A stretch of DNA of 59,937 nt from Actinomycetes bacterium (GTDB lineage Bacteria; Actinomycetota; Actinomycetes; Actinomycetales; Dermatophilaceae). The stretch is from NCBI GenBank assembly GCA_023451855.1, contig JAEXXY010000035.1, positions 1 through 59,937 of the forward strand, given 5' to 3'. Position numbers and translations under genes: made by a program. The notes beneath the pieces were generated by a model, which worked only from the letters and a program-made list of their open reading frames with translations, was not told the DNA's origin and did not search any database. Shown piece by piece: positions 1-59,937 of the stretch (position 1 is the stretch's first letter; every line of letters begins with the position of its first letter).

Positions 1-567
1 GAGCGGCACACGCCGCCGTTCCGCCACGTGGCCGCCGCAGACGTGCCGGTCGAGCTGCGCGGCGCCGGGGTGGCCAGCCGCGAGGTGCGCAACTTCGGCA
101 CTCCCGGCATCCTCGACGCCGACTCGATCATCGCCTGCGAGGTGGTGACGCCCGCCGGCAACTGGAGCTCCTACCCGCCGCACAAGCACGACGAGGAGCG
201 ACCCGGCGTCGAGACGCAGCTCGAGGAGATCTACTACTTCGAGGTCCAGCACGAGGGCGGCGCCCCGGGTGAGAGGGGTGCGAACGGCGCGGATCCCGTT
301 GGCTACCAACGGGTCTACGGCACCGACGAGCGACCGATCGACGTGCTCGCCGAGGTGCGCAGCGGTGACGTCGTGCTCGTGCCGCACGGCTGGCACGGGC
401 CGGCGATGGCGCCGCCCGGCTACGACCTCTACTACCTCAACGTCATGGCCGGCCCCGGGCGGGAACGGGCCTGGCTCATCTGCGACGACCCGGCACACGG
501 CTGGGTCCGTGACACGTGGTCGACCCAGCAGGTCGACCCCCGACTCCCGCTTGGAGGCACCCGATGA
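1..567 (+). CDS. iolB: 5-deoxy-glucuronate isomerase (5' partial)
   Basis: Frame open from base 1; IolB cupin motifs GNWSSYPPHKHD, LEEIYYF, YYLNVMAGP; stop overlaps the iolD start (ATGA at 564-567). Confidence 0.93.
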   Translation, partial: ERHTPPFRHVAAADVPVELRGAGVASREVRNFGTPGILDADSIIACEVVTPAGNWSSYPPHKHDEERPGVETQLEEIYYFEVQHEGGAPGERGANGADPVGYQRVYGTDERPIDVLAEVRSGDVVLVPHGWHGPAMAPPGYDLYYLNVMAGPGRERAWLICDDPAHGWVRDTWSTQQVDPRLPLGGTR

Positions 568-2558
568 CGCGTGACGCCCAGCCCGACGCCGGTGGGGCCG
601 TGCGCCTCACGGTGGCTCAGGCCCTCGTGCGGTTCCTCGCGAACCAGTGGAGCGAGCGCGACGGGGAACGGCAGAAGCTCTTCGCCGGCTGCTTCGGCAT
701 CTTCGGCCACGGCAACGTCGCCGGGCTCGGCCAGGCCCTGCTGCAGAACGAGCTGGCCGACAGTCATGGTTCTGTGGAGCACCTTCCTTATGTGTTGGCC
801 CGCAACGAGCAGGCGATGGTGCACACCTCGGTGGCCTACGCCCGGCAGAAGGACCGCCTGCAGACGTGGGCGTGCACGGCGTCGGTCGGGCCCGGCTCGA
901 CGAACATGCTGACGGGCGCGGCGCTCGCCACGATCAACCGGATCCCCGTGCTGCTCCTGCCGTCCGGCACGTTCGCGACGCGGGTCAGCGCGCCGGTGCT
1001 CCAGGAGCTCGAGCTGCCCTACGCCGCCGACGTCACGGTCAACGACGCCTTCCGCCCGCTGTCGCGCTTCTTCGACCGGGTCAGCCGGCCGGAGCAGCTG
1101 CCGTCGGCGCTGCTCGGCGCCATGCGGGTGCTCACCGACCCGGTCGAGACGGGCGCCGTGACGATCGCGCTGCCGCAGGACGTCCAGGCCGAGGCGCACG
1201 ACTGGCCCGTCGGGCTGTTCGCGCCGCGGGTGTGGCGCGTGGCCCGGCCGCTCCCGGAGGCCGTCGACGTCGCCGACGCCGCTGCCGTGATCCGCTCGGC
1301 GAAGCGGCCGCTCGTCGTCGCCGGTGGAGGCGTGCACTACTCGGGCGCCGAGGAGGCGCTGCGGGCGTTCTGCGAGGCAACGGGCATCCCCGTGGGCGAG
1401 TCGCAGGCCGGCAAGGGCTCGCTGCCGCACGGCCACCCGCAGGAGATGGGCGCGGTCGGCTCGACCGGCACGACGGCCGCCAATGCGCTGGCGGCCGAGG
1501 CCGACGTCGTCATCGGCATCGGCACGCGGTGGAGCGACTTCACCACGGCGTCGCGAACAGCCTTCCAGGACAGCGGGGTCCGCTTCGTCAACATCAACGT
1601 CGCGAGGTTCGACGCCGGCAAGCACTCGGGGCTGGCGGTCGTGGCCGACGCCCGCGAGGCGCTGACCGCCCTGACGGCCGCGCTCGAGGGCTGGTCGGTC
1701 GACGACGCGTACCGTTCACGGCAGGCCGAGCTGTGGAGAGCGTGGGACGCGGCGGTCGAGTCGGCGTTCCACCCGCCCGCCGAGGTCACCGACCGGCTCG
1801 CCGCCGGCCTGCTGACGCAGGGTGAGGTGCTCGGCGCCGTCAACGAGCTGACCGACCCGCGCGACGTCGTGCTCTGTGCGGCGGGCTCCATGCCCGGCGA
1901 CATCCACAAGCTGTGGCGGGTGCGCGACCGCAAGGCCTACCACGTCGAGTACGGCTACTCCTGCATGGGCTACGAGGTGCCGGCGTCGATCGGGGTCCGC
2001 CTCGCCGACGAGTCGCGCGACGTGTTCGCGATGGTGGGTGACGGCGGGTACCTCATGATGCCGACCGAGCTCGTCACGGCGGTGCAGGAGCGGGTCAAGG
2101 TCGTCGTCGTCCTCGTGCAGAACCACGGGTTCCACTCGATCGGTTCGCTGTCGGAGTCGCTCGGCTCGCAGCGCTTCGGCACGAAGTACCGCTACCGCGA
2201 CGCGTCCTCGGGCCGCCTCGACGGCGACGTCCTGCCCGTCGACCTCGCCGCCAACGCGCGGTCGCTCGGTGCGCACGTCATCGAGGTGCACTCGCGCGAC
2301 GAGCTGCACCAGGCGCTCAAGGAGGCCAAGGCGTGGCCGTCCGACGGAGGACCCGTCGTCATCCACGTCGAGACCGACCCGACCGTCTACGCGCCCGACA
2401 GCGACTCGTGGTGGGACGTGCCGGTCTCGCAGGTCAGCGACCTCGACAGCACGCAGCACGCCTTCCGCGAGTACGAGGAGCACAAGGCGGTCCAGCGCCC
2501 GCTCGTCACCCCCGTCTCGACCACCTCCACCACCACGGCCCCGGAGTCCGCGTCATGA
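564..2558 (+). CDS. iolD: 3D-(3,5/4)-trihydroxycyclohexane-1,2-dione acylhydrolase (TPP-dependent)
   Basis: GIFGHGNVAG, RNEQAM, EYGYSCMGYE and the TPP-binding GDGG...N motif; GGAGG RBS before ATG 564. Confidence 0.95.
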   Translation: MTRDAQPDAGGAVRLTVAQALVRFLANQWSERDGERQKLFAGCFGIFGHGNVAGLGQALLQNELADSHGSVEHLPYVLARNEQAMVHTSVAYARQKDRLQTWACTASVGPGSTNMLTGAALATINRIPVLLLPSGTFATRVSAPVLQELELPYAADVTVNDAFRPLSRFFDRVSRPEQLPSALLGAMRVLTDPVETGAVTIALPQDVQAEAHDWPVGLFAPRVWRVARPLPEAVDVADAAAVIRSAKRPLVVAGGGVHYSGAEEALRAFCEATGIPVGESQAGKGSLPHGHPQEMGAVGSTGTTAANALAAEADVVIGIGTRWSDFTTASRTAFQDSGVRFVNINVARFDAGKHSGLAVVADAREALTALTAALEGWSVDDAYRSRQAELWRAWDAAVESAFHPPAEVTDRLAAGLLTQGEVLGAVNELTDPRDVVLCAAGSMPGDIHKLWRVRDRKAYHVEYGYSCMGYEVPASIGVRLADESRDVFAMVGDGGYLMMPTELVTAVQERVKVVVVLVQNHGFHSIGSLSESLGSQRFGTKYRYRDASSGRLDGDVLPVDLAANARSLGAHVIEVHSRDELHQALKEAKAWPSDGGPVVIHVETDPTVYAPDSDSWWDVPVSQVSDLDSTQHAFREYEEHKAVQRPLVTPVSTTSTTTAPESAS

Positions 2559-3445
2559 AGCTCGCCCTCGACCCGTACATGTTCCGCACGACGCCGCTGC
2601 TCGAGCTGCCCTCTGTCGTGGCCGATCTGGGCTACGAGTGGATCGAGCTGTCGCCGCGCGACGACTTCATCCCGTTCTTCAAGCACCCCCGCGTCGACGA
2701 CGCCGGTGTGGCGGCGTTCCGCACGGCGCTTCGCTCGGCCGGGGTCGGGGTGTCGTCGGTGCTGCCGTTGTTCCGCTGGTCCGGTCCCGACGAGGAGGAC
2801 CGGCAGGCGGCGGTGCGCTACTGGAAGCGCGCCATCCAGGTCGCCTCGCTCCTCGGCGTCGACACGATGAACTCCGAGCTCAACGGCAACCCGCGCGAGG
2901 CGGCGACGTGCGAGCGGATGTTCTGGCGCTCGATGGAGGAGCTGCTGCCCGAGTTCGAGAAGGAGGGCATCCGCCTCGTCCTCGAGCCGCACCCGGACGA
3001 CTGGGAGGAGGACGGCAAGCGCGCCGTCGACATCGTCAGGGGGATCAACAGCCCGAACGTGTCGTTCCTCTACTGCGCGCCGCACACGTTCCACCAGGGC
3101 AACGACTGCGACGGGATCATGGACAAGGCCGGCGACCTGCTGACGATGGTCCACGTCGCCGACGCCTACGACCACACCGCGTCGTCCGGGCTGCGCTACA
3201 TCGTCAACCCGCCCGGTTCGCAGGTCACCGTGCACCAGCACCTCGACATCGGCCAGGGCGAGGTCGACTTCGACGAGTTCTTCCGCGGCCTCGAGCGCAT
3301 CGGCTTCGACGGCATCGTCACCTCCTGCGTCTTTGCCTGGGAGGACCGCGCCCGCGAGTCGAGCGAGTACATGCGCGACACGATCCGCTCCTACCTCGAC
3401 AAGTGGTCCACCCCGCCCACCCTCGTCTCCCCCTACGGCCGCTGA
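2555..3445 (+). CDS. iolH: sugar phosphate isomerase/epimerase family protein (IolH-like)
   Basis: MKLALDPYM start coupled to the iolD stop (ATGA); TIM-barrel motifs EPHPDD, YCAPH, HQHLDIGQGEVD; iol context. Confidence 0.8.
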   Translation: MKLALDPYMFRTTPLLELPSVVADLGYEWIELSPRDDFIPFFKHPRVDDAGVAAFRTALRSAGVGVSSVLPLFRWSGPDEEDRQAAVRYWKRAIQVASLLGVDTMNSELNGNPREAATCERMFWRSMEELLPEFEKEGIRLVLEPHPDDWEEDGKRAVDIVRGINSPNVSFLYCAPHTFHQGNDCDGIMDKAGDLLTMVHVADAYDHTASSGLRYIVNPPGSQVTVHQHLDIGQGEVDFDEFFRGLERIGFDGIVTSCVFAWEDRARESSEYMRDTIRSYLDKWSTPPTLVSPYGR

Positions 3446-3506
3446 GCCGAACCCTCTTTCCCGAGTTCCGCTGCCGCGCAGCCCGTTCCACCGAAGGACA
3501 AGCACC

Positions 3507-5006
<1,500 letters not shown>

Positions 5007-5027
5007 GCTGCAGGGACTCTCGGACCG

Positions 5028-6041
5028 ATGACCTTCCCCACGGCGCTGCCCGCGCCGCGCACCCCGGACCCGATGGACGCCCCGCCGCTGCGGTGGGGTG
5101 TCCTCGGGACGGGCTGGATCGCGCAGCGTTTCTGCGACGCGATGGCCCGGCACACGCGTCAGCGCGTGCTCGCCGTCGGGTCACGGACGCGTCAGGGTGC
5201 TGACGCCTTCGCCAACGCCTTCGTGGCCCGGGCGGGCGGCGCCGGGGGCGCCCGGGGCATCGAGCGTCCGGCGACGTACGCCTCCTACGAGGCTCTCGTC
5301 GCCGACCCGGACGTCGACGTCGTCTACGTCGCGACACCGCACCACCTGCACCTGCCGCACGCACGGCTCGCGCTCGAGGCGGGCAAGGCGACCATCGTCG
5401 AGAAGCCGATGGGCCTGTCGGCGGCCGAGGTCGCCGAGCTCGAGGCCCTGGCATCCGCGCGGGGGCTGTTCCTCATGGAGGCGCTGTGGTCGGCGTACCT
5501 GCCGAAGTTCGACGTCGTCCGGCAGCTGCTCGACGGCGGCGCGCTAGGCACGGTCCACTCGGTGCAGGCCGACCTCGGTGAGTACTTCGGGCCGGACCAC
5601 CGCATCATGCGCGCCGACCTCTTCGGCGGCCCGCGGTACGACCTGCTGACCTACCCGCTGTGGTTCGCCCGGTGGGTGCTCGGCGACCTCGAGGAGGTCA
5701 CCGAGGTCGTGACGCCGGCCCCGGCGTCGCTGAGCCCGGACGGCGTCGAGGGACAGATCGCCGTGTCGGCACGGTCGGCGTCCGGCGGGCTCGCCTCGCT
5801 GTTCGCGACGATCCTCGGCGACACCCCGACCACCGCGACGGTCGTCGGCTCCGCTGGGACGCTCCGGATCGACGGGCCCTTCTACCAGCCGGGCGGGTTC
5901 ACCCTGCGCGCCCACGACGGTCGCGAGCTGCGATACGACGAGCCGCGCATCGGCCACGCCGGGCTCCACCACGAGGCGGCCGCGGCAGCGCGGGCCGTCG
6001 CAGCCGGGCGAGTCGTCGCCCACCCCCAGACCACCGGGTGA
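5028..6041 (+). CDS. Gfo/Idh/MocA family oxidoreductase (possibly C-terminally shortened)
   Basis: GTGWIA Rossmann motif, VYVATPH, EKP, FLMEALW. Confidence 0.85.
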   Translation: MTFPTALPAPRTPDPMDAPPLRWGVLGTGWIAQRFCDAMARHTRQRVLAVGSRTRQGADAFANAFVARAGGAGGARGIERPATYASYEALVADPDVDVVYVATPHHLHLPHARLALEAGKATIVEKPMGLSAAEVAELEALASARGLFLMEALWSAYLPKFDVVRQLLDGGALGTVHSVQADLGEYFGPDHRIMRADLFGGPRYDLLTYPLWFARWVLGDLEEVTEVVTPAPASLSPDGVEGQIAVSARSASGGLASLFATILGDTPTTATVVGSAGTLRIDGPFYQPGGFTLRAHDGRELRYDEPRIGHAGLHHEAAAAARAVAAGRVVAHPQTTG

Positions 6042-6086
6042 CCCGCGGCGACGCAGCCGCAGCCCGAGGAAGCGAGAGGAAGCACC

Positions 6087-7019
6087 ATGGCCGAGTCCAG
6101 GGCCCGCAACACCGACGAGCGCTACAGCAAGCTGACGATCGGCGTGTGCCCCGACCAGTGGGGCGTCTGGTTCCCCGAGGACGACAAGCAGATCCATTGG
6201 GAGACAGCGCTCGACGAGATGGCCGAGGCCGGCTTCTCGGTCATGGAGACCGGGCCGTTCGGCTACTTCCCCAAGGACCCGAAGCGGCTGCAGGAGGAGA
6301 TGGACAAGCGGGGCTTCCAGGTCGTGGCCGGAACCGGATGGGGCATCCTCCACAAGCCCGAGGCCTGGGCCGACACGGAGAAGACCTTCCGGGAGATCGC
6401 CGAGACCCACGCGGCCGTCGGTGCGGAGTACGTCGTGCACCTGCCTCCGATGTTCCGCGACGAGAAGACGTGGGAGTACACGGACGACCGGGTGCTGTCG
6501 ACCGCCGCGTGGAACACCTACATCGCCAATGCCGACCGGCTCGGACGGATCATGAAGGAGGACTACGGCCTCCAGATGGTCCTGCACCCGCACGGCGACA
6601 GCCACATCGAGACCCCGGCCGACATCGACCGGATCTTCCAGGCCACCGACCCCGAGTACGTCGGCTTCTGCCTCGACACCGGGCACATCGTCTACGGCGG
6701 TGGCGACCCGATGGAGCTGTGCCGCAAGTACCCCGAGCGCATCTCCTACGTCCACATCAAGGCCATGGACGAGGGACTGGTCAAGCAGGCCCACGACGAG
6801 GACTGGCCCTTCGGCCTCGCCGTCGCCAAGGGCTGCTCCGTGCGACCGCCGGCCGGCGCCCCCGACATGCCCTCGCTCATCGAGGCCCTCGCCGACCTCG
6901 ACAAGGAGCTCTACGTCGTGTGCGAGCAGGACATGTATCCCTGCGACCCGTCCTACCCGCTGCCCAACGCCATCCAGACCCGCGAGTACCTCGCCTCCAT
7001 CGGCCTCGGCCTGCTCTGA
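6087..7019 (+). CDS. iolE: myo-inosose-2 dehydratase-like TIM-barrel protein
   Basis: PDQWGVWF, ETGPFGYFP, HPH, CLDTGH, HIK, VEQD-like motif; iol context. Confidence 0.75.
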   Translation: MAESRARNTDERYSKLTIGVCPDQWGVWFPEDDKQIHWETALDEMAEAGFSVMETGPFGYFPKDPKRLQEEMDKRGFQVVAGTGWGILHKPEAWADTEKTFREIAETHAAVGAEYVVHLPPMFRDEKTWEYTDDRVLSTAAWNTYIANADRLGRIMKEDYGLQMVLHPHGDSHIETPADIDRIFQATDPEYVGFCLDTGHIVYGGGDPMELCRKYPERISYVHIKAMDEGLVKQAHDEDWPFGLAVAKGCSVRPPAGAPDMPSLIEALADLDKELYVVCEQDMYPCDPSYPLPNAIQTREYLASIGLGLL

Positions 7020-7059
7020 GCCCGCGGGCTCTCCCTCACACTGACGAAGGAGTCACGAC

Positions 7060-8064
7060 ATGACCGTCCGCATCGGGATGATCGGCCCCGGGGGCATGGG
7101 CCAGGCCCACATCGACCGCATCCACACCGTCATCGGCGGCGGCCGCGTCGTCGCCGTCAGCGACGTCGACGAGGTGCGCGCCAAGGAGGTCGCCGACCGC
7201 ATCGGCGGCACGGCGTACGCGTCGTCGGCCGACCTCATCGCCGCCGACGAGGTCGACGCCGTGATGATCTGCAGCTACGGCCCGGCCCACGAGGTCGACG
7301 TGCTCGCGGCCATCGCCGCGGGCAAGCCGGTGTTCTGCGAGAAGCCGCTGACGCCGACGGCCGACGCCGCCCTGCGCATCATGGAGGCCGAGCAGGCCGG
7401 CGGGCGACGGCTCGTCACCGTGGGGTTCATGCGCCGGTTCGACCGCAGCTACCGCCAGATGAAGGAGCTGCTCGACTCCGGCGAGCTCGGCGAGACCCTC
7501 ATGGTGCACTGCGCGCACCGCAACCCGACCGTGCCCGAGCACTACACGTGGGACATGGCGATCAACGACACCGCCATCCACGAGATCGACACGATGCGCT
7601 GGCTGCTCGGCGAGGAGTTCGTGTCGGCCCGTGTCGACAAGCCGAAGAAGACGTCGCTGCGGTTCGAGCACCTTCAGGACCCGCTCGTGCTCGTGCTCGA
7701 GACGGAGTCGGGCATCCGCGTCGACGACGAGATCTTCGTCAACTGCCAGTTCGGCTACGACATCCGCTGCGAGGCCGTCGCCGAGAAGGGCACCGTGTCG
7801 CTGGCCGACCAGAACGTCGTCGAGGTGCGCGACGCCGCCGGCCACCGCAACGTCATCACGCGGGACCACAACGACCGCTTCTGGGGTGCGTTCGTCACCG
7901 AGGTGCAGGAGTGGATCAACGCCGTCGCCGCCGGAGAGCACACCGGCTCGACGTCGTGGGACGGCTACGCCGCGGCGTGCGTCTGCGACGCCGGCGTCAA
8001 GGCGCTGACCGACGACGGGGTCGTCAAGGTCGAGATGATCGCCAAGCCGGACTTCTACGCCTGA
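7060..8064 (+). CDS. iolG: inositol 2-dehydrogenase
   Basis: GxGxMG, CEKPL, GFMRRFD, HRNP, HEID, GYDIRCE, WDGY motifs; AAGGAG RBS. Confidence 0.88.
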
Positions 8065-8076
8065 ACCGAGGGGTCT

Positions 8077-8113
8077 CTCGAGGCCCGGTCGGGCCCTCCG
8101 GCCGGGCCTCGAG
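8077..8113. terminator. hairpin terminator between convergent iolG and M1 peptidase genes
   Basis: 16-bp inverted repeat CTCGAGGCCCGGTCGG / CCGGCCGGGCCTCGAG with one G-U-type mismatch. Confidence 0.75.
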
Positions 8114-8118
8114 GCACT

Positions 8119-9498
8119 TCACCACGACGTCGGCTTCTGCGGCTGGTAGAGCCAGACGTCGAAGAAGCGGGTCAGGTCCGTCCCCGAGATCTGCTCCGCG
8201 AGCGCGATGAACTGGGCGGTGCTGACGGTGCCGTACCGGTTCTGCTGCAGCCAGGTCCGCATGATCCGGAAGAAGGCGTCGTCACCGACCTTCTGGCGCA
8301 GAGCCTGCACCGTCATCGCGCCGCGTTCGTAGACGGTCCCGTCGAAGAGCTGGGCCGGACCCCCAGGGTCCGCCGGCGGCGGCGTCCAGAAGGACGTCTT
8401 CGAGGCGGGCGTGTTGTAGAGGTTGTCGAAGTAGCCCTGAGCACTCCGGCGTCCGTCGTGCTCGCTCCAGATCCACTCGGACCACGTCGCGAACCCCTCG
8501 TGGAGCCAGATGTCCTGCCAGCGCCCGAGCGTGACCGAGTCGCCGAGCCACTGGTGGGACAGCTCGTGGGCGAGCGTCGTCTCGTCGGGCATCCGGTCGA
8601 AGACCGGTTTCGTCTGTGTCTCGAGGGAGTAGCCCACCTCCGGGGCGTCGTCCGCGACGGCGCCCACGGCATCGAACGGGTAGGGCCCGTAGATCGAGTC
8701 GTAGAACCGCACGATCTCCGGCAGCTTCCGGAGCACGTTGCCGGAGGGGAGGGTCGGGTCGATGGCGACGTAGGAGGGGATGGTGCCGACCTGGGAGATC
8801 GTCAGGTCGAATCGCCCCACGGTCGCCGTGGCGAGGTAGGGCGCCATCGGGTCGCTCTCGCGCCAGGCCCACGTCGTGCGCTCCCCGGACGACACGTTCG
8901 AGACGAGCACGCCGTTGGACATGACGGTGAGGCCCCGCGGCACGGTCACCGAGATGTCGTAGGTCGCCTTGTCCCGGGGGTCGTCGTTCACCGGGTACCA
9001 GCCGGGCGAGCCCTGCGGCTCCCCGACGACGAACGCGCCGTCGTCGGTCGGCACCCAGCCCTCCGTCGACCCGTCGGGGTCGGTCACCGGGTGGGGCTCA
9101 CCGGAGTAGCTGACGGCGACCGTGAACGAGACGCCGGCGCGAAGGCCGTGGCGGGGAGTGATGACGAGCTCCTGGTCGCCCGAGCGCACGTAACCGGCAG
9201 GAGCGTCGTTGACCTGCAGCGCCGAGATCGTGAAGCCGCGGAGGTCGAGGTCGAAACGCGAGAGGTCCTGGGTCGCGGTCGCCGTGATGACCGCCGTGCC
9301 GGTGAGCTGCCGCGTACCCGGCTCGTAACCGAGCCTCAGCGAGTAGTGGGAGACGTCGTAGCCGCCGTTCCCCGCGTCGGGGAAGTACGGGTCGCCTCCG
9401 CCGGGCGCGCCGGGAGTGAAGCCCGCGGCACCGGCCGGTCCGGCGCTCAAGAGGACCAGCGCCGCCGCGGCCAGCGCACCCTTGCGTCGTGCGCGCAT
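8119..9498 (-). CDS. secreted M1 family zinc metallopeptidase
   Basis: Signal peptide MRARRKG...PAGA; GDPYFP..GNGGYDV N-terminus; HELSH-x18-E zinc motif (WLHEG); YERGA. Confidence 0.92.
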   Translation of the reverse strand: MRARRKGALAAAALVLLSAGPAGAAGFTPGAPGGGDPYFPDAGNGGYDVSHYSLRLGYEPGTRQLTGTAVITATATQDLSRFDLDLRGFTISALQVNDAPAGYVRSGDQELVITPRHGLRAGVSFTVAVSYSGEPHPVTDPDGSTEGWVPTDDGAFVVGEPQGSPGWYPVNDDPRDKATYDISVTVPRGLTVMSNGVLVSNVSSGERTTWAWRESDPMAPYLATATVGRFDLTISQVGTIPSYVAIDPTLPSGNVLRKLPEIVRFYDSIYGPYPFDAVGAVADDAPEVGYSLETQTKPVFDRMPDETTLAHELSHQWLGDSVTLGRWQDIWLHEGFATWSEWIWSEHDGRRSAQGYFDNLYNTPASKTSFWTPPPADPGGPAQLFDGTVYERGAMTVQALRQKVGDDAFFRIMRTWLQQNRYGTVSTAQFIALAEQISGTDLTRFFDVWLYQPQKPTSW

Positions 9499-9586
9499 CC
9501 TGGTCACCACCCCGGATCGTCATCGTGGACCATTCGAGCGTAGGACCGACGGGCGGGACGGACTTGGGATTCTCAGGTTCGTCTGC

Positions 9587-9605
9587 TTAGGTAAGCCTGA
9601 CCTTA
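9587..9605. promoter_or_regulatory. DtxR/IdeR iron box
   Basis: TTAGGTAAGCCTGACCTTA matches the consensus TWAGGTWAGSCTWACCTWA at 18 of 19 positions; lies directly upstream of bfd-bfr. Confidence 0.9.
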
Positions 9606-9631
9606 GTCCGCTGGTCGCTCCGCGACCCTGG

Positions 9632-9674
9632 CCGTCACCCGGCCCGTCACCCAGCCCGTTGCCCAGCCCGTTGC
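9632..9674. repeat. imperfect 12-bp tandem repeat (about 3.5 copies) upstream of bfd
   Basis: CCGTCACCCGGC CCGTCACCCAGC CCGTTGCCCAGC CCGTTGC. Confidence 0.7.
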
Positions 9675-9685
9675 TCGGAGGACCC

Positions 9686-9940
9686 GTGATCGTCTGCCAC
9701 TGCGCCGTGGTGACCGACCGCGACGTCACCGACGCCTGGGACGCCGGCGCGCGCAGCCTGGGGCAGGCGTGCCGCACCACCGGGGCGGGCACCGACTGCG
9801 GGTCCTGCGTCTTCTCCCTCAAGCGGCTCCTGTGCGAGCATGAGGCCTCAGTCACCCGGTCGCTGTCGGACCCGACGCGCGACCTCGTGTCCGACCCGAT
9901 GCCCACGCCGCTGGAGGTGGTGGAAGGTGCAGCCAGCTAG
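9686..9940 (+). CDS. bfd: bacterioferritin-associated (2Fe-2S) ferredoxin
   Basis: GTG start after GGAGG; IVCHC...GAGTDCGSC Bfd cysteine pattern; adjacent to bfr. Confidence 0.88.
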   Translation: MIVCHCAVVTDRDVTDAWDAGARSLGQACRTTGAGTDCGSCVFSLKRLLCEHEASVTRSLSDPTRDLVSDPMPTPLEVVEGAAS

Positions 9941-10415
9941 CCCTCGAGTCGTCGAGCTGCTCAACGACGCCCTGACCTTCGAGCTGACAATCACGAACAC
10001 GTACTTCCTCCACGCGCGCATGCTCGACAGCTGGGGGTTCACCAAGCTCGGCAAGGTCTTCTACGACCTGTCCATCGACGAGATGCGCGACGCCGACGAC
10101 CTCATCAACCGCATCCTGCTCTTCGACGGCCACCCCAACGTGCAGAAGCTCGGGGCCATCAGCATCGGCGAGGACGCCCACGAGATGCTCAAGCTCGCCT
10201 TCGAGAGCGAGAAGGCGGCGGTGGCGCAGTTCAACGCCGGCGCCAAGGCGTGCCACGAGCTCGGCGACCACGGCAGCGCCGCGGTCTTCGAGGAGATGGT
10301 CCGCGACGAGGAGAAGCACGCCGACTGGTTCGAGAGCCAGCTCGACGCGATCGAGCGGATCGGCCTTCAGCAGTACCTCGCCCAGCAGCTGGGTGAGGGC
10401 GGCCCCGGGGCCTGA
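9927..10415 (+). CDS. bfr: bacterioferritin
   Basis: ELT..N.YFLH, SIDEM (haem-ligand Met), RILLFDGHPN, DEEKH; 162 aa. Confidence 0.92.
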   Translation: MQPASPRVVELLNDALTFELTITNTYFLHARMLDSWGFTKLGKVFYDLSIDEMRDADDLINRILLFDGHPNVQKLGAISIGEDAHEMLKLAFESEKAAVAQFNAGAKACHELGDHGSAAVFEEMVRDEEKHADWFESQLDAIERIGLQQYLAQQLGEGGPGA

Positions 10416-10486
10416 GCCCCGAGACCGCCCGCGGTCCCCCGTGCCGGAGCGACCACGCCCACGGCACCCGTGGCGACCCAGATCGC

Positions 10487-11299
10487 TCAGAGGCCGACGG
10501 ACTTGACCCCGTACTTCGCCTGGGCGTTCGTGAAGCCCTCGAACGTGAGCTGGTTGATGAGGCTGCCGCGCGAGAAGGCCATCATGTCGAGGTAGGACTG
10601 GGCCTTCTTCGCCGCCTGCTCATTCCAGTTGACCGAGATGTGGTCGACGGCGTACGTCGCATCTGCCTTCGAGAACTGCTCGAACTGGAGCTGCTTGATC
10701 AGGCCCTTGCGCGAGAACGCGGTGAACTCGAGGTAGGACTCGGCCTTGCTCACCGCCTGCTCCTGCGACACGGTCATGGCATTGGCAGCCTTCTCCGCGG
10801 CAGCCTTGGCAGCGGCGGCCTTCGCTGCGGCCGCTTTGGCGGCAGCGACCTTGGCGGCAGCAGCTTTCGCGGCAGCCGCCTTCGCTGCGGCGGCCTTGTC
10901 GGCGGCGGCCTTGTCGGCGGCCGCCTTGTCGGCAGCCGCTTTGTCCGCAGCAGCCTTGTCGGCAGCGGCCTTGTCCGCAGCAGCCTGGTCCGCTGCGGTC
11001 GTCGTGGGTGCAGCAGACGTGGGTGCAGCAGACGTGGGGGACTCGCTCGTCGTGCTCGCGGCCACGTCGGTCGCAGCGGTGGGTGCCGTCTTGGGGTCGT
11101 TGCCCATCGACCCGAAGAGCGCCAGGGCGACGACGACGCCGCCGGTCCACAGGCCGATCTTCTTGCCCTTGCCCATCTTCTTCTGGGGTCCGTTCGGGCC
11201 GGCGACGGGCTGTGGCGCGCCCTGCGGCGCTCCCCAGACCGGAGCCGGGGGCACTGAGCCTTCCGGTGCCGGGGGGTGCTGCTGGCTGTTGTTGCTCAT
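10487..11299 (-). CDS. membrane-anchored surface protein with two C-terminal Ltp-family repeats
   Basis: One TM helix, Ser/Thr linker, AADKA/AAAKA stalk, then repeats KAESYL..AFSRKGLIKQL.FE.FS..DA.YAV and KAQSYL..AFSRGSLI.QL.FEGFT...A.YGV. Confidence 0.8.
   Translation of the reverse strand: MSNNSQQHPPAPEGSVPPAPVWGAPQGAPQPVAGPNGPQKKMGKGKKIGLWTGGVVVALALFGSMGNDPKTAPTAATDVAASTTSESPTSAAPTSAAPTTTAADQAAADKAAADKAAADKAAADKAAADKAAADKAAAAKAAAAKAAAAKVAAAKAAAAKAAAAKAAAEKAANAMTVSQEQAVSKAESYLEFTAFSRKGLIKQLQFEQFSKADATYAVDHISVNWNEQAAKKAQSYLDMMAFSRGSLINQLTFEGFTNAQAKYGVKSVGL
10795..10990 (-). repeat. 15-bp coding tandem repeat (AADKA/AAAKA pentapeptides)
   Basis: Repeated GCCTTGTCGGCGGCG-like units on the + strand; limits approximate. 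Confidence 0.85.
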
Positions 11300-11533
11300 G
11301 GTCGTTCTCCCCTAACGCTTTTCTGGACTTAGGGAAGTGTCCGATGCTTCGCCGGATATGTCTGGGTTTCGGGGATTTTGCGTGCCAAGGCACCGGCGCT
11401 GCCAGGGAGCGCGTGAGGCGATCAAACGGAATGGCCCGAATCGTTCCCGAACGCCTCGAGCCGGCCGGCTCCCTCGGGAACCGACCGGCTCGGTGCTTGT
11501 CGGCGCGTCGCCCTTCGAGGCGTACGCCTAGGG

Positions 11534-11977
11534 TCAGTCGGCGGCCTGGAGGGCCTTGACCTCCTCGCGGGCGCTGACGACCGATGCGTGCTGCCGGGAG
11601 ACGACCTCGCGGAACCCGGCGCTGAGGTCCATCTCGAGAGCCTTCTCGTACTCCGACACGGCATGGTTCTCACCCGTGACGGCAGCGCCGAGCACGCTGC
11701 CCGCGTCGTTGCCGGTGAGGGCATCCTTCAACGCGATCCAGCCGCGGTGCAGGGCCGAGGTGGCCGTGCCGCTCTCGTCGACGTCCTCGCCGTACTCGTG
11801 GCCCATGTCGACGATCTCGCGGCGGAAGCCGGCCCGTTGGGCCGACAGGCGCTGCAGCGTCGACGCCCACTCCGGGTGCTCGTCCCCGCGCACCTTCTCG
11901 GCAGCCTGGGCGAACCCACGCTCGCCGTCCTTCAGCGTCTCGACGAGCTCCTTGGCGGCCTTGGCGTCGTCCGACAT
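11534..11977 (-). CDS. PA2169 family four-helix-bundle (ferritin-like) protein
   Basis: LKDGERGF..AAE, LHRGWI.LK, GE.HA..EYE.AL; AAGGAG RBS. Confidence 0.85.
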   Translation of the reverse strand: MSDDAKAAKELVETLKDGERGFAQAAEKVRGDEHPEWASTLQRLSAQRAGFRREIVDMGHEYGEDVDESGTATSALHRGWIALKDALTGNDAGSVLGAAVTGENHAVSEYEKALEMDLSAGFREVVSRQHASVVSAREEVKALQAAD

Positions 11978-12015
11978 GTTCACTCCTTCGTTCGGTTGCG
12001 TGATCCCCGAAGCCC

Positions 12016-12039
12016 TACCCGCCGGGCCGGAAGCCCAAC
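12016..12039 (-). promoter_or_regulatory. putative SigB/SigF-type stress promoter
   Basis: GTTG-N15-GGGTA on the minus strand upstream of the PA2169-family gene. Confidence 0.55.
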
Positions 12040-12091
12040 CACCGGTCGGGTGACCACCCACCGACGCCGTCGCGTTGCAGGGGGTTTCGCG

Positions 12092-13015
12092 TCAGTGCCA
12101 CAGGGCGGCGACGTGGTCCGCGAGGGCGCGGCCCTGCTCGTAGCCGCCTCGTGCCGCCGGCCGACGCGTCGCCGGGTCGAGCGCATTGGCGTCGAAGACC
12201 GCGCCGGCTCCGGCGTCCGGAAAGAGGGTCTCGACCCTGCTGCCGCCGGCGCGCAGCTCGGCGACCTGGGTGGCTAGGTCCATGCCCCACTCGAGCGGCA
12301 TCCGGGTCCGGCCGCTGAACGGCGACATGATGAGCACCCGTCCGAATCCGCTTGCCAGGTCGGCGTTCTCGCTGCGCCGGTAGCCGCCGTTGAGGTAGCG
12401 GTCCTCACCGACGCGGTACGGCGTCATCGCCGAGGTGCTGGCGGCGACCGCGTCCACGAGGTCGATGCCGCTGTGGCGGTCGAACACGACCGGCTCCCCG
12501 GTCCGGGCATCGACGGCGGTGATGAGCAGGCGCTGCTGCGGCCACTGCCGGCTGGGGAGCCGGGAGGCGACGATGTCGTGCCAGCGCTGTGCGTCGGAGC
12601 CGTCCGACGCGTCCCGCTCGAGCGCCGCTGCGCCCATCCGGCGTCGCATGTCGGGCGCGTCGTGGGCCGAGGCGATGATCGCGTCCGACCACTCGAGGTA
12701 GCTCGGCCCGGAGATCGTCGGGCGGCGTCGCCGGTCGGGGCCGGGCCCGCCCGAGCCGGGGCGGGGCGGGAGCACCTCGGTGAGGACAGCGGCGTACAGC
12801 TCACCCGGCCTCGGACCGCCGGTGACCTGGGCCGCCACCGTCGCTCCGGCGGAGGTGCCGACGATGAGGTCGGCGTCGGTGACGTCGACCCCGCCGTCGG
12901 CAAGGCCGGCGATGAGACCGAGCTGCCAGGCGTTGCCGGCTGCTCCACCGCCGGCGAGGACGAGGGCGCGTGCGTCAGGATCGACGGGTCGGGTCGAGGA
13001 AGAGATGGTGTTCAG
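12092..13015 (-). CDS. patatin-like phospholipase family protein (probable CTG start)
   Basis: Frame extends upstream of the tracked ORF through RALVLAGGGAAG and GTSAG; no in-frame ATG/GTG/TTG upstream of these motifs; CTG at 13015 follows GAGAGG; DGG motif reads NGG. Confidence 0.8.
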   Translation of the reverse strand: MNTISSSTRPVDPDARALVLAGGGAAGNAWQLGLIAGLADGGVDVTDADLIVGTSAGATVAAQVTGGPRPGELYAAVLTEVLPPRPGSGGPGPDRRRRPTISGPSYLEWSDAIIASAHDAPDMRRRMGAAALERDASDGSDAQRWHDIVASRLPSRQWPQQRLLITAVDARTGEPVVFDRHSGIDLVDAVAASTSAMTPYRVGEDRYLNGGYRRSENADLASGFGRVLIMSPFSGRTRMPLEWGMDLATQVAELRAGGSRVETLFPDAGAGAVFDANALDPATRRPAARGGYEQGRALADHVAALWH

Positions 13016-13059
13016 GGGAGTCGCCTCTCGCGGATGGCTGTCGGGGCTCCCGGTGGCGA

Positions 13060-13119
13060 CTACCTCGGTCGCGGGATCGTGGACTGCCGGGGAGCACCCA
13101 CTGGGGACACTGCGTACAT
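13060..13119 (-). CDS. putative 19-aa leader peptide (MYAVSPVGAPRQSTIPRPR)
   Basis: Perfect AGGAGGTGA Shine-Dalgarno before ATG 13119; stop 44 nt before the patatin start; alternative pairing segments nearby. Confidence 0.6.
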   Translation of the reverse strand: MYAVSPVGAPRQSTIPRPR

Positions 13120-13548
13120 GGGTCTCACCTCCTGCCGACGTCTCACGACCGCCTGAACGCTAACAGCCCGGCAGGCTGCAGCGCATCGGCATGGACGGCC
13201 CGCACCTCGGCACCGGATCCGCGGTACCCGCCCCGACGAAAACGACGTGGACCCGTCGAGAACGAACCTCCGGGCGACGGCCTGTGGCGAGGCGGGGAGT
13301 CTCGGTTCCAGACTGGCGCGATGGCGGACCGGTATGAGATCCCTGTGCGCGGGGACATCGGTGGTGCAGCACTCAGGGGTTGGCGCATCGGGGACGGCAC
13401 GTCTGCTCCTCAGCCCCGGTCCGGCCGTCGTCCCGGTAACCGCTGAGACCCCGGGGGGTGGGAGGACGCCGGTCGGGGGCGGCGACGCCCCCGGTCGGCG
13501 TCCGGTGCACGGTCGTGTTGGCGCCGCCGATTCCACTGCAGCGCAGAT

Positions 13549-14361
13549 CTACTGGCCCGACAGCGCCGCCACCACCGGGGCGAGCACCTCCGCGGAGCCG
13601 GCACCGACGACGACGTACGAGAAGCCCGCCTCCTCACGTCGCCGCTGGAGCTCGTCGACGGCGGCCGCCGGGTCGCTCGGGAGGCAGGCCAGCGAGTCCG
13701 CCGCTCGCATCGCCGCCGGGTCGGTGTCCCGGGCGGACGCCATGAACGGGGCGACCTCGTCGCCCACGACGGGCACGTGCAGCGCCAGCTCGACGTCCCG
13801 GACGGCGCGCAGTTCCCGCGCCATGCGTTCGACGTCGACCCGGCTGTCGCGCGGCATCATCGCGAAGGTCACCGTGTCGGCGACCTCGGTCGCGAGGGCC
13901 CGGGCGCGTGGCCCGCGGACGGCCATGACGACCGGGGTGTGGGCGTCGGGGCCGTCCAGCTCGCGCAGTCGCGTGACGGTGTCGCGCACCTGGCCCAGCC
14001 GATCTCCCGGCGACGCGACGGGCAGGCCGAGGTCACGCAGCTCGTCCTCGATGCCGGGCCGCCCGGTGCCGATCCCCAGCTCGAAGCGGCCCTCGGTGAG
14101 CACCGACATGGAGTGCGCCTCCCACGCAAGGCTCCAGGCCGGGTGCAGCGGAGAGGCGTAGACCCACGTGCCGACGCGCAGGTCGGTCTGCACCGCCGCC
14201 ATCGCGAGGGCAGGCGCCGGGGCTGGTTGCCACTGCGGCACGTCTGGCAGGAGCAGCGTCGAGTAGCCGCTGTCGGCGATGCGTCGCACCTGGTCGAGCC
14301 ACGCGGGCACGTCGGTGAGGAGGGGGGCGACGACCCCGAACCGGAACGCTCTGGCCGTCAT
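13549..14361 (-). CDS. LLM class flavin-dependent oxidoreductase
   Basis: FRFGVV, GYSTLLLPD, LRVGTWV, GRFELGIGTG. Confidence 0.85.
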   Translation of the reverse strand: MTARAFRFGVVAPLLTDVPAWLDQVRRIADSGYSTLLLPDVPQWQPAPAPALAMAAVQTDLRVGTWVYASPLHPAWSLAWEAHSMSVLTEGRFELGIGTGRPGIEDELRDLGLPVASPGDRLGQVRDTVTRLRELDGPDAHTPVVMAVRGPRARALATEVADTVTFAMMPRDSRVDVERMARELRAVRDVELALHVPVVGDEVAPFMASARDTDPAAMRAADSLACLPSDPAAAVDELQRRREEAGFSYVVVGAGSAEVLAPVVAALSGQ

Positions 14362-14501
14362 CGGGCTGCGAGCCCCGGGTAGCGCAGGTGCGTGACGTCT
14401 CCCGGGCCGAAGTACCAGTCGAACACCTTCATCACGTCGACGTCGGGGCCGGCGACGTAGCCGTCGAGCGACATGGACATGATCGCGATCGCTTCGGACA
14501 C
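14358..14501 (-). pseudogene. internally deleted dihydrofolate reductase (RibD-C) family mini-gene, 47 aa
   Basis: Hand translation VSEAIAIMSMSLDGYVAGPDVDVMKVFDWYFGPGDVTHLRYPGLAAR: family N-terminal SLDGY motif joined to the C-terminal VTHLRY motif; AAGGA RBS; ATGA coupling to the LLM gene. Confidence 0.7.
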
Positions 14502-14552
14502 GGCGGTTCCTTCCAGCGGGTTCGCCCTCGCGGGGGAGGGCCTTCACTCCTG

Positions 14553-15206
14553 CTACGAGGAGGCCGCCCCGGATCGGACACCCCTGCGCGTGAAGCTGAA
14601 GTGGGTGACGCCGGTGGGTGAGGAGACCGCCTCGACGTCGTAGTCGTCGTCGAGGGCCTCGAGGCCGTCCCAGAGACGGACGCCGCGGCCGAGCAGGATC
14701 GGGACCTGCACGACGTGCATCTCGTCGACGAGCCCGGCGAGCAGGAAGTCGCGCACCACCGTGACGCCGCCTCCGATCCGCACGTCCTTGCCCTCGGCCG
14801 CCTCCCGAGCCACTGCCAGCGCCTCAGCGGGGGTGGCGTCGAGGAAGTGGAACGTCGTGCCGCCCTCCATCTCGATCGAGGGCCGCGGCCGGTGGGTGAG
14901 CACGAAGGTGGGGGTGTGGAACGGCGGGTTGGGGCCCCACCAGCCCGTCCAGTCCGGGTCGTCCTGCCAGCCGGGCGGGCCGAACTTGTTGGCACCCATG
15001 ATCTCGGCTCCGAAGCCGTGGTCGTGACGCTCCGCCAAGGCGTTGTCCACGCCGGTGGTGCCGCCCGCGTCCCACGACCTGGTGGCCATCATCCACTGGT
15101 GCAGGCGCTGCCCCGCATGGCCGAAGGGGGCCTCGAGGCTCTGCGGCTCCCCGGTACCGAAGCCGTCGAGGGAGATCGAGAAGTTGGAGATCCGTGTGAG
15201 CGACAT
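14553..15206 (-). CDS. dihydrofolate reductase (RibD C-terminal) family protein
   Basis: SISLDGF, WWGPNPPFH, VRIGGG, PILLGRG, VTH. Confidence 0.88.
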   Translation of the reverse strand: MSLTRISNFSISLDGFGTGEPQSLEAPFGHAGQRLHQWMMATRSWDAGGTTGVDNALAERHDHGFGAEIMGANKFGPPGWQDDPDWTGWWGPNPPFHTPTFVLTHRPRPSIEMEGGTTFHFLDATPAEALAVAREAAEGKDVRIGGGVTVVRDFLLAGLVDEMHVVQVPILLGRGVRLWDGLEALDDDYDVEAVSSPTGVTHFSFTRRGVRSGAASS

Positions 15207-15462
15207 CCGCGCCCTCCTGGGTCGTCGACTGCACTGTGGCTCGGTCTGGCGGGCCCTTGCAGCCTAGGGGCACTGCCGGTGGGATCCGGCGCTTGGCGCT
15301 CCGGCGATCCCGGCCCGGGGCCGGCTGCCGGAGTGGGCGACAAGGGTCGAACCGGATGGCTCCGGCGTAGCGTGGTGGGCTCGAGGAGTCATCGGCTGCA
15401 AGGAGGGTTGTGCGCACCGTGTGGAATCAGACTGAGGCCCAACGGGATCGGCGCGCGACGCC

Positions 15463-15666
15463 ATGACGTACTTCTGGGTCGGTGTCGGCCTCGTGCTCGT
15501 GCTCGGCATCGGTCTCATCGTGTGGGGGTCGATGACGGGGGGTCCGGGGCCGTCCGGGGAGGACGTGTCCGCGCGGCGCGGCCATCAGGCGCAGGTCGGC
15601 GCGGTGCTGGCCGGAGTCGCACTGCTGGTGCTCGTCGTCGCGTACCTGACGGCCCCGTGGCCCTAG
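15463..15666 (+). CDS. small two-TM membrane protein
   Basis: 67-aa ORF with two strongly hydrophobic segments and high GC3. Confidence 0.6.
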   Translation: MTYFWVGVGLVLVLGIGLIVWGSMTGGPGPSGEDVSARRGHQAQVGAVLAGVALLVLVVAYLTAPWP

Positions 15667-15699
15667 GCCGGAAGTGCGCCCCGCGTCGCGTCGTGCGCG

Positions 15700-16215
15700 T
15701 CACCAGCGCCCGCGGTGCACGACCTCGTCGAAGGGGCGCCGGTCCAGCCGCTCGATGACCGCCAGCGGGCGGTCCGCCGGGTAGCCGGCGGAGAGCATGT
15801 AGGCGAGGAAGCGTCCCTCGGGAAACCCCAGGACGGCCCTGGCCTGGTCCTGGTCCGCCGCCGCGGCGTGGCCGGTGCCGACGCCGAGGTCGGCTGCAGC
15901 GACCGTCATCGCGTACGTCGCCTGGCCCAGGTCGAAATGGAGGATGGCGGACTGCCGGTCGTCCTTCGGCTCCGGCGCGACGATCGCGATGGCGGCCGCC
16001 GCGCCGGCGACGTGCCTGGCGCCCTGCCAGACCTTCGCCAGCTCGACCAGCTGCGCCCGGTCGGTGACGAGCACGAAGTCCCACGGCTGCCAGTTGCCGG
16101 CGGATGGCGCGCGGCGTCCGGCGTCGAGGATCCGGTCGAGATGCTCGTCGGGGACCGGCTGTTCGGTGAACTGTCGGACGTTTCGTCGCGCGCGCAAGGC
16201 GTCCCACGTCTCCAC
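15700..16215 (-). CDS. nitroreductase family protein
   Basis: RRNVRQF, APSAGNWQPWDF; GTG start 6 nt after CAAGAT (leaderless-like). Confidence 0.88.
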   Translation of the reverse strand: METWDALRARRNVRQFTEQPVPDEHLDRILDAGRRAPSAGNWQPWDFVLVTDRAQLVELAKVWQGARHVAGAAAAIAIVAPEPKDDRQSAILHFDLGQATYAMTVAAADLGVGTGHAAAADQDQARAVLGFPEGRFLAYMLSAGYPADRPLAVIERLDRRPFDEVVHRGRW

Positions 16216-16336
16216 CAGCCCATCTTGCGCCTCCCGCGCCGGCGTGGCCACCACGCGAACCGCGATCGTGGGCACCGCGCAGTCCGTCGGGCCGGGGCCT
16301 GCCGACCGCGCGGTCAGCGGGCCCCGGCTCGACGGC

Positions 16337-16819
16337 TCAGGCCTCGATGCGGCGGCCGCTGAACGAGCCGGTCCCCGAGTCGACCTTGGTGCCGGACGGA
16401 TCGAAGACCGCGAAGTCGTACGTGCCTCTGATCCTCCCGTGGTGGACGCTGCCCCAGATGCGAACGCGCACGCTCACCGCCGGCATGTTGGGACCACCGC
16501 CGGCCGTACCCGTCCAGAACGTCGCCTTGAAGCCGCCGCCGCTCCGACGAGCCCAGGTTCCCGTGAAGGGCGGACCGGCCGGGGCGATGTCGTGGCTGAT
16601 GATGACGTTCCCACCCGCGAAGCTGAGGACGGTCGACACCTTCGTCTGGTCGCCGGGCGGGTCGTCCTTGCGGCTGACGATCCAGCTGCCGTCAAGGCTG
16701 GAATTCCTGTGCTCCCCGGCCGAAGCCGAGGAGGCGCTCGCCACGCCCCCGATCGCCATTGCGCTCGCGGCGCCGGCCCCCACCAGGACGCGACGTCGAT
16801 TCATCACGTGCTCGTCCAT
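16337..16819 (-). CDS. hypothetical exported protein with twin-arginine signal
   Basis: GAGGAGG RBS; NRRRVL followed by hydrophobic helix and ASA cleavage-like site; beta-rich mature part. Confidence 0.7.
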   Translation of the reverse strand: MDEHVMNRRRVLVGAGAASAMAIGGVASASSASAGEHRNSSLDGSWIVSRKDDPPGDQTKVSTVLSFAGGNVIISHDIAPAGPPFTGTWARRSGGGFKATFWTGTAGGGPNMPAVSVRVRIWGSVHHGRIRGTYDFAVFDPSGTKVDSGTGSFSGRRIEA

Positions 16820-17191
16820 TGCGATCTCCTCCTCTTGTGAGCCGTCGGAGAACCCCGACCCTTCAGGTTCGGCGTCCGGAAGAAGGCGCGTCAAGATTCC
16901 CTCGCGTGTCCACCACATATGCGCGCTAGGTCTGGATGGTGGGTGGATGAGGGGCGAATGGCGCACCAATGAGCACAAAGGCTGTCGTGACGAATTCGCG
17001 CAATTTCATTGGGAATAGGAGAGGTTCCGGCAACGACGACAGAACCACGGCCACGATCGCGAGCAGCAGGAAGTGCACCGTGCGCGGAAGGTTTCGTCGG
17101 GGCGCGGGGCCCACGTCCGCGTCGTTGACATCCTTCGGTGGCTGGGCGGACACTCGGCTGAGGGAGCTCTGAGGGGGGCGAAGGAGCGATC

Positions 17192-17794
17192 ATGTCGTGG
17201 AGCCTCAAGGGTGAATACGTCGAGACGTGCTCGTGCGAGCTCATGTGCCCGTGCAACCTCTCCCTGGACCACGGTGCGACGTACGACTTCTGCCGCGTGG
17301 TCCTCGTGTTCGACGTCCGCGAGGGAACGGTGGACGGGACCGACGTCGCCGGCCGCACCATCGCGATGATCGCGGACGCACCCAAGGTGATGACCGATGG
17401 CAACTGGCGGGTGGGCGTCTTCGTCGACGACCGGGCCAGTGACGAGCAGTTCGAGCGGCTCGTGCAGGTGTTCAGCGGACAGCTCGGTGGGCCGATGGCC
17501 GGGCTCGTCTCACTGATCGGGGAGATGCTCGGCGTCGAACGGGCCCCCATCGAGGTGGTCCACGACGGGCTTCGCCACAGCGTCAGGATCGGCAGCGGCA
17601 TCGACTTCGAGATCGAGGACATCGTCCCCTTCGGGGTGGAGACCGGCGAGCCGGTGAGGTTCTCGGGGATGTTCCACCCGGTCGGGTCCGACCTGACGAT
17701 GGCCGAGGCGAGACGGTCGAGCATCGACGCCTTCGGGATCAGCTACGAGGGGAAGACCGGGCTGTCGAAGTCCGGCTTCTCATGGGCCGCCTGA
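17192..17794 (+). CDS. DUF1326 domain protein
   Basis: W.LKGEY.E.CSC...CPC N-terminal Cys cluster; AAGGAG RBS; DUF2182 partner downstream. Confidence 0.85.
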   Translation: MSWSLKGEYVETCSCELMCPCNLSLDHGATYDFCRVVLVFDVREGTVDGTDVAGRTIAMIADAPKVMTDGNWRVGVFVDDRASDEQFERLVQVFSGQLGGPMAGLVSLIGEMLGVERAPIEVVHDGLRHSVRIGSGIDFEIEDIVPFGVETGEPVRFSGMFHPVGSDLTMAEARRSSIDAFGISYEGKTGLSKSGFSWAA

Positions 17795-18612
17795 CGGGAC
17801 CGACGCAGGTGGGCGCCCCCCACCCGCCCGACACCGGGCTGCGCCCCGCCTACGCTGCGGCGCGCGCGCACCTGGCGCTCGTCGCCGCCCTCGTCGCCCT
17901 TGCCGTGGCCGGGTGGTGGTGGACCGTCGAGCAGATGAGCGGCATGGACCAGGGACCGTGGACGGCGCTGGGGACGTTCGGCTGGTTCATCACCGTGTGG
18001 GTCGTCATGATGGCCGCGATGATGTTCCCGTCGGTGGCCCCGACCGTGGCGCTGTACTCGCGGATGAGCCGGACCCCGTTGGGGCCCATGGCATTCGTCG
18101 CCGGCTACCTGGCCACGTGGACCGCCGCCGGGGTCGTCGCCTTCCTCGTCGGGCTGCTCGCGGGGCGCGTCGTGCCCGACCTGCAGTGGGACGACACCGG
18201 CCGCGTCCTCACCGGGGGGACCCTGCTGCTGGCCGCGGTGTACGAGGTGACACCCCTCAAGCGGGTCTGCCTCGACAAGTGCCGCAGTCCGCTCGGTCTC
18301 CTCCTCGGGTCGTGGCGTGACGGGTGGACCGGCGCGCTGCGCATGGGGATGCGGAACGGCGCCTGGTGCGTCGGCTGCTGCTGGGCGCTCATGGCATCGC
18401 TGTTCGCCCTGGGAGTCATGAGCCCCGCGTGGATGGCCGTGATCGCCGGGCTCATCGCCGTGGAGAAGGTCCTGCCCTGGCGCCGGACCGCCACCTACGG
18501 CACCGCTCTCGTCCTGCTCGGCCTCGGCGTGCTGGTGCTCGCCGCGCCACAGGTGATCCCGGGCCTCACCGTCCCGACGCCCGTCCCGATGCCGATGTCG
18601 CTCTCGCAGTGA
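17782..18612 (+). CDS. DUF2182 putative metal-binding integral membrane protein
   Basis: MMAAMMFPS, TPLK.VCL.KCR, CVGCCWALM, EK; start uncertain. Confidence 0.85.
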   Translation: MGRLTGPTQVGAPHPPDTGLRPAYAAARAHLALVAALVALAVAGWWWTVEQMSGMDQGPWTALGTFGWFITVWVVMMAAMMFPSVAPTVALYSRMSRTPLGPMAFVAGYLATWTAAGVVAFLVGLLAGRVVPDLQWDDTGRVLTGGTLLLAAVYEVTPLKRVCLDKCRSPLGLLLGSWRDGWTGALRMGMRNGAWCVGCCWALMASLFALGVMSPAWMAVIAGLIAVEKVLPWRRTATYGTALVLLGLGVLVLAAPQVIPGLTVPTPVPMPMSLSQ

Positions 18613-18666
18613 CACATCCAGGTCCCGATGAACGAGCTCGTCCCCTGACGCCGCCCGGGCCGCGTT

Positions 18667-18683
18667 TCACTCCTCAGGGATGA
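18667..18683. promoter_or_regulatory. 17-bp TCAC-N10-TGA pseudo-palindrome (copy 1)
   Basis: TCACTCCTCAGGGATGA; 22 nt before GACGGT, which is 6 nt before GTG 18718. Confidence 0.5.
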
Positions 18684-18717
18684 CGCGACGGCGTGGGCTG
18701 GGCGAGACGGTGGGAGG

Positions 18718-19626
18718 GTGCCGAGCCGCCCCGACGCCCGACCCAGCGCCCGATCCGGCGCGCGCCCCGTGGCGGCGCTGAGCGAGCGGTGGACCGTGGT
18801 CGACGGCGTCAAGGTCTTCTACCGGGAGTCCGTCGGTCCGCGCCGACCGAGGACGCCCATGGTGCACCTGCACGGCTTCGGCCTCTCGGGCCGCTACCTG
18901 CTTCCGACGGCGCAGCGCCTGGCGGGCGAGTTCCACACGCTCGTGCCCGACCTCCCCGGCTTCGGGCGCAGCGGCCGGCCGCGCGAGTCCCCGGGTGTGC
19001 CCGAGCTCGCCGACGCCGCAGCCGCGTTCCTCGACGACCGGGGCCTGGACCGGGTGAGCCTCGTCGGCAATTCGATGGGGTGCGCGGTGATCTGCGAGTT
19101 CGCGCACCGCCACCCCGACCGGCTCGAGCGTGCAGTGCTCGTCGCACCCGCCGGGGGACTGCACAACCAGCCGCTTCACCGGGCCGTCCGTCAGTTGGCC
19201 CGGGACGGCGTCCGGGAACCCATGGGGCTGTTGCCGGTCGCGGTGCCGGACTACCTGAGGTACGGCGTGCCCAGCACGATCCGGATGTTCCAGGCCCTGA
19301 CGCGCTACCCCGCTCTCGAGCGCCTGCTCGCGCTCAGGGTCCCCACCCTCGTCGTGGTCGGCAGTGCCGACCCGCTCATGCCGGACCCGCGGCGGATCCA
19401 GCAGATCGCGAGCCGGATCGACAACGAGGTCCTGCTCGTGGTGATCCACGGCGCTGCGCATGCCATCAACTTCAGCCACCCGGGCGAGCTCGCGAACGTC
19501 ATCCGTCAGTTCATGGCGGACGAGCCGATCCGCGACGACCCCGACGAGCCGGGCGACGCGAGGGTCCACGAGATCCATCGCGGGGGCAGGCTGCCTCCGG
19601 CGGCGAGGCCACCCGAGTCCGAGTGA
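18718..19626 (+). CDS. alpha/beta fold hydrolase
   Basis: HGFG, PDLPGFGRS, GNSMG nucleophile elbow, catalytic D (GSAD) and H (GAAH). Confidence 0.88.
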   Translation: MPSRPDARPSARSGARPVAALSERWTVVDGVKVFYRESVGPRRPRTPMVHLHGFGLSGRYLLPTAQRLAGEFHTLVPDLPGFGRSGRPRESPGVPELADAAAAFLDDRGLDRVSLVGNSMGCAVICEFAHRHPDRLERAVLVAPAGGLHNQPLHRAVRQLARDGVREPMGLLPVAVPDYLRYGVPSTIRMFQALTRYPALERLLALRVPTLVVVGSADPLMPDPRRIQQIASRIDNEVLLVVIHGAAHAINFSHPGELANVIRQFMADEPIRDDPDEPGDARVHEIHRGGRLPPAARPPESE

Positions 19627-19633
19627 GAGGCGG

Positions 19634-20284
19634 TCAGCCGTCCTGGTCCCGGCCGAGGCTGGCCGCCACGGCGAGCTGGTCCACGAGGTCGTTCATCTCG
19701 TGGCCGGAGTGGCCCTTGACCCACTGGAAGGCGATGTCGCCGCGCTCGTTGACGGCGGTCACGAGCGGCTCCCACAGGTCGCGGTTGGCGACCGGCTTCT
19801 TCGCCGACGTGGTCCAGCCGCGCTTGAGCCAGCCGTCCCACCACCGGTCGCGGAAGCAGTTGACGACGTACGTCGAGTCGCTGACGACGACGAGCGGGCC
19901 CTCGAGGGCGGTGACGGCCTCGAGGGCGGCGCGGATCTCCATGCGCTGGTTCGTGCTCGGTCGCTCCGAACCGGACGCGAAGCGCTCCCGGTCGATCGCC
20001 CACGCCCAGCCGCCCGGGCCGGGGTTCCCCGAGCACGCCCCGTCGGTGTAGACGAACGTCGCGCCGTCCGGGGTGGCCATCTGTGCCTTCGGCGCCTTGG
20101 GGGTCCGGCCGCGTGACGCTGCGGATGCCGGCGGCTCCGGCGCGCTCAGGCCCGGGAGCGCGAGCTCGGTGCGGCAGGACGCGTGCACCCACGCGGTGGC
20201 CCTGCCGCCAGCGCTGACGATCTCGACCCCTGCCCGGATCGGACCCTGGCATCGCACGCAGCGTCCCGGAAACTTGGCCAGCAC
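19634..20284 (-). CDS. rnhA: ribonuclease HI with N-terminal Cys/His domain
   Basis: YTDGACSGNPGPGGW, TNQRME, SDSTY, NRDLW, WVKGHSG..N..VD; GAGGAG RBS before GTG 20284. Confidence 0.88.
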   Translation of the reverse strand: MLAKFPGRCVRCQGPIRAGVEIVSAGGRATAWVHASCRTELALPGLSAPEPPASAASRGRTPKAPKAQMATPDGATFVYTDGACSGNPGPGGWAWAIDRERFASGSERPSTNQRMEIRAALEAVTALEGPLVVVSDSTYVVNCFRDRWWDGWLKRGWTTSAKKPVANRDLWEPLVTAVNERGDIAFQWVKGHSGHEMNDLVDQLAVAASLGRDQDG

Positions 20285-20451
20285 AGTTCTCCTCGTTGCT
20301 CGGTCGTCGGGCAGCGGCCCCGCGGCCACCGCGGTTCGTGCCACCCGGCCCGCGGCACCGAGCGTAGTGATGCCGACGGACAGCCATGAGGTGAGGGTCG
20401 GGGCGAGGATGGAGCCAGCGACAGTGGTCGGTGCCCTGAGAGGAGACGCTG

Positions 20452-20892
20452 ATGAGGCTCGAGCCCCTGTACCGAGTCCGGTTCACCTACCCCGAGAGCT
20501 GGGGCATCGAGCTCGAGGGCGGGTGGGAACAGTTCCTCTTCATCGCCGAGGGCCGCTGCGAGGGAGGCATCAGTGGTCGCTTCCGAGGCGTCAACCACCC
20601 GCGTCGCCGGACCAGCGAAGGCCCCTTCTGCCCCGACATGCATGCAGTGATCGAGACCGACGACGGCGCGACCATCATGATGGAGACCCACGGGTACGGC
20701 CGTCCGTACCCGGCAGGGCGCCGGCAGATCGTGGGGTCGGTCCTGCACCTCAGCGACAGTGACCGGTACCGCCGTCTGAACGATGTCGTCTGCATGTGTG
20801 CCGGCGAGGTGCGTGCACCCCTCGAGGAGGGCGGCGAACCCGACCTCGTCATGGACGTGGCGGAGCTCGTGTGGGAGCCCGTCGCCGACTGA
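20452..20892 (+). CDS. DUF3237 family protein
   Basis: IETDDGA.I, Y.RLN..V...G pattern; GAGGAG RBS. Confidence 0.65.
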   Translation: MRLEPLYRVRFTYPESWGIELEGGWEQFLFIAEGRCEGGISGRFRGVNHPRRRTSEGPFCPDMHAVIETDDGATIMMETHGYGRPYPAGRRQIVGSVLHLSDSDRYRRLNDVVCMCAGEVRAPLEEGGEPDLVMDVAELVWEPVAD

Positions 20893-21623
20893 CCGGGCCG
20901 GCCCCTACCGGCCGCCGGCTGCGGCGGCGAGGGCCGCGGCGAAGGCGCCGGCGGACGCCATCGCGACCACCAGACCGAGAAGGTCCATCACCATGCGTGC
21001 GCTCGATCGCTGCTGGTCGTCCACCATGCCCCCTGATCGGTCGCCGAGCCAGCTCCGCGACGCCTCATTGCGTCGAACCGTGCCCGTCATTGCGTCGGGC
21101 CGTGCCCGGCCCGGGAGCCGCACGATCACACACCCGACGTCACGATGCGACGATCGCCGCACCTGGCTGCAGGTTCTCGCAGACCGCGACCCCAGCAGGT
21201 ATCAGGCGGCGCCCTGCGCGCACTGTCCTGGGCGAAGCGCGGCGTCGGAGCGAGCCACCGGGCGAACCGACGCGCGCACGTGGGCTCGAGCCCACGGACG
21301 TGCGGACGGGCCCCGAGCCGGTCCCTCCACGAATCCGACCCGGGGCCCTCGGCGTCCGTTGCGAGCAACGGGCACCATCTGTGAGACGAGCGAACCCCCG
21401 GATCGTGTCGTCCTTTCCGTACGGACTTTCGACGAGTTCTCCGCCGTGGCCACGTCCGTCGACGACGCGCGAAACGGGTCCAGGCCTCACGCGCGCCGGA
21501 TACTCTGGGCGCACCAAGGTATTCGCTCTGGTTGACGCGAGCCTGGCCTCGAGTCGCCACCGTGTATGACAGCTGGCTCGAGGGTTGCTGACCTCGCCGT
21601 CGGGCCCGGAGAGGCGGGCGTCG

Positions 21624-23036
21624 GTGCCGATCAACGTGCAACACCTGAGCCTTGACGAACGCCGAGCGCGCGGACGGCAGGCCGCCGAGCGGACGCCGGT
21701 CTCGAGCCACCGTGGCTGGACGCCTGATCCCGCGCGTCCCGATCCGGTCACCCTGTTGGAGGAGCAGAACGCCACCCGCGACGCGGACCTCGTGCCCGTG
21801 CGTCACGGCCGGATGTCGGCGTCGGCCTTCACGTTCTACCGCGGTGCCGCGCGGATCATGGCGGCCGACCTGCGGACGACGCCGCGGGCGGGGCTGACCG
21901 TCCAGCTGTGCGGTGACGCCCACCTGTCCAACTTCGGGGGTTTCGCGTCGCCGGAACGACGTCTGCTCCTGGACCTCAACGACTTCGACGAGACGCTCCC
22001 CGGCCCGTTCGAGTACGACGTGATGCGGATGGCGGCGAGCTTCACCATCGCGGCGCGCAGCAACGGCTTCGCGAAGGGCGACGCGAAGGACGTGACCCTG
22101 GCCAGCGTGGCGGCCTACCGCGAGGCGATGGCGAGCTTCGCCGGGATGCGGACGCTGGACATCTGGTATGCCCGCCTCGAGGAGGAGGACGTCGTGGCCG
22201 GCGCGAAGGCGATCGCCAGGACGAAGGAGGACGAGAAGGCGCTCAAGCGAGGTGAGAGGAACATCGACAAGGCCCGGACCCGCGACAGCCTCCAGGCGCT
22301 GTCCAAGCTGGCGGAGAAGGTGGACGGCTCCTACCGGATCATCAGCCAGCCCCCCACCGTGGTGCCGATGCGCGAGCTGTCGGCGACGTACGGCCTGTCC
22401 GGGGACGAGGAAGAGACCGTCATTCGCAAGATCTTCCGCGCCTACCGCGCAACGCTGCAGGACGACCGGCGACAGTTGCTGGAGAAGTTCGAGTTCGTCG
22501 ACGCCGCCCGCAAGGTCGTGGGCGTCGGGAGCGTCGGGACGCGCGCGTTCATCGTGCTGCTGCAGGGGCGCGACGACCAAGACCCCCTGTTCCTGCAGGT
22601 CAAGGAGGCCACGACGTCGGTGCTCGAAGACCACCTGCCCCGCAGCCGCTTCAAGCAGCCCGGCGAACGCGTCGTGCAGGGCCAGCGCATGATGCAGGCC
22701 GCCAGCGACATCTTCCTCGGGTGGAGCAAGGGAGTCGACGTGGCACGGCACTACTACTGGCGCCAGCTGCGCGACATGAAGCTGTCACCGCTCGTCGAGA
22801 CGATGGGCCCGACCGCGCTGGGCTACTACGCGCACCTCTGCGGGTGGACCCTGGCCCGGGCGCACGCGCGGTCGGGCGACCCCGTGGCCATCGACGCCTA
22901 CCTCGGCGCGTCCGACGAGTTCGACCGGGCGATCACCAACTTCGCCAGACGCTACGCCGACCAGAACGAACGCGACCACGAGGAGTTCGTCGGTGACATC
23001 AGGGCGGGACGCCTTGCGGCGACGGTCGACGTCTAG
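21624..23036 (+). CDS. DUF2252 domain protein
   Basis: R.GRM..SAF.FYRG, CGDAHLSNFG, NDFDE, KVVGVGSVG, QVKEA, RQLRD.K, LARAHARSGD. Confidence 0.92.
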   Translation: MPINVQHLSLDERRARGRQAAERTPVSSHRGWTPDPARPDPVTLLEEQNATRDADLVPVRHGRMSASAFTFYRGAARIMAADLRTTPRAGLTVQLCGDAHLSNFGGFASPERRLLLDLNDFDETLPGPFEYDVMRMAASFTIAARSNGFAKGDAKDVTLASVAAYREAMASFAGMRTLDIWYARLEEEDVVAGAKAIARTKEDEKALKRGERNIDKARTRDSLQALSKLAEKVDGSYRIISQPPTVVPMRELSATYGLSGDEEETVIRKIFRAYRATLQDDRRQLLEKFEFVDAARKVVGVGSVGTRAFIVLLQGRDDQDPLFLQVKEATTSVLEDHLPRSRFKQPGERVVQGQRMMQAASDIFLGWSKGVDVARHYYWRQLRDMKLSPLVETMGPTALGYYAHLCGWTLARAHARSGDPVAIDAYLGASDEFDRAITNFARRYADQNERDHEEFVGDIRAGRLAATVDV

Positions 23037-23048
23037 GCCGGAGGGTGC

Positions 23049-24788
23049 ATGAGCCAACGAGCCCGGCCCGTCCCACCCGCCCGGGCGGGGCGTGAGCACG
23101 GCGGCGCCATCGCTGTCCTGCAAGGCATCCGGCCCTACGACCGAGCGCAGCTGCCGCGCGACGTCGTCGCGGGCGTCACCCTCGCGGCGCTCGCGATCCC
23201 CGAGGTCATGGGGTTCACGAAGATCGCCGGGACGCCGGTCATCACCGGGCTCTACACGATCCTGCTGCCCGCGGTCGTCTTCGCCGTCTTCGGCTCCTCG
23301 CGGCACCTGGTGGTGGGTGGGGACTCCGCCACCGCGGCGATCCTCTACGCCGGCATCGCCGGCCTCGGGGTCTCCGGGCTGCAGCCGGAGACGAGCCAGT
23401 GGCTGGCCCACGCGAGCCTGGCAGCACTCGTCACGGGCGCGCTGCTGCTGCTCGCACGCGTCGCCAGGCTCGGCTTCCTGGCCGACTTCATCTCGCGCAG
23501 CGTCCTCGTCGGCTTCCTCACCGGCGTCGGTGTCCAGGTGGCCCTCGGCCAGCTGGCGGGCATGCTCGGCGTCCCCTCACCGTCGGTGGCCGTGGACCAG
23601 GTCAGCGGGACGCTGGTCAAGTTCTGGGACACCCTGAAGGAGCTGCCCGACACGTCCCTCACGACGCTGGCGGTCTCACTCGGCGTCATCGCGACGCTGC
23701 TCGTGTTCGAGCGCTGGTTCACCGCGATCCCGGGTGGCCTGGTCGCCGTGGTGGGCGCGATCGTCCTGAGCTGGGCGCTCGACCTCCAGAGCCACGGGGT
23801 GTCCGTGCTGGGGCCGGTGCCCAGCGGCCTGCCCGCGATCGGCCTGCCGAGCGGCATCGCGTGGGCCGACGTCACGCCGCTGCTCGGGATCTCCGCGTCG
23901 ATGTTCCTGGTGATCATGGCGCAGAGCGCGGCGACCTCCCGCGCCTACGCGGTGAAGTACCAGGACCGGTTCGAGGAGAACAACGACCTCGTGGGGCTCG
24001 GCCTCGCGAACGTCGCGGCCGGCCTCAGCAGCACCTTCGTCGTCAACGGCAGCCCCACGAAGACCGAGATGGCGGACGAGGCCAGGAGCAAGAGCCAGGT
24101 GGCGATGCTCACGATGGCCGCCGCGGTCGCGATCGTCCTGCTGTTCCTGACCAAGCCCCTGCAGTACATGCCCGACGCCGTGCTGGCCGCCGTGGTCTTC
24201 GTCATCGGCGTCAAGCTCATCGACCTCGTGAACATGCGGCACGTCTGGCAGCTGCGCCGCGACGAGTTCTGGATCGCGGCTGCGACAGCCGCCGTGGTGC
24301 TCGTCGTGGGAGTCGAGCAGGGGATCATCCTCGCCATCGTCCTGTCCCTGCTCGACCACGTCCGGCGCCACTACCGGCCGCACGACTCGGTCATCACGTT
24401 CGACGACCGCGGCCGGCCCCACGAGGTGCCGTCCCGGCCGGGCGCCGAGACCGAGCCCGGGCTGGTGGTCTACCGGTTCGGCGTCGGGCTCTTCTACGCG
24501 AACGTCACCCGCTTCAGCACGGAAGCCCTGGCGCTGGTGGACACTCCGACGCGCCCGCAGTGGTTCGTCCTGCTCGCCGACGCCATCGACGACGTCGACT
24601 TCACGGCCGGCCAGGCGCTGGTCGAGCTCGCGAAGCAGATGTCCCGCCGCAGCGTGGTCTTCGCGGTCGCTGCCGCGCGGGCGGACGTCCTCACCGAGCT
24701 CGACCGGTCCGGGCTCGTCGACGTGATCGGCCGCAACCGGGTCTTCGCGACGCTCGACGCGGCCGTCGACGCGTTCAGAGCACGGTAG
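23049..24788 (+). CDS. SulP family inorganic anion transporter with STAS domain
   Basis: D..AG.TLAA.AIPE.MG, GLY, GSSR; many TMs; C-terminal LFYAN...DVDFTA STAS. Confidence 0.93.
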   Translation: MSQRARPVPPARAGREHGGAIAVLQGIRPYDRAQLPRDVVAGVTLAALAIPEVMGFTKIAGTPVITGLYTILLPAVVFAVFGSSRHLVVGGDSATAAILYAGIAGLGVSGLQPETSQWLAHASLAALVTGALLLLARVARLGFLADFISRSVLVGFLTGVGVQVALGQLAGMLGVPSPSVAVDQVSGTLVKFWDTLKELPDTSLTTLAVSLGVIATLLVFERWFTAIPGGLVAVVGAIVLSWALDLQSHGVSVLGPVPSGLPAIGLPSGIAWADVTPLLGISASMFLVIMAQSAATSRAYAVKYQDRFEENNDLVGLGLANVAAGLSSTFVVNGSPTKTEMADEARSKSQVAMLTMAAAVAIVLLFLTKPLQYMPDAVLAAVVFVIGVKLIDLVNMRHVWQLRRDEFWIAAATAAVVLVVGVEQGIILAIVLSLLDHVRRHYRPHDSVITFDDRGRPHEVPSRPGAETEPGLVVYRFGVGLFYANVTRFSTEALALVDTPTRPQWFVLLADAIDDVDFTAGQALVELAKQMSRRSVVFAVAAARADVLTELDRSGLVDVIGRNRVFATLDAAVDAFRAR

Positions 24789-24869
24789 GGGTGCACCGCG
24801 GCCGATCCCATTCGGCACGAAATGCGTAAATCCGGTGACACCTGCCGTGTGGATCTGGAGAATCCTCGG

Positions 24870-26228
24870 GTGATTCTCCCCGCCGTCCTGCGCCACGCCC
24901 GTCCGCCGTCGCCGCTGGCGGGACGGCTGTCCGTCCAGTCGCTGCTCTTCGCCCTGGGGGAGGGCACCTTCATGACCGGGTCGGCGGTGTTCTTCACGCA
25001 GATCGTCGGGCTCTCGGCCGCCCAGGTCGGTCTCGGCCTGACCTTCGCCGGTATCGCCGCGTTCCTCGCCGCGCTCCCGATGGGCAAGCTCGTCGACCGC
25101 TTCGGTCCCAAGCGGATGTGGGCCGTCAGCGCAGCCGGGCAGGCCGCGATGTTCGCGCTGTGGCCGCTCATCAACGGCTTCGAGGGCTACGTCGCGATGG
25201 CCGTCGGCATGGAGGTCATCGGCGCGCTCGGCGGCGCGGCGTACGGCGCGTACACGATCGACGTCCTGCCGCCGGACGAGCGCGTGAAGTCGCGCGCGTA
25301 CATGTACTCCGCGCTCAACGTCGGCTTCACCCTCGGCTCGATGCTCGGTGGCATCGCCCTCGCCTTCCACTCCAACGACGTCCTGCACGCCCTGCCGTGG
25401 TTCACCTCGGTGGCCTTCCTCGTCAACGCCGCCGCGATCACCCGCCTGCCCAAGGCCGCCCACGACGAACGCAGCCCCGAGGACCGGAAGGTGAAGATCC
25501 CCGGCCCCGGGCCGCTGCGCAACCTCGGCTGGCTGCTCACCACGTTCTTCGGCGGCGTCTTCTGGACCAACCAGGTGCTGCTCAACGTCGTCATCCCGCT
25601 CTGGCTCGTCGAGAAGACCGACGCGCCGCGGGTGCTGCTGGCGTTCCTCTTCGGCACGAACACCGTCATGTGCATCTTCCTGCCGATGGTCACCTCCCGC
25701 GGCGTCAAGGACGTGCCGACGGCGCTCAAGGCCGTCCGCCTCTCGGCCGTCTTCTTCGTCGTGTCGTGCATCATCACGCTGGCGACGCACGACACCGTCG
25801 GCTGGGTGACGATCGCGCTCGTCTGGCTCGGGCACGTGACGGTGACCGGTGCCGAGCTGTACCTGTCGGCGGCGAGCTGGTCGTTCGAGGCCGAGCTGAT
25901 GGACCCGCGTCAGCGCGGCGCCTACCAGGGTGCTGCCGAGCTGAGCGGCACGCTGGGCCGCGTCTGGGCGCCCGCGCTCTACACGTTCCTCGCCATGAAC
26001 TGGGGTGCCGGCGGCTGGCTGCTCATCGCCGGGATCATCATCGTGGCCACGATCGGCATCCACCCGTCGACGCGGCTCGCCAAGCGCTTCCTCGAACGGC
26101 ACGTTCCGGCCGACGTCCTCGCCGACGCCCGCTCGGCCGCGCCCGACGCGCAGGAGGGCCTAGCCGTCGCGCCGCCCTCCCTCATCAGCACCGACGAACC
26201 CGTGCCGGACCCCGACCCGGTGCGCTGA
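24870..26228 (+). CDS. MFS transporter
   Basis: GKLVDRFGPKR (MFS motif A), about 12 hydrophobic segments; GTG start 6 nt after GAGAAT. Confidence 0.88.
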   Translation: MILPAVLRHARPPSPLAGRLSVQSLLFALGEGTFMTGSAVFFTQIVGLSAAQVGLGLTFAGIAAFLAALPMGKLVDRFGPKRMWAVSAAGQAAMFALWPLINGFEGYVAMAVGMEVIGALGGAAYGAYTIDVLPPDERVKSRAYMYSALNVGFTLGSMLGGIALAFHSNDVLHALPWFTSVAFLVNAAAITRLPKAAHDERSPEDRKVKIPGPGPLRNLGWLLTTFFGGVFWTNQVLLNVVIPLWLVEKTDAPRVLLAFLFGTNTVMCIFLPMVTSRGVKDVPTALKAVRLSAVFFVVSCIITLATHDTVGWVTIALVWLGHVTVTGAELYLSAASWSFEAELMDPRQRGAYQGAAELSGTLGRVWAPALYTFLAMNWGAGGWLLIAGIIIVATIGIHPSTRLAKRFLERHVPADVLADARSAAPDAQEGLAVAPPSLISTDEPVPDPDPVR

Positions 26229-26287
26229 CACCGACCCTCGCCCTCCGGCGGAGGGCCACCCGCGGCGGAGAGCAACGGTGGCAGACG

Positions 26288-26767
26288 TCACCCGCTGACG
26301 GCCTGGCGGACGCGGTCCAGCATGTCCTGCTCGCGCTCGCTGACCAGCTGCGCCCCGAACCCCATGAAGCCGCCCTCCTTGGCGGCGCTCGCAGCCGCCT
26401 GCGCCGCCGCGACGAGCCACTGCCCGAAGGCCCTGGCCTCCTCCGGCGTGGCCTTCGCGGCGACGATCTCCTGGACGGCGCGCAGCTCGCCGAGCACCTG
26501 CTCTCCGGGTGGCTGTCCACCCGTCGGCTTGTAGCCGCTGAGCGGGTTGTGGTGCTCCTGCACCATCGCCTGGATGTCGAGGGCCACCTCAGCCAGCAGC
26601 TGCTCTCGACTGGGCGGGTTGGTGGCGCTCTTGAGCGTGGCCATGGACTCCTTGGCGGCCTCGATCGGTCCGCCCGGGTCGGCCAGGGTGATCGACAGTC
26701 CGGCCATGAACGGAGCACGCACGATGCGCGTCCACTCCTCCTCGGTGAAGTCGCTCTTCGCAGTCAC
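26288..26767 (-). CDS. conserved hypothetical protein
   Basis: FTEEEW...KEGGF.GFG...VSE.E pattern; GAGGAAGGA RBS before GTG; high GC3. Confidence 0.75.
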   Translation of the reverse strand: MTAKSDFTEEEWTRIVRAPFMAGLSITLADPGGPIEAAKESMATLKSATNPPSREQLLAEVALDIQAMVQEHHNPLSGYKPTGGQPPGEQVLGELRAVQEIVAAKATPEEARAFGQWLVAAAQAAASAAKEGGFMGFGAQLVSEREQDMLDRVRQAVSG

Positions 26768-26841
26768 GGTGCGTTCCTTCCTCGGCTCGTCGTCCTGACG
26801 CCTTCCAGCTGCCACGATCCCCTGTTCCGTGCACGGGCGCA

Positions 26842-26858
26842 TCACCCCCGCTGGCTGA
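26842..26858. promoter_or_regulatory. 17-bp TCAC-N10-TGA pseudo-palindrome (copy 2)
   Basis: TCACCCCCGCTGGCTGA; 22 nt before minus-strand GATCGT (26819-26814). Confidence 0.45.
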
Positions 26859-26937
26859 GGTCAGCGACGCACATCCCGTTGCCACTCGCTCAGGTCGGCT
26901 CCTGCCGCGGACGCCATGGGTGACCCCGTGGTGGGTC

Positions 26938-27303
26938 TCAGGCCGGCTCGTCTCGCAGTGGTGCGTCGTCACTCTTCTGCCACGGCCACCGCCCCGTGAT
27001 CTCGAGCTCGAGGGAGAAGCTGAGGAAGGTGCGGATGACGACGATCAGACCGAGGACGAGAACGTTGTTGAGGGTCGGCGTGATCGCGACGGTGCGGATG
27101 ATGTCGGCGGCGACCAGCAGCTCCAGGCCGAGCAGGATGGATCGCCCGAGCTGCTGCCTGAACTGCCGGTAGGTGTCGGCCCGGTGGGCGCGCCAGTTCA
27201 GGACGGCCTTGACTGCGGCGAGCGCGGCGCCGGCCACCAGGACGGCGACGCCGGCGGTGTCGATGACCTTGCCCGCCAGCTCGATCGCCTCAGTGAAAGC
27301 CAT
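26938..27303 (-). CDS. DUF1622 membrane protein
   Basis: LGRSILLGLELLVAADIIRTV, IRTFLS.SLE.EI.GRWPWQ. Confidence 0.92.
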   Translation of the reverse strand: MAFTEAIELAGKVIDTAGVAVLVAGAALAAVKAVLNWRAHRADTYRQFRQQLGRSILLGLELLVAADIIRTVAITPTLNNVLVLGLIVVIRTFLSFSLELEITGRWPWQKSDDAPLRDEPA

Positions 27304-27504
27304 GCCTGTGCCTCCCGCTGCGGTTCGGACTGCTGCTTCATTGTCGGGGTCCGCGCGCCCGCGTCTGCACGACATCCGGAAAACGGTGCCGGCCGACGCC
27401 GCGGCTCCGGCCCGAGCCCACGGTTCGAGCTGGCTCGATGCCGGCTCCCCGCGGCCACCCTCCGGCTAGTCTCGGGAGCGAGACGATCCGAAGGGCGGGC
27501 CTTC

Positions 27505-28533
27505 ATGACGCAGCTCTCCATGCACCAGCGGCTGCCCTTCGACGAGGCCACGACACCACCCCGCGTCTCGACCGGTGAGCTGCCCCAGGCCGAGGAGGTC
27601 GGGCAGCTCGTCACCGAGGCCTACGAGCGGTATCGAGGCACGACCGACGGCCAGGTCGCCGACTACATCCCGGTGCTGGCCGAGGCGTCGCCCGACTGGT
27701 TCGGGATCTGCGTGGTCGGTGCCCGGGGCCGCTCGTTCGAGATCGGCGACGTGGACACGCAGTTCTCGATCCAGAGCGTCTCGAAGCCGTTCGTCTTCGC
27801 GTTGGTGTGCGACGCGGTCGGGTACGACGCGGCTCGTCGCCGGCTCGGCGTCAACAGCACCGGCTTCCCCTTCAACTCGCTGATGGCCGTCGAGCTGAAC
27901 GAGGACCGGACGATGAACCCGCTCGTCAACGCCGGCGCGATCGCCACGACCAGCCTGATGCCGGGCTCGACCGCGGAGGAGAAGTTCGAAGGGGTGCGGG
28001 ACGGCTTGTCGCGCTTCGCGGGGCGCCAGCTGAGCATGAGTGAGGAGGTGTTCGCCTCCGAGTCCGGCGCCAACATGCGCAACCAGGGCATCGCCCACCT
28101 GCTCAACAGCTACGGGCGCCTGTACTTCGACCCCGACCAGGCCACCGACGTCTACACCCGACAGTGCTCGCTCGAGGTTACCGTCCACGACCTCGCCGTG
28201 ATGGCGGCGACCCTGGCCAACGGCGGGGTCAACCCGCAGACCCAGGAGCGTGTCATCGCCCGCGGCGTGTGCCGGCGGGTGCTGGCCGTGATGGCGACCG
28301 CCGGCCTCTACGAGCTGTCCGGTGACTGGTTGTACGAGATCGGGATGCCCGGCAAGAGCGGCGTCAGCGGCGGCATCGTCACCGTGTCACCGGGCAAGGG
28401 CGGCCTGGCCACGTTCTCGCCGCCGTTGGACCCAGCCGGGAACAGTGTGCGCGGCCAGCTCGTGACGAAGTTCCTCTCGGAGCGGCTCGGTCTGAACCTG
28501 TTCGCCTCCGAGCCCGTGGCCCCGCAGCGCTGA
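27505..28533 (+). CDS. glsA: glutaminase A
   Basis: GQVADYIP.L, FSIQSVSKPF, NPLVNAGAI, PGKSGVSGG, SPPLD.AGNS.RG. Confidence 0.95.
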   Translation: MTQLSMHQRLPFDEATTPPRVSTGELPQAEEVGQLVTEAYERYRGTTDGQVADYIPVLAEASPDWFGICVVGARGRSFEIGDVDTQFSIQSVSKPFVFALVCDAVGYDAARRRLGVNSTGFPFNSLMAVELNEDRTMNPLVNAGAIATTSLMPGSTAEEKFEGVRDGLSRFAGRQLSMSEEVFASESGANMRNQGIAHLLNSYGRLYFDPDQATDVYTRQCSLEVTVHDLAVMAATLANGGVNPQTQERVIARGVCRRVLAVMATAGLYELSGDWLYEIGMPGKSGVSGGIVTVSPGKGGLATFSPPLDPAGNSVRGQLVTKFLSERLGLNLFASEPVAPQR

Positions 28534-28572
28534 GCCCGCCACGCGTCACGGGGTCCCGGGTGCTCTGTCGTT

Positions 28573-28589
28573 TCACCTCCGAAGGATGA
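28573..28589. promoter_or_regulatory. 17-bp TCAC-N10-TGA pseudo-palindrome (copy 3)
   Basis: TCACCTCCGAAGGATGA; 22 nt before TAGCGT (28612-28617). Confidence 0.55.
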
Positions 28590-28679
28590 GTCCCGGTCGC
28601 CGGTGCCCACCTAGCGTGTGAGGTGGACGCACGACGCCGAGCCGTGCCGCGGCCGGCGACATCGGAGGGAGCGATCTCG

Positions 28680-29078
28680 ATGCCGAGCCAACCGTCAGCG
28701 AGCAAGCTGGAATGGGCCGCGGGCCTCACGGTCTTCGCCGGCTTGCTGCTCATCACGGCCGGACTCTTCCAGGCGCTCGCCGGCATCGTGGCCCTCGTCG
28801 ACGACCAGCGCTACGTCCTGACCGGCGCCTACGTCTACACCTTCGACACCACCACCTGGGGCTGGATCCAGCTCGTCCTCGGTCTCGCCGCCGTCGGGCT
28901 GGGCATCGCGGTGATCGTGGGCAAGGTGTGGTCGTTGATCGTGGCCGTGTCCGTCGCGATCCTGTCGGCCACGGCGCAGTTCATGTGGCTGCCGTACGAC
29001 CCGGTCCGGGCCGTCGTCGTCATCGGCATCAACGCCCTGATCATCTGGGCCCTCGCCGTCCAGCTCAAGAGGCCGTAG
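28680..29078 (+). CDS. DUF7144-like four-TM membrane protein
   Basis: G..VFAG....G.FQ...G, D.T.WGWI.L.LG, F.WLPY.P, IWAL. Confidence 0.78.
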   Translation: MPSQPSASKLEWAAGLTVFAGLLLITAGLFQALAGIVALVDDQRYVLTGAYVYTFDTTTWGWIQLVLGLAAVGLGIAVIVGKVWSLIVAVSVAILSATAQFMWLPYDPVRAVVVIGINALIIWALAVQLKRP

Positions 29079-29191
29079 GCCGACGGACGCCTCAGCGGGG
29101 GTACGCCTCAGCCGACGGGCTCGCGACCCGGGCCGGCCGCAACTGTGCCGATTCGGCCCTCGCCTCGTGCCCGGATGGTTATCGTCTCGAC

Positions 29192-29833
29192 ATGACAGGG
29201 CCCATGACCATGAACCGCGTCATCCACGCGGCGGTGCGTCGCGACCTCTCCCGCCTCGAGTCCGCCCTCGCCGCCGCACCGGACGGCGACCGCGCCCGCG
29301 CCCAGCAGCTGCAGGTGGCCTACGCCAACCTCCACGACCAGCTCAAGCACCATCACGAGGGCGAGGACACGCACGTGTTCCCGTTCCTGGCCAGGGTGGA
29401 AGGGGCCCAGGAGCTGGTCGAGGTCATGGAGACGGAGCACCAGGCCATGGCGGACGCACTCGCCAGTGCGCACACCGCCATGGACTCCTACGCCTCGACC
29501 GGGTCTGCCGCCGATGCCCACGCCGCCAGGGAGGCCGTCGTGAGGGCGAGCGAGGTCGTCGATCGGCACCTGCACCACGAGGAGAACGACCTCGAGCCAC
29601 TCATGCTGCCGCACCTCGAGACGCCCGAGTGGAAGGCCGTCGAGAAGCAGCTGCGGCCGCCGTCCCTCGCCGAGTCGGGCCGGTTCATGGCCTGGGTTCA
29701 GGACGGGATGCCCGAGGCGGAGCGCTCCTACCTTCGCTCGACGATCCCGGCGCCGGTGACGTTCCTGCTCAGCAGGGTGGCCGGCAGGTCATACCACCGG
29801 GAGGTAGCGCCCGCCTGGCAGCCCACCCGGTAG
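29192..29833 (+). CDS. hemerythrin domain protein
   Basis: IHAAVRRD, HHHEGED, EH, HLHHEE. Confidence 0.85.
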   Translation: MTGPMTMNRVIHAAVRRDLSRLESALAAAPDGDRARAQQLQVAYANLHDQLKHHHEGEDTHVFPFLARVEGAQELVEVMETEHQAMADALASAHTAMDSYASTGSAADAHAAREAVVRASEVVDRHLHHEENDLEPLMLPHLETPEWKAVEKQLRPPSLAESGRFMAWVQDGMPEAERSYLRSTIPAPVTFLLSRVAGRSYHREVAPAWQPTR

Positions 29834-29947
29834 GGCCCGGCAGCCCGGGCACTGGCTGCTGTCTGCCGCCGGGCTCCGTGAGCGCCGTGGCTCGGAGAGG
29901 CCCGCGCTGACGCGGCTCGCTTCCGTCGCTTGTCCGGCCGCTGGAGA

Positions 29948-30979
29948 ATGTCGCTCGTGGAGCAGCGGCTCGGCTCGACCACCCTCGAGGACGGCACGGC
30001 AATACGTTTCGCCGTCGCCGGCCGGGGCCCGGTGGCGATCTACGTGCCTGGGTGGGTGTCCCATCTCGAGCTGGGGTGGGCGCTGCCGGCCGAGCGTCAG
30101 TTCTACGAGGGCCTGGCCGACGGTCGGACGCTCGTGCGATACGACCGACCGGGCTGCGGCCTGTCCGGGGCGACTGCCCGCACAGACGTCGTCGAGATGG
30201 AGCTGGAGGTCCTGCGCGCGGTCGCGACTGCCGTCGGTGTCGACCGTTTCGACCTGGTCGGGGCCTCCTTCGGTGCGCCACTCGCGGTGAGGTGGGCCGC
30301 CCGGCATCCGAGGTCGGTGACGCGCCTGGTCCTCTACGGCGGCTGGGTCGACGGTGACGGTGTGGCAGATCAGGCCGTGCGTGAGCACGTGCTCGGCCTG
30401 GTCGACCAGCACTGGGGGTTCGCATCGGATGTGCTGACCGAGATCTTCGCCCCTGACGCGGACGCCGGGTTCCGCGCCATGTTCGCGCGCTACCAGAGAG
30501 ATTCGGCGCCCGCCGCCTGGGCGCACCGGCTGTTGGCGGCGTGCTACGACATCGACGTCGCCGAGGATCTCCCTCGGATCACGGCACCCACCTCGGTCAT
30601 CCACCGCCAGGACGACCGCGCGGTGCCGCTCGCGGAGGGCGAGCGACTGGCCCAGGGCATCGACGGAGCGACGCTGACCGTGCTGGCCGGCCGGACGCAC
30701 ATCCCCTTCGCCGGCGACGCGCACGCCGTGCTCGACGCGATGCGTCGCGGCCTGGGACTGTCCCCTCTCGGCCTCCGGACGCGGCCCACGTTGACCGCCC
30801 GCCAGACCCAGGTGGCCGGGTTGGTGGCGCTCGGCTGGTCGAACCGGCAGATCGCCGAAGAGCTCGTGATCAGCGAGCGTTCGGCCGAGTCGCACGTCGA
30901 ACGGATCCGCACGCGGCTCGGATTCCGTTCCCGCGCCCAGATCGCAGCCTGGTACGTCGCGTCGAACGCGGACGGCTGA
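29948..30979 (+). CDS. alpha/beta hydrolase fused to C-terminal LuxR HTH
   Basis: GWVSHLE, RYDRPGCGLS, GASFG; LTARQ..VA.LVA.G.SNRQIA..L.IS.R.AE.HV. Confidence 0.88.
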   Translation: MSLVEQRLGSTTLEDGTAIRFAVAGRGPVAIYVPGWVSHLELGWALPAERQFYEGLADGRTLVRYDRPGCGLSGATARTDVVEMELEVLRAVATAVGVDRFDLVGASFGAPLAVRWAARHPRSVTRLVLYGGWVDGDGVADQAVREHVLGLVDQHWGFASDVLTEIFAPDADAGFRAMFARYQRDSAPAAWAHRLLAACYDIDVAEDLPRITAPTSVIHRQDDRAVPLAEGERLAQGIDGATLTVLAGRTHIPFAGDAHAVLDAMRRGLGLSPLGLRTRPTLTARQTQVAGLVALGWSNRQIAEELVISERSAESHVERIRTRLGFRSRAQIAAWYVASNADG

Positions 30980-31040
30980 CCTCCGAAGTGCGGTATTTCC
31001 ACTGCTGACGACGTCATGGCGCGCCCGGCACGCTCGGTGC

Positions 31041-31748
31041 ATGACGACTCACCCAGGGCAATCCGACACTCTGACAAACACATCCACTCGCGCCTCCGAG
31101 GAGCCCGAGAGGCCGCTCGAGTTCGACGACCATCCCGGCCGCGGACGGTTCAACTCGGCGTTCTTCTGGGTCATGGGCGGCTACCTCGACCGGCTCATGC
31201 GCCGCCACAAGTCCGCCGCCTTTGCCGACCTGCCCTCGACAGTGGTCGAGCTGGGGGCGGGAGTCGGGGCGAACCTGCGGTACCTGCCCGCGGGCGCCCA
31301 CCTCATCGCCGTCGAACCCAACCCCTACATGCATGCGCGGCTCCGGCGTGCGGCTCGGTCACGCAGCGTCGACCTCGAGATCCGCAGCGTCGTCGGCGAG
31401 CAGATCGACCTTCCCGACGCGAGCACCGATGCCGTCATCTCCAGCCTGGTCCTGTGCAGCGTGCGGGACCCGGAGGCCGTCCTCGCCGAGGTCCGCCGGA
31501 TTCTGCGACCGGGCGGCCGCTTCTGCTTCGCCGAGCACGTCGCAGCGAAGCCGGGCACGCCCACGCGCTGGACCCAGCGGACCCTGCGTCGACCGTGGGC
31601 ATGGATCTTCGAAGGCTGTTCCTGCGAAAGGGAGCTGGCGAGCGTGATCCGGTCTGCCGGGTTCACCACTGTCGACCTCAGCGACTACCGGATCCGCCCG
31701 CCGTTCCTGCCGTTCAACACCCACGTCGCCGGCACGGCCATCGCCTAG
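31041..31748 (+). CDS. class I SAM-dependent methyltransferase
   Basis: VELGAGVGAN, VEPN, LVLCSV, LRPGGRF.F.EHV. Confidence 0.9.
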   Translation: MTTHPGQSDTLTNTSTRASEEPERPLEFDDHPGRGRFNSAFFWVMGGYLDRLMRRHKSAAFADLPSTVVELGAGVGANLRYLPAGAHLIAVEPNPYMHARLRRAARSRSVDLEIRSVVGEQIDLPDASTDAVISSLVLCSVRDPEAVLAEVRRILRPGGRFCFAEHVAAKPGTPTRWTQRTLRRPWAWIFEGCSCERELASVIRSAGFTTVDLSDYRIRPPFLPFNTHVAGTAIA

Positions 31749-31780
31749 GCCGGACCGTGTCTGCACAGAAAGGCAGCCCG

Positions 31781-32479
31781 ATGCACATCTCCGTCCTGGC
31801 GGCGCTCTCGACGGCCAGAACGCGTCGGCGCATCCGCGGCGCCCACCACGAGACCGTCTCTGCGCACGCTCCAGTGCGAGCGCAACGACCCTGCGGCGAC
31901 GCGCCCTCCCGCGCCATCGCCCTGCGTCGCCTCACCCCTGCCGATGCGCGGCACATGACCGACCTGATCCAGCGGCTGTCACCGCAGTCGCGCTACCTGC
32001 GCTACTTCCGGCCGGTGCGTTCCTTCTCCGCGGCTGACATCGCGCGCTTCGTCGGGGTCGGTCCAGGCCACCTGGCGGTCGGGGCGTTCGACGCAGGCGT
32101 CCTCGTCGGGGTCGCGCAGTACTTCCGGTCGGAACGGCCCGACCGCGCGGAGGTCGCCCTCGAGGTGGCCGACAGCCACCACCGTCGCGGGCTCGGCACC
32201 CGACTGGTCCACGAGCTGGCTCGGTTCGCCGCCGACGCGGGCATCACCCACTTCACCGCGACCGTCCTCGCAGAGAACCGGCCCGTGCTCGGACTGATGC
32301 GGCACTCGGGTTGGGATATCGCGACCATCGTGGACGGGCCCTACGCCGACATCGTCGTGAGCCTTCCGCCGCCTTCCCCTCGACCGGGCGGCGCCGCAGC
32401 TAACGTGAGGGACACATCGCGAGGAGGCGTACGTGTCCAGCTATCCCGTCCTGCTCCACACCGCCATCGACGCGCGTGA
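31781..32479 (+). CDS. GNAT family N-acetyltransferase (Pat-type GNAT)
   Basis: LSPQSRYLRYF, AEVALEVAD.HHRRGLGT, VLAEN; 3' end overlaps the next gene. Confidence 0.8.
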   Translation: MHISVLAALSTARTRRRIRGAHHETVSAHAPVRAQRPCGDAPSRAIALRRLTPADARHMTDLIQRLSPQSRYLRYFRPVRSFSAADIARFVGVGPGHLAVGAFDAGVLVGVAQYFRSERPDRAEVALEVADSHHRRGLGTRLVHELARFAADAGITHFTATVLAENRPVLGLMRHSGWDIATIVDGPYADIVVSLPPPSPRPGGAAANVRDTSRGGVRVQLSRPAPHRHRRA

Positions 32480-32846
32480 CTGCCGGGCGCTCGGCGAGTT
32501 CTACCGTCAGCTTCTGGGGCTTCGGTACCGGGAAGGCGAGGAACCGCCGACCGATGGGAGTCCTGACGACGCCGACTGGCTGGTTCTGCTTGATGGAGAA
32601 GGGAACCGGGTCCTGACCGTTCAGGCGAAGAAGGACACCGTGCCTCCGACCTGGCCCTCTGAGCAGGTGCCGATGCAGATGCACATGGACTTCAGAGTGC
32701 CCTCCCTCGAGGAGCTGGAGCGGCACCGGGAGCGGGCGGAGGCCTTGGGCGCCCAGCTGTTGTACGACCGATCGAAGGACGAGGGCGAGCCGCTCTACGT
32801 GCTTGCCGATCCTGCTGGGCACCCGTTCTGCCTCCTCGTCCAGTAG
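32433..32846 (+). CDS. VOC (glyoxalase-like) family protein
   Basis: FY..LLG, PTWP....QMHMDF, LADPAGHPFC; GAGGAGG RBS. Confidence 0.88.
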   Translation: MSSYPVLLHTAIDARDCRALGEFYRQLLGLRYREGEEPPTDGSPDDADWLVLLDGEGNRVLTVQAKKDTVPPTWPSEQVPMQMHMDFRVPSLEELERHRERAEALGAQLLYDRSKDEGEPLYVLADPAGHPFCLLVQ

Positions 32847-32920
32847 AGCAACCGGCGCTTGCGCCGGCTCCCGCCGGACCGGCCCTGCTCGTCGCGACCG
32901 GTCAGGTGGGCACATCCTGC

Positions 32921-33244
32921 CTACTGAACCGGAGGCAGAAGCTGAGCCAGGGCGTCACCCATCCGGTCCCGACCGGCACCGTTGGAGCCGATGTTCCCCA
33001 GGCCGAACTGAAGGTTCGAGGACAGCGTCACCTGCACCGTGCCCGGAGCGACCTCCCGGATCTGGGCAGTGACCTTCTCTCCGGAGGAGAGCACCATCCG
33101 ACCGGCCGTGAAGACGAAGAGGCCCGTCGCCGCATCCGAGGAAAGATGCTGCATCCCCGCGCGGCGCGCTGCCTCCTCGAGGGCCGCGACCGCCTCGCCG
33201 CTGCTGGCTCGGAAGATCATCGACCACGTGTTCCCAGCGCTCAT
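32921..33244 (-). CDS. hypothetical protein
   Basis: GAGGAG RBS before ATG 33244; globular-looking 107 aa. Confidence 0.6.
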   Translation of the reverse strand: MSAGNTWSMIFRASSGEAVAALEEAARRAGMQHLSSDAATGLFVFTAGRMVLSSGEKVTAQIREVAPGTVQVTLSSNLQFGLGNIGSNGAGRDRMGDALAQLLPPVQ

Positions 33245-33489
33245 CTCACCGCTCCTCGCCCGACGCGACCCGCGGGTCCGCGGCGACGCCCGACTCGAGG
33301 ATCGACCCGACTGCCGCCATCCCGCGTGTACGACGAGAGTAGCGAGACGGCCGTGGCGCGCGCCGGGCTTCAGGCCGACCAGCTGCGGGCAAACGGAGCG
33401 GCACCTGCCGACCGCGCGCCGCCCATCGGTGAGGTCCCAAAGTGCTGCGTTCACGTACGGACCGGCAGCCGCGAGCCCTACATTGGGGC

Positions 33490-34128
33490 ATGGCAGACAT
33501 CATCCTGGGCATCTTCGCGATCATCGCCGGCGCCTTCATGCTCTTCGCCGGACAACTGGTGCTGCGCCTGGTCCTCCCCATCTGGGGGTTCTTCGCTGGA
33601 TTCGCTTTCGGGGCAGGTCTTTTCGCTGAACTCGCAAACGAGCGCGTCCTCGGCACCGTGCTGGGTTGGATCGTGGGATTCGTGTGCGCGCTGATCTTCG
33701 CTCTCCTCGCGTACCTCTACTTCGCGGTGGCAGTCGTTCTTGCGATGGCTGCCTTCGGCTACGCGATCGGTGCGGGCCTCGTCGTCGCCCTGGGCATCAG
33801 CTGGAACTGGGTCGCCGTCCTGGTGGGTGTTGTCGTCGGCGCCGCGCTCGGGCTGGTGGCGGTCATCGGGAACCTGCCGATGATCGTCCTGGCCGTCGTC
33901 AGCTCGGTCGCCGGGGCCGTCAGCGTCGTCGCCGGGATCATGCTGCTGGTGGGCACGATCGACTCTGCCGACTTCACCCGGGGCAGCTTCACGCAGGCGG
34001 TGCACGCCGGCTGGGGCTGGTACCTGACTCTGCTGGTCCTTGCCCTGATCGGGATCGTCGCCCAGACCCGGCAGCGACTGGCGATGCGCCGAAGCGTCCA
34101 CGAGACCTGGTACGCCGAGAGTCAGTGA
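33490..34128 (+). CDS. DUF4203/TMEM198-like membrane protein
   Basis: LP.WGFFAGF..G; about 7 hydrophobic segments; TACATT -10 shortly before ATG. Confidence 0.72.
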   Translation: MADIILGIFAIIAGAFMLFAGQLVLRLVLPIWGFFAGFAFGAGLFAELANERVLGTVLGWIVGFVCALIFALLAYLYFAVAVVLAMAAFGYAIGAGLVVALGISWNWVAVLVGVVVGAALGLVAVIGNLPMIVLAVVSSVAGAVSVVAGIMLLVGTIDSADFTRGSFTQAVHAGWGWYLTLLVLALIGIVAQTRQRLAMRRSVHETWYAESQ

Positions 34129-34189
34129 CGTACGCCCCGAGACTCGGGCGGGGGAGGGTCAGCCGATACTCCACGGCACGCGCAGGACG

Positions 34190-34977
34190 TCAGGCAGGGA
34201 CGGAGATTCCCTGCAGCCAGGCCTGCCAGGCGGGCTCCTCGCGGCGGACGTAGTCCGCGGCTTCCGCCGAGAAGAGGTACGCGCGCACGCCGCCCGTCGC
34301 CTTGCCCGCGCCCTCGTCCCACGCGAAGACGCTCAGCATCCCGGGAACCGGCGCTGTGAGCCGGACCAGCGCCTGTCGCGCACCGACGCGCTCCACCGTG
34401 CCGCTGGCGCCGCGCGCCTCGACCGTGGTGCCTTCGTCTCCCAGCCCGAGCTCACCGCGCAAGGTCGACCACACGGCATCCGCGTCGCCCGGGTGCGAGG
34501 CGGAGGCCTCCAGGAAGGTGGCCTCCTGTCCGGGGAAGTGCGACAGGTAGAGGCGCAGGTTGTCGAAGAACGGCAGCCAGCCCGGGGCCATGGTGTCCCA
34601 GAACTCCGACTCCCACGCGGCGCCGGTGCCGAAGCCGCTGCTGGTGACGCGGACGATGCAGGTTCCGCCCGACTGTGCCTCGACGATGAACTCCGACGTC
34701 AGCGGGCTGAGCGCATCGTGGTCCTTGCCCATGAGGGCGGCCCAGTCCTCCTCGTAGACGAGGCGGCGCGGCGGCTCCCATGCGGTGACCTGGCCGTCCG
34801 AGCCCATGTCCGGGCCCATGGTGAAGTGCAGGGAGCCTCCTTCGCGCTCCTCCATCTCGGTCGGCGTGAACCAGGCGCTCATGCCCTTGGCGGTGGCGAT
34901 GGCCTGCCAGACCTGTTCCGGGGTGCCCGGGACCTCGACGCTGAACTCCAGGCGGTACGGGACGTTCGGGGTGATGC

Positions 34978-34981
<4 letters not shown>
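34190..34981 (-). CDS. SRPBCC/AHSA1 domain protein
   Basis: VPGTPEQVWQAIAT..G.SAWF, WEPPRR; ATGA-coupled to the upstream regulator. Confidence 0.85.
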
Positions 34982-35556
<575 letters not shown>

Positions 35557-35567
35557 ACCGCCACGCT

Positions 35568-35595
35568 CCTCTTGACAATAAATCTTGTCAAGAGG
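35568..35595. promoter_or_regulatory. palindromic operator of the ArsR-SRPBCC operon
   Basis: Perfect 11-bp inverted repeat CCTCTTGACAA-N6-TTGTCAAGAGG, 11 nt upstream of the regulator start. Confidence 0.8.
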
Positions 35596-35914
35596 TTGCG
35601 ACGAATACTGGCGTGACGGGCGGCGAGACGGCGCGCGCTCACGATCCGGGGTTGGTAGGACCGGCGTCGTGTGGTGAGCGACCGAGAGGGGCCGTGCGTG
35701 AGTAGTTCGGCCGCACTCCGGAGGGTCGAGCGTTCTAGCCGGTGCGGGTGCATGCCAGGTGATAGAAGTGCCCTGGGTAACCGGGGCTTCGGCGGATGGT
35801 TCGCCGTCAGGGTTCGGAAATGGGGGTTACCCGCTCGGTGTCGTGGCACCGGACCAATGACCCAGGTGTCCGGCGGGCGCCACGACACCGCAATGACGAG
35901 CCACAGGGGGACTG

Positions 35915-36298
35915 GTGCCCAACTCGCGCATCATCACCGCGTCCTTGGCGGCCGCCGTTCTCGTCGGTGGGTCCCTGACGCTCCGGGCCACACTGGACGA
36001 CGACGTGACCTGGCACTCAGGTACGGCCGTGGTCGCGAGGGACGCGGCGACAGCCATGTTCTTCGTGCCGAACCGGTCGGCTGAGGATGCCGTGACCTAC
36101 GGGTCTGCAGGTGCCGTCGCTCGCTGGGTCGACGCCAGCGGCAAAGTTCAGTCCGGAGGGTGGCCCACCTGCCTCGTCCCGGCACCGGGGCCAAACCTGA
36201 CCGGTCCGCAGGAGACGCCCATCCGATTCGGGACCGTCGACGTCGACGACGACCTGGGCGGTGGCCCCATGGTCGTCGTGATCGACTGTCGGGGATGA
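35915..36298 (+). CDS. hypothetical exported/membrane-anchored protein
   Basis: N-terminal hydrophobic helix; two Cys (WPTC, IDC); GGGGA RBS. Confidence 0.55.
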   Translation: MPNSRIITASLAAAVLVGGSLTLRATLDDDVTWHSGTAVVARDAATAMFFVPNRSAEDAVTYGSAGAVARWVDASGKVQSGGWPTCLVPAPGPNLTGPQETPIRFGTVDVDDDLGGGPMVVVIDCRG

Positions 36299-36370
36299 GC
36301 GACGAGGGCCGGCGTCGCCAGTGGGCCACCGGGCTCGGCGCCGGGAGAAAGGCCCGCTTTCCACCGCCTG

Positions 36371-36835
36371 TCAGCAGTCGACTCCCTTGACCGGAACAGC
36401 CACCGGGCCGATCGCGATACGTGCTGCCGCATCCTTCAGGAGGGACTGTGCGTCTCCGTTGAAGAGGTCGACGCCCTCGGCGGTGCAGATCATCATCGAG
36501 TCGAGTGACCTGATGGGGAAGGTCCATTTCAGGCTGACCCCGTCGGGCAAGGCTGCTCTCATGGGCTGTATGCGGGACAGGCCCGTTCGCACACCCCGCC
36601 ATGAGCCACCTTGTACGAGCCAGGCGCCCGTGCTGCCCAAGAGCTCGCAGGCGGTCGCCGTGGCATGCGGGGTGAGCCCGTCGGTGTCCAGCACCACCCG
36701 CACGCGCACGTTGCGCGGCTGCATGGCCTCGACCAGCGCGGAGACTCCACCGCCCGTGATGCCGGCGCACCTTCGTCGCTCGCGGAGAACGGCTCCGCCG
36801 AGGCCTTTCGGCGCCCTTCCCCGGACGTCTTCCAT
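36371..36835 (-). CDS. hypothetical protein (start uncertain)
   Basis: C-terminal part of the 36371..37243 ORF looks globular; divergent from the LuxR gene. Confidence 0.35.
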   Translation of the reverse strand: MEDVRGRAPKGLGGAVLRERRRCAGITGGGVSALVEAMQPRNVRVRVVLDTDGLTPHATATACELLGSTGAWLVQGGSWRGVRTGLSRIQPMRAALPDGVSLKWTFPIRSLDSMMICTAEGVDLFNGDAQSLLKDAAARIAIGPVAVPVKGVDC

Positions 36836-37093
36836 TACAGGCGGAGGGCGTGCGGGGCCGGTATCGGCGGAAATGCCCACTATGGAAAGGGACACCTTCG
36901 AGGGCCACGGGGCCGACGTCGGCCGGCGCGGCTGGAGCAGCAACGAATTCGTGGTGCGGATTCGGTTGGGCGGTGTGGTTCCGGGTATCCCGTCAGGTAC
37001 CCCTCGATGCGGAACGTCTCGTCGCGCGCGAGCACGTGGCATCGCTCGGCCTTCGCGCCCCCTTCCGGGCTGCGACCTGCGGAAGGGAACGCC

Positions 37094-38116
37094 GTGCCGG
37101 ACGATGTGCCCATCGCCGAGATCTTCGACATCGCGACCTCCGAGGTCCCCTTGCTGGAGCGGGCCCGAAGCCTCGTGGAGAGCCTGGACCACTGGCTGCC
37201 GGTGGATGCCGTCTGGTTGACCCTGTCCGACCCGCGCTCGCACGTCTACGCAACGGTTGGCAGCACCGGGCTGGAGCGACCCGTGCTCGAGTACCTGGCC
37301 CGTCCCACGGTGGCGGGGGAGATCCAGCTGGCCGAGCTCAACCAGGCCGGGCCACCCATTGCCGTGACGGAGCTGCCCGTCCAGGTTTCCGACCTGCCGA
37401 CCTGGGCAGAGTGCCTGATCCCGGCGGGCTTTCGGGAAGGTCTGGACGTGCCACTCGCCGAGCCCGGTGGCCCGTTTCTCGGGATGCTGAGCCTGCTGTT
37501 CTCGGGCGCGGAGCCCCCTTCAGATGCGCTGCGCGACAGTGTGGGGCGGCTGGCTCCGTTGATCGCTCGGGCCGTGTCCCCACTGCGTTCGCTGCTCGCG
37601 ACGGCGCGCCTCGTGCAGGGTGCCGAGGCCGGTGTCGTGCTGCTCCGGGACGGCACCACCTACCCCCTGCCAGGACTCGAGAACCATCCCTCGCTCATGG
37701 ACTCGCTGATGCTGCGGATCGCGCGGCACACCTTGTTGGCCGGTCAGGTGTACCGGTCGTTCACGTGGCCCGCGCCGGACGGGCCTGACGCCGCCGGTCA
37801 CGCGCGCATCACCGTCCTGGCCGCCACCGACGTTCCGGCCTTCGTGCTGGGCACGGTCCTGGTGGGACGCGATGTGGAGTGCCGTGGCCTCACGCACCGC
37901 GAGATGGAGGTGCTGGGGCTGATCGTGGACGGCCGCTCGAACCAACAGATCGCGAGCCGACTCGTCGTCGCCCCCCGCACCGTGGCCGCGCACGTGGAGC
38001 ACATCCTGCACAAGCTCGAGGTGCCGACGAGGACGCTGGCCGCGATCCACGCGGAACGGGAGGGTTGCTACGTTCCCGCGCCTCTCGCCCTGTCGGTCGC
38101 TGCCCGCGTCCCATGA
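37094..38116 (+). CDS. LuxR family regulator with N-terminal GAF-like domain
   Basis: LIPAGFREG; LT.RE.EVL.LIV.G.SN.QIA..L....RTV..HV.HIL.KL. Confidence 0.85.
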   Translation: MPDDVPIAEIFDIATSEVPLLERARSLVESLDHWLPVDAVWLTLSDPRSHVYATVGSTGLERPVLEYLARPTVAGEIQLAELNQAGPPIAVTELPVQVSDLPTWAECLIPAGFREGLDVPLAEPGGPFLGMLSLLFSGAEPPSDALRDSVGRLAPLIARAVSPLRSLLATARLVQGAEAGVVLLRDGTTYPLPGLENHPSLMDSLMLRIARHTLLAGQVYRSFTWPAPDGPDAAGHARITVLAATDVPAFVLGTVLVGRDVECRGLTHREMEVLGLIVDGRSNQQIASRLVVAPRTVAAHVEHILHKLEVPTRTLAAIHAEREGCYVPAPLALSVAARVP

Positions 38117-39450
38117 TCGGCGGGCCCGGCCAGGTGCAGAACCCGACCGAGGTCGGGTGCGGCTGTGACGTCGGCACCTGACCCGATGCCCTCGGTGTCC
38201 GGCGTGAGCGCCGCGAGGGCGTCCTCGTCGTCCTCGTGGCAGCGGTGGACCGCGGCCTCGAGCAGCCGGAGCTGGCGGTCCAGCGGTTCCTGCCGGTCGG
38301 GCGGTGCGACGGACTTGAGGTCGGTCAGGGCGGCGCAGATCTTCCTGGTCACCTGCGGCTCCGACGCCCCGGCCAGGCGGATCTCGTCGAAGGCCAGCCT
38401 GACGTAGCCGTCCCAGCTGACGGTCCGCTCGACCAGGCGGACCACACCGTCCTCGTCACGGTGCTCACCGCGTGGCAGGGGGCGAGGTGCGATCTGGCGC
38501 AAAAGGTCGTGCAGCCGGTGCAGAGCCTGCACCGCCGTCGTGGGGTCGTTGAACGGCTGCGCGATCGAGCGGACGGCGATGTCGACCAGCTTGCGGAGGC
38601 CGTAGGCGAGGTCCTCGGTGTGGACGCGTTCGGGCCCGAGCAGCACGTGGCGGGCGACGTCGCCGGCCCGAAGCCGATCGGCGGCGTCCCTCTCCGTGGT
38701 CGGCGTCGACAGGGTGCCCGGGTGCACCCGTAACAGAGGGGCGCCGCCGACCACGAAGTCCCCCATGACGGGGACCAGCTCCAGCACGCAGCCCACCTGT
38801 CGGGCCGCGGCGACGAGGGCGGGCCGGTCGACGCGCACCACGTTGCCCGGCTCCGCGGCGACGATCTCGCCCGGGCCGGCAGAGACCACGGGAAGCTCAC
38901 CGTGCTCGCGGACGATGAACTCGCGGCTGCGGTCGCCGACGAGGTCGATGAGCCCGGCGACCCGCAGGCCCTGGCCGGCGTGGTGCACGAAGAGGATCAG
39001 CACGACGATGCTGGCGAGCATCAGGACGTAGGACAGCACCATCGACGCCCCGGGCACCGTGCCGGTGTCGAAGCCGTGGATCTCACGCAGGGTCAGCACC
39101 ACGACCAGGAAGCTGGCGCCGAACAACCCGATCGCCAGCTGGCTCCACCGGTCGGTGAGCAGCGCCCCCACGATGCGGGGCGAGAACTGTCCCATCGCCA
39201 GCTGGACCGCAACCAGCGTGACCGTCAGGACGAGGGTCGTCAGCGACACCAGGGCGCCGGCGAAGGACGACAGGATCGTCTGGGCGTCCGACGGCGTCCC
39301 GGTCAGGCTGGTCGGAACGAGGTGGTATCCCGTCAGCCGGTCGAGCGCGAGCGTTGCGATCGCGAGGACGGCACCGCCGATGAGGCAGCCGATCGGCAGC
39401 AGCCACAGGCTCGAGCGCACGAAGCGCTGGAGCCGCAGCGTGCTGATCAC
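38068..39450 (-). CDS. DUF2254 membrane protein
   Basis: SSLWLLP, VQLAMGQFSPR, LVDIA.R....NDPTTAVQ, AFDEIR; GTG start 39450. Confidence 0.88.
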   Translation of the reverse strand: MISTLRLQRFVRSSLWLLPIGCLIGGAVLAIATLALDRLTGYHLVPTSLTGTPSDAQTILSSFAGALVSLTTLVLTVTLVAVQLAMGQFSPRIVGALLTDRWSQLAIGLFGASFLVVVLTLREIHGFDTGTVPGASMVLSYVLMLASIVVLILFVHHAGQGLRVAGLIDLVGDRSREFIVREHGELPVVSAGPGEIVAAEPGNVVRVDRPALVAAARQVGCVLELVPVMGDFVVGGAPLLRVHPGTLSTPTTERDAADRLRAGDVARHVLLGPERVHTEDLAYGLRKLVDIAVRSIAQPFNDPTTAVQALHRLHDLLRQIAPRPLPRGEHRDEDGVVRLVERTVSWDGYVRLAFDEIRLAGASEPQVTRKICAALTDLKSVAPPDRQEPLDRQLRLLEAAVHRCHEDDEDALAALTPDTEGIGSGADVTAAPDLGRVLHLAGPADHGTRAATDRARGAGT

Positions 39451-39507
39451 TGAGGGCCTGCCGGGTCGCAGGTGGCCGACTGGTACGGGTCCACGGTCTC
39501 CTCCATT

Positions 39508-39534
39508 TGCACGGATTCTGCACGGATTCGCACG
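39508..39534. repeat. 11-bp direct repeat in a divergent promoter region
   Basis: TGCACGGATTC TGCACGGATTC GCACG. Confidence 0.7.
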
Positions 39535-39715
39535 CGTCACCGGCGGCCCGCGGAGCGCCGGCCCTCCATCGAACCGTGCGCCGACTGGGCGGCGCCATCG
39601 GCAGAACGCCCCATACGGAGGCGGCTTCGTATCTTTTGGCCATCTCCTCTCGTTTTCTCGTATATCGAGCCCGCTCGCCCTTGCAGGGCTCGTCGAGCAC
39701 TCATAGGAGATCCGT

Positions 39716-42700
39716 GTGAACAGCACCCGCACGCGCGTCCTCGCCGTTGGACTGTGCGTCTTCACCGCGGCGGCCGGGGCGCCGCTTGCAGCGGCGACGA
39801 CGACGTCGGCCGCCGCCCCGGTCAGCAACACGCTGACCAACACCCTCACCGACACCGTTTCCGACCTCCAGGGGGTGCTGGACACCCGAGCGGTCAAGGC
39901 ACCGGTCCTGCCCACGAGCGCGGCCCGCGGCGCAGTGGCCGCCCTGCTCAAGTCGGCCGGCGCCGGGGCTCGCGCGTCGTGGGACCCGAAGTTCGGGACC
40001 CTGCGCTCACTCCGGGCCACGGGCCACGTGTCGGCGCCCCGCACCGGCGCTGCCGTCGATGTCGCACGCAGCTGGCTCGCGTCCCAACCCGCCGCCTTCG
40101 GCCTCACCGGCTCCCAGGTGCAGGCGCTCGCGGTGGCTCGCGACCACGTCCTGCCCGGCACGGGCACGCACGTCGTGAGCTTCGTCCAGACCTTCGCGGG
40201 TGCTCCTGCCGCGCGCGGTGGCCGGCTCAACGTGGCCGTCGCGTCCGACGGGCGCGTCCTGTCGTACGCCGGCGAGTCGGCCCCGGGCACCACGCTCGTC
40301 GGCACGTGGGTGCTGGGCGAGGCAGCAGCGCTCGTCAAGGTCGCGAGTGCGCTCGCCCCCGGGACGGCGTACGCCCCGACCGCCACCGGCACGCAGGCCG
40401 GCTTCACCACCTTCGGGCGCGGCCCGTTCGCGGGACCCGGCTACGTCCGCAAGGTCGCCTTCCCGACCCGCACCGGCCCGGTCGCCGCGTACAAGGTCTT
40501 CTTCCTCAAGAGCCAGAGCGAAGCCTGGGAGGTCATCGTCGACGCCACCACGGGCGCGGTGCTCCACCGCGTCAGCGTCGTGCAGTCCGAGGATGCCCAC
40601 GGCACCGTCTACGACAACTACCCCGGCGCCGCCAACGGCGGGCAGCCGCGCCAGCAGTCGTTCGGGCCCACCGCCGAGTCCCCGAAGGGCTGGGTCGACC
40701 TGACCGGCGCCACGGGCACCGGCGTCACGACGCTGGGAAACAACGCCGACACCTACGCGAACTGGTCGAACTTCATCGCGCCGGTGGACAACGCGCCCCG
40801 GCCGGTCGCGCCGACCGGTGCGTTCGACTACGCGTACGCCAACCGCTGGGCCGCGACCAAGGGCCAGACGGTGCCCCCGTCCTACGCCGACGACCTCAAC
40901 GCAGCGGCGACCAACCTCTTCTTCCAGCACAACCGGATCCACGACGAGTACTACGCGCTCGGGTTCACCGAGACGGCCGGCAACTTCCAGACCGACAACG
41001 GTGGCAAGGGCGGTCAGGGCGGCGACGCCGTCCGCGGCCTCGTCCAGGCGGGTGCCGCCTCCGGCGGTGCGCCGACCTACACCGGTCGGGACAACGCCTA
41101 CATGCTGACGCTGGACGACGGCATCCCCCCGTGGAGCGGCATGTTTCTCTGGGAGCCCATCAATGACGCGTTCGAGGGCCCCTATCGCGACGGGTCGTTC
41201 GACATGTCGGTGATCCAGCACGAGTACACCCACGGCCTGTCCAACCGCTACGTCGCAGGCGGCGCGGGGCTCGCCTCCCAGCAGGCCGGGTCGATGGGCG
41301 AGGGCTGGTCCGACTGGTACGCCCTGAACCACGGCTTCAAGGCCGGGCTGCTCACGAAGCCGATCGTCGGCGACTACGTGACGGGCAACGCCACCCGCGG
41401 CATCCGCAACTGGAACTACGACCAGAACCCCACCACCTTCGGCGACATCGGCTACGACCTGACCGGGCCGGAGGTGCACGCCGACGGGGAGATCTGGACC
41501 GCGACGCTGTGGGACCTGCGCAAGGCGCTCGTCGCCCGCTACGGCGCCCCCAAGGGCGCCGACGTCGCCGCGCGGCTCGTCACCGACGGCATGCCGCTGA
41601 CGGCGCCGAACCCGTCGTTCCTCGATGCCCGAGACGGCATCCTGTCCGCGGACCTGGACCGCAACCACGGCGACAACACCGCCCTGATCTGGTCGGTCTT
41701 CGCCAAGCGCGGAGCCGGCGTCTCGGCCTCGAGCAACACCGGGGACGACACCGACCCCAAGCCCGCCTTCGACGTCCCCGCCTCCTCCGGCAACGGCACG
41801 GTGGCCCTGACCCTGGTCAACGCGACGACCGGGCAGCCGATCCGCGGCGCCAAGGTCATCCTCGGCCGGTTCGAGGCGCGGGTGTCGCCGCTCGCACGGA
41901 CCGGCTCCACCGGTGGTGCGGCCATCAAGGCCGTGGCCGGCACGTACCCGCTGACGATCCAGGCGCCCGGGTTCGGGACCCAGACCGTCGACGGGTTCGC
42001 GGTGACGGCGGGCAAGAACGTCGCCAAGAAGATCTCGCTCGCCCCGAACCTCGCCTCGACCGCCGCCGGCGCACAGGTCGTCTCGGTGTCCAGCCAGGAC
42101 GACGGCGCGCCTGCGAAGTTCGCGTTCGACGACACGGCGGCCTCGGTCTGGTCCACCAAGGCCGGCAGCACGGCCTACAACGCCGGTCCGGACCAGCGGG
42201 TCACCGTCAAGCTCGCCGCCCCCGCGACGGTCAGCTCGCTGCGGGTCAGCGCCTACAAGGCCACCAACGCCTCACGCTTCGCGGCCCTCAAGGGGTTCAC
42301 GGTCCAGACCTCCCTCGACGGGGTCACCTGGACGACCGCACGCACCGGCGCCTTCGGCTACCAGGCCCCCCGCCCGACCGCCCCGGACCTCAACTACACG
42401 ACCTTCACCCTCGCGACGCCGACGAAGGCGGCCTACCTCCGCTTCTTCGTCGACTCCGTCCAGGGCGACACCACGACCTACGCCCAGGTCGCGGAGATCG
42501 AGGCGTTCGGGTCCGGTGCCACCGTGGCCAACGGCACCGTCACCCCCGACGCGCCCTACACCGACCACGGCACCATCACGGCCAACAACCCGGCCGCGGG
42601 CGACCCCACCGGGCTGCAGAACGTCTACGGGGTCACCGGCACCGAGCTGAACACGACCTGCGCCTTCCCCCCGGCATCGCAAGGCGTCGACGGCTGGGTC

Positions 42701-42952
42701 AGCAAGCTGCCCGCCGGCTTCTCCGACGGGCTGCACTCGGTGACGGTCAAGGGCACCAGCCCCCTGGACGACACCGTCGGCCACGACCTGGACCTGTACT
42801 TCCTGGACAGCTCCTGCCAGCCGACCGGGTCGGCCGCGACCTCCGCCGCCGACGAGTCCGCCGTCATTCCGCCCGGCTCGGTGTACGTCCTGTCCCAGCT
42901 CTACACCGGTGCCAACGTGACGGTCGACCTCACGGCCGTCGACAACCGCTGA
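39716..42952 (+). CDS. secreted M36 (fungalysin-like) metallopeptidase with C-terminal accessory domains
   Basis: Signal peptide, propeptide-like region, GFTETAGNFQ, HEYTHG, GEGWSD, EVHADGE; discoidin-like and DLDLY (PPC-like) C-terminal modules. Confidence 0.9.
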   Translation: MNSTRTRVLAVGLCVFTAAAGAPLAAATTTSAAAPVSNTLTNTLTDTVSDLQGVLDTRAVKAPVLPTSAARGAVAALLKSAGAGARASWDPKFGTLRSLRATGHVSAPRTGAAVDVARSWLASQPAAFGLTGSQVQALAVARDHVLPGTGTHVVSFVQTFAGAPAARGGRLNVAVASDGRVLSYAGESAPGTTLVGTWVLGEAAALVKVASALAPGTAYAPTATGTQAGFTTFGRGPFAGPGYVRKVAFPTRTGPVAAYKVFFLKSQSEAWEVIVDATTGAVLHRVSVVQSEDAHGTVYDNYPGAANGGQPRQQSFGPTAESPKGWVDLTGATGTGVTTLGNNADTYANWSNFIAPVDNAPRPVAPTGAFDYAYANRWAATKGQTVPPSYADDLNAAATNLFFQHNRIHDEYYALGFTETAGNFQTDNGGKGGQGGDAVRGLVQAGAASGGAPTYTGRDNAYMLTLDDGIPPWSGMFLWEPINDAFEGPYRDGSFDMSVIQHEYTHGLSNRYVAGGAGLASQQAGSMGEGWSDWYALNHGFKAGLLTKPIVGDYVTGNATRGIRNWNYDQNPTTFGDIGYDLTGPEVHADGEIWTATLWDLRKALVARYGAPKGADVAARLVTDGMPLTAPNPSFLDARDGILSADLDRNHGDNTALIWSVFAKRGAGVSASSNTGDDTDPKPAFDVPASSGNGTVALTLVNATTGQPIRGAKVILGRFEARVSPLARTGSTGGAAIKAVAGTYPLTIQAPGFGTQTVDGFAVTAGKNVAKKISLAPNLASTAAGAQVVSVSSQDDGAPAKFAFDDTAASVWSTKAGSTAYNAGPDQRVTVKLAAPATVSSLRVSAYKATNASRFAALKGFTVQTSLDGVTWTTARTGAFGYQAPRPTAPDLNYTTFTLATPTKAAYLRFFVDSVQGDTTTYAQVAEIEAFGSGATVANGTVTPDAPYTDHGTITANNPAAGDPTGLQNVYGVTGTELNTTCAFPPASQGVDGWVSKLPAGFSDGLHSVTVKGTSPLDDTVGHDLDLYFLDSSCQPTGSAATSAADESAVIPPGSVYVLSQLYTGANVTVDLTAVDNR

Positions 42953-42962
42953 TCCCGACGTT

Positions 42963-43000
42963 CCCGGTCGGCGCCTCCTGCACGGGAGGCGCCGACCGGG
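42963..43000. terminator. hairpin terminator
   Basis: Perfect 16-bp stem CCCGGTCGGCGCCTCC / GGAGGCGCCGACCGGG with a 6-nt loop, just after the M36 stop. Confidence 0.85.
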
Positions 43001-43082
43001 CGGCGCGAGGGCACCTCCCGGATCGGCACCTCCCGGATCGCACCCGACACCACGTCTGAGACCTCTGTGGGGCGCTCGTCGG

Positions 43083-43931
43083 TCAGAGCATCTCGAGCGC
43101 TTGGGGTCGGCGGGGCGGCGGGAAGGCCTCGTCGAGAAGGAGTAGCTCCCGATCGGTGAGACGCAGGGCGACCGCTGCCCGGTTCTCCAGGACGTGCTCT
43201 TTCCTGCCGGCACGCGGGATCACGTTCACACCGTCCCGGGTCATCAGCCAGGCAAGCGCGACCTGCGCCGGGGTGGCCCCATGCTGGTCCGCGATCGCGA
43301 TGATCACGGGATGGCGGAGCAGGCGGCCCTGCTCGATCGGCGAGTAGGCCATCACCGGGATGCCCTGCTCCTGCAGGGTCGGCAGCAGGTCGTACTCGAT
43401 ACCCCGGCGGGTGAGGTTGTAGAGCACCTGGTCGGTCTGGACCGCCTGCCCGCCGGGGACGCTCAGCAGCTCGGCCATGTCGCGGGTGTCGAAGTTGCTG
43501 ACGCCCCAGTACCGGATCAGGCCCATCCCGACCAACTCCTCGAAGGCGCGCACTGTCTGCTCGAGCGGCACCGGGCCACGCCAGTGCAGCAGGTACAGGT
43601 CGAGCCGATCGGTGCCGAGCCGGCCAAGGCTCTGGCGACACGCCTCGATGGTGTCCGCGTACGACGCGTGTGAGGGCAGCACCTTGCTGACCAGGAACAC
43701 CTCGTCCCGCCGTCCGGAGATCGCCTCGCCGACAAGCATCTCGGCCGCACCGTTGCCGTACATCTCGGCGGTGTCGATCAAGGTGAGCCCGCCGTCGATG
43801 CCCAGGCGCAGGGCCTGGAGCTCCGACGCCCGTCGGGCGGGATTCTCGCCGAGGTACCACGTGCCGAGGCCCATCACGGGAATGGATTCCCCGGCGGGCA
43901 GTCGGACCGTCGGGATCGGCTGGGTCGACAT
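43083..43931 (-). CDS. aldo/keto reductase
   Basis: GLGTW, IDTAEMYG, SKV, LYLLHW, GVSNF, AYSP. Confidence 0.92.
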   Translation of the reverse strand: MSTQPIPTVRLPAGESIPVMGLGTWYLGENPARRASELQALRLGIDGGLTLIDTAEMYGNGAAEMLVGEAISGRRDEVFLVSKVLPSHASYADTIEACRQSLGRLGTDRLDLYLLHWRGPVPLEQTVRAFEELVGMGLIRYWGVSNFDTRDMAELLSVPGGQAVQTDQVLYNLTRRGIEYDLLPTLQEQGIPVMAYSPIEQGRLLRHPVIIAIADQHGATPAQVALAWLMTRDGVNVIPRAGRKEHVLENRAAVALRLTDRELLLLDEAFPPPRRPQALEML

Positions 43932-44042
43932 CAGGGTGCTCCGTCGCGCTCGGATTGCGGGTCTCGAGACCGCCACGTCCGATGAGCAGGAGCTCGACGA
44001 CACGTGGACCTCCATTGCACCGCCCGAGGGGAGACGACCGCT

Positions 44043-44060
44043 ATCGGCAGACCTGCCGAT
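44043..44060. promoter_or_regulatory. palindromic site upstream of the ABM gene
   Basis: ATCGGCAG-AC-CTGCCGAT (8-bp inverted repeat), 23 nt before TAGTGT. Confidence 0.5.
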
Positions 44061-44118
44061 GCCGCCTCCGCACCTTCGGGCCGTAGTGTCGAGTGCATCC
44101 CGACGAGAGGACCCGTCC

Positions 44119-44415
44119 ATGACCATCGACCGAGGACTGCTGGCGATCTTGAAAGCCAAGCCCGGCAAGGGGGATGAGCTCGGAGCTTTCCTGAAGCAGG
44201 GCCGCGAGCTCGCGGCCCAGGAAGAGGGCACGGTCAACTGGTACGCATTCCGGCTCGACGACACGACGTACGGGATCTTCGACACCTTCGAGAGCGAGGA
44301 GGCGCGCCAGGCCCACGTGAACGGCCAGATCCCGGCGGCACTCCAGCAGGTTGCCTCGGACCTTCTTGCCGAAGCAGCCGACATCAAGCCGATCGACGTG
44401 CTCGCCGTCAAGTAG
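44119..44415 (+). CDS. antibiotic biosynthesis monooxygenase (ABM) family protein
   Basis: L.AKPGK, E.GT..WYA, YGIFDTF..E..R.AH..G.I. Confidence 0.85.
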   Translation: MTIDRGLLAILKAKPGKGDELGAFLKQGRELAAQEEGTVNWYAFRLDDTTYGIFDTFESEEARQAHVNGQIPAALQQVASDLLAEAADIKPIDVLAVK

Positions 44416-44490
44416 CCGCGGGCCGGTGCTGCCGACCGGTCGCTGTCCGCGCGGGCGTCTATATGTGGGCACTACGGGTATTTCGGCCCC

Positions 44491-45489
44491 ATGGAACCTG
44501 TTCGCGTCGGCCTTGTCGCCGACCCGGCCCAGCCCACTGAGATCGCGCGCCGGATGGGCGACCGTGGCGCGCCGGACGGCGAGGATCGCCAGGCTTGGAA
44601 CATCGAGGTGCTCAGTGAGCCGTTCACCCTCGCTTGCGAGGATGTGGACACCGCACTGTCACGGTTGACGGCCCGCGCCGAGGAACATGAGTGGGACCTC
44701 GTCGTCGGCGTCACCGAACTTCCGCTTCAAGGCGACGACGGCCGTTATCTGTTGATCGAGAGTGACTCGCATCGACAGACGGCGGTGCTGTCCTTGCCCG
44801 CGCTGGGCGGCCTTCACATGCACGCCCGCAGCAGGCGCACCCTGAGTGATCTCGTCGGCAGGATGGCGGACCCCGACTCGCAAAGCAGTCACCGTGTGCA
44901 GCTGCCTCGCCGCAGTGGCCGCTGGCGGTTGCTTCTAGGGATGGTGCTTGCCAATCGCCCGTGGCTGCTTGTGCCGGGACTCAAGTCGGCGTTGGTCGCG
45001 GCCGTCACCACGGGCGGGATTGCCACCATCAACTCCACGGTGTGGCAGCTGGCCGGGTCGCTGTCCTGGTGGCGACTGGCGATCGCGACGGTCGTCTCGA
45101 GCGCGCTCGTCGTCGGTTGGCTCGTGATCGACGGCAAGCTCTGGGACCGCCCGGACGACGACTCAACACAAGCGCGGGAGAGGTCACGGCTCTACAACAC
45201 CTCCACGCTGGCGACCCTGTCGGTGGGGGTGATCATCTGCTACATCGCCCTCTATGTCCTCAACCTGGTGTGGGCATTGTTCGTGCTCGACCCCGCCGTG
45301 ATGAGCCGCAACACCCGCACGCCCATGGGGTACGGCGACCTGTTCCTGCTGGCCTGGTTCGTGGCGTCGGTCGCGACCGTCGGCGGTGCGTTGGGCAGCA
45401 GTCTGGAGTCGGATGAGGCGATCCGCGCGGCCGCGTACTCCAAGCGGGAGGAGGAGCGGCGCAACCGGCTCGCGGACGCCCGCACGTGA
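44491..45489 (+). CDS. conserved hypothetical membrane protein
   Basis: GMV.ANRPW, RLYN, GALGSSLE.DE..R.AAY..R; GTCT-N15-GGGTA promoter-like site upstream. Confidence 0.75.
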   Translation: MEPVRVGLVADPAQPTEIARRMGDRGAPDGEDRQAWNIEVLSEPFTLACEDVDTALSRLTARAEEHEWDLVVGVTELPLQGDDGRYLLIESDSHRQTAVLSLPALGGLHMHARSRRTLSDLVGRMADPDSQSSHRVQLPRRSGRWRLLLGMVLANRPWLLVPGLKSALVAAVTTGGIATINSTVWQLAGSLSWWRLAIATVVSSALVVGWLVIDGKLWDRPDDDSTQARERSRLYNTSTLATLSVGVIICYIALYVLNLVWALFVLDPAVMSRNTRTPMGYGDLFLLAWFVASVATVGGALGSSLESDEAIRAAAYSKREEERRNRLADART

Positions 45490-45569
45490 AGACAAGAGCT
45501 GCTCAGATGGGCATATGCGGGCTTGCCCTTGACGCCCGCGTCCGCTGCGCAGGGGGCCCGCGTCAGGAC

Positions 45570-46085
45570 TCAGCCAGAGAGAGCAGTGCAGAACGCGTCC
45601 AGCCCGCGGCTCGTCCCCACATCGGGCACGACGACGAACGAGAGGTCGGAAGCGAGATTGTCGACTCGCCCGGCGGAGAAGAACGTCGAGCCATCGGGCA
45701 GCGGAACCTTCTCCAGAATCCCTGCCGTGGTCTGCTTCACGATGTTGCCCTGCAGGTCCTGCTCGCCGGTGAAGTGGTAGCTGTACGGATACGACGTCAG
45801 GCTGACGCCATTGGCCGTGAACGTGTCCACCTCGCGGGCGCTCACCTGGAACAGCGTCCCGTTGGCGGTCTGACGGAACGAGATCGTGACCTGCCGCGAT
45901 AGATGGGCACCGATGGGAAACGCGCAGATGTCGGTGGTGACGACGTCGTCGGAGTCGGCCGTGTGGATGACTGTGGCGTTCGGCTCGGCGGTCGCCGTCG
46001 CTGCAGCGCCCAGAAGCAGGGCCAGGGCAGCGCCGCTGGCGGTGAGTGTGCGGGCGGGGTGCTTGGGCGAGTTGAGCTTGCGCAT
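45570..46085 (-). CDS. hypothetical secreted protein
   Basis: GGAGG RBS; signal peptide ending ATA; DIC.FP ... FC.AL Cys pair. Confidence 0.7.
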   Translation of the reverse strand: MRKLNSPKHPARTLTASGAALALLLGAAATATAEPNATVIHTADSDDVVTTDICAFPIGAHLSRQVTISFRQTANGTLFQVSAREVDTFTANGVSLTSYPYSYHFTGEQDLQGNIVKQTTAGILEKVPLPDGSTFFSAGRVDNLASDLSFVVVPDVGTSRGLDAFCTALSG

Positions 46086-46286
46086 GTCCACCTCCATGGA
46101 GAGGTCGCGCTCGACGGCTCCAGATGGCCACCGGCGTGCGCGGCCCTTCGGAAACTCCCCCAACCAGCCAGCGTAGGCCGGAAGGCCGAGTCTCTCAGCG
46201 GAATGGGCTGACTCGGCGAGCCGCATCCCAGCCGTCCCGACGGGTGTCTCCCGGCGATGTGAGAGGCGGCTTGAGAGACTTGACGG

Positions 46287-46718
46287 ATGACAGCAGCTGA
46301 CCGTGACCGGGACGCCCGAGGTCGCGCTCGCCAGGCACGGCCTCGCGATGCCCTCGGCCGACCGCTTGCCTACGGCGCGCAAGGTGTCGAGCCGGTGTCG
46401 GAGGAGCCCTTGCCTCCTGAAGAGACGCTCACCGTGGCCCGGCAGCTCGTGGCGTCAGGTCGTCCGTTCTCCGCCCACGAGGTCCTGGAGGCGCGGTGGA
46501 AGGCGGGACCGGTCGAGGAACGGGACCTGTGGCAGGGGTTGGCGCAGGTCTGTGTCGGCATGACTCATGCGGCTCGTGGGAATCGGGTTGGCGCAGAACG
46601 GCTTTTCGATCGCGCTGCGGGCCGGCTGGCGGCGTTCGCTGCAACCGGACGACGGAGTTATGGCGTTGACCTGGAAGCGGTCGTGCGGAGCGCACGAGGT
46701 CACGTCGGAAGGTTTTAG
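46287..46718 (+). CDS. DUF309 domain protein
   Basis: RPRDALGRPL, PFSAHEVLEARWK, WQGLAQ.CVG.TH..RGN. Confidence 0.88.
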   Translation: MTAADRDRDARGRARQARPRDALGRPLAYGAQGVEPVSEEPLPPEETLTVARQLVASGRPFSAHEVLEARWKAGPVEERDLWQGLAQVCVGMTHAARGNRVGAERLFDRAAGRLAAFAATGRRSYGVDLEAVVRSARGHVGRF

Positions 46719-46928
46719 GCACAGGCCACGACGCGGCGATGTGAGGCGGCGGGGGCGTTAGGGCCCGGCAGCCGCCTCGTCTCTGAGCGGTGGCGGAATC
46801 GAGTCACGAGAAGCATCAGGCGCTCGGTGGCCTTCGTGCAAGAACTCCTGCTCCGGGGTAGGGACGTCGCGACACAACCCGACGACGCATCTCGGCCACG
46901 GCCACTGCGCCACCAGAAAGGGAACCGC

Positions 46929-47378
46929 ATGTCCGGAGTCATCACTCTGATCAAAGACGACCACCGCAAGCTCGAGTCGGTCTTCAAGCAGCTTGAGTCG
47001 GCGGAGCCCGAGCAGGTGCCTGAACTGCTTAAGCAGGTCGCCGAACTGCTGATCCCTCATTCCAAGGCCGAGGAGGAAGTCGTCTACCCGGCGATCAAGG
47101 CCGCGGCCCCGGACGAGAGCGAAGACATCGACGACGGGCTCGCGGAGCACCACCATGTCGAGGCCACGCTCGAGCAGCTCCTTTCATCAGACCCCAGCGC
47201 CCCCGGGGTCGACGGCCTCATCGCCGCCATGATCGGTGAGGTCCGTCATCACGTCGAGGAGGAAGAAGAGGAAATCCTTCCGGCTTTCGCCGACGCCGTG
47301 AGCAACCAAGACCTCGGTGAGCTCGGAGAGCGCTTCACCGCCGCCAAGGACCGCGCTCTCGCGCAGCGGCGGTCCTGA
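46929..47378 (+). CDS. hemerythrin/HHE domain protein
   Basis: DDH, HSKAEEEVVYP, EH, HHVEEEE; GAAAGG RBS. Confidence 0.88.
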   Translation: MSGVITLIKDDHRKLESVFKQLESAEPEQVPELLKQVAELLIPHSKAEEEVVYPAIKAAAPDESEDIDDGLAEHHHVEATLEQLLSSDPSAPGVDGLIAAMIGEVRHHVEEEEEEILPAFADAVSNQDLGELGERFTAAKDRALAQRRS

Positions 47379-47586
47379 CGCGCCGCCTGGTAGCGCCGCG
47401 CTCAAGAGTGGAGCCAGCCTTCGTCCTGGCACCAGGTGACTGAAGGCCAGCCAAGCTCCCGTGACAGCAGCCGTCGAGAGCGCGGCGCTGGGGGAGCGGG
47501 GTGGTGGTCCGGACCCGTGCGACCGCCACCCCGCCACCCATGACCCACCCTCGCCGTGAGGCTGAGCCCCCCCGTTCCGGCCCGTG

Positions 47587-47790
47587 CTAGAAGCCGAGCT
47601 TGTCGCCGATGCCACCGAGCCCTCCGGCGCCACCGAGCAACTCCTGAGGATTGATGCCCAAGCGCCCCAGCAGGTCAGCGTGCTGATCGGTATCGACCTG
47701 GTCCGGGAGCTGGCCTTCGGCCTGTTGCGCCTTGTCCTGCTCACCGCGGCTCTTCAGGAACTCGATGATCTGCTGCTTGTCGATCTGCAT
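47587..47790 (-). CDS. small conserved hypothetical protein
   Basis: MQIDKQQI...LPDQVDTD..A.LL.RLGI.P; AAGGAG RBS. Confidence 0.75.
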   Translation of the reverse strand: MQIDKQQIIEFLKSRGEQDKAQQAEGQLPDQVDTDQHADLLGRLGINPQELLGGAGGLGGIGDKLGF

Positions 47791-48055
47791 CTTCATCTCC
47801 TTCGGTGTCCCGCTCGGTGCGGTCCTACTGCAGGTACCCACTGATGCGACGCGAGATGGCCCCCCTGACCCAACCTCCTGCTCAGCGAGCTCACGACCCA
47901 GCGGTTCGCCTTCCTTCGGTCTGAGGGCCCCGTCCGTAGCGGGGAGTCGTAACGGGGACATGGTCCGCTCGTTATTCAAAGCACTACTTGACTGTCATCG
48001 CGCAAACTGCAGCCGACAATCAGGCTGCTCCGCAGCCAATGGGAATCATCTGGAC

Positions 48056-48262
48056 ATGGACGACGAACAGACGCTGTTTGCCAATTGGATCGCCGCTCGA
48101 GACGCGTACGACGAGCACCTCCAGCGTCTGTTCATGCCCCCGACTGGTCGGAAGCCCGAACGACCCAGTCCCGAAGTGCTCGAGGAGGCCGGCCGGCTGC
48201 GGGAACTGGAAGAGGTAACTCGGCTGCGGTACTACGCGAGTCGAGGTTTGAGCGGCACCTGA
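48056..48262 (+). CDS. small hypothetical protein
   Basis: 68-aa helical-looking ORF MDDEQTLFANW... Confidence 0.45.
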   Translation: MDDEQTLFANWIAARDAYDEHLQRLFMPPTGRKPERPSPEVLEEAGRLRELEEVTRLRYYASRGLSGT

Positions 48263-48300
48263 CCGCAGGTCAGGCCGCCGCTCGAGGGGGTGGGAGCGAG

Positions 48301-48366
48301 GTGAAGCGGTTGTGTGAGCTCGTCGAGATCGAACGCCCGTCGTTCTACCCGTGGAAGGCCGCGGCT
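48301..48366 (+). mobile_element. IS3-family transposase OrfB N-terminal relic
   Basis: Translates VKRLCELVEIERPSFYPWKAAA, resembling the OrfB start (V..LC......RS.YY.W); the frame then degenerates. Confidence 0.6.
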
Positions 48367-48646
48367 GTCAGACGCTTGCGACATAGACGATGAGGTGGAG
48401 GTATCCCTTTCCATCTGGCGGCCAATAGACCTGGACACTCCAGGTACTTAATTTGCCCCTTATGGCGGAATTGTCCACGCCAAGGCGCCGAAAAACGGGT
48501 GGGATCGCGTTCCGGCGGCGTTGTCGACGGTTTGTGCTGGGTACGGTCGGTCACGACCCCTACTGGGTGCCTGCAAGCCCTCCCAGATCACCGTCCGAAG
48601 GCACCTCCAGGCCGGGTTGGGGTCCTCTCACGAAAGGGTGGCCCTC

Positions 48647-48865
48647 ATGAGCCAATCGCTCATCACCGCCGAGATGCTGGACGACGCAGCAGAGACCCTC
48701 AAGGGTCACAAGGTCCGCAGGGGCAGGTGCAGCTGCGGCTCGACGACCCCCTCGACGGCCTCCTACCAGCGCCACCAGGCCGAGGTCGTGGCCGAGGCCA
48801 TCGCGCCAGCGCTCGTTGCCGACATCATGCAACTGGTCACGACGGTGGCCAAGGCCGCTTCGTGA
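48647..48865 (+). CDS. small hypothetical protein with H-x6-CxCG...H motif (phage-like)
   Basis: GAAAGG RBS; GHKVRRGRCSCG...HQAEV; GTTG-N15-GGGTA upstream. Confidence 0.55.
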   Translation: MSQSLITAEMLDDAAETLKGHKVRRGRCSCGSTTPSTASYQRHQAEVVAEAIAPALVADIMQLVTTVAKAAS

Positions 48866-49050
48866 CCGAACTGGACGACCCGGCGCAGTGCCCGGTGTGC
48901 ACCTACACGCGCGCGTGTCTTGGATGGCCGGCTTGGCTGAGGCCCAGGCTCGTTCAGGCACGTGCGGACCGTTGGGCAGGTTCTCCGACTCTGCCAAGCG
49001 GCCACTCCCGGCTGGGGGTGCCACGCGCTGCCGCCCCTGGCCGCTGTTGA
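48862..49050 (+). CDS. small hypothetical protein with CPVC motif
   Basis: GTGA overlap with the preceding stop; C-terminal half looks low quality. Confidence 0.3.
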   Translation: MTELDDPAQCPVCTYTRACLGWPAWLRPRLVQARADRWAGSPTLPSGHSRLGVPRAAAPGRC

Positions 49051-49099
49051 GGGCTCTCCTATGCCCGACCCGAGCCTGCCTGCTTCCCGCCGCGACGCC

Positions 49100-50062
49100 T
49101 CAGGTCCGCTTGGTCAGCAGCATGTCCTTCGACACGTTGAGGCGGACGGTGTTGTCCTCCACCGCGTCGACCTCAGTGGCGGAGACGTACGCGTCGCGGG
49201 CGAACAGACCCTTGCGGTCGACCTTGACGTAGCCGGTGCGCAGCAGGCGCGCCGCGAACGGGCGCGGCACGTCCGGCATCACGTCCGGGTCCTCGCCCTG
49301 GACGCTGATCGCCTCTGGATCACCCAGCTTGACGAACTCCACCTTGCCGACCTCCTCGCCGTTCACGTCCACGACCTTCATGCCCTCGTAGACCTTCTCG
49401 ATCGGTCCGATCCGGTCGATGGATCCGCGGTACTCGTCGTGCCGCTCGACGTCGGTGCTGCCCAGCTCGGTGAGCAGCTGCTGGGCCCGGGCCACCTCCT
49501 CCTCGGTGCCGTGGACGACCAGCAGGTAGCTGCCGGTGCGGACGAGCTCCTCGTACTTCGGGAGGTGCTTCTTGGCCACGAAGTGTCCAAGGAGGGCGCC
49601 GACCGCGCCCCCCAGAAGGGCGCCCTCCGCGGCCCCGACCGCAGCCGCCGCCAGCGGGCCCAGGACGACGAGGGTGCCAAGACCCGGGATGAAGAGCATC
49701 GCGGCACCGCTCAGGACGCCGAACAGCCCTCCCACCCAGGCTCCCGTCGCCGCGCTGGGACCCGCGACGTCACCGGTGGTGACGAACCCGCTGATCCGGA
49801 TCTCGCTCTCCATGCCGTTTCCGACGATCGAGATCCGGTCGACCGGGAAGTCCCTCTTGCCGAGCTCGATGACCGCCTCCTCGGCGGCGGCCAGGTCGGG
49901 GAAGACCGCGATGACGGCCCGATCGCCCTCGCCGACCGGACGGGAGTCGGTGGTCGGTGGATTGCTGCCGAGGGTGCGAGAGGGATCCACCTGCGTGACC
50001 AGCCGCGAGCTCGAGTCGCTGCCTGCGGGATCGGCTCCGGTCTGGGTGACGGGATCTGTCAT
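49100..50062 (-). CDS. general stress protein (YflT/DUF1269-like) fused to PRC-barrel-like domain
   Basis: AE.AV..L....FP...ISIVG, Gly-zipper TMs, YEE.V..G.YLL.V.G; C-terminal EGMKVVD.NGEEVGKV. Confidence 0.72.
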   Translation of the reverse strand: MTDPVTQTGADPAGSDSSSRLVTQVDPSRTLGSNPPTTDSRPVGEGDRAVIAVFPDLAAAEEAVIELGKRDFPVDRISIVGNGMESEIRISGFVTTGDVAGPSAATGAWVGGLFGVLSGAAMLFIPGLGTLVVLGPLAAAAVGAAEGALLGGAVGALLGHFVAKKHLPKYEELVRTGSYLLVVHGTEEEVARAQQLLTELGSTDVERHDEYRGSIDRIGPIEKVYEGMKVVDVNGEEVGKVEFVKLGDPEAISVQGEDPDVMPDVPRPFAARLLRTGYVKVDRKGLFARDAYVSATEVDAVEDNTVRLNVSKDMLLTKRT

Positions 50063-50579
50063 GACGCCCTCCTCGTGTGCTCCGACCCGGCCTGGCCGAC
50101 GCCGCACCGCCCGGTCACGGGCGGGCTGGCCCACCATTTCTCGTAAGTGGCACCCCTCACATCCCGTGATCAGGTGACACCGACGCTTCAGCGAAACGAG
50201 CTTGGCCCTCGTTTGACCACCTCGTACGTTGGTGAGCTCCGAATGGCGGCGCCCGCATCGCGGGAGGGCACCGAGGTTCTCGCAGGCTGCGACCGACGAC
50301 CTGGCGGGACGGCCCAGAAGTCGCGCGGCTGCCAGCCCTCGCCTCCAGCGTCTGGTTGAGCTCGGCCGGCCGGTTCAAGAGGTCGACGGAGATCGTGGCC
50401 GACGTCGTGACGCTGTCATCGTCCTCATCCCCGACGGCTCGAACGATGACGACGGCGACCCCCACAACCAACGACCGCCAGCCCTGCCAGCGCCAGCACG
50501 CCGGTGCGGGCGCGGAGGGGTCGTGCTCCGGGCGGCTGGCCTGCCCACTCACCGGTTGCGCGGATTCGTTCTTCCTGCA

Positions 50580-51836
50580 TCAAGTCAGTTTTCGCGTGAT
50601 GCGGTAGTGCAGGGTGAGGATCGGAAATCCGAATAACCAAAACGCGTGTTCTGCGCGTAGGGCGCCGTCTTTGACGAACACGTCGAGCTGCTCCTCGAAG
50701 CCGTGCACGGCCAGGGCAGTGAGCTCGTCGGCGGTCGTGTCGATGTAGGTGAGGTAATGCCCTGTCTGTCCGTCGTGGGCGCGGCTGGTCAGTGTGAGGC
50801 CGCGATCGGGGCGTGATTGCGGGAGCAGGGTGGCGGTGAAGCTGCCCTCCGGTACAGGGAAACCGACGCTGACGTAGCCCTGCTCCCGGTGGGTGTAGGT
50901 CGTGTAGATGCCGACCATGATCGGCTCGTCGTCGTCGGCGAACGACCTGATCCAGCCGCGCACGGATACCGCGCCGTCGACGCCGCTGACGGTGTCAATC
51001 CGGCTGCGAATCCCGCGCTGGGTCTCGCGTTGGTTCATCGGGATGCTGGCCTGGCCCAAGGGGCGCGCGACCAGGGTGCGGTACAGGAGGTAGCCGGGCC
51101 TGACCCACAGTCGCCATTGCGGGACGATGTCCAGCGCGAACCGCGTGGTGTGCTCGTAGAACTCCCGAACGAGCGGGTCGACCTGCCAGGGGTCGAACAG
51201 CGGCCCCGCCAGCGCGTCGAGGGAGGCCACGATCCCGGCGTCGGACGCGGCCGCCGTGTAATTGGCTCCCAGCTCTGCGGCCAGCTCCCGGACGTAACCG
51301 GTACCGACGTACTTCGAGCGCGCCGGACGCGGGACGACGAACGGCAGGTCGGTGGCGCTGACCCTGTCGGCCAGCAGGCTGACCTGGTGGTCACGGAAGA
51401 TCAGCGCCGACAGGCTGCGGTACGCCAGGACCGTGCTGCTCGCCACAACCGCCGCCGGCGCCGAACCGGCAGCGAGCGACTGCCCGACGACGGCTCCCAC
51501 GACTGGGCCCATCGCCACCTTCTGGGGTCGGACGCCCAGGGCGCCGACCACCACGCCGGTGGCCACGCCGACGGCCCGAGGACCCGCGGAGGTCAGTGCT
51601 CCAGCAACCCAACCGAGGGGCGCCGCCAACGCGGTACTGACCGCGATCCGCTGCCACAGCGCGGGGATCTCCCCCTCTTTCTGGCGAGCCCTGGCGACTG
51701 CCTCCGACGTGCCCAGTGCAACGGCCCCCACCACCGCGGCACCGGCCGCCGCTCGCACACCGCGGTGCGCCGTCAGCGACGCCCCGGCGAGGCCGCCGAC
51801 CGAGGCAGCGAAGCCAATGGAGGAACTGGTCGCCAT
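50580..51836 (-). CDS. conserved hypothetical protein (hydrophobic N-terminus, YndJ-like C-terminal domain)
   Basis: [37 protein letters not shown] -10 just before ATG. Confidence 0.7.
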
Positions 51837-52069
51837 GCGAGTGAACCTAGCCGTCACGGGCACGGGCGACAACGAAAATCCTTGCTGCGAAAGGACGCAA
51901 GCGCCCCGCCACGAGTCGCGCCCGATGTGGCCGTTTCGCGGGGGAACGCTACTGCCACTTCGCGGCGAAGGGACGCAGTTGTCGGCCCGCGTCCCGCTGG
52001 GCAACGTGAGGATCCCGTACAGCGCCTGCACGCTTAGACAGCGGCGGCGACCTGAACGCAGACTGGACT

Positions 52070-53371
52070 GTGGCCGATCTCCCCACCCGTGCCCTGGTCC
52101 GCGGCGTGCGACTGGCCGCGGTCCCGGCCGGGTTCCTGGGCCGGCGCGCCGCCGGCCTGGGCCGGCGACTCGGCGGACAACCCGCCGAGCTCGTCGCTGC
52201 CCAGGTCCAGGCAAGAACTGCCGAGCAGCTGTTCAGCGTCCTCGGCCAGCTCAAGGGCGGCGCGATGAAGGGCGGGCAGTGGCTCTCGACCATGCAGGCG
52301 GCGCTGCCGCCCGAGCTCGCTGGGCCTTACGGCGAGGCGCTGACGAGGTTGCAGGAAGCCGCCCCCGCCATGTCTGAAAGCACGGTGCATCAGGTGCTCG
52401 TCGACCACTTGGGACCGGCCTGGCGGGATCATTTCCTCACATTCGAGGACGCGCCGGCCGCCGCGGCCAGCATCGGCCAGGTGCACCGCGCGGTGTGGCG
52501 CGACGGGCGGCAGGTCGCTGTGAAAGTGCAGTACCCGCGAGCCGCGCAAGCCCTGGCAGCGGACCTTCGACAGCTCGACCGGATCGCCCCTCTGCTGCGC
52601 GTCCTGGTGCCCGGGCTCGACGCAGGCGAGCTGTTCCAGCAGCTCACCGCACGCGTCCTGGCTGAGACCGACTACGAGCAGGAAGCCGAAGCCCAGACCG
52701 CGTTCGCGTCGGCCTTTCGCGATGACCTCGACGTCACCGTCCCGGCGGTGGTGCACGTCGCCGGCCACGTGCTCGTGTCCGAGTGGATCGACGGACGTTC
52801 GGTGGCCGACCTGGCCCGCCACGGCAGCCAAGCCGACCGGGACCGTGCCGGGCTGCTGCTGTCCCGGTTCCTCCTGTCGAGCCCGCCTCGGGTCGGCCGG
52901 GTCCATGGCGATCCGCATCCCGGCAACTTCCGGCTCCTGGAGGACGGCCGCCTCGCCGTCCTCGACTTCGGCGCGACGTTGCCCGCGCCCGACTGGTCGC
53001 CGAACGTCCAGGCGGTGCTGCGCGCGGCACGGGACCGGGACACCGCGGAACTGGAGGACGTGGCGCGCCGCACGAGGCTCGTCCACGGCGAGGACGTCTC
53101 TGGCCCGGCCCTTCTCGAGCTCCTGGACCCGCTGGTGGAGCCCCTACGCAGCGAACGCTTCACCTTCGGATCGGCTTGGATGCGGTCAATCGCGACCCGA
53201 TTCTCCGACCCGCGCTCCCCCACCTCGCGAGTGCAGCGGCACCTGCACATCCCCATCCGGTATCTGCTGCTGCAACGTGTCGCGGCCGGCACCACCGGGG
53301 TGCTGTGCCAGCTCAACGCCGACGTGCCACTGGCAGCAGAGGCAAGAAGGTGGATGCCCGCGCTCACGTGA
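52070..53371 (+). CDS. ABC1/AarF/UbiB family atypical kinase
   Basis: [44 protein letters not shown]. Confidence 0.92.
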
Positions 53372-53406
53372 ATACGAACCTCGTGATGCCCTGACACCAA
53401 AGCCAC

Positions 53407-53720
53407 CTATGCGCGGGCCTCCGCGCGGGCCTCCGCGCGAGCCTGCCTCGCGGCCTGCCGCGCGGCCTGGCGCCGCGGCGGCAGAAGCTGCAGCAGGCTC
53501 AGGAAGGCGAAGACGAGGGTGTTGAAGCCGACCCAGAGGCAGAGTGCGGCGTAGCAGTCGGTGTGGAGCGTGGACGTCGCTAGGAGGATGCCGTAGGGAT
53601 ACAGGTAGGCGGCCACGGCGAAGAGCACGCCGGATCGGAGTACCGGACGTGGGACGTAGTTCCAGTCCTCGCGGGCGCCGGTGATGATCTTCCAGCCTCG
53701 CGCCGTCCCAGCGCCACGTT
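53407..53720 (-). CDS. possible small two-TM membrane protein (start unresolved, possibly frameshifted)
   Basis: The 3' end of the 53407..55218 frame encodes two hydrophobic segments and a QAAR/AEAR tail; the RBS-preceded ATG near 53739 is in another frame; 5' limit approximate. Confidence 0.35.
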
Positions 53721-53998
53721 TCCCGAGCTCGCAGCCATGGCGTCCCTTTCGAGCCTGACCAGCCCAGTGTCGTACCGGGACGAAAGGGGCACGAGGCCCG
53801 AACCGTACGAGCCTCGGTGCACGGGTCCGCCGCAGCCACGAAGATCGCCTCGCGGCGAAGAGACCCAGATGGCCGGCTGGCGCCTCCGAGAGGTTCGGGG
53901 GTGGTCCAGCGGCGGCCTGGGTGTTCAGGCTGAGGGCGGCCCGCTCGAGCCGGGACGCCTCGTGTGTCATCGACACGGAGGCGTCCCGGCCCAAGGGA

Positions 53999-54964
53999 CT
54001 ACTTGCCTCTGGCTCGGCCACGTACGACGGCGCCGGGTTCGAGCTGGCCGCCGCCGTAGCCTGCTTCGGCCAGTGCTTTGGGGTGGGCGAGTGGGAGGTA
54101 CTGGCCGAAGCGGACGCTTGCCGTCGCGTCCTCGGCGACCTCGACGCCACTGATCTCGCCCTCGACCATGAGTGCCGGTGCGGCGAACGTCTGCACGACG
54201 TCGGCCGGCAGGGCGAGCAGCCCGAAGCTGGCGGCCGTGATGGTGATCCGGGCTTCGCCCTCACGGAGGCCGTGGCCGGACCAGCTCTGTGCGAGCAGGC
54301 CGGCGAAGGCCTCGTCGAGCGAGTGCGTGGGGACCTCGCCGACCGTGGCGACGCCGCGGTGTACGTGGAACATCCGCGCGAGTGCGACGCCTCGCCCGTC
54401 GTCGTCGGGGTCGAAGTGGAGGTTGGTCTTCGCGCCGGGACCGATGAGGGCCAGACCTTCGGCAGCGTAGGACAGCCGCACCGTCGCCCGAGCGGGTCCG
54501 CTGTCCACCTCTTTGCCGTCCTCGTTGAGCTGGGCCCATTGGCCGAGGCTGACGTCGACGCCGGCGGCCTCGTCTCCCAGGCCGACGCGGTGGAGGAGCT
54601 CCTGGCCGTGACGGATGAGGTGCCGGGCCAGCTCGTCGCCGAGACGGAAGGTACCGTCGTCGTCGCGTTGCACCTCACTCCACTTCCGTCGCTCGTCGGG
54701 GTACGCGGCGAGCCGCTCGGCGTTGCGGGCGCGGATCGCTCCGCTCGCCGAGAACACCTCGACCTGACCGCGGTCGCTCCCCACGGCGTACCCGTGCGGC
54801 ACCTGGGCGGTGCCCTTGAGGTCGATCTGCAGCACCTCGGCGATGGCTCGCGTGGTGTCGTCGCGGTCCTTGGCACAGGGCGGCGTGTGGCTGAGCACCG
54901 GGGCGGTGGATGGGATGTCGGGCAGCTCGACCTTGAAGTCGATGTCGTTGAATGTGAGTGGCAT
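53999..54964 (-). CDS. hypothetical protein, partner of the DUF6345 gene
   Basis: GAGGAG RBS; ATG 10 nt after the DUF6345 stop; 321 aa, high GC3, no signal peptide. Confidence 0.8.
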   Translation of the reverse strand: MPLTFNDIDFKVELPDIPSTAPVLSHTPPCAKDRDDTTRAIAEVLQIDLKGTAQVPHGYAVGSDRGQVEVFSASGAIRARNAERLAAYPDERRKWSEVQRDDDGTFRLGDELARHLIRHGQELLHRVGLGDEAAGVDVSLGQWAQLNEDGKEVDSGPARATVRLSYAAEGLALIGPGAKTNLHFDPDDDGRGVALARMFHVHRGVATVGEVPTHSLDEAFAGLLAQSWSGHGLREGEARITITAASFGLLALPADVVQTFAAPALMVEGEISGVEVAEDATASVRFGQYLPLAHPKALAEAGYGGGQLEPGAVVRGRARGK

Positions 54965-54974
54965 GACGCGCTCC

Positions 54975-55658
54975 TCAGCAGGTTCCGCGCGCGGTCCAGA
55001 AGGACCGGCTGCTGACGGGGTCGGTGGCTTCGGCGACGCGCAGCCGCTCGTTGTAGGTCGGGGCGTCCGCCGACTCGGCCCGCAGGTAGGCCCACTGGAC
55101 GTTGCTGCCCTCGACGATCTCGTTGGCCTCGGCCCAGGCCTCGCGCACCGGTATGTCGACGCGGAAGAGCCAGCTGCCGGACCAGTAGTACAGCCACGCG
55201 GCATACATGGCGAACCACGTGCCGCGGGAGTTCTGGCCGCCGCCGGAGTAGGAGGAGTTGTGGAAGCCGAGCATGTAGTGCAGCCGCTGGAATGCCGGGA
55301 TCCAGCGCCCGACCGAGTTGCTCGAGGTGTGCTCGAGCAGGTCGCAGGCGTGTGTCGCGAAGATCTCGAGGTCGTTCTTGCCGAAGTCCACGGCCTCGCT
55401 GGTCGTGACACTGCCGCCCCAGACGAGGAACCCGTCGGGCCAGCCGTGCGAGGACATCTGCATCGCGTCGACGCTGTCAGAGCGCTGCGTGGTGCCGACG
55501 GTCGTGACGAAGTCCGACTCGCGGACGTCGCTCTCGCCGTGGTTCTGGGTCCAGTCGAACTCGGAGAGCCCGCCGAGCGTAGACGCGAAGCCCTCGGCCT
55601 CGAGCCGACGGCCGTCGATCCCGTCCCGGATCCACCAAGACCCCACGTACTTGACCAT
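54975..55658 (-). CDS. DUF6345 family protein, putative caspase/gingipain-fold cysteine peptidase
   Basis: VD....SSHG, FG.NDLE....AC.LL, W.PAF..LH.MLGF, V.EAW; AAGGGGG RBS. Confidence 0.75.
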   Translation of the reverse strand: MVKYVGSWWIRDGIDGRRLEAEGFASTLGGLSEFDWTQNHGESDVRESDFVTTVGTTQRSDSVDAMQMSSHGWPDGFLVWGGSVTTSEAVDFGKNDLEIFATHACDLLEHTSSNSVGRWIPAFQRLHYMLGFHNSSYSGGGQNSRGTWFAMYAAWLYYWSGSWLFRVDIPVREAWAEANEIVEGSNVQWAYLRAESADAPTYNERLRVAEATDPVSSRSFWTARGTC

Positions 55659-55889
55659 GGTCGTCCCCCTTGCGTGTTGGTGCCATCGAGGTGATGGCTA
55701 CGCACGAAAGGAGGGCGGTGGTGCGCCGCCAGATACCTCCCGCGCCTCCAAACCTGCACGGCGGTAACGGAATCCCAACGGGGGCGGTTCGAGGGGCGGG
55801 AGCGGCGCCAGCTCACACGCTCGTTCGCTCGCTCGCTCCGCGGTAGCGCGGGCGACTGGCGGCGAAGTGAGGCATCGAGGCAGCGTTGG

Positions 55890-56912
55890 CTAACTATGGT
55901 TTGGGGGTCGGTCCTCCGAGTGATGGGCGACGCGCAGCGCGTTCAGCGCCTCGCGATCGACCCCATCCGGAGGGAACACCGCAACTCGGATGTCCGTGCG
56001 AGCGACGAGCGTCGCAGTCCGTCTTCCACCCTCGAGGAAGGCGCGTTCGCCAACCAACGCTCCTGGGCCCAGCTCTCCGCAATGCTGACCGCTGACGTCG
56101 ACATCGACGATCCCATCCAGGACAAGAAACATGGCCTCTTCGCGCGCGCCCTGCTTAGTAACCTCCGTGCCCGCGTTCATGGAGCGGATGGTCGGTTTGT
56201 GCCCCGAGGTCATGACTTCGCGGGAGACAACCCGTTCAAGTGCAGACTCCGCCGCTGCGACCAGCACAGGCGAGTCGTGAGTCCCCCAAGGCGTGTGCTT
56301 GCCGAACGACGCTTTCATCCACGAGCCCGAGTCCATGGTCCCGCTCTTGGCGAAGACAACCCCGTCTCGCCCGTAAACCCAGTGCCGTGGGAACTTGCTA
56401 GCGCCGACGAGCTCAGACTCCACCTCGCCATTCGCGTGAACAGTCAGGCGCAGCGTCGTCCAGACGGCGGGCGATGCGATTTGGGCGTACGGGGGCTGTG
56501 TGACTGGGCGGGGGGCGATCATGCCTGCCCGACCACCGGCGGTCTGCAGGAACGTGACCGATTCACCAGTGATGATCGGTTCGTGCTGAATCGTCGGGTA
56601 TGGGATCGCAGCGACTCGAAGTGACCACGGACCCGCTCGCAACGTTGAGCCGCCCATGATCGCTTCGCTGAAGTCGTCGTAGGTGCCTGAGGCGACGTGG
56701 CCGTCGGAAACTCGAACCGTGACCGAGAGATGATTCGCAAACCTGAACACATCGGCCTCAGCGGCCCCGTGCAGCCACTCTGGACCGTGGATCTGGTCCG
56801 GTGGCGGCCTGTCGTAGTGGGTGAGGCCGGACTCGAAGGCGCCGCGCGCCAGGCCGGTAACCGCTTGGGACGGAATCCAACTCACTGAAGTGACGCTCGC
56901 CCGCGTCTCCAT
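55890..56912 (-). CDS. cyclic nucleotide-binding domain protein with uncharacterised N-terminal domain
   Basis: C-terminal QG....MFLVLDG.V.V...LGPG..VGERA.L.GG.RTAT; TAGTCT 6 nt before ATG (leaderless-like). Confidence 0.85.
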   Translation of the reverse strand: METRASVTSVSWIPSQAVTGLARGAFESGLTHYDRPPPDQIHGPEWLHGAAEADVFRFANHLSVTVRVSDGHVASGTYDDFSEAIMGGSTLRAGPWSLRVAAIPYPTIQHEPIITGESVTFLQTAGGRAGMIAPRPVTQPPYAQIASPAVWTTLRLTVHANGEVESELVGASKFPRHWVYGRDGVVFAKSGTMDSGSWMKASFGKHTPWGTHDSPVLVAAAESALERVVSREVMTSGHKPTIRSMNAGTEVTKQGAREEAMFLVLDGIVDVDVSGQHCGELGPGALVGERAFLEGGRRTATLVARTDIRVAVFPPDGVDREALNALRVAHHSEDRPPNHS

Positions 56913-57016
56913 GGGTTCAGACTAGATGCACTCACTCCAGCTGTCCGCGACACGGCGGGACACGTCGCCGGCTGGCGCCCAAAGCCGATCGTCGACTCAG
57001 CGGTTGGGAGGCACCA

Positions 57017-58363
57017 TTGATTCCCAAGACCCACTACGCCGATTCCCGCGGAGCGGAGATTGCCTACAGGGTCGTCGGAAACGGTCCCAGGGACATCGTG
57101 CTGGCAATGCCGGGGCCCACCCATCTGGACATGCTCTGGGAGATGCCGGACTACGCGGACTTCGTGGACCGACTGTCGCATCTGGGGCGGGTCCTGGCCT
57201 TCGACAAGCGTGGCCAAGGGCTGTCCACCAGAGATGTCGACGGCCTGAGCGCAGAGCAGCGCAGCCGCGACATCATGGCCGTGATGGATGCTGCCCGGAG
57301 CCCAGCGGCAGTGCTGTTCGGCTGGATGGACAGCGCCACAATCGGCCTGCTGACCGCGGCGCTGTTTCCGGAGCGCGTGAGCGCCGTGATAGCGGGGGAA
57401 GCCCTCGCCTTGGGCCACCGCGACGCCGAGCACCCCTTCGGGGTGAAGCGAAAGACGATGAAACTGATCATCAAGGCGATCGAACACGGCGCTTGGGGGC
57501 GGTCGCAGTTGGGACGGGTCCTCAACCCGCGCGTCAAACTGACACCCGCCGAGCGGGCCGCCTACGCCCGCTTCGAAAGCATGGCAGCCACCCCCAAGGC
57601 CGCGGCGCAGCTCTTCCAGATGCACACGGACCTTGACCTGCGCCCCCACCTCGCCGACATCCGCGCACCTGTGCTCCTGCTGCACGACGAGCGCTTCCAC
57701 ATGGTTCCCACCGGCGGCGTGCAATGGCTGGCAGACCGCCTTCCGGACGCGAGGCTCAAGATCATCGGAGGTGCCGAACGAAGAGGCCCCGGCATCCCCC
57801 TCGAGGAGATCTACGAAGAAATCGAGGAGTTCCTCTCCGGCACCAGGGGTGCGCTTGCGAACCGTCAGGTGATGACCCTGCTGTTCACCGATGTCGTCGG
57901 TTCGACATCCGCTGCGGCCACCTCCGGTGACACCCCGTGGAAGTACCTGCTCTCTGCACACCGTGACGCAGTCCGCAAGGCTTTGGCGCGATTCGGCGGC
58001 GTTGAGATCGACACCGCGGGCGACGGCTTCCTGACCTCGTTCATGCTGCCTTCATCGGCCCTGCGCTGCGCCGCACGCATCGTTGGCGACGCCAGACAGA
58101 TGGGTTTCGAGGTGCGGGCCGGTGTGCACACAGGCGAGGTCATGCTGCTAACACCAGGCGGCCTGGCCGGAATCGCCGTACACATCGCTGCACGCGTCGC
58201 GGCTCTGGCTGGGCCCTCCGAGGTCCTGCTGACCGACACAGTGCGCACCCTCGTCGAAGGCTCGGGCATCGCGGTCGAACCAGCCGGCGACCGAGCTCTC
58301 AAGGGGGTGCCCGGAATGTGGGCCCTGAGCCGCCTGGCCAACTATCCGGACACTGTCTCCTGA
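57017..58363 (+). CDS. alpha/beta hydrolase-fold / class III nucleotide cyclase fusion (Rv1900c/LipJ-like)
   Basis: FDKRGQGLS hydrolase fold; LFTDVVGST, TAGDGF, RAGVHTGEV, AVHIAARV, LKGVPG; GGGAGG RBS before TTG. Confidence 0.9.
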   Translation: MIPKTHYADSRGAEIAYRVVGNGPRDIVLAMPGPTHLDMLWEMPDYADFVDRLSHLGRVLAFDKRGQGLSTRDVDGLSAEQRSRDIMAVMDAARSPAAVLFGWMDSATIGLLTAALFPERVSAVIAGEALALGHRDAEHPFGVKRKTMKLIIKAIEHGAWGRSQLGRVLNPRVKLTPAERAAYARFESMAATPKAAAQLFQMHTDLDLRPHLADIRAPVLLLHDERFHMVPTGGVQWLADRLPDARLKIIGGAERRGPGIPLEEIYEEIEEFLSGTRGALANRQVMTLLFTDVVGSTSAAATSGDTPWKYLLSAHRDAVRKALARFGGVEIDTAGDGFLTSFMLPSSALRCAARIVGDARQMGFEVRAGVHTGEVMLLTPGGLAGIAVHIAARVAALAGPSEVLLTDTVRTLVEGSGIAVEPAGDRALKGVPGMWALSRLANYPDTVS

Positions 58364-58645
58364 AGAGACCCACGCAGATCATCGGACACCGAAGGGCACA
58401 CGCGGGCGGCCCCAGGCTGTTCGCGCTGGCCCGGACGAGTGCCGGCGCGCGAGATGACAATCGGCGGTGTGGGCGGTGTGGGCGGTAGGGGCGCGCTGGG
58501 AGCCGTTGTGGCGCATGCCGGTGAGCCGGTGCGCCACGCATCGCCTCCACGTGGGTGGGTTCAAAGGCGTCCAGGTGGTCTACGAGCCCCACCTCGGGGG
58601 CGCCGGGCCACGGGATCGGTCGGTGCGCAGCGCTAGCGTGCTGGC

Positions 58646-59305
58646 ATGACCGACAAGCTGACCCGGCAGGCCGCCTCCGATGCCCTGCCCACGTGGCGGT
58701 TCCTGCTGCAGCGGATGCACCTGACGGTCCGCGCAGCCGACGCCGCGGCCGCCTTCGACTTCGTCTCTCGGGTCGGCGCCGTCGCGGCCGCGCACGACCG
58801 GCAGCTCGACGTCGACCTGCGCGCCCCGGTCGTGCACCTCGCGCTCTCGACGCGTCCCGGCGGCGGCGTCACCGATGCCGACATCGCCCTGGGTCGGGAC
58901 GTCGACGCGGTCGTCGCCGAGCTGGGACTAGCGTCCGAGCCGGGGCCGCTGACCGTCGTCGAGATCGCCATCGACGCCATGGACATCGACGCCGTCCGCC
59001 CGTTCTGGGACGCCGTGCTCGGGTGGGACGTCATCCGGCGCGACGACGTGCAGGACCCGCTCCGACTCGGCCCCGCCGTCTGGTTCCAGCAGATGGATGA
59101 GCCACGGCCGCAACGCAACCGGATCCACCTCGACGTCACCGTCGCGCACGACGAGGCGCCCGGACGCATCGAGCGGGCCCTTGCCGCCGGCGGCCGGCTC
59201 GTGTCCGACTCGCGTGCCCCCGCCTTCTGGATCCTCGCCGACCCCGAGGGCAACGAGGGGTGCGTCTGCACGTGGCAGGGCCGCGACCCGGCCCCTACCG
59301 CCTGA
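58646..59305 (+). CDS. VOC family protein with N-terminal pterin-4a-carbinolamine dehydratase-like domain
   Basis: VDLR...GGVT.AD..L; EIAIDA, WFQQM...RPQRNRIHLDV, LADPEGNE.C. Confidence 0.88.
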   Translation: MTDKLTRQAASDALPTWRFLLQRMHLTVRAADAAAAFDFVSRVGAVAAAHDRQLDVDLRAPVVHLALSTRPGGGVTDADIALGRDVDAVVAELGLASEPGPLTVVEIAIDAMDIDAVRPFWDAVLGWDVIRRDDVQDPLRLGPAVWFQQMDEPRPQRNRIHLDVTVAHDEAPGRIERALAAGGRLVSDSRAPAFWILADPEGNEGCVCTWQGRDPAPTA

Positions 59306-59937
59306 CCGGGCCCGTGCTCGAGCGGACGACCAGCTCGGGCTCGATGACCGCGCCCGTCGGCTCGGCAGTCCCGGCGTCGTCCAGCCGCCCGGTCACGGCT
59401 CGCACCGCCTCGGCGCCGAGCCGGGCGGCGTCCTGGCGCACCGTCGTCAGTGCGACGTGCGGGTAGCCGGCCTGCTCGATGTCGTCGAAGCCCACCACCG
59501 ACACGTCTTCGGGCACCCGCACCCCTGCCTGCCGTACGACGTCGACGAAGCCCAGCGCGCAGCGGTCGTTGAACGCCACGACCCCGGTGGGGCGGGGGGC
59601 GCTCATCGCGAGGAAGGCCCGCGCCGCCGCGGCGCCGTCCAGCTCGGTGAGGCCGCCAGGCATCACGAGCGCGTGCAGCCCCGGCGCTGAGTGCATCCCA
59701 CGCCGGTAGCCCTGGCGTCGTTCCGCGGCGCCCGGTGCCCGACCGCCGTCGAGCAGCGCGATGCGCTCGTGGCCGAGGTCGCGCAGGTGTCCGACCGCGA
59801 GACGCATTCCTAGGGCGTCGTCGGTGCGCACCACCCCGACGCCCGCCGCGCGTGCCGGCCGGAGCACGCTGACGACCGGAAGCCGCTCGGCGAGCCGGGC
59901 CATCGCGGCGGTCGAGAGGTCGCTGCCGACGAGGACG
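59295..59937 (-). CDS. LacI family transcriptional regulator (5' partial)
   Basis: HL.DLGH.RI, AFND..A.G, RVPEDVSVVGFDD, LTTVRQ, LVVRSST; frame open to the window edge. Confidence 0.92.
   Translation of the reverse strand, partial: VLVGSDLSTAAMARLAERLPVVSVLRPARAAGVGVVRTDDALGMRLAVGHLRDLGHERIALLDGGRAPGAAERRQGYRRGMHSAPGLHALVMPGGLTELDGAAAARAFLAMSAPRPTGVVAFNDRCALGFVDVVRQAGVRVPEDVSVVGFDDIEQAGYPHVALTTVRQDAARLGAEAVRAVTGRLDDAGTAEPTGAVIEPELVVRSSTGPVRR

Follow-up and report, generated by a model that had tools for sequence, protein, structure and literature searches.

A variable island of an actinobacterial genome probably combines a predicted caspase-fold protease operon and an unrelated cyclase/cNMP receptor pair

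Results and Discussion

The variable island found in the window, a stretch of 59,937 nucleotides, is likely to consist of two unrelated modules which are adjacent by chance: a DUF6345/partner operon under ECF54-type control and a cyclase/cNMP signalling pair. The sequence-only reading of this DNA had connected the same genes into a single pathway leading from a cyclase through a cNMP receptor to a protease, with the caveat that they might be two independent modules. The co-occurrence counts and the codon usage described below speak for the caveat.

Organization of the island

The cyclase gene (57017–58363, plus strand) encodes a protein of 448 aa with an alpha/beta-hydrolase fold and a class III cyclase part. 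It lies head-to-head with the gene of the cNMP receptor (55890–56912, minus strand; 340 aa), as had been noticed earlier, and the two are separated by 104 bp. On the minus strand the receptor gene is followed after 231 bp by the DUF6345 gene (54975–55658; 227 aa, PF19872 with E 8.6e-36), and 10 bp downstream of the latter is the partner gene (53999–54964, minus strand; 321 aa). The gene identities assigned from the sequence were upheld. The difference in codon bias between the receptor and DUF6345 genes was likewise reproduced: the GC3 of the receptor gene is 0.74 (0.1th percentile among the 3556 called genes) and that of the cyclase gene 0.81, compared with 0.95 for the DUF6345 gene (52nd percentile of the same set) and 0.87 for the partner gene.

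The tract 53400–58532 was not found in the three congeneric genomes searched, two of which are only 81–82% complete, and the flank 58533–59937 is conserved at 86–92% in congeneric genomes. This agrees with the foreign origin that had been suspected. A scan of the region 53300–58700 gave no terminator-like site and no sigma-70 promoter, both blanks being uninformative; as no terminator-like site was detected, read-through from the receptor gene into the DUF6345 gene may occur.

The ORF at 53407–53739 (minus strand), previously regarded as a two-TM gene of the module, belongs to neither module. What remains there is the 3′ end of a gene for a glycosyltransferase-2, which has an intact paralogue on contig G000:C515 of the same genome (86% at the nucleotide level). 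Because of an internal deletion of 1408 bp at position 53694, the remnant and its own start are in different frames, and no such remnant is found near the 53 other DUF6345 loci. As a pseudogene remnant, the ORF was rejected as a candidate effector.

The DUF6345 protein and its partner

The DUF6345 protein is predicted to be a cytoplasmic cysteine protease of clan CD with the caspase/gingipain fold. Its match to PF19872 reaches 123.9 bits against a gathering cut-off of 26.9 and covers positions 12–220 of the 221 of the model. The protein lacks a signal peptide. His71 is part of the sequence SSHG and Cys105 of THAC, and His71, Gly72 and Cys105 are retained in 121 of 121 DUF6345 sequences. In the AF2 model of the protein (pLDDT 86.6), the two central strands, 65–69 and 99–103, precede the His-Gly and the Cys, respectively. 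The model matches SAVED-CHAT 8tl0 with a VIA Z of 12.4 (rmsd 3.3, 174 residues aligned) and both metacaspase 6w8r and gingipain 4ief with a VIA Z of 11.7, and nearly all of its best 35 fold matches belong to clan CD. The caspase-like His/Cys call made from the sequence is thus upheld by the fold and by the invariant dyad. At the sequence level, PF19872 is the only family matched at E≤0.1; CHAT (PF12770) and caspase C14 (PF00656) do not match the protein, and searches of its own genome for these two families did not return the gene. PDB sequence searches with the DUF6345 protein and the partner gave nothing meaningful and no solved relative of either chain.

The partner gene is located downstream of the DUF6345 gene in 51 of the 53 other loci, both exceptions lying at contig ends, and fusions of the two genes occur in both orders (loci L196, L197 and L199). 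The tight linkage proposed for the pair, which are 10 bp apart here, is therefore seen elsewhere as well. No longer DUF6345 forms were scored among 8000 protein-database candidates; since the fusions were found by genome search, this blank is a miss. The predicted complex of the two proteins scored 0.94 and the best of three controls 0.00, the mark applied being one that is reached by 116 of 157 solved pairs and by 2 of 215 mismatched pairs. At least 94% of the contacts are shared between the runs, and the pLDDT of the partner is at least 87. The predicted interface comprises 204–233 contacts, in which residues 220–226 of the DUF6345 protein strand-pair with residues 141–146 of the partner, and it extends across the active site, taking in DUF6345 residues 70–73 and 105–106.

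The residues G175, G177, R203, Q258 and P263 of the partner are invariant over 84 distant sequences. No Pfam family was matched by the partner itself. Its relatives gave matches below the cut-off to DUF4901 (5/84, best E 1.4e-4), FTP (5/84) and YycI (2/84), and the Atlas lead for the partner is DUF6034 at 0.86. We propose that the partner is probably a propeptide/PepSY-YcdB-like keeper which binds the DUF6345 protease. The pair would form a self-contained two-gene operon for a cytoplasmic caspase-fold cysteine protease and its complex partner, which would lie over the active site like a prodomain that has become a separate protein, as a keeper or a substrate gate. In the literature, DUF6345 is mentioned in a vesicle proteome, judging by the title of that work, and the protease appears to be unstudied.

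Promoter, leader and sigma factor of the DUF6345 operon

A putative ECF54-type promoter, GTATC-N18-CTCC, is located at 55710–55736 on the minus strand and starts 78 nt before the ATG of the DUF6345 gene. The ECF54 motif given in the supplement of PMC7826278 is GTATCAG/CTCC; the site found here reads GTATCTG-N16-CTCC at −78, the last two letters of its −35 element being TG and not AG. GTATC/CTCY is found at −74 to −83 in 20 of 29 actinobacterial DUF6345 loci, many of them from Knoellia/Janibacter kin, as against 3 of 436 neighbouring genes and 1 of 293 in a second background; of the 15 sequences used to derive the pattern, 14 also belong to the 29 loci. The motif is missing in 9 of the 29 and in all 22 of the non-actinobacterial DUF6345 loci. 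It also precedes two distant fused DUF6345 genes and a metacaspase-CHAT operon, and other motif-bearing genes encode secreted or envelope proteins. A guessed likeness of the DUF2589 gene in the own genome to the motif-bearing gene in locus L258 was not borne out. Genome-wide, the plain motif is not enriched over its reversed control (13–19 versus 40–46 sites in four genomes, 13 versus 11 in a fifth). In the own genome, a spacing of 18 gives 12 motif sites, versus 2–7 at 15 other spacings.

The 5′ leader contains a predicted hairpin with a 6-bp stem (55682–55698, minus strand) that shows compensatory changes: 80% of the cells are paired, 8 cells are changed on both sides, and none of 500 shuffles scores as high. 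Since the structure was read off the same sequences, this support is only suggestive.

The candidate sigma factor is encoded at G000:C531 in the same genome, together with a subtilase (−1), a carboxypeptidase-regulatory-like protein (+1), the CarboxypepD_reg match of which is below the cut-off, and a TPR protein (+2), the CHAT part of which lies beyond the contig end. The factor appears to be of the ECF54 type, its class being set by context and motif and not by the group HMM. Each of the 22 close sigma loci has a homologue of the +1 gene next to it. Close sigma homologues occur in 21 of 28 genomes versus 18 of 400 in the class sample, with a cut-off (E≤1e-36) that was chosen after the data had been seen and a control that scored only 8 candidates per genome. 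Three of 19 motif-bearing genomes lack a close match. In 4 of 5 genomes the sigma locus carries the motif as well, and in genome G447 a fused DUF6345 gene directly precedes the sigma gene, the +1 gene, the subtilase and CHAT.

We infer that in Actinomycetota an ECF54-type sigma factor, and not cAMP, would switch the operon on. The gene of this factor lies elsewhere, next to genes for a subtilase, a protein with a carboxypeptidase-regulatory domain and a TPR(-CHAT) protein. Other proteases are preceded by the same promoter. By analogy to Csx29/Csx30/CASP-sigma, cleavage of the +1 neighbour by CHAT may release the sigma factor. In a bolder scheme, ECF54 would be a caspase-gated master switch in Actinomycetota: TPR-CHAT would cleave the +1 protein, free the sigma factor and induce a second tier of proteases (DUF6345-keeper, metacaspase-CHAT operon, papain-like, subtilisin), an initiator-to-executioner cascade via transcription that would act in defence or programmed death. 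We consider this extended scheme unlikely. Literature searches returned nothing relevant on GTATC ECF promoters in Actinobacteria, on the CHAT domain with ECF sigma factors, caspases and promoters in Actinobacteria, on DUF3238, or on clan CD with PepSY. The relevant ECF54 literature, in its available excerpts, only proposes proteolytic control, from gene context.

The cyclase and the cNMP receptor

The cyclase matches NCBIfam LipJ (NF058673) over its full length with 329.5 bits; the curated cut-off being 800, it is a LipJ homologue and not an equivalog. Its match to PDB 1ybt has an E of 8.5e-43. Met104 is found at the apparent nucleophile position of the alpha/beta-hydrolase fold, and the class III cyclase part carries Asp292, Asp336, His389 and Arg393. 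The receptor consists of an uncharacterised N-domain (about residues 1–220) with a BAS0735-like beta fold and a C-terminal cNMP-binding domain with an intact cassette (GE at 288–289, RTA at 298–300). The N-domain is mostly beta, and its maximal 19-residue hydropathy is 1.01. Only cNMP domains were among the Foldseek matches of the receptor, and a literature search gave nothing relevant on 3C5P/BAS0735.

The receptor family is usually encoded near sensor cyclases, of the two-component and CHASE2 kinds, and a metallo-beta-lactamase-fold hydrolase; a gene for this hydrolase, frequently located behind the receptor gene elsewhere, is missing at this locus. This usual company makes signalling likelier than a Pycsar function, and the cyclase and the cNMP protein are probably a sensor-cyclase/receptor signalling pair. 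With such neighbours, the family looks like an undescribed class of cyclic-nucleotide effectors. A LipJ-type cyclase is present at none of the 111 other receptor loci, so that its pairing with the receptor may itself be due to chance. Assignment of the pair to Pycsar was rejected, as the cyclase matches no PADLOC family (its best match is LipJ) and the receptor has neither TIR nor TM.

Alternative explanations

A single defence or stress system, in which a cNMP produced by the cyclase is bound by the receptor and the latter activates the DUF6345 protease, would fit the location of the receptor and DUF6345 genes on the same strand, with a 231-bp gap and no terminator-like site between them in this genome. 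It would also fit the receptor's PADLOC matches to the PycTIR/PycC models (E 1e-8 to 6e-5), which are confined to residues 238–311, that is, to the cNMP domain. However, neither a class III cyclase nor the receptor family, searched for by its N-domain, was found near any of the 53 other DUF6345 loci, 34 of which have 10 kb on both sides, and neither DUF6345 nor the partner was found at the 111 other receptor loci, many of which are short. Such absence of co-occurrence is among the grounds that the sequence-only reading had named for abandoning its pathway. At the genome level, the receptor family is present in 5 of 31 DUF6345-bearing actinobacterial genomes, never near DUF6345, and in 45 of 400 genomes of the phylum sample (46 of 401 by another count). 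The DUF6345 pair has its own conserved promoter, codon use differs between the modules, the putative TM gene is a remnant, and the PADLOC check that had been suggested gave no match for the cyclase, DUF6345 or the partner. We therefore regard the joint pathway as very improbable.

For the DUF6345 pair itself, the partner could be an activator, a folding chaperone or a substrate adaptor and not an inhibitor, with the heterodimer as the working enzyme or, as in some clan CD members, a transpeptidase/ligase. The large, strand-paired interface, a partner that is never missing where the sequence allows, its invariant residues, and the presence of legumain/peptide ligase and GPI transamidase among the fold matches are in line with this. 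We nevertheless lean against it, since the predicted interface extends over both catalytic positions in the manner of a prodomain, and the weak matches of the partner are to propeptide-like families. The pair might also act against phages or in cell death; the partner would then be a sensor or a substrate, and the protease would be set free once the partner is displaced or cleaved. PF19872 has a patchy spread (6 of 401 class genomes) over several phyla, with varying neighbours; in about 7 loci, JetD, PDC-M03, Shedu, Schlafen helicase, MTase and Fic are among them; the nearest fold is that of SAVED-CHAT, and CHAT-linked sigma factors control defence elsewhere, according to excerpts of PMC10028731 and PMC11506125. 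We find a defence role quite unlikely all the same: the PADLOC matches among the scanned neighbours (13/150) include several generic ones (ABC ATPase, subtilase), cluster in one clade and lack a control set; a search of 50,697 phage records gave no DUF6345 match and that of 72,556 plasmids a single one; and distant DUF6345 forms are secreted, as are products of other motif-bearing genes or else they belong to the envelope. A defence role would be compatible with ECF54 control. The reading of the partner as a keeper is retained below.

Comparison with known systems

The cyclase shares with LipJ/Rv1900c (1ybt) the hydrolase-fold and cyclase parts over the full length, and both metal-binding Asp residues, the His and the Arg are aligned; it differs at the positions that specify the base, where it has Asp332 and Gly382 instead of Asn and Asp. 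As in Pycsar (PycC + PycTIR/PycTM), a class III cyclase adjoins a cNMP-domain protein. In contrast to Pycsar, the cyclase has no PycC match, the receptor lacks TIR/TM, the genes are divergent, and the receptor family occurs with cyclases of the two-component and CHASE2 kinds and with a likely phosphodiesterase.

In Type III-E CASP (Csx29/Csx30/CASP-sigma) and in Myxococcus DdvA/DdvS, as described in excerpts of PMC10028731 and PMC11506125, TPR-CHAT is linked to an ECF sigma factor that drives a regulon. The TPR-CHAT/ECF linkage is the common feature; no CRISPR or CBASS is present here, and DUF6345 would be an output and not the gate. The promoter GTATC...CTCC of ECF54 (Huang 2015, as cited in Casas-Pastor 2021, PMC7826278) is shared by the DUF6345 operon, and the own-genome locus has the corresponding subtilase, carboxypeptidase-regulatory-like and TPR genes at −1, +1 and +2. 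For the published group, the excerpts of PMC7826278 describe only the context and the predicted motif, whereas distant targets are proposed here (the DUF6345 pair, metacaspase-CHAT, papain-like, DUF2589), and the sigma gene lies outside the window. A specific promoter, a list of targets and a predicted complex of protease and keeper allow both DUF6345 and ECF54 to be tested directly in Knoellia or Janibacter strains, which are cultured and harmless.

The fold of DUF6345 is common to the clan CD peptidases (CHAT 8tl0, metacaspases C14, gingipain RgpB with its prodomain 4ief, legumain), with Z of 10–12 and rmsd of 3–4 Å over 160–188 residues. Shared features are the layout of the dyad, with His-Gly following one strand and Cys the next one, and a dedicated element that is predicted to cover the active site. 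DUF6345 differs in its 7–13% identity with no PDB sequence match, in the absence of a SAVED, TPR or CARD sensor, in a subfamily without signal peptide, and in a keeper that would be the product of a separate downstream gene. If true, the pairing of a small, cytoplasmic enzyme of clan CD with a separate keeper would represent a novel mode of holding a caspase-fold protease in check.

Delimitation of the gene modules

The positions of the four main genes in the sequence-only reading agree with the re-examined coordinates. The gene at 57017–58363 (plus strand) encodes a fusion of an alpha/beta-hydrolase fold with a class III cyclase, and the gene at 55890–56912 (minus strand) encodes a receptor with a cNMP domain at its C-terminus. 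The DUF6345 gene (54975–55658, minus strand) was assigned by Pfam, and its partner gene (53999–54964, minus strand) has no Pfam family. The tract, taken for foreign, is indeed variable: 53400–58532 was not found in the three congeners searched, in which the flank from 58533 is present. Codon use is atypical in the receptor gene (GC3 percentile 0.1) and the cyclase gene (1.9) and typical in the DUF6345 gene (52). The small transmembrane ORF is not a module gene. The region 53426–53694 shows an 86% match to contig C515 of the window's own genome (G000), and 53694–53805 matches the same contig 1408 bp further on, which indicates an internal deletion. The intact copy encodes a 578-aa glycosyltransferase 2; the length of the deletion is not divisible by three, which puts the transmembrane-coding tail in another frame than the native start. 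Two more class III cyclases lie near this intact paralogue (C515:14000–28000, L245). An ABC1 atypical kinase gene at 52070–53371 (plus strand), scoring 394 bits against the macrolide-binding ATPase MABP-1 model (cut-off 800), has an 86% copy of its 5′ part on contig C244. A glyoxalase-like gene at 32419–32868 has an 88% match near the glyoxalase/LacI block of the congener G001, so that the variable tract may reach far to the left.

The cyclase, the receptor, the DUF6345 protein, its partner and the transmembrane ORF had been read as possibly one signal-to-proteolysis pathway, and in the window the DUF6345 cassette does sit in the slot behind the receptor. Co-occurrence was checked in both directions. 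Searched with a 51-sequence DUF6345 alignment, GTDB genomes yielded 90 candidate stretches and, from these, 53 loci, of which 34 have 10 kb on both sides. The partner gene is located downstream on the same strand in 51 of the 53, and both exceptions stop at a contig edge. The window's cyclase halves, the receptor N-domain and the transmembrane remnant each occur in 0 of the 53 loci, as does any class III cyclase (searched with a locus-derived HMM); a generic cNMP domain occurs in one, and clade-level neighbours are the only conserved third genes. DUF6345 and its partner were likewise found in 0 of 111 receptor loci, comprising the best 80 of 574 metagenome matches, 2 relatives and 29 phylum-search loci (1.5-kb flanks). 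The receptor family occurs in 5 of 31 DUF6345-bearing actinobacterial genomes, never inside the DUF6345 locus, compared with 45 of 400 genomes of a phylum sample. The unpublished genome G186 supplies 1 of the 111 receptor loci and, with the likewise unpublished G158, G057 and G276, belongs to the 46 of 401 genomes carrying the receptor family; no conclusion rests on unpublished genomes. As neither direction gave co-occurrence, the joint pathway is unsupported. A single system is highly improbable, and the genes almost certainly represent two separate modules.

The cyclase and receptor module

The cyclase is closest to LipJ/Rv1900c (NCBIfam, 329.5 bits, cut-off 800; PDB 1ybt, E 8.5e-43). Its Asp292, Asp336, His389 and Arg393 align with conserved positions of 1ybt. 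The apparent nucleophile elbow of the hydrolase part is GWMDS, from which we infer that this part probably acts as a sensor and is not catalytic.

The receptor family is large: of 7999 candidates, 5906 match at E≤0.001, a number that includes matches to the cNMP domain only. The receptor model (pLDDT 87.8) has structural matches to cNMP domains. Its N-domain has many invariant residues, and stand-alone versions exist in Atlas. Residues 1–219 match BAS0735 (3c5p; Z 12.2, rmsd 4.0, 177 aligned), a protein of undescribed function which we take to be DUF3238; the Pfam scan gave no DUF3238 match, and the literature searched contained nothing relevant on DUF3238 or BAS0735. Of the 111 receptor loci (best 80 of 574 included), 44 have a class III cyclase within 2 kb (divergently upstream, as in the window, in 20), and in 37 a Lactamase_B_2 hydrolase, inferred to be a phosphodiesterase, directly follows the receptor. 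With both flanks of at least 1.4 kb, the cyclase is within 2 kb in 25 of 45 loci. The 36 neighbouring cyclases scanned comprise 19 receiver-cyclases, 9 cyclase-STAND/TPR, 4 CHASE2, 2 MASE3 (one gene counted twice) and 2 others; 0 of the 36 are LipJ-type. The hydrolase was not found in the window's own genome (85% complete) with the query used. Synthesis, receptor and likely breakdown, together with two-component inputs, point to signalling.

The DUF6345 protein and its partner

All 121 near DUF6345 sequences have His71, Gly72, His103, Ala104, Cys105 and the terminal Cys227. Structural matches of the AF2 model (pLDDT 86.6, pTM 0.87) include SAVED-CHAT (Z 12.4, rmsd 3.3, 174 aligned), gingipain and metacaspase (both Z 11.7) and legumain, and nearly all the top ones are clan CD; Foldseek agreed weakly (best E 5e-4). 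The DUF6345 protein is predicted, with good likelihood, to be an active protease. DUF6345 and its partner have no hydrophobic N-terminus, so the window's subfamily looks cytoplasmic; four distant partner relatives have one. Two DUF6345-partner cassettes lie about 20 kb apart on one Knoellia aerolata contig (L016 and L024).

A profile search gave 359 representative partner relatives at E≤0.001. A profile of 97 of these detects the partner as a segment of long DUF6345 proteins, in either order: signal-partner-DUF6345 in L196 and L197, and DUF6345-partner in L199 and L200, the last of these four fusions being from the unpublished genome G459. L198 is a split pair. The predicted DUF6345-partner complex scored 0.94 (best of three controls 0.00). 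Of 157 solved complexes 116 reach this mark, as against 2 of 215 mismatched pairs; these counts are only rough for the alignments used, and split genes tend to pass such tests. At least 94% of contacts are shared between runs, and partner pLDDT is at least 87. In the model, the interface includes protease residues 70–73, 105–106 and 135–141, and protease strand 220–226 pairs with partner 141–146. Sequence searches found no solved relative of either chain. The partner is very likely to bind DUF6345, as judged from the model. A role as keeper restraining the protease is favoured over one as activator; matches of the partner family to propeptide-like folds are weak.

Predicted promoter and proposed regulon

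Conservation in the 15 upstream regions initially aligned begins sharply at GTATC, about 78 nt before the DUF6345 ATG. Of 29 actinobacterial DUF6345 loci, 20 have GTATC-N16–19-CTCY between −74 and −83; 14 of the 29 had been in the alignment that yielded the motif, and many are close kin. None of 22 non-actinobacterial loci has it (phylum assigned by hand from record titles), and 2 loci lack upstream DNA. Among other genes in these loci, the motif was seen in 3 of 436 and 1 of 293 cases. According to the part of the PMC7826278 supplement available, ECF54 is actinobacterial, has the boxes GTATCAG and CTCC, and occurs with a carboxypeptidase-regulatory-like protein at +1, a subtilase and TPR-CHAT; the accessible main text describes it as having no clear regulator, and proteolytic control has been proposed in the part of PMC8999054 available. 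Two distant fused DUF6345 genes carry the motif at −84 and −87, which together with this literature provides independent support for the promoter.

The window's own genome contains an ECF54-type locus (C531:837–4281, L192) with subtilase, sigma factor, CarboxypepD_reg (below cut-off) and a TPR protein truncated by the contig end. At position 658 of this contig, a GTATCAG-type site faces away from the locus. A close homologue of this sigma factor (E≤1e-36, a cut-off set post hoc) occurs in 21 of 28 actinobacterial DUF6345 genomes versus 18 of 400 class genomes, a control that scored 8 candidates per genome and has five further unpublished genomes only in its denominator. The +1 gene stands beside 22 of 22 close sigma loci. 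Genome G447 has a fused DUF6345 gene immediately ahead of a group made up of a weaker sigma homologue (E 2.5e-21, without a Pfam match), the +1 gene, a subtilase gene and a CHAT gene. The motif is present at the sigma locus in 4 of 5 genomes and at 9 of 3161 genes of the window's own genome. One of these is a metacaspase gene with a CHAT gene behind it; others are DUF2589 and a membrane protein gene whose Knoellia homologue (37%, E 3e-22) is motif-bearing too. Further putative targets in 30 loci examined are subtilase, papain-like, peptidoglycan-binding, AMIN-like and Zn-phospholipase-C proteins. Across whole genomes, the plain motif shows no enrichment relative to the reversed control, and a close sigma match is missing from 3 of 19 motif-bearing genomes. 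ECF54 control of the DUF6345 pair is predicted as reasonably probable; non-actinobacterial pairs must be under other control.

The window's own genome has four caspase (C14) and three CHAT genes (C280:12028–15447, C478, C480, C207) forming three adjacent C14-CHAT pairs; among pairs with checkable upstream DNA, only that on C280 has the motif. The 5′ leaders of actinobacterial DUF6345 genes contain a putative hairpin with compensatory changes (window 55682–55698, minus strand). A few kb from the DUF6345 pair, the same promoter precedes a gene for a papain-like (C1) protein of 534 aa (L019:4349–5950, L022:16404–18005), and L019 contains a DUF6345 fragment at 3586–3747. In L261, L275 and L282, the ECF54 operon has a divergent neighbour that encodes a conserved protein of more than 480 aa without a Pfam match; its motif lies at −81.

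Defence context and comparison with known systems

The defence scan covered 150 of 184 nearest neighbours of DUF6345 loci (15 duplicates and 19 others left out). PADLOC matched 13 of the 150, about seven loci being plausible, mostly of one clade and without a control set; this suggests a defence context weakly. Four Knoellia loci (L021, L023, L025, L026) have a Schlafen-group-3 helicase and MazG-like pair directly upstream of DUF6345, and at other Knoellia/Janibacter loci this place is taken by Shedu, PDC-M03 or an MTase, the variety suggesting an insertion hotspot. The literature searched, from which most subscription journals were missing, gave no description of the DUF6345 pair, the ECF54 regulon or the receptor, and DUF6345 was mentioned once, in a paper unrelated by title. 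As far as the accessible parts of their sources describe them, Craspase and DdvA/DdvS may serve as working analogies for the ECF54/DUF6345 reading.
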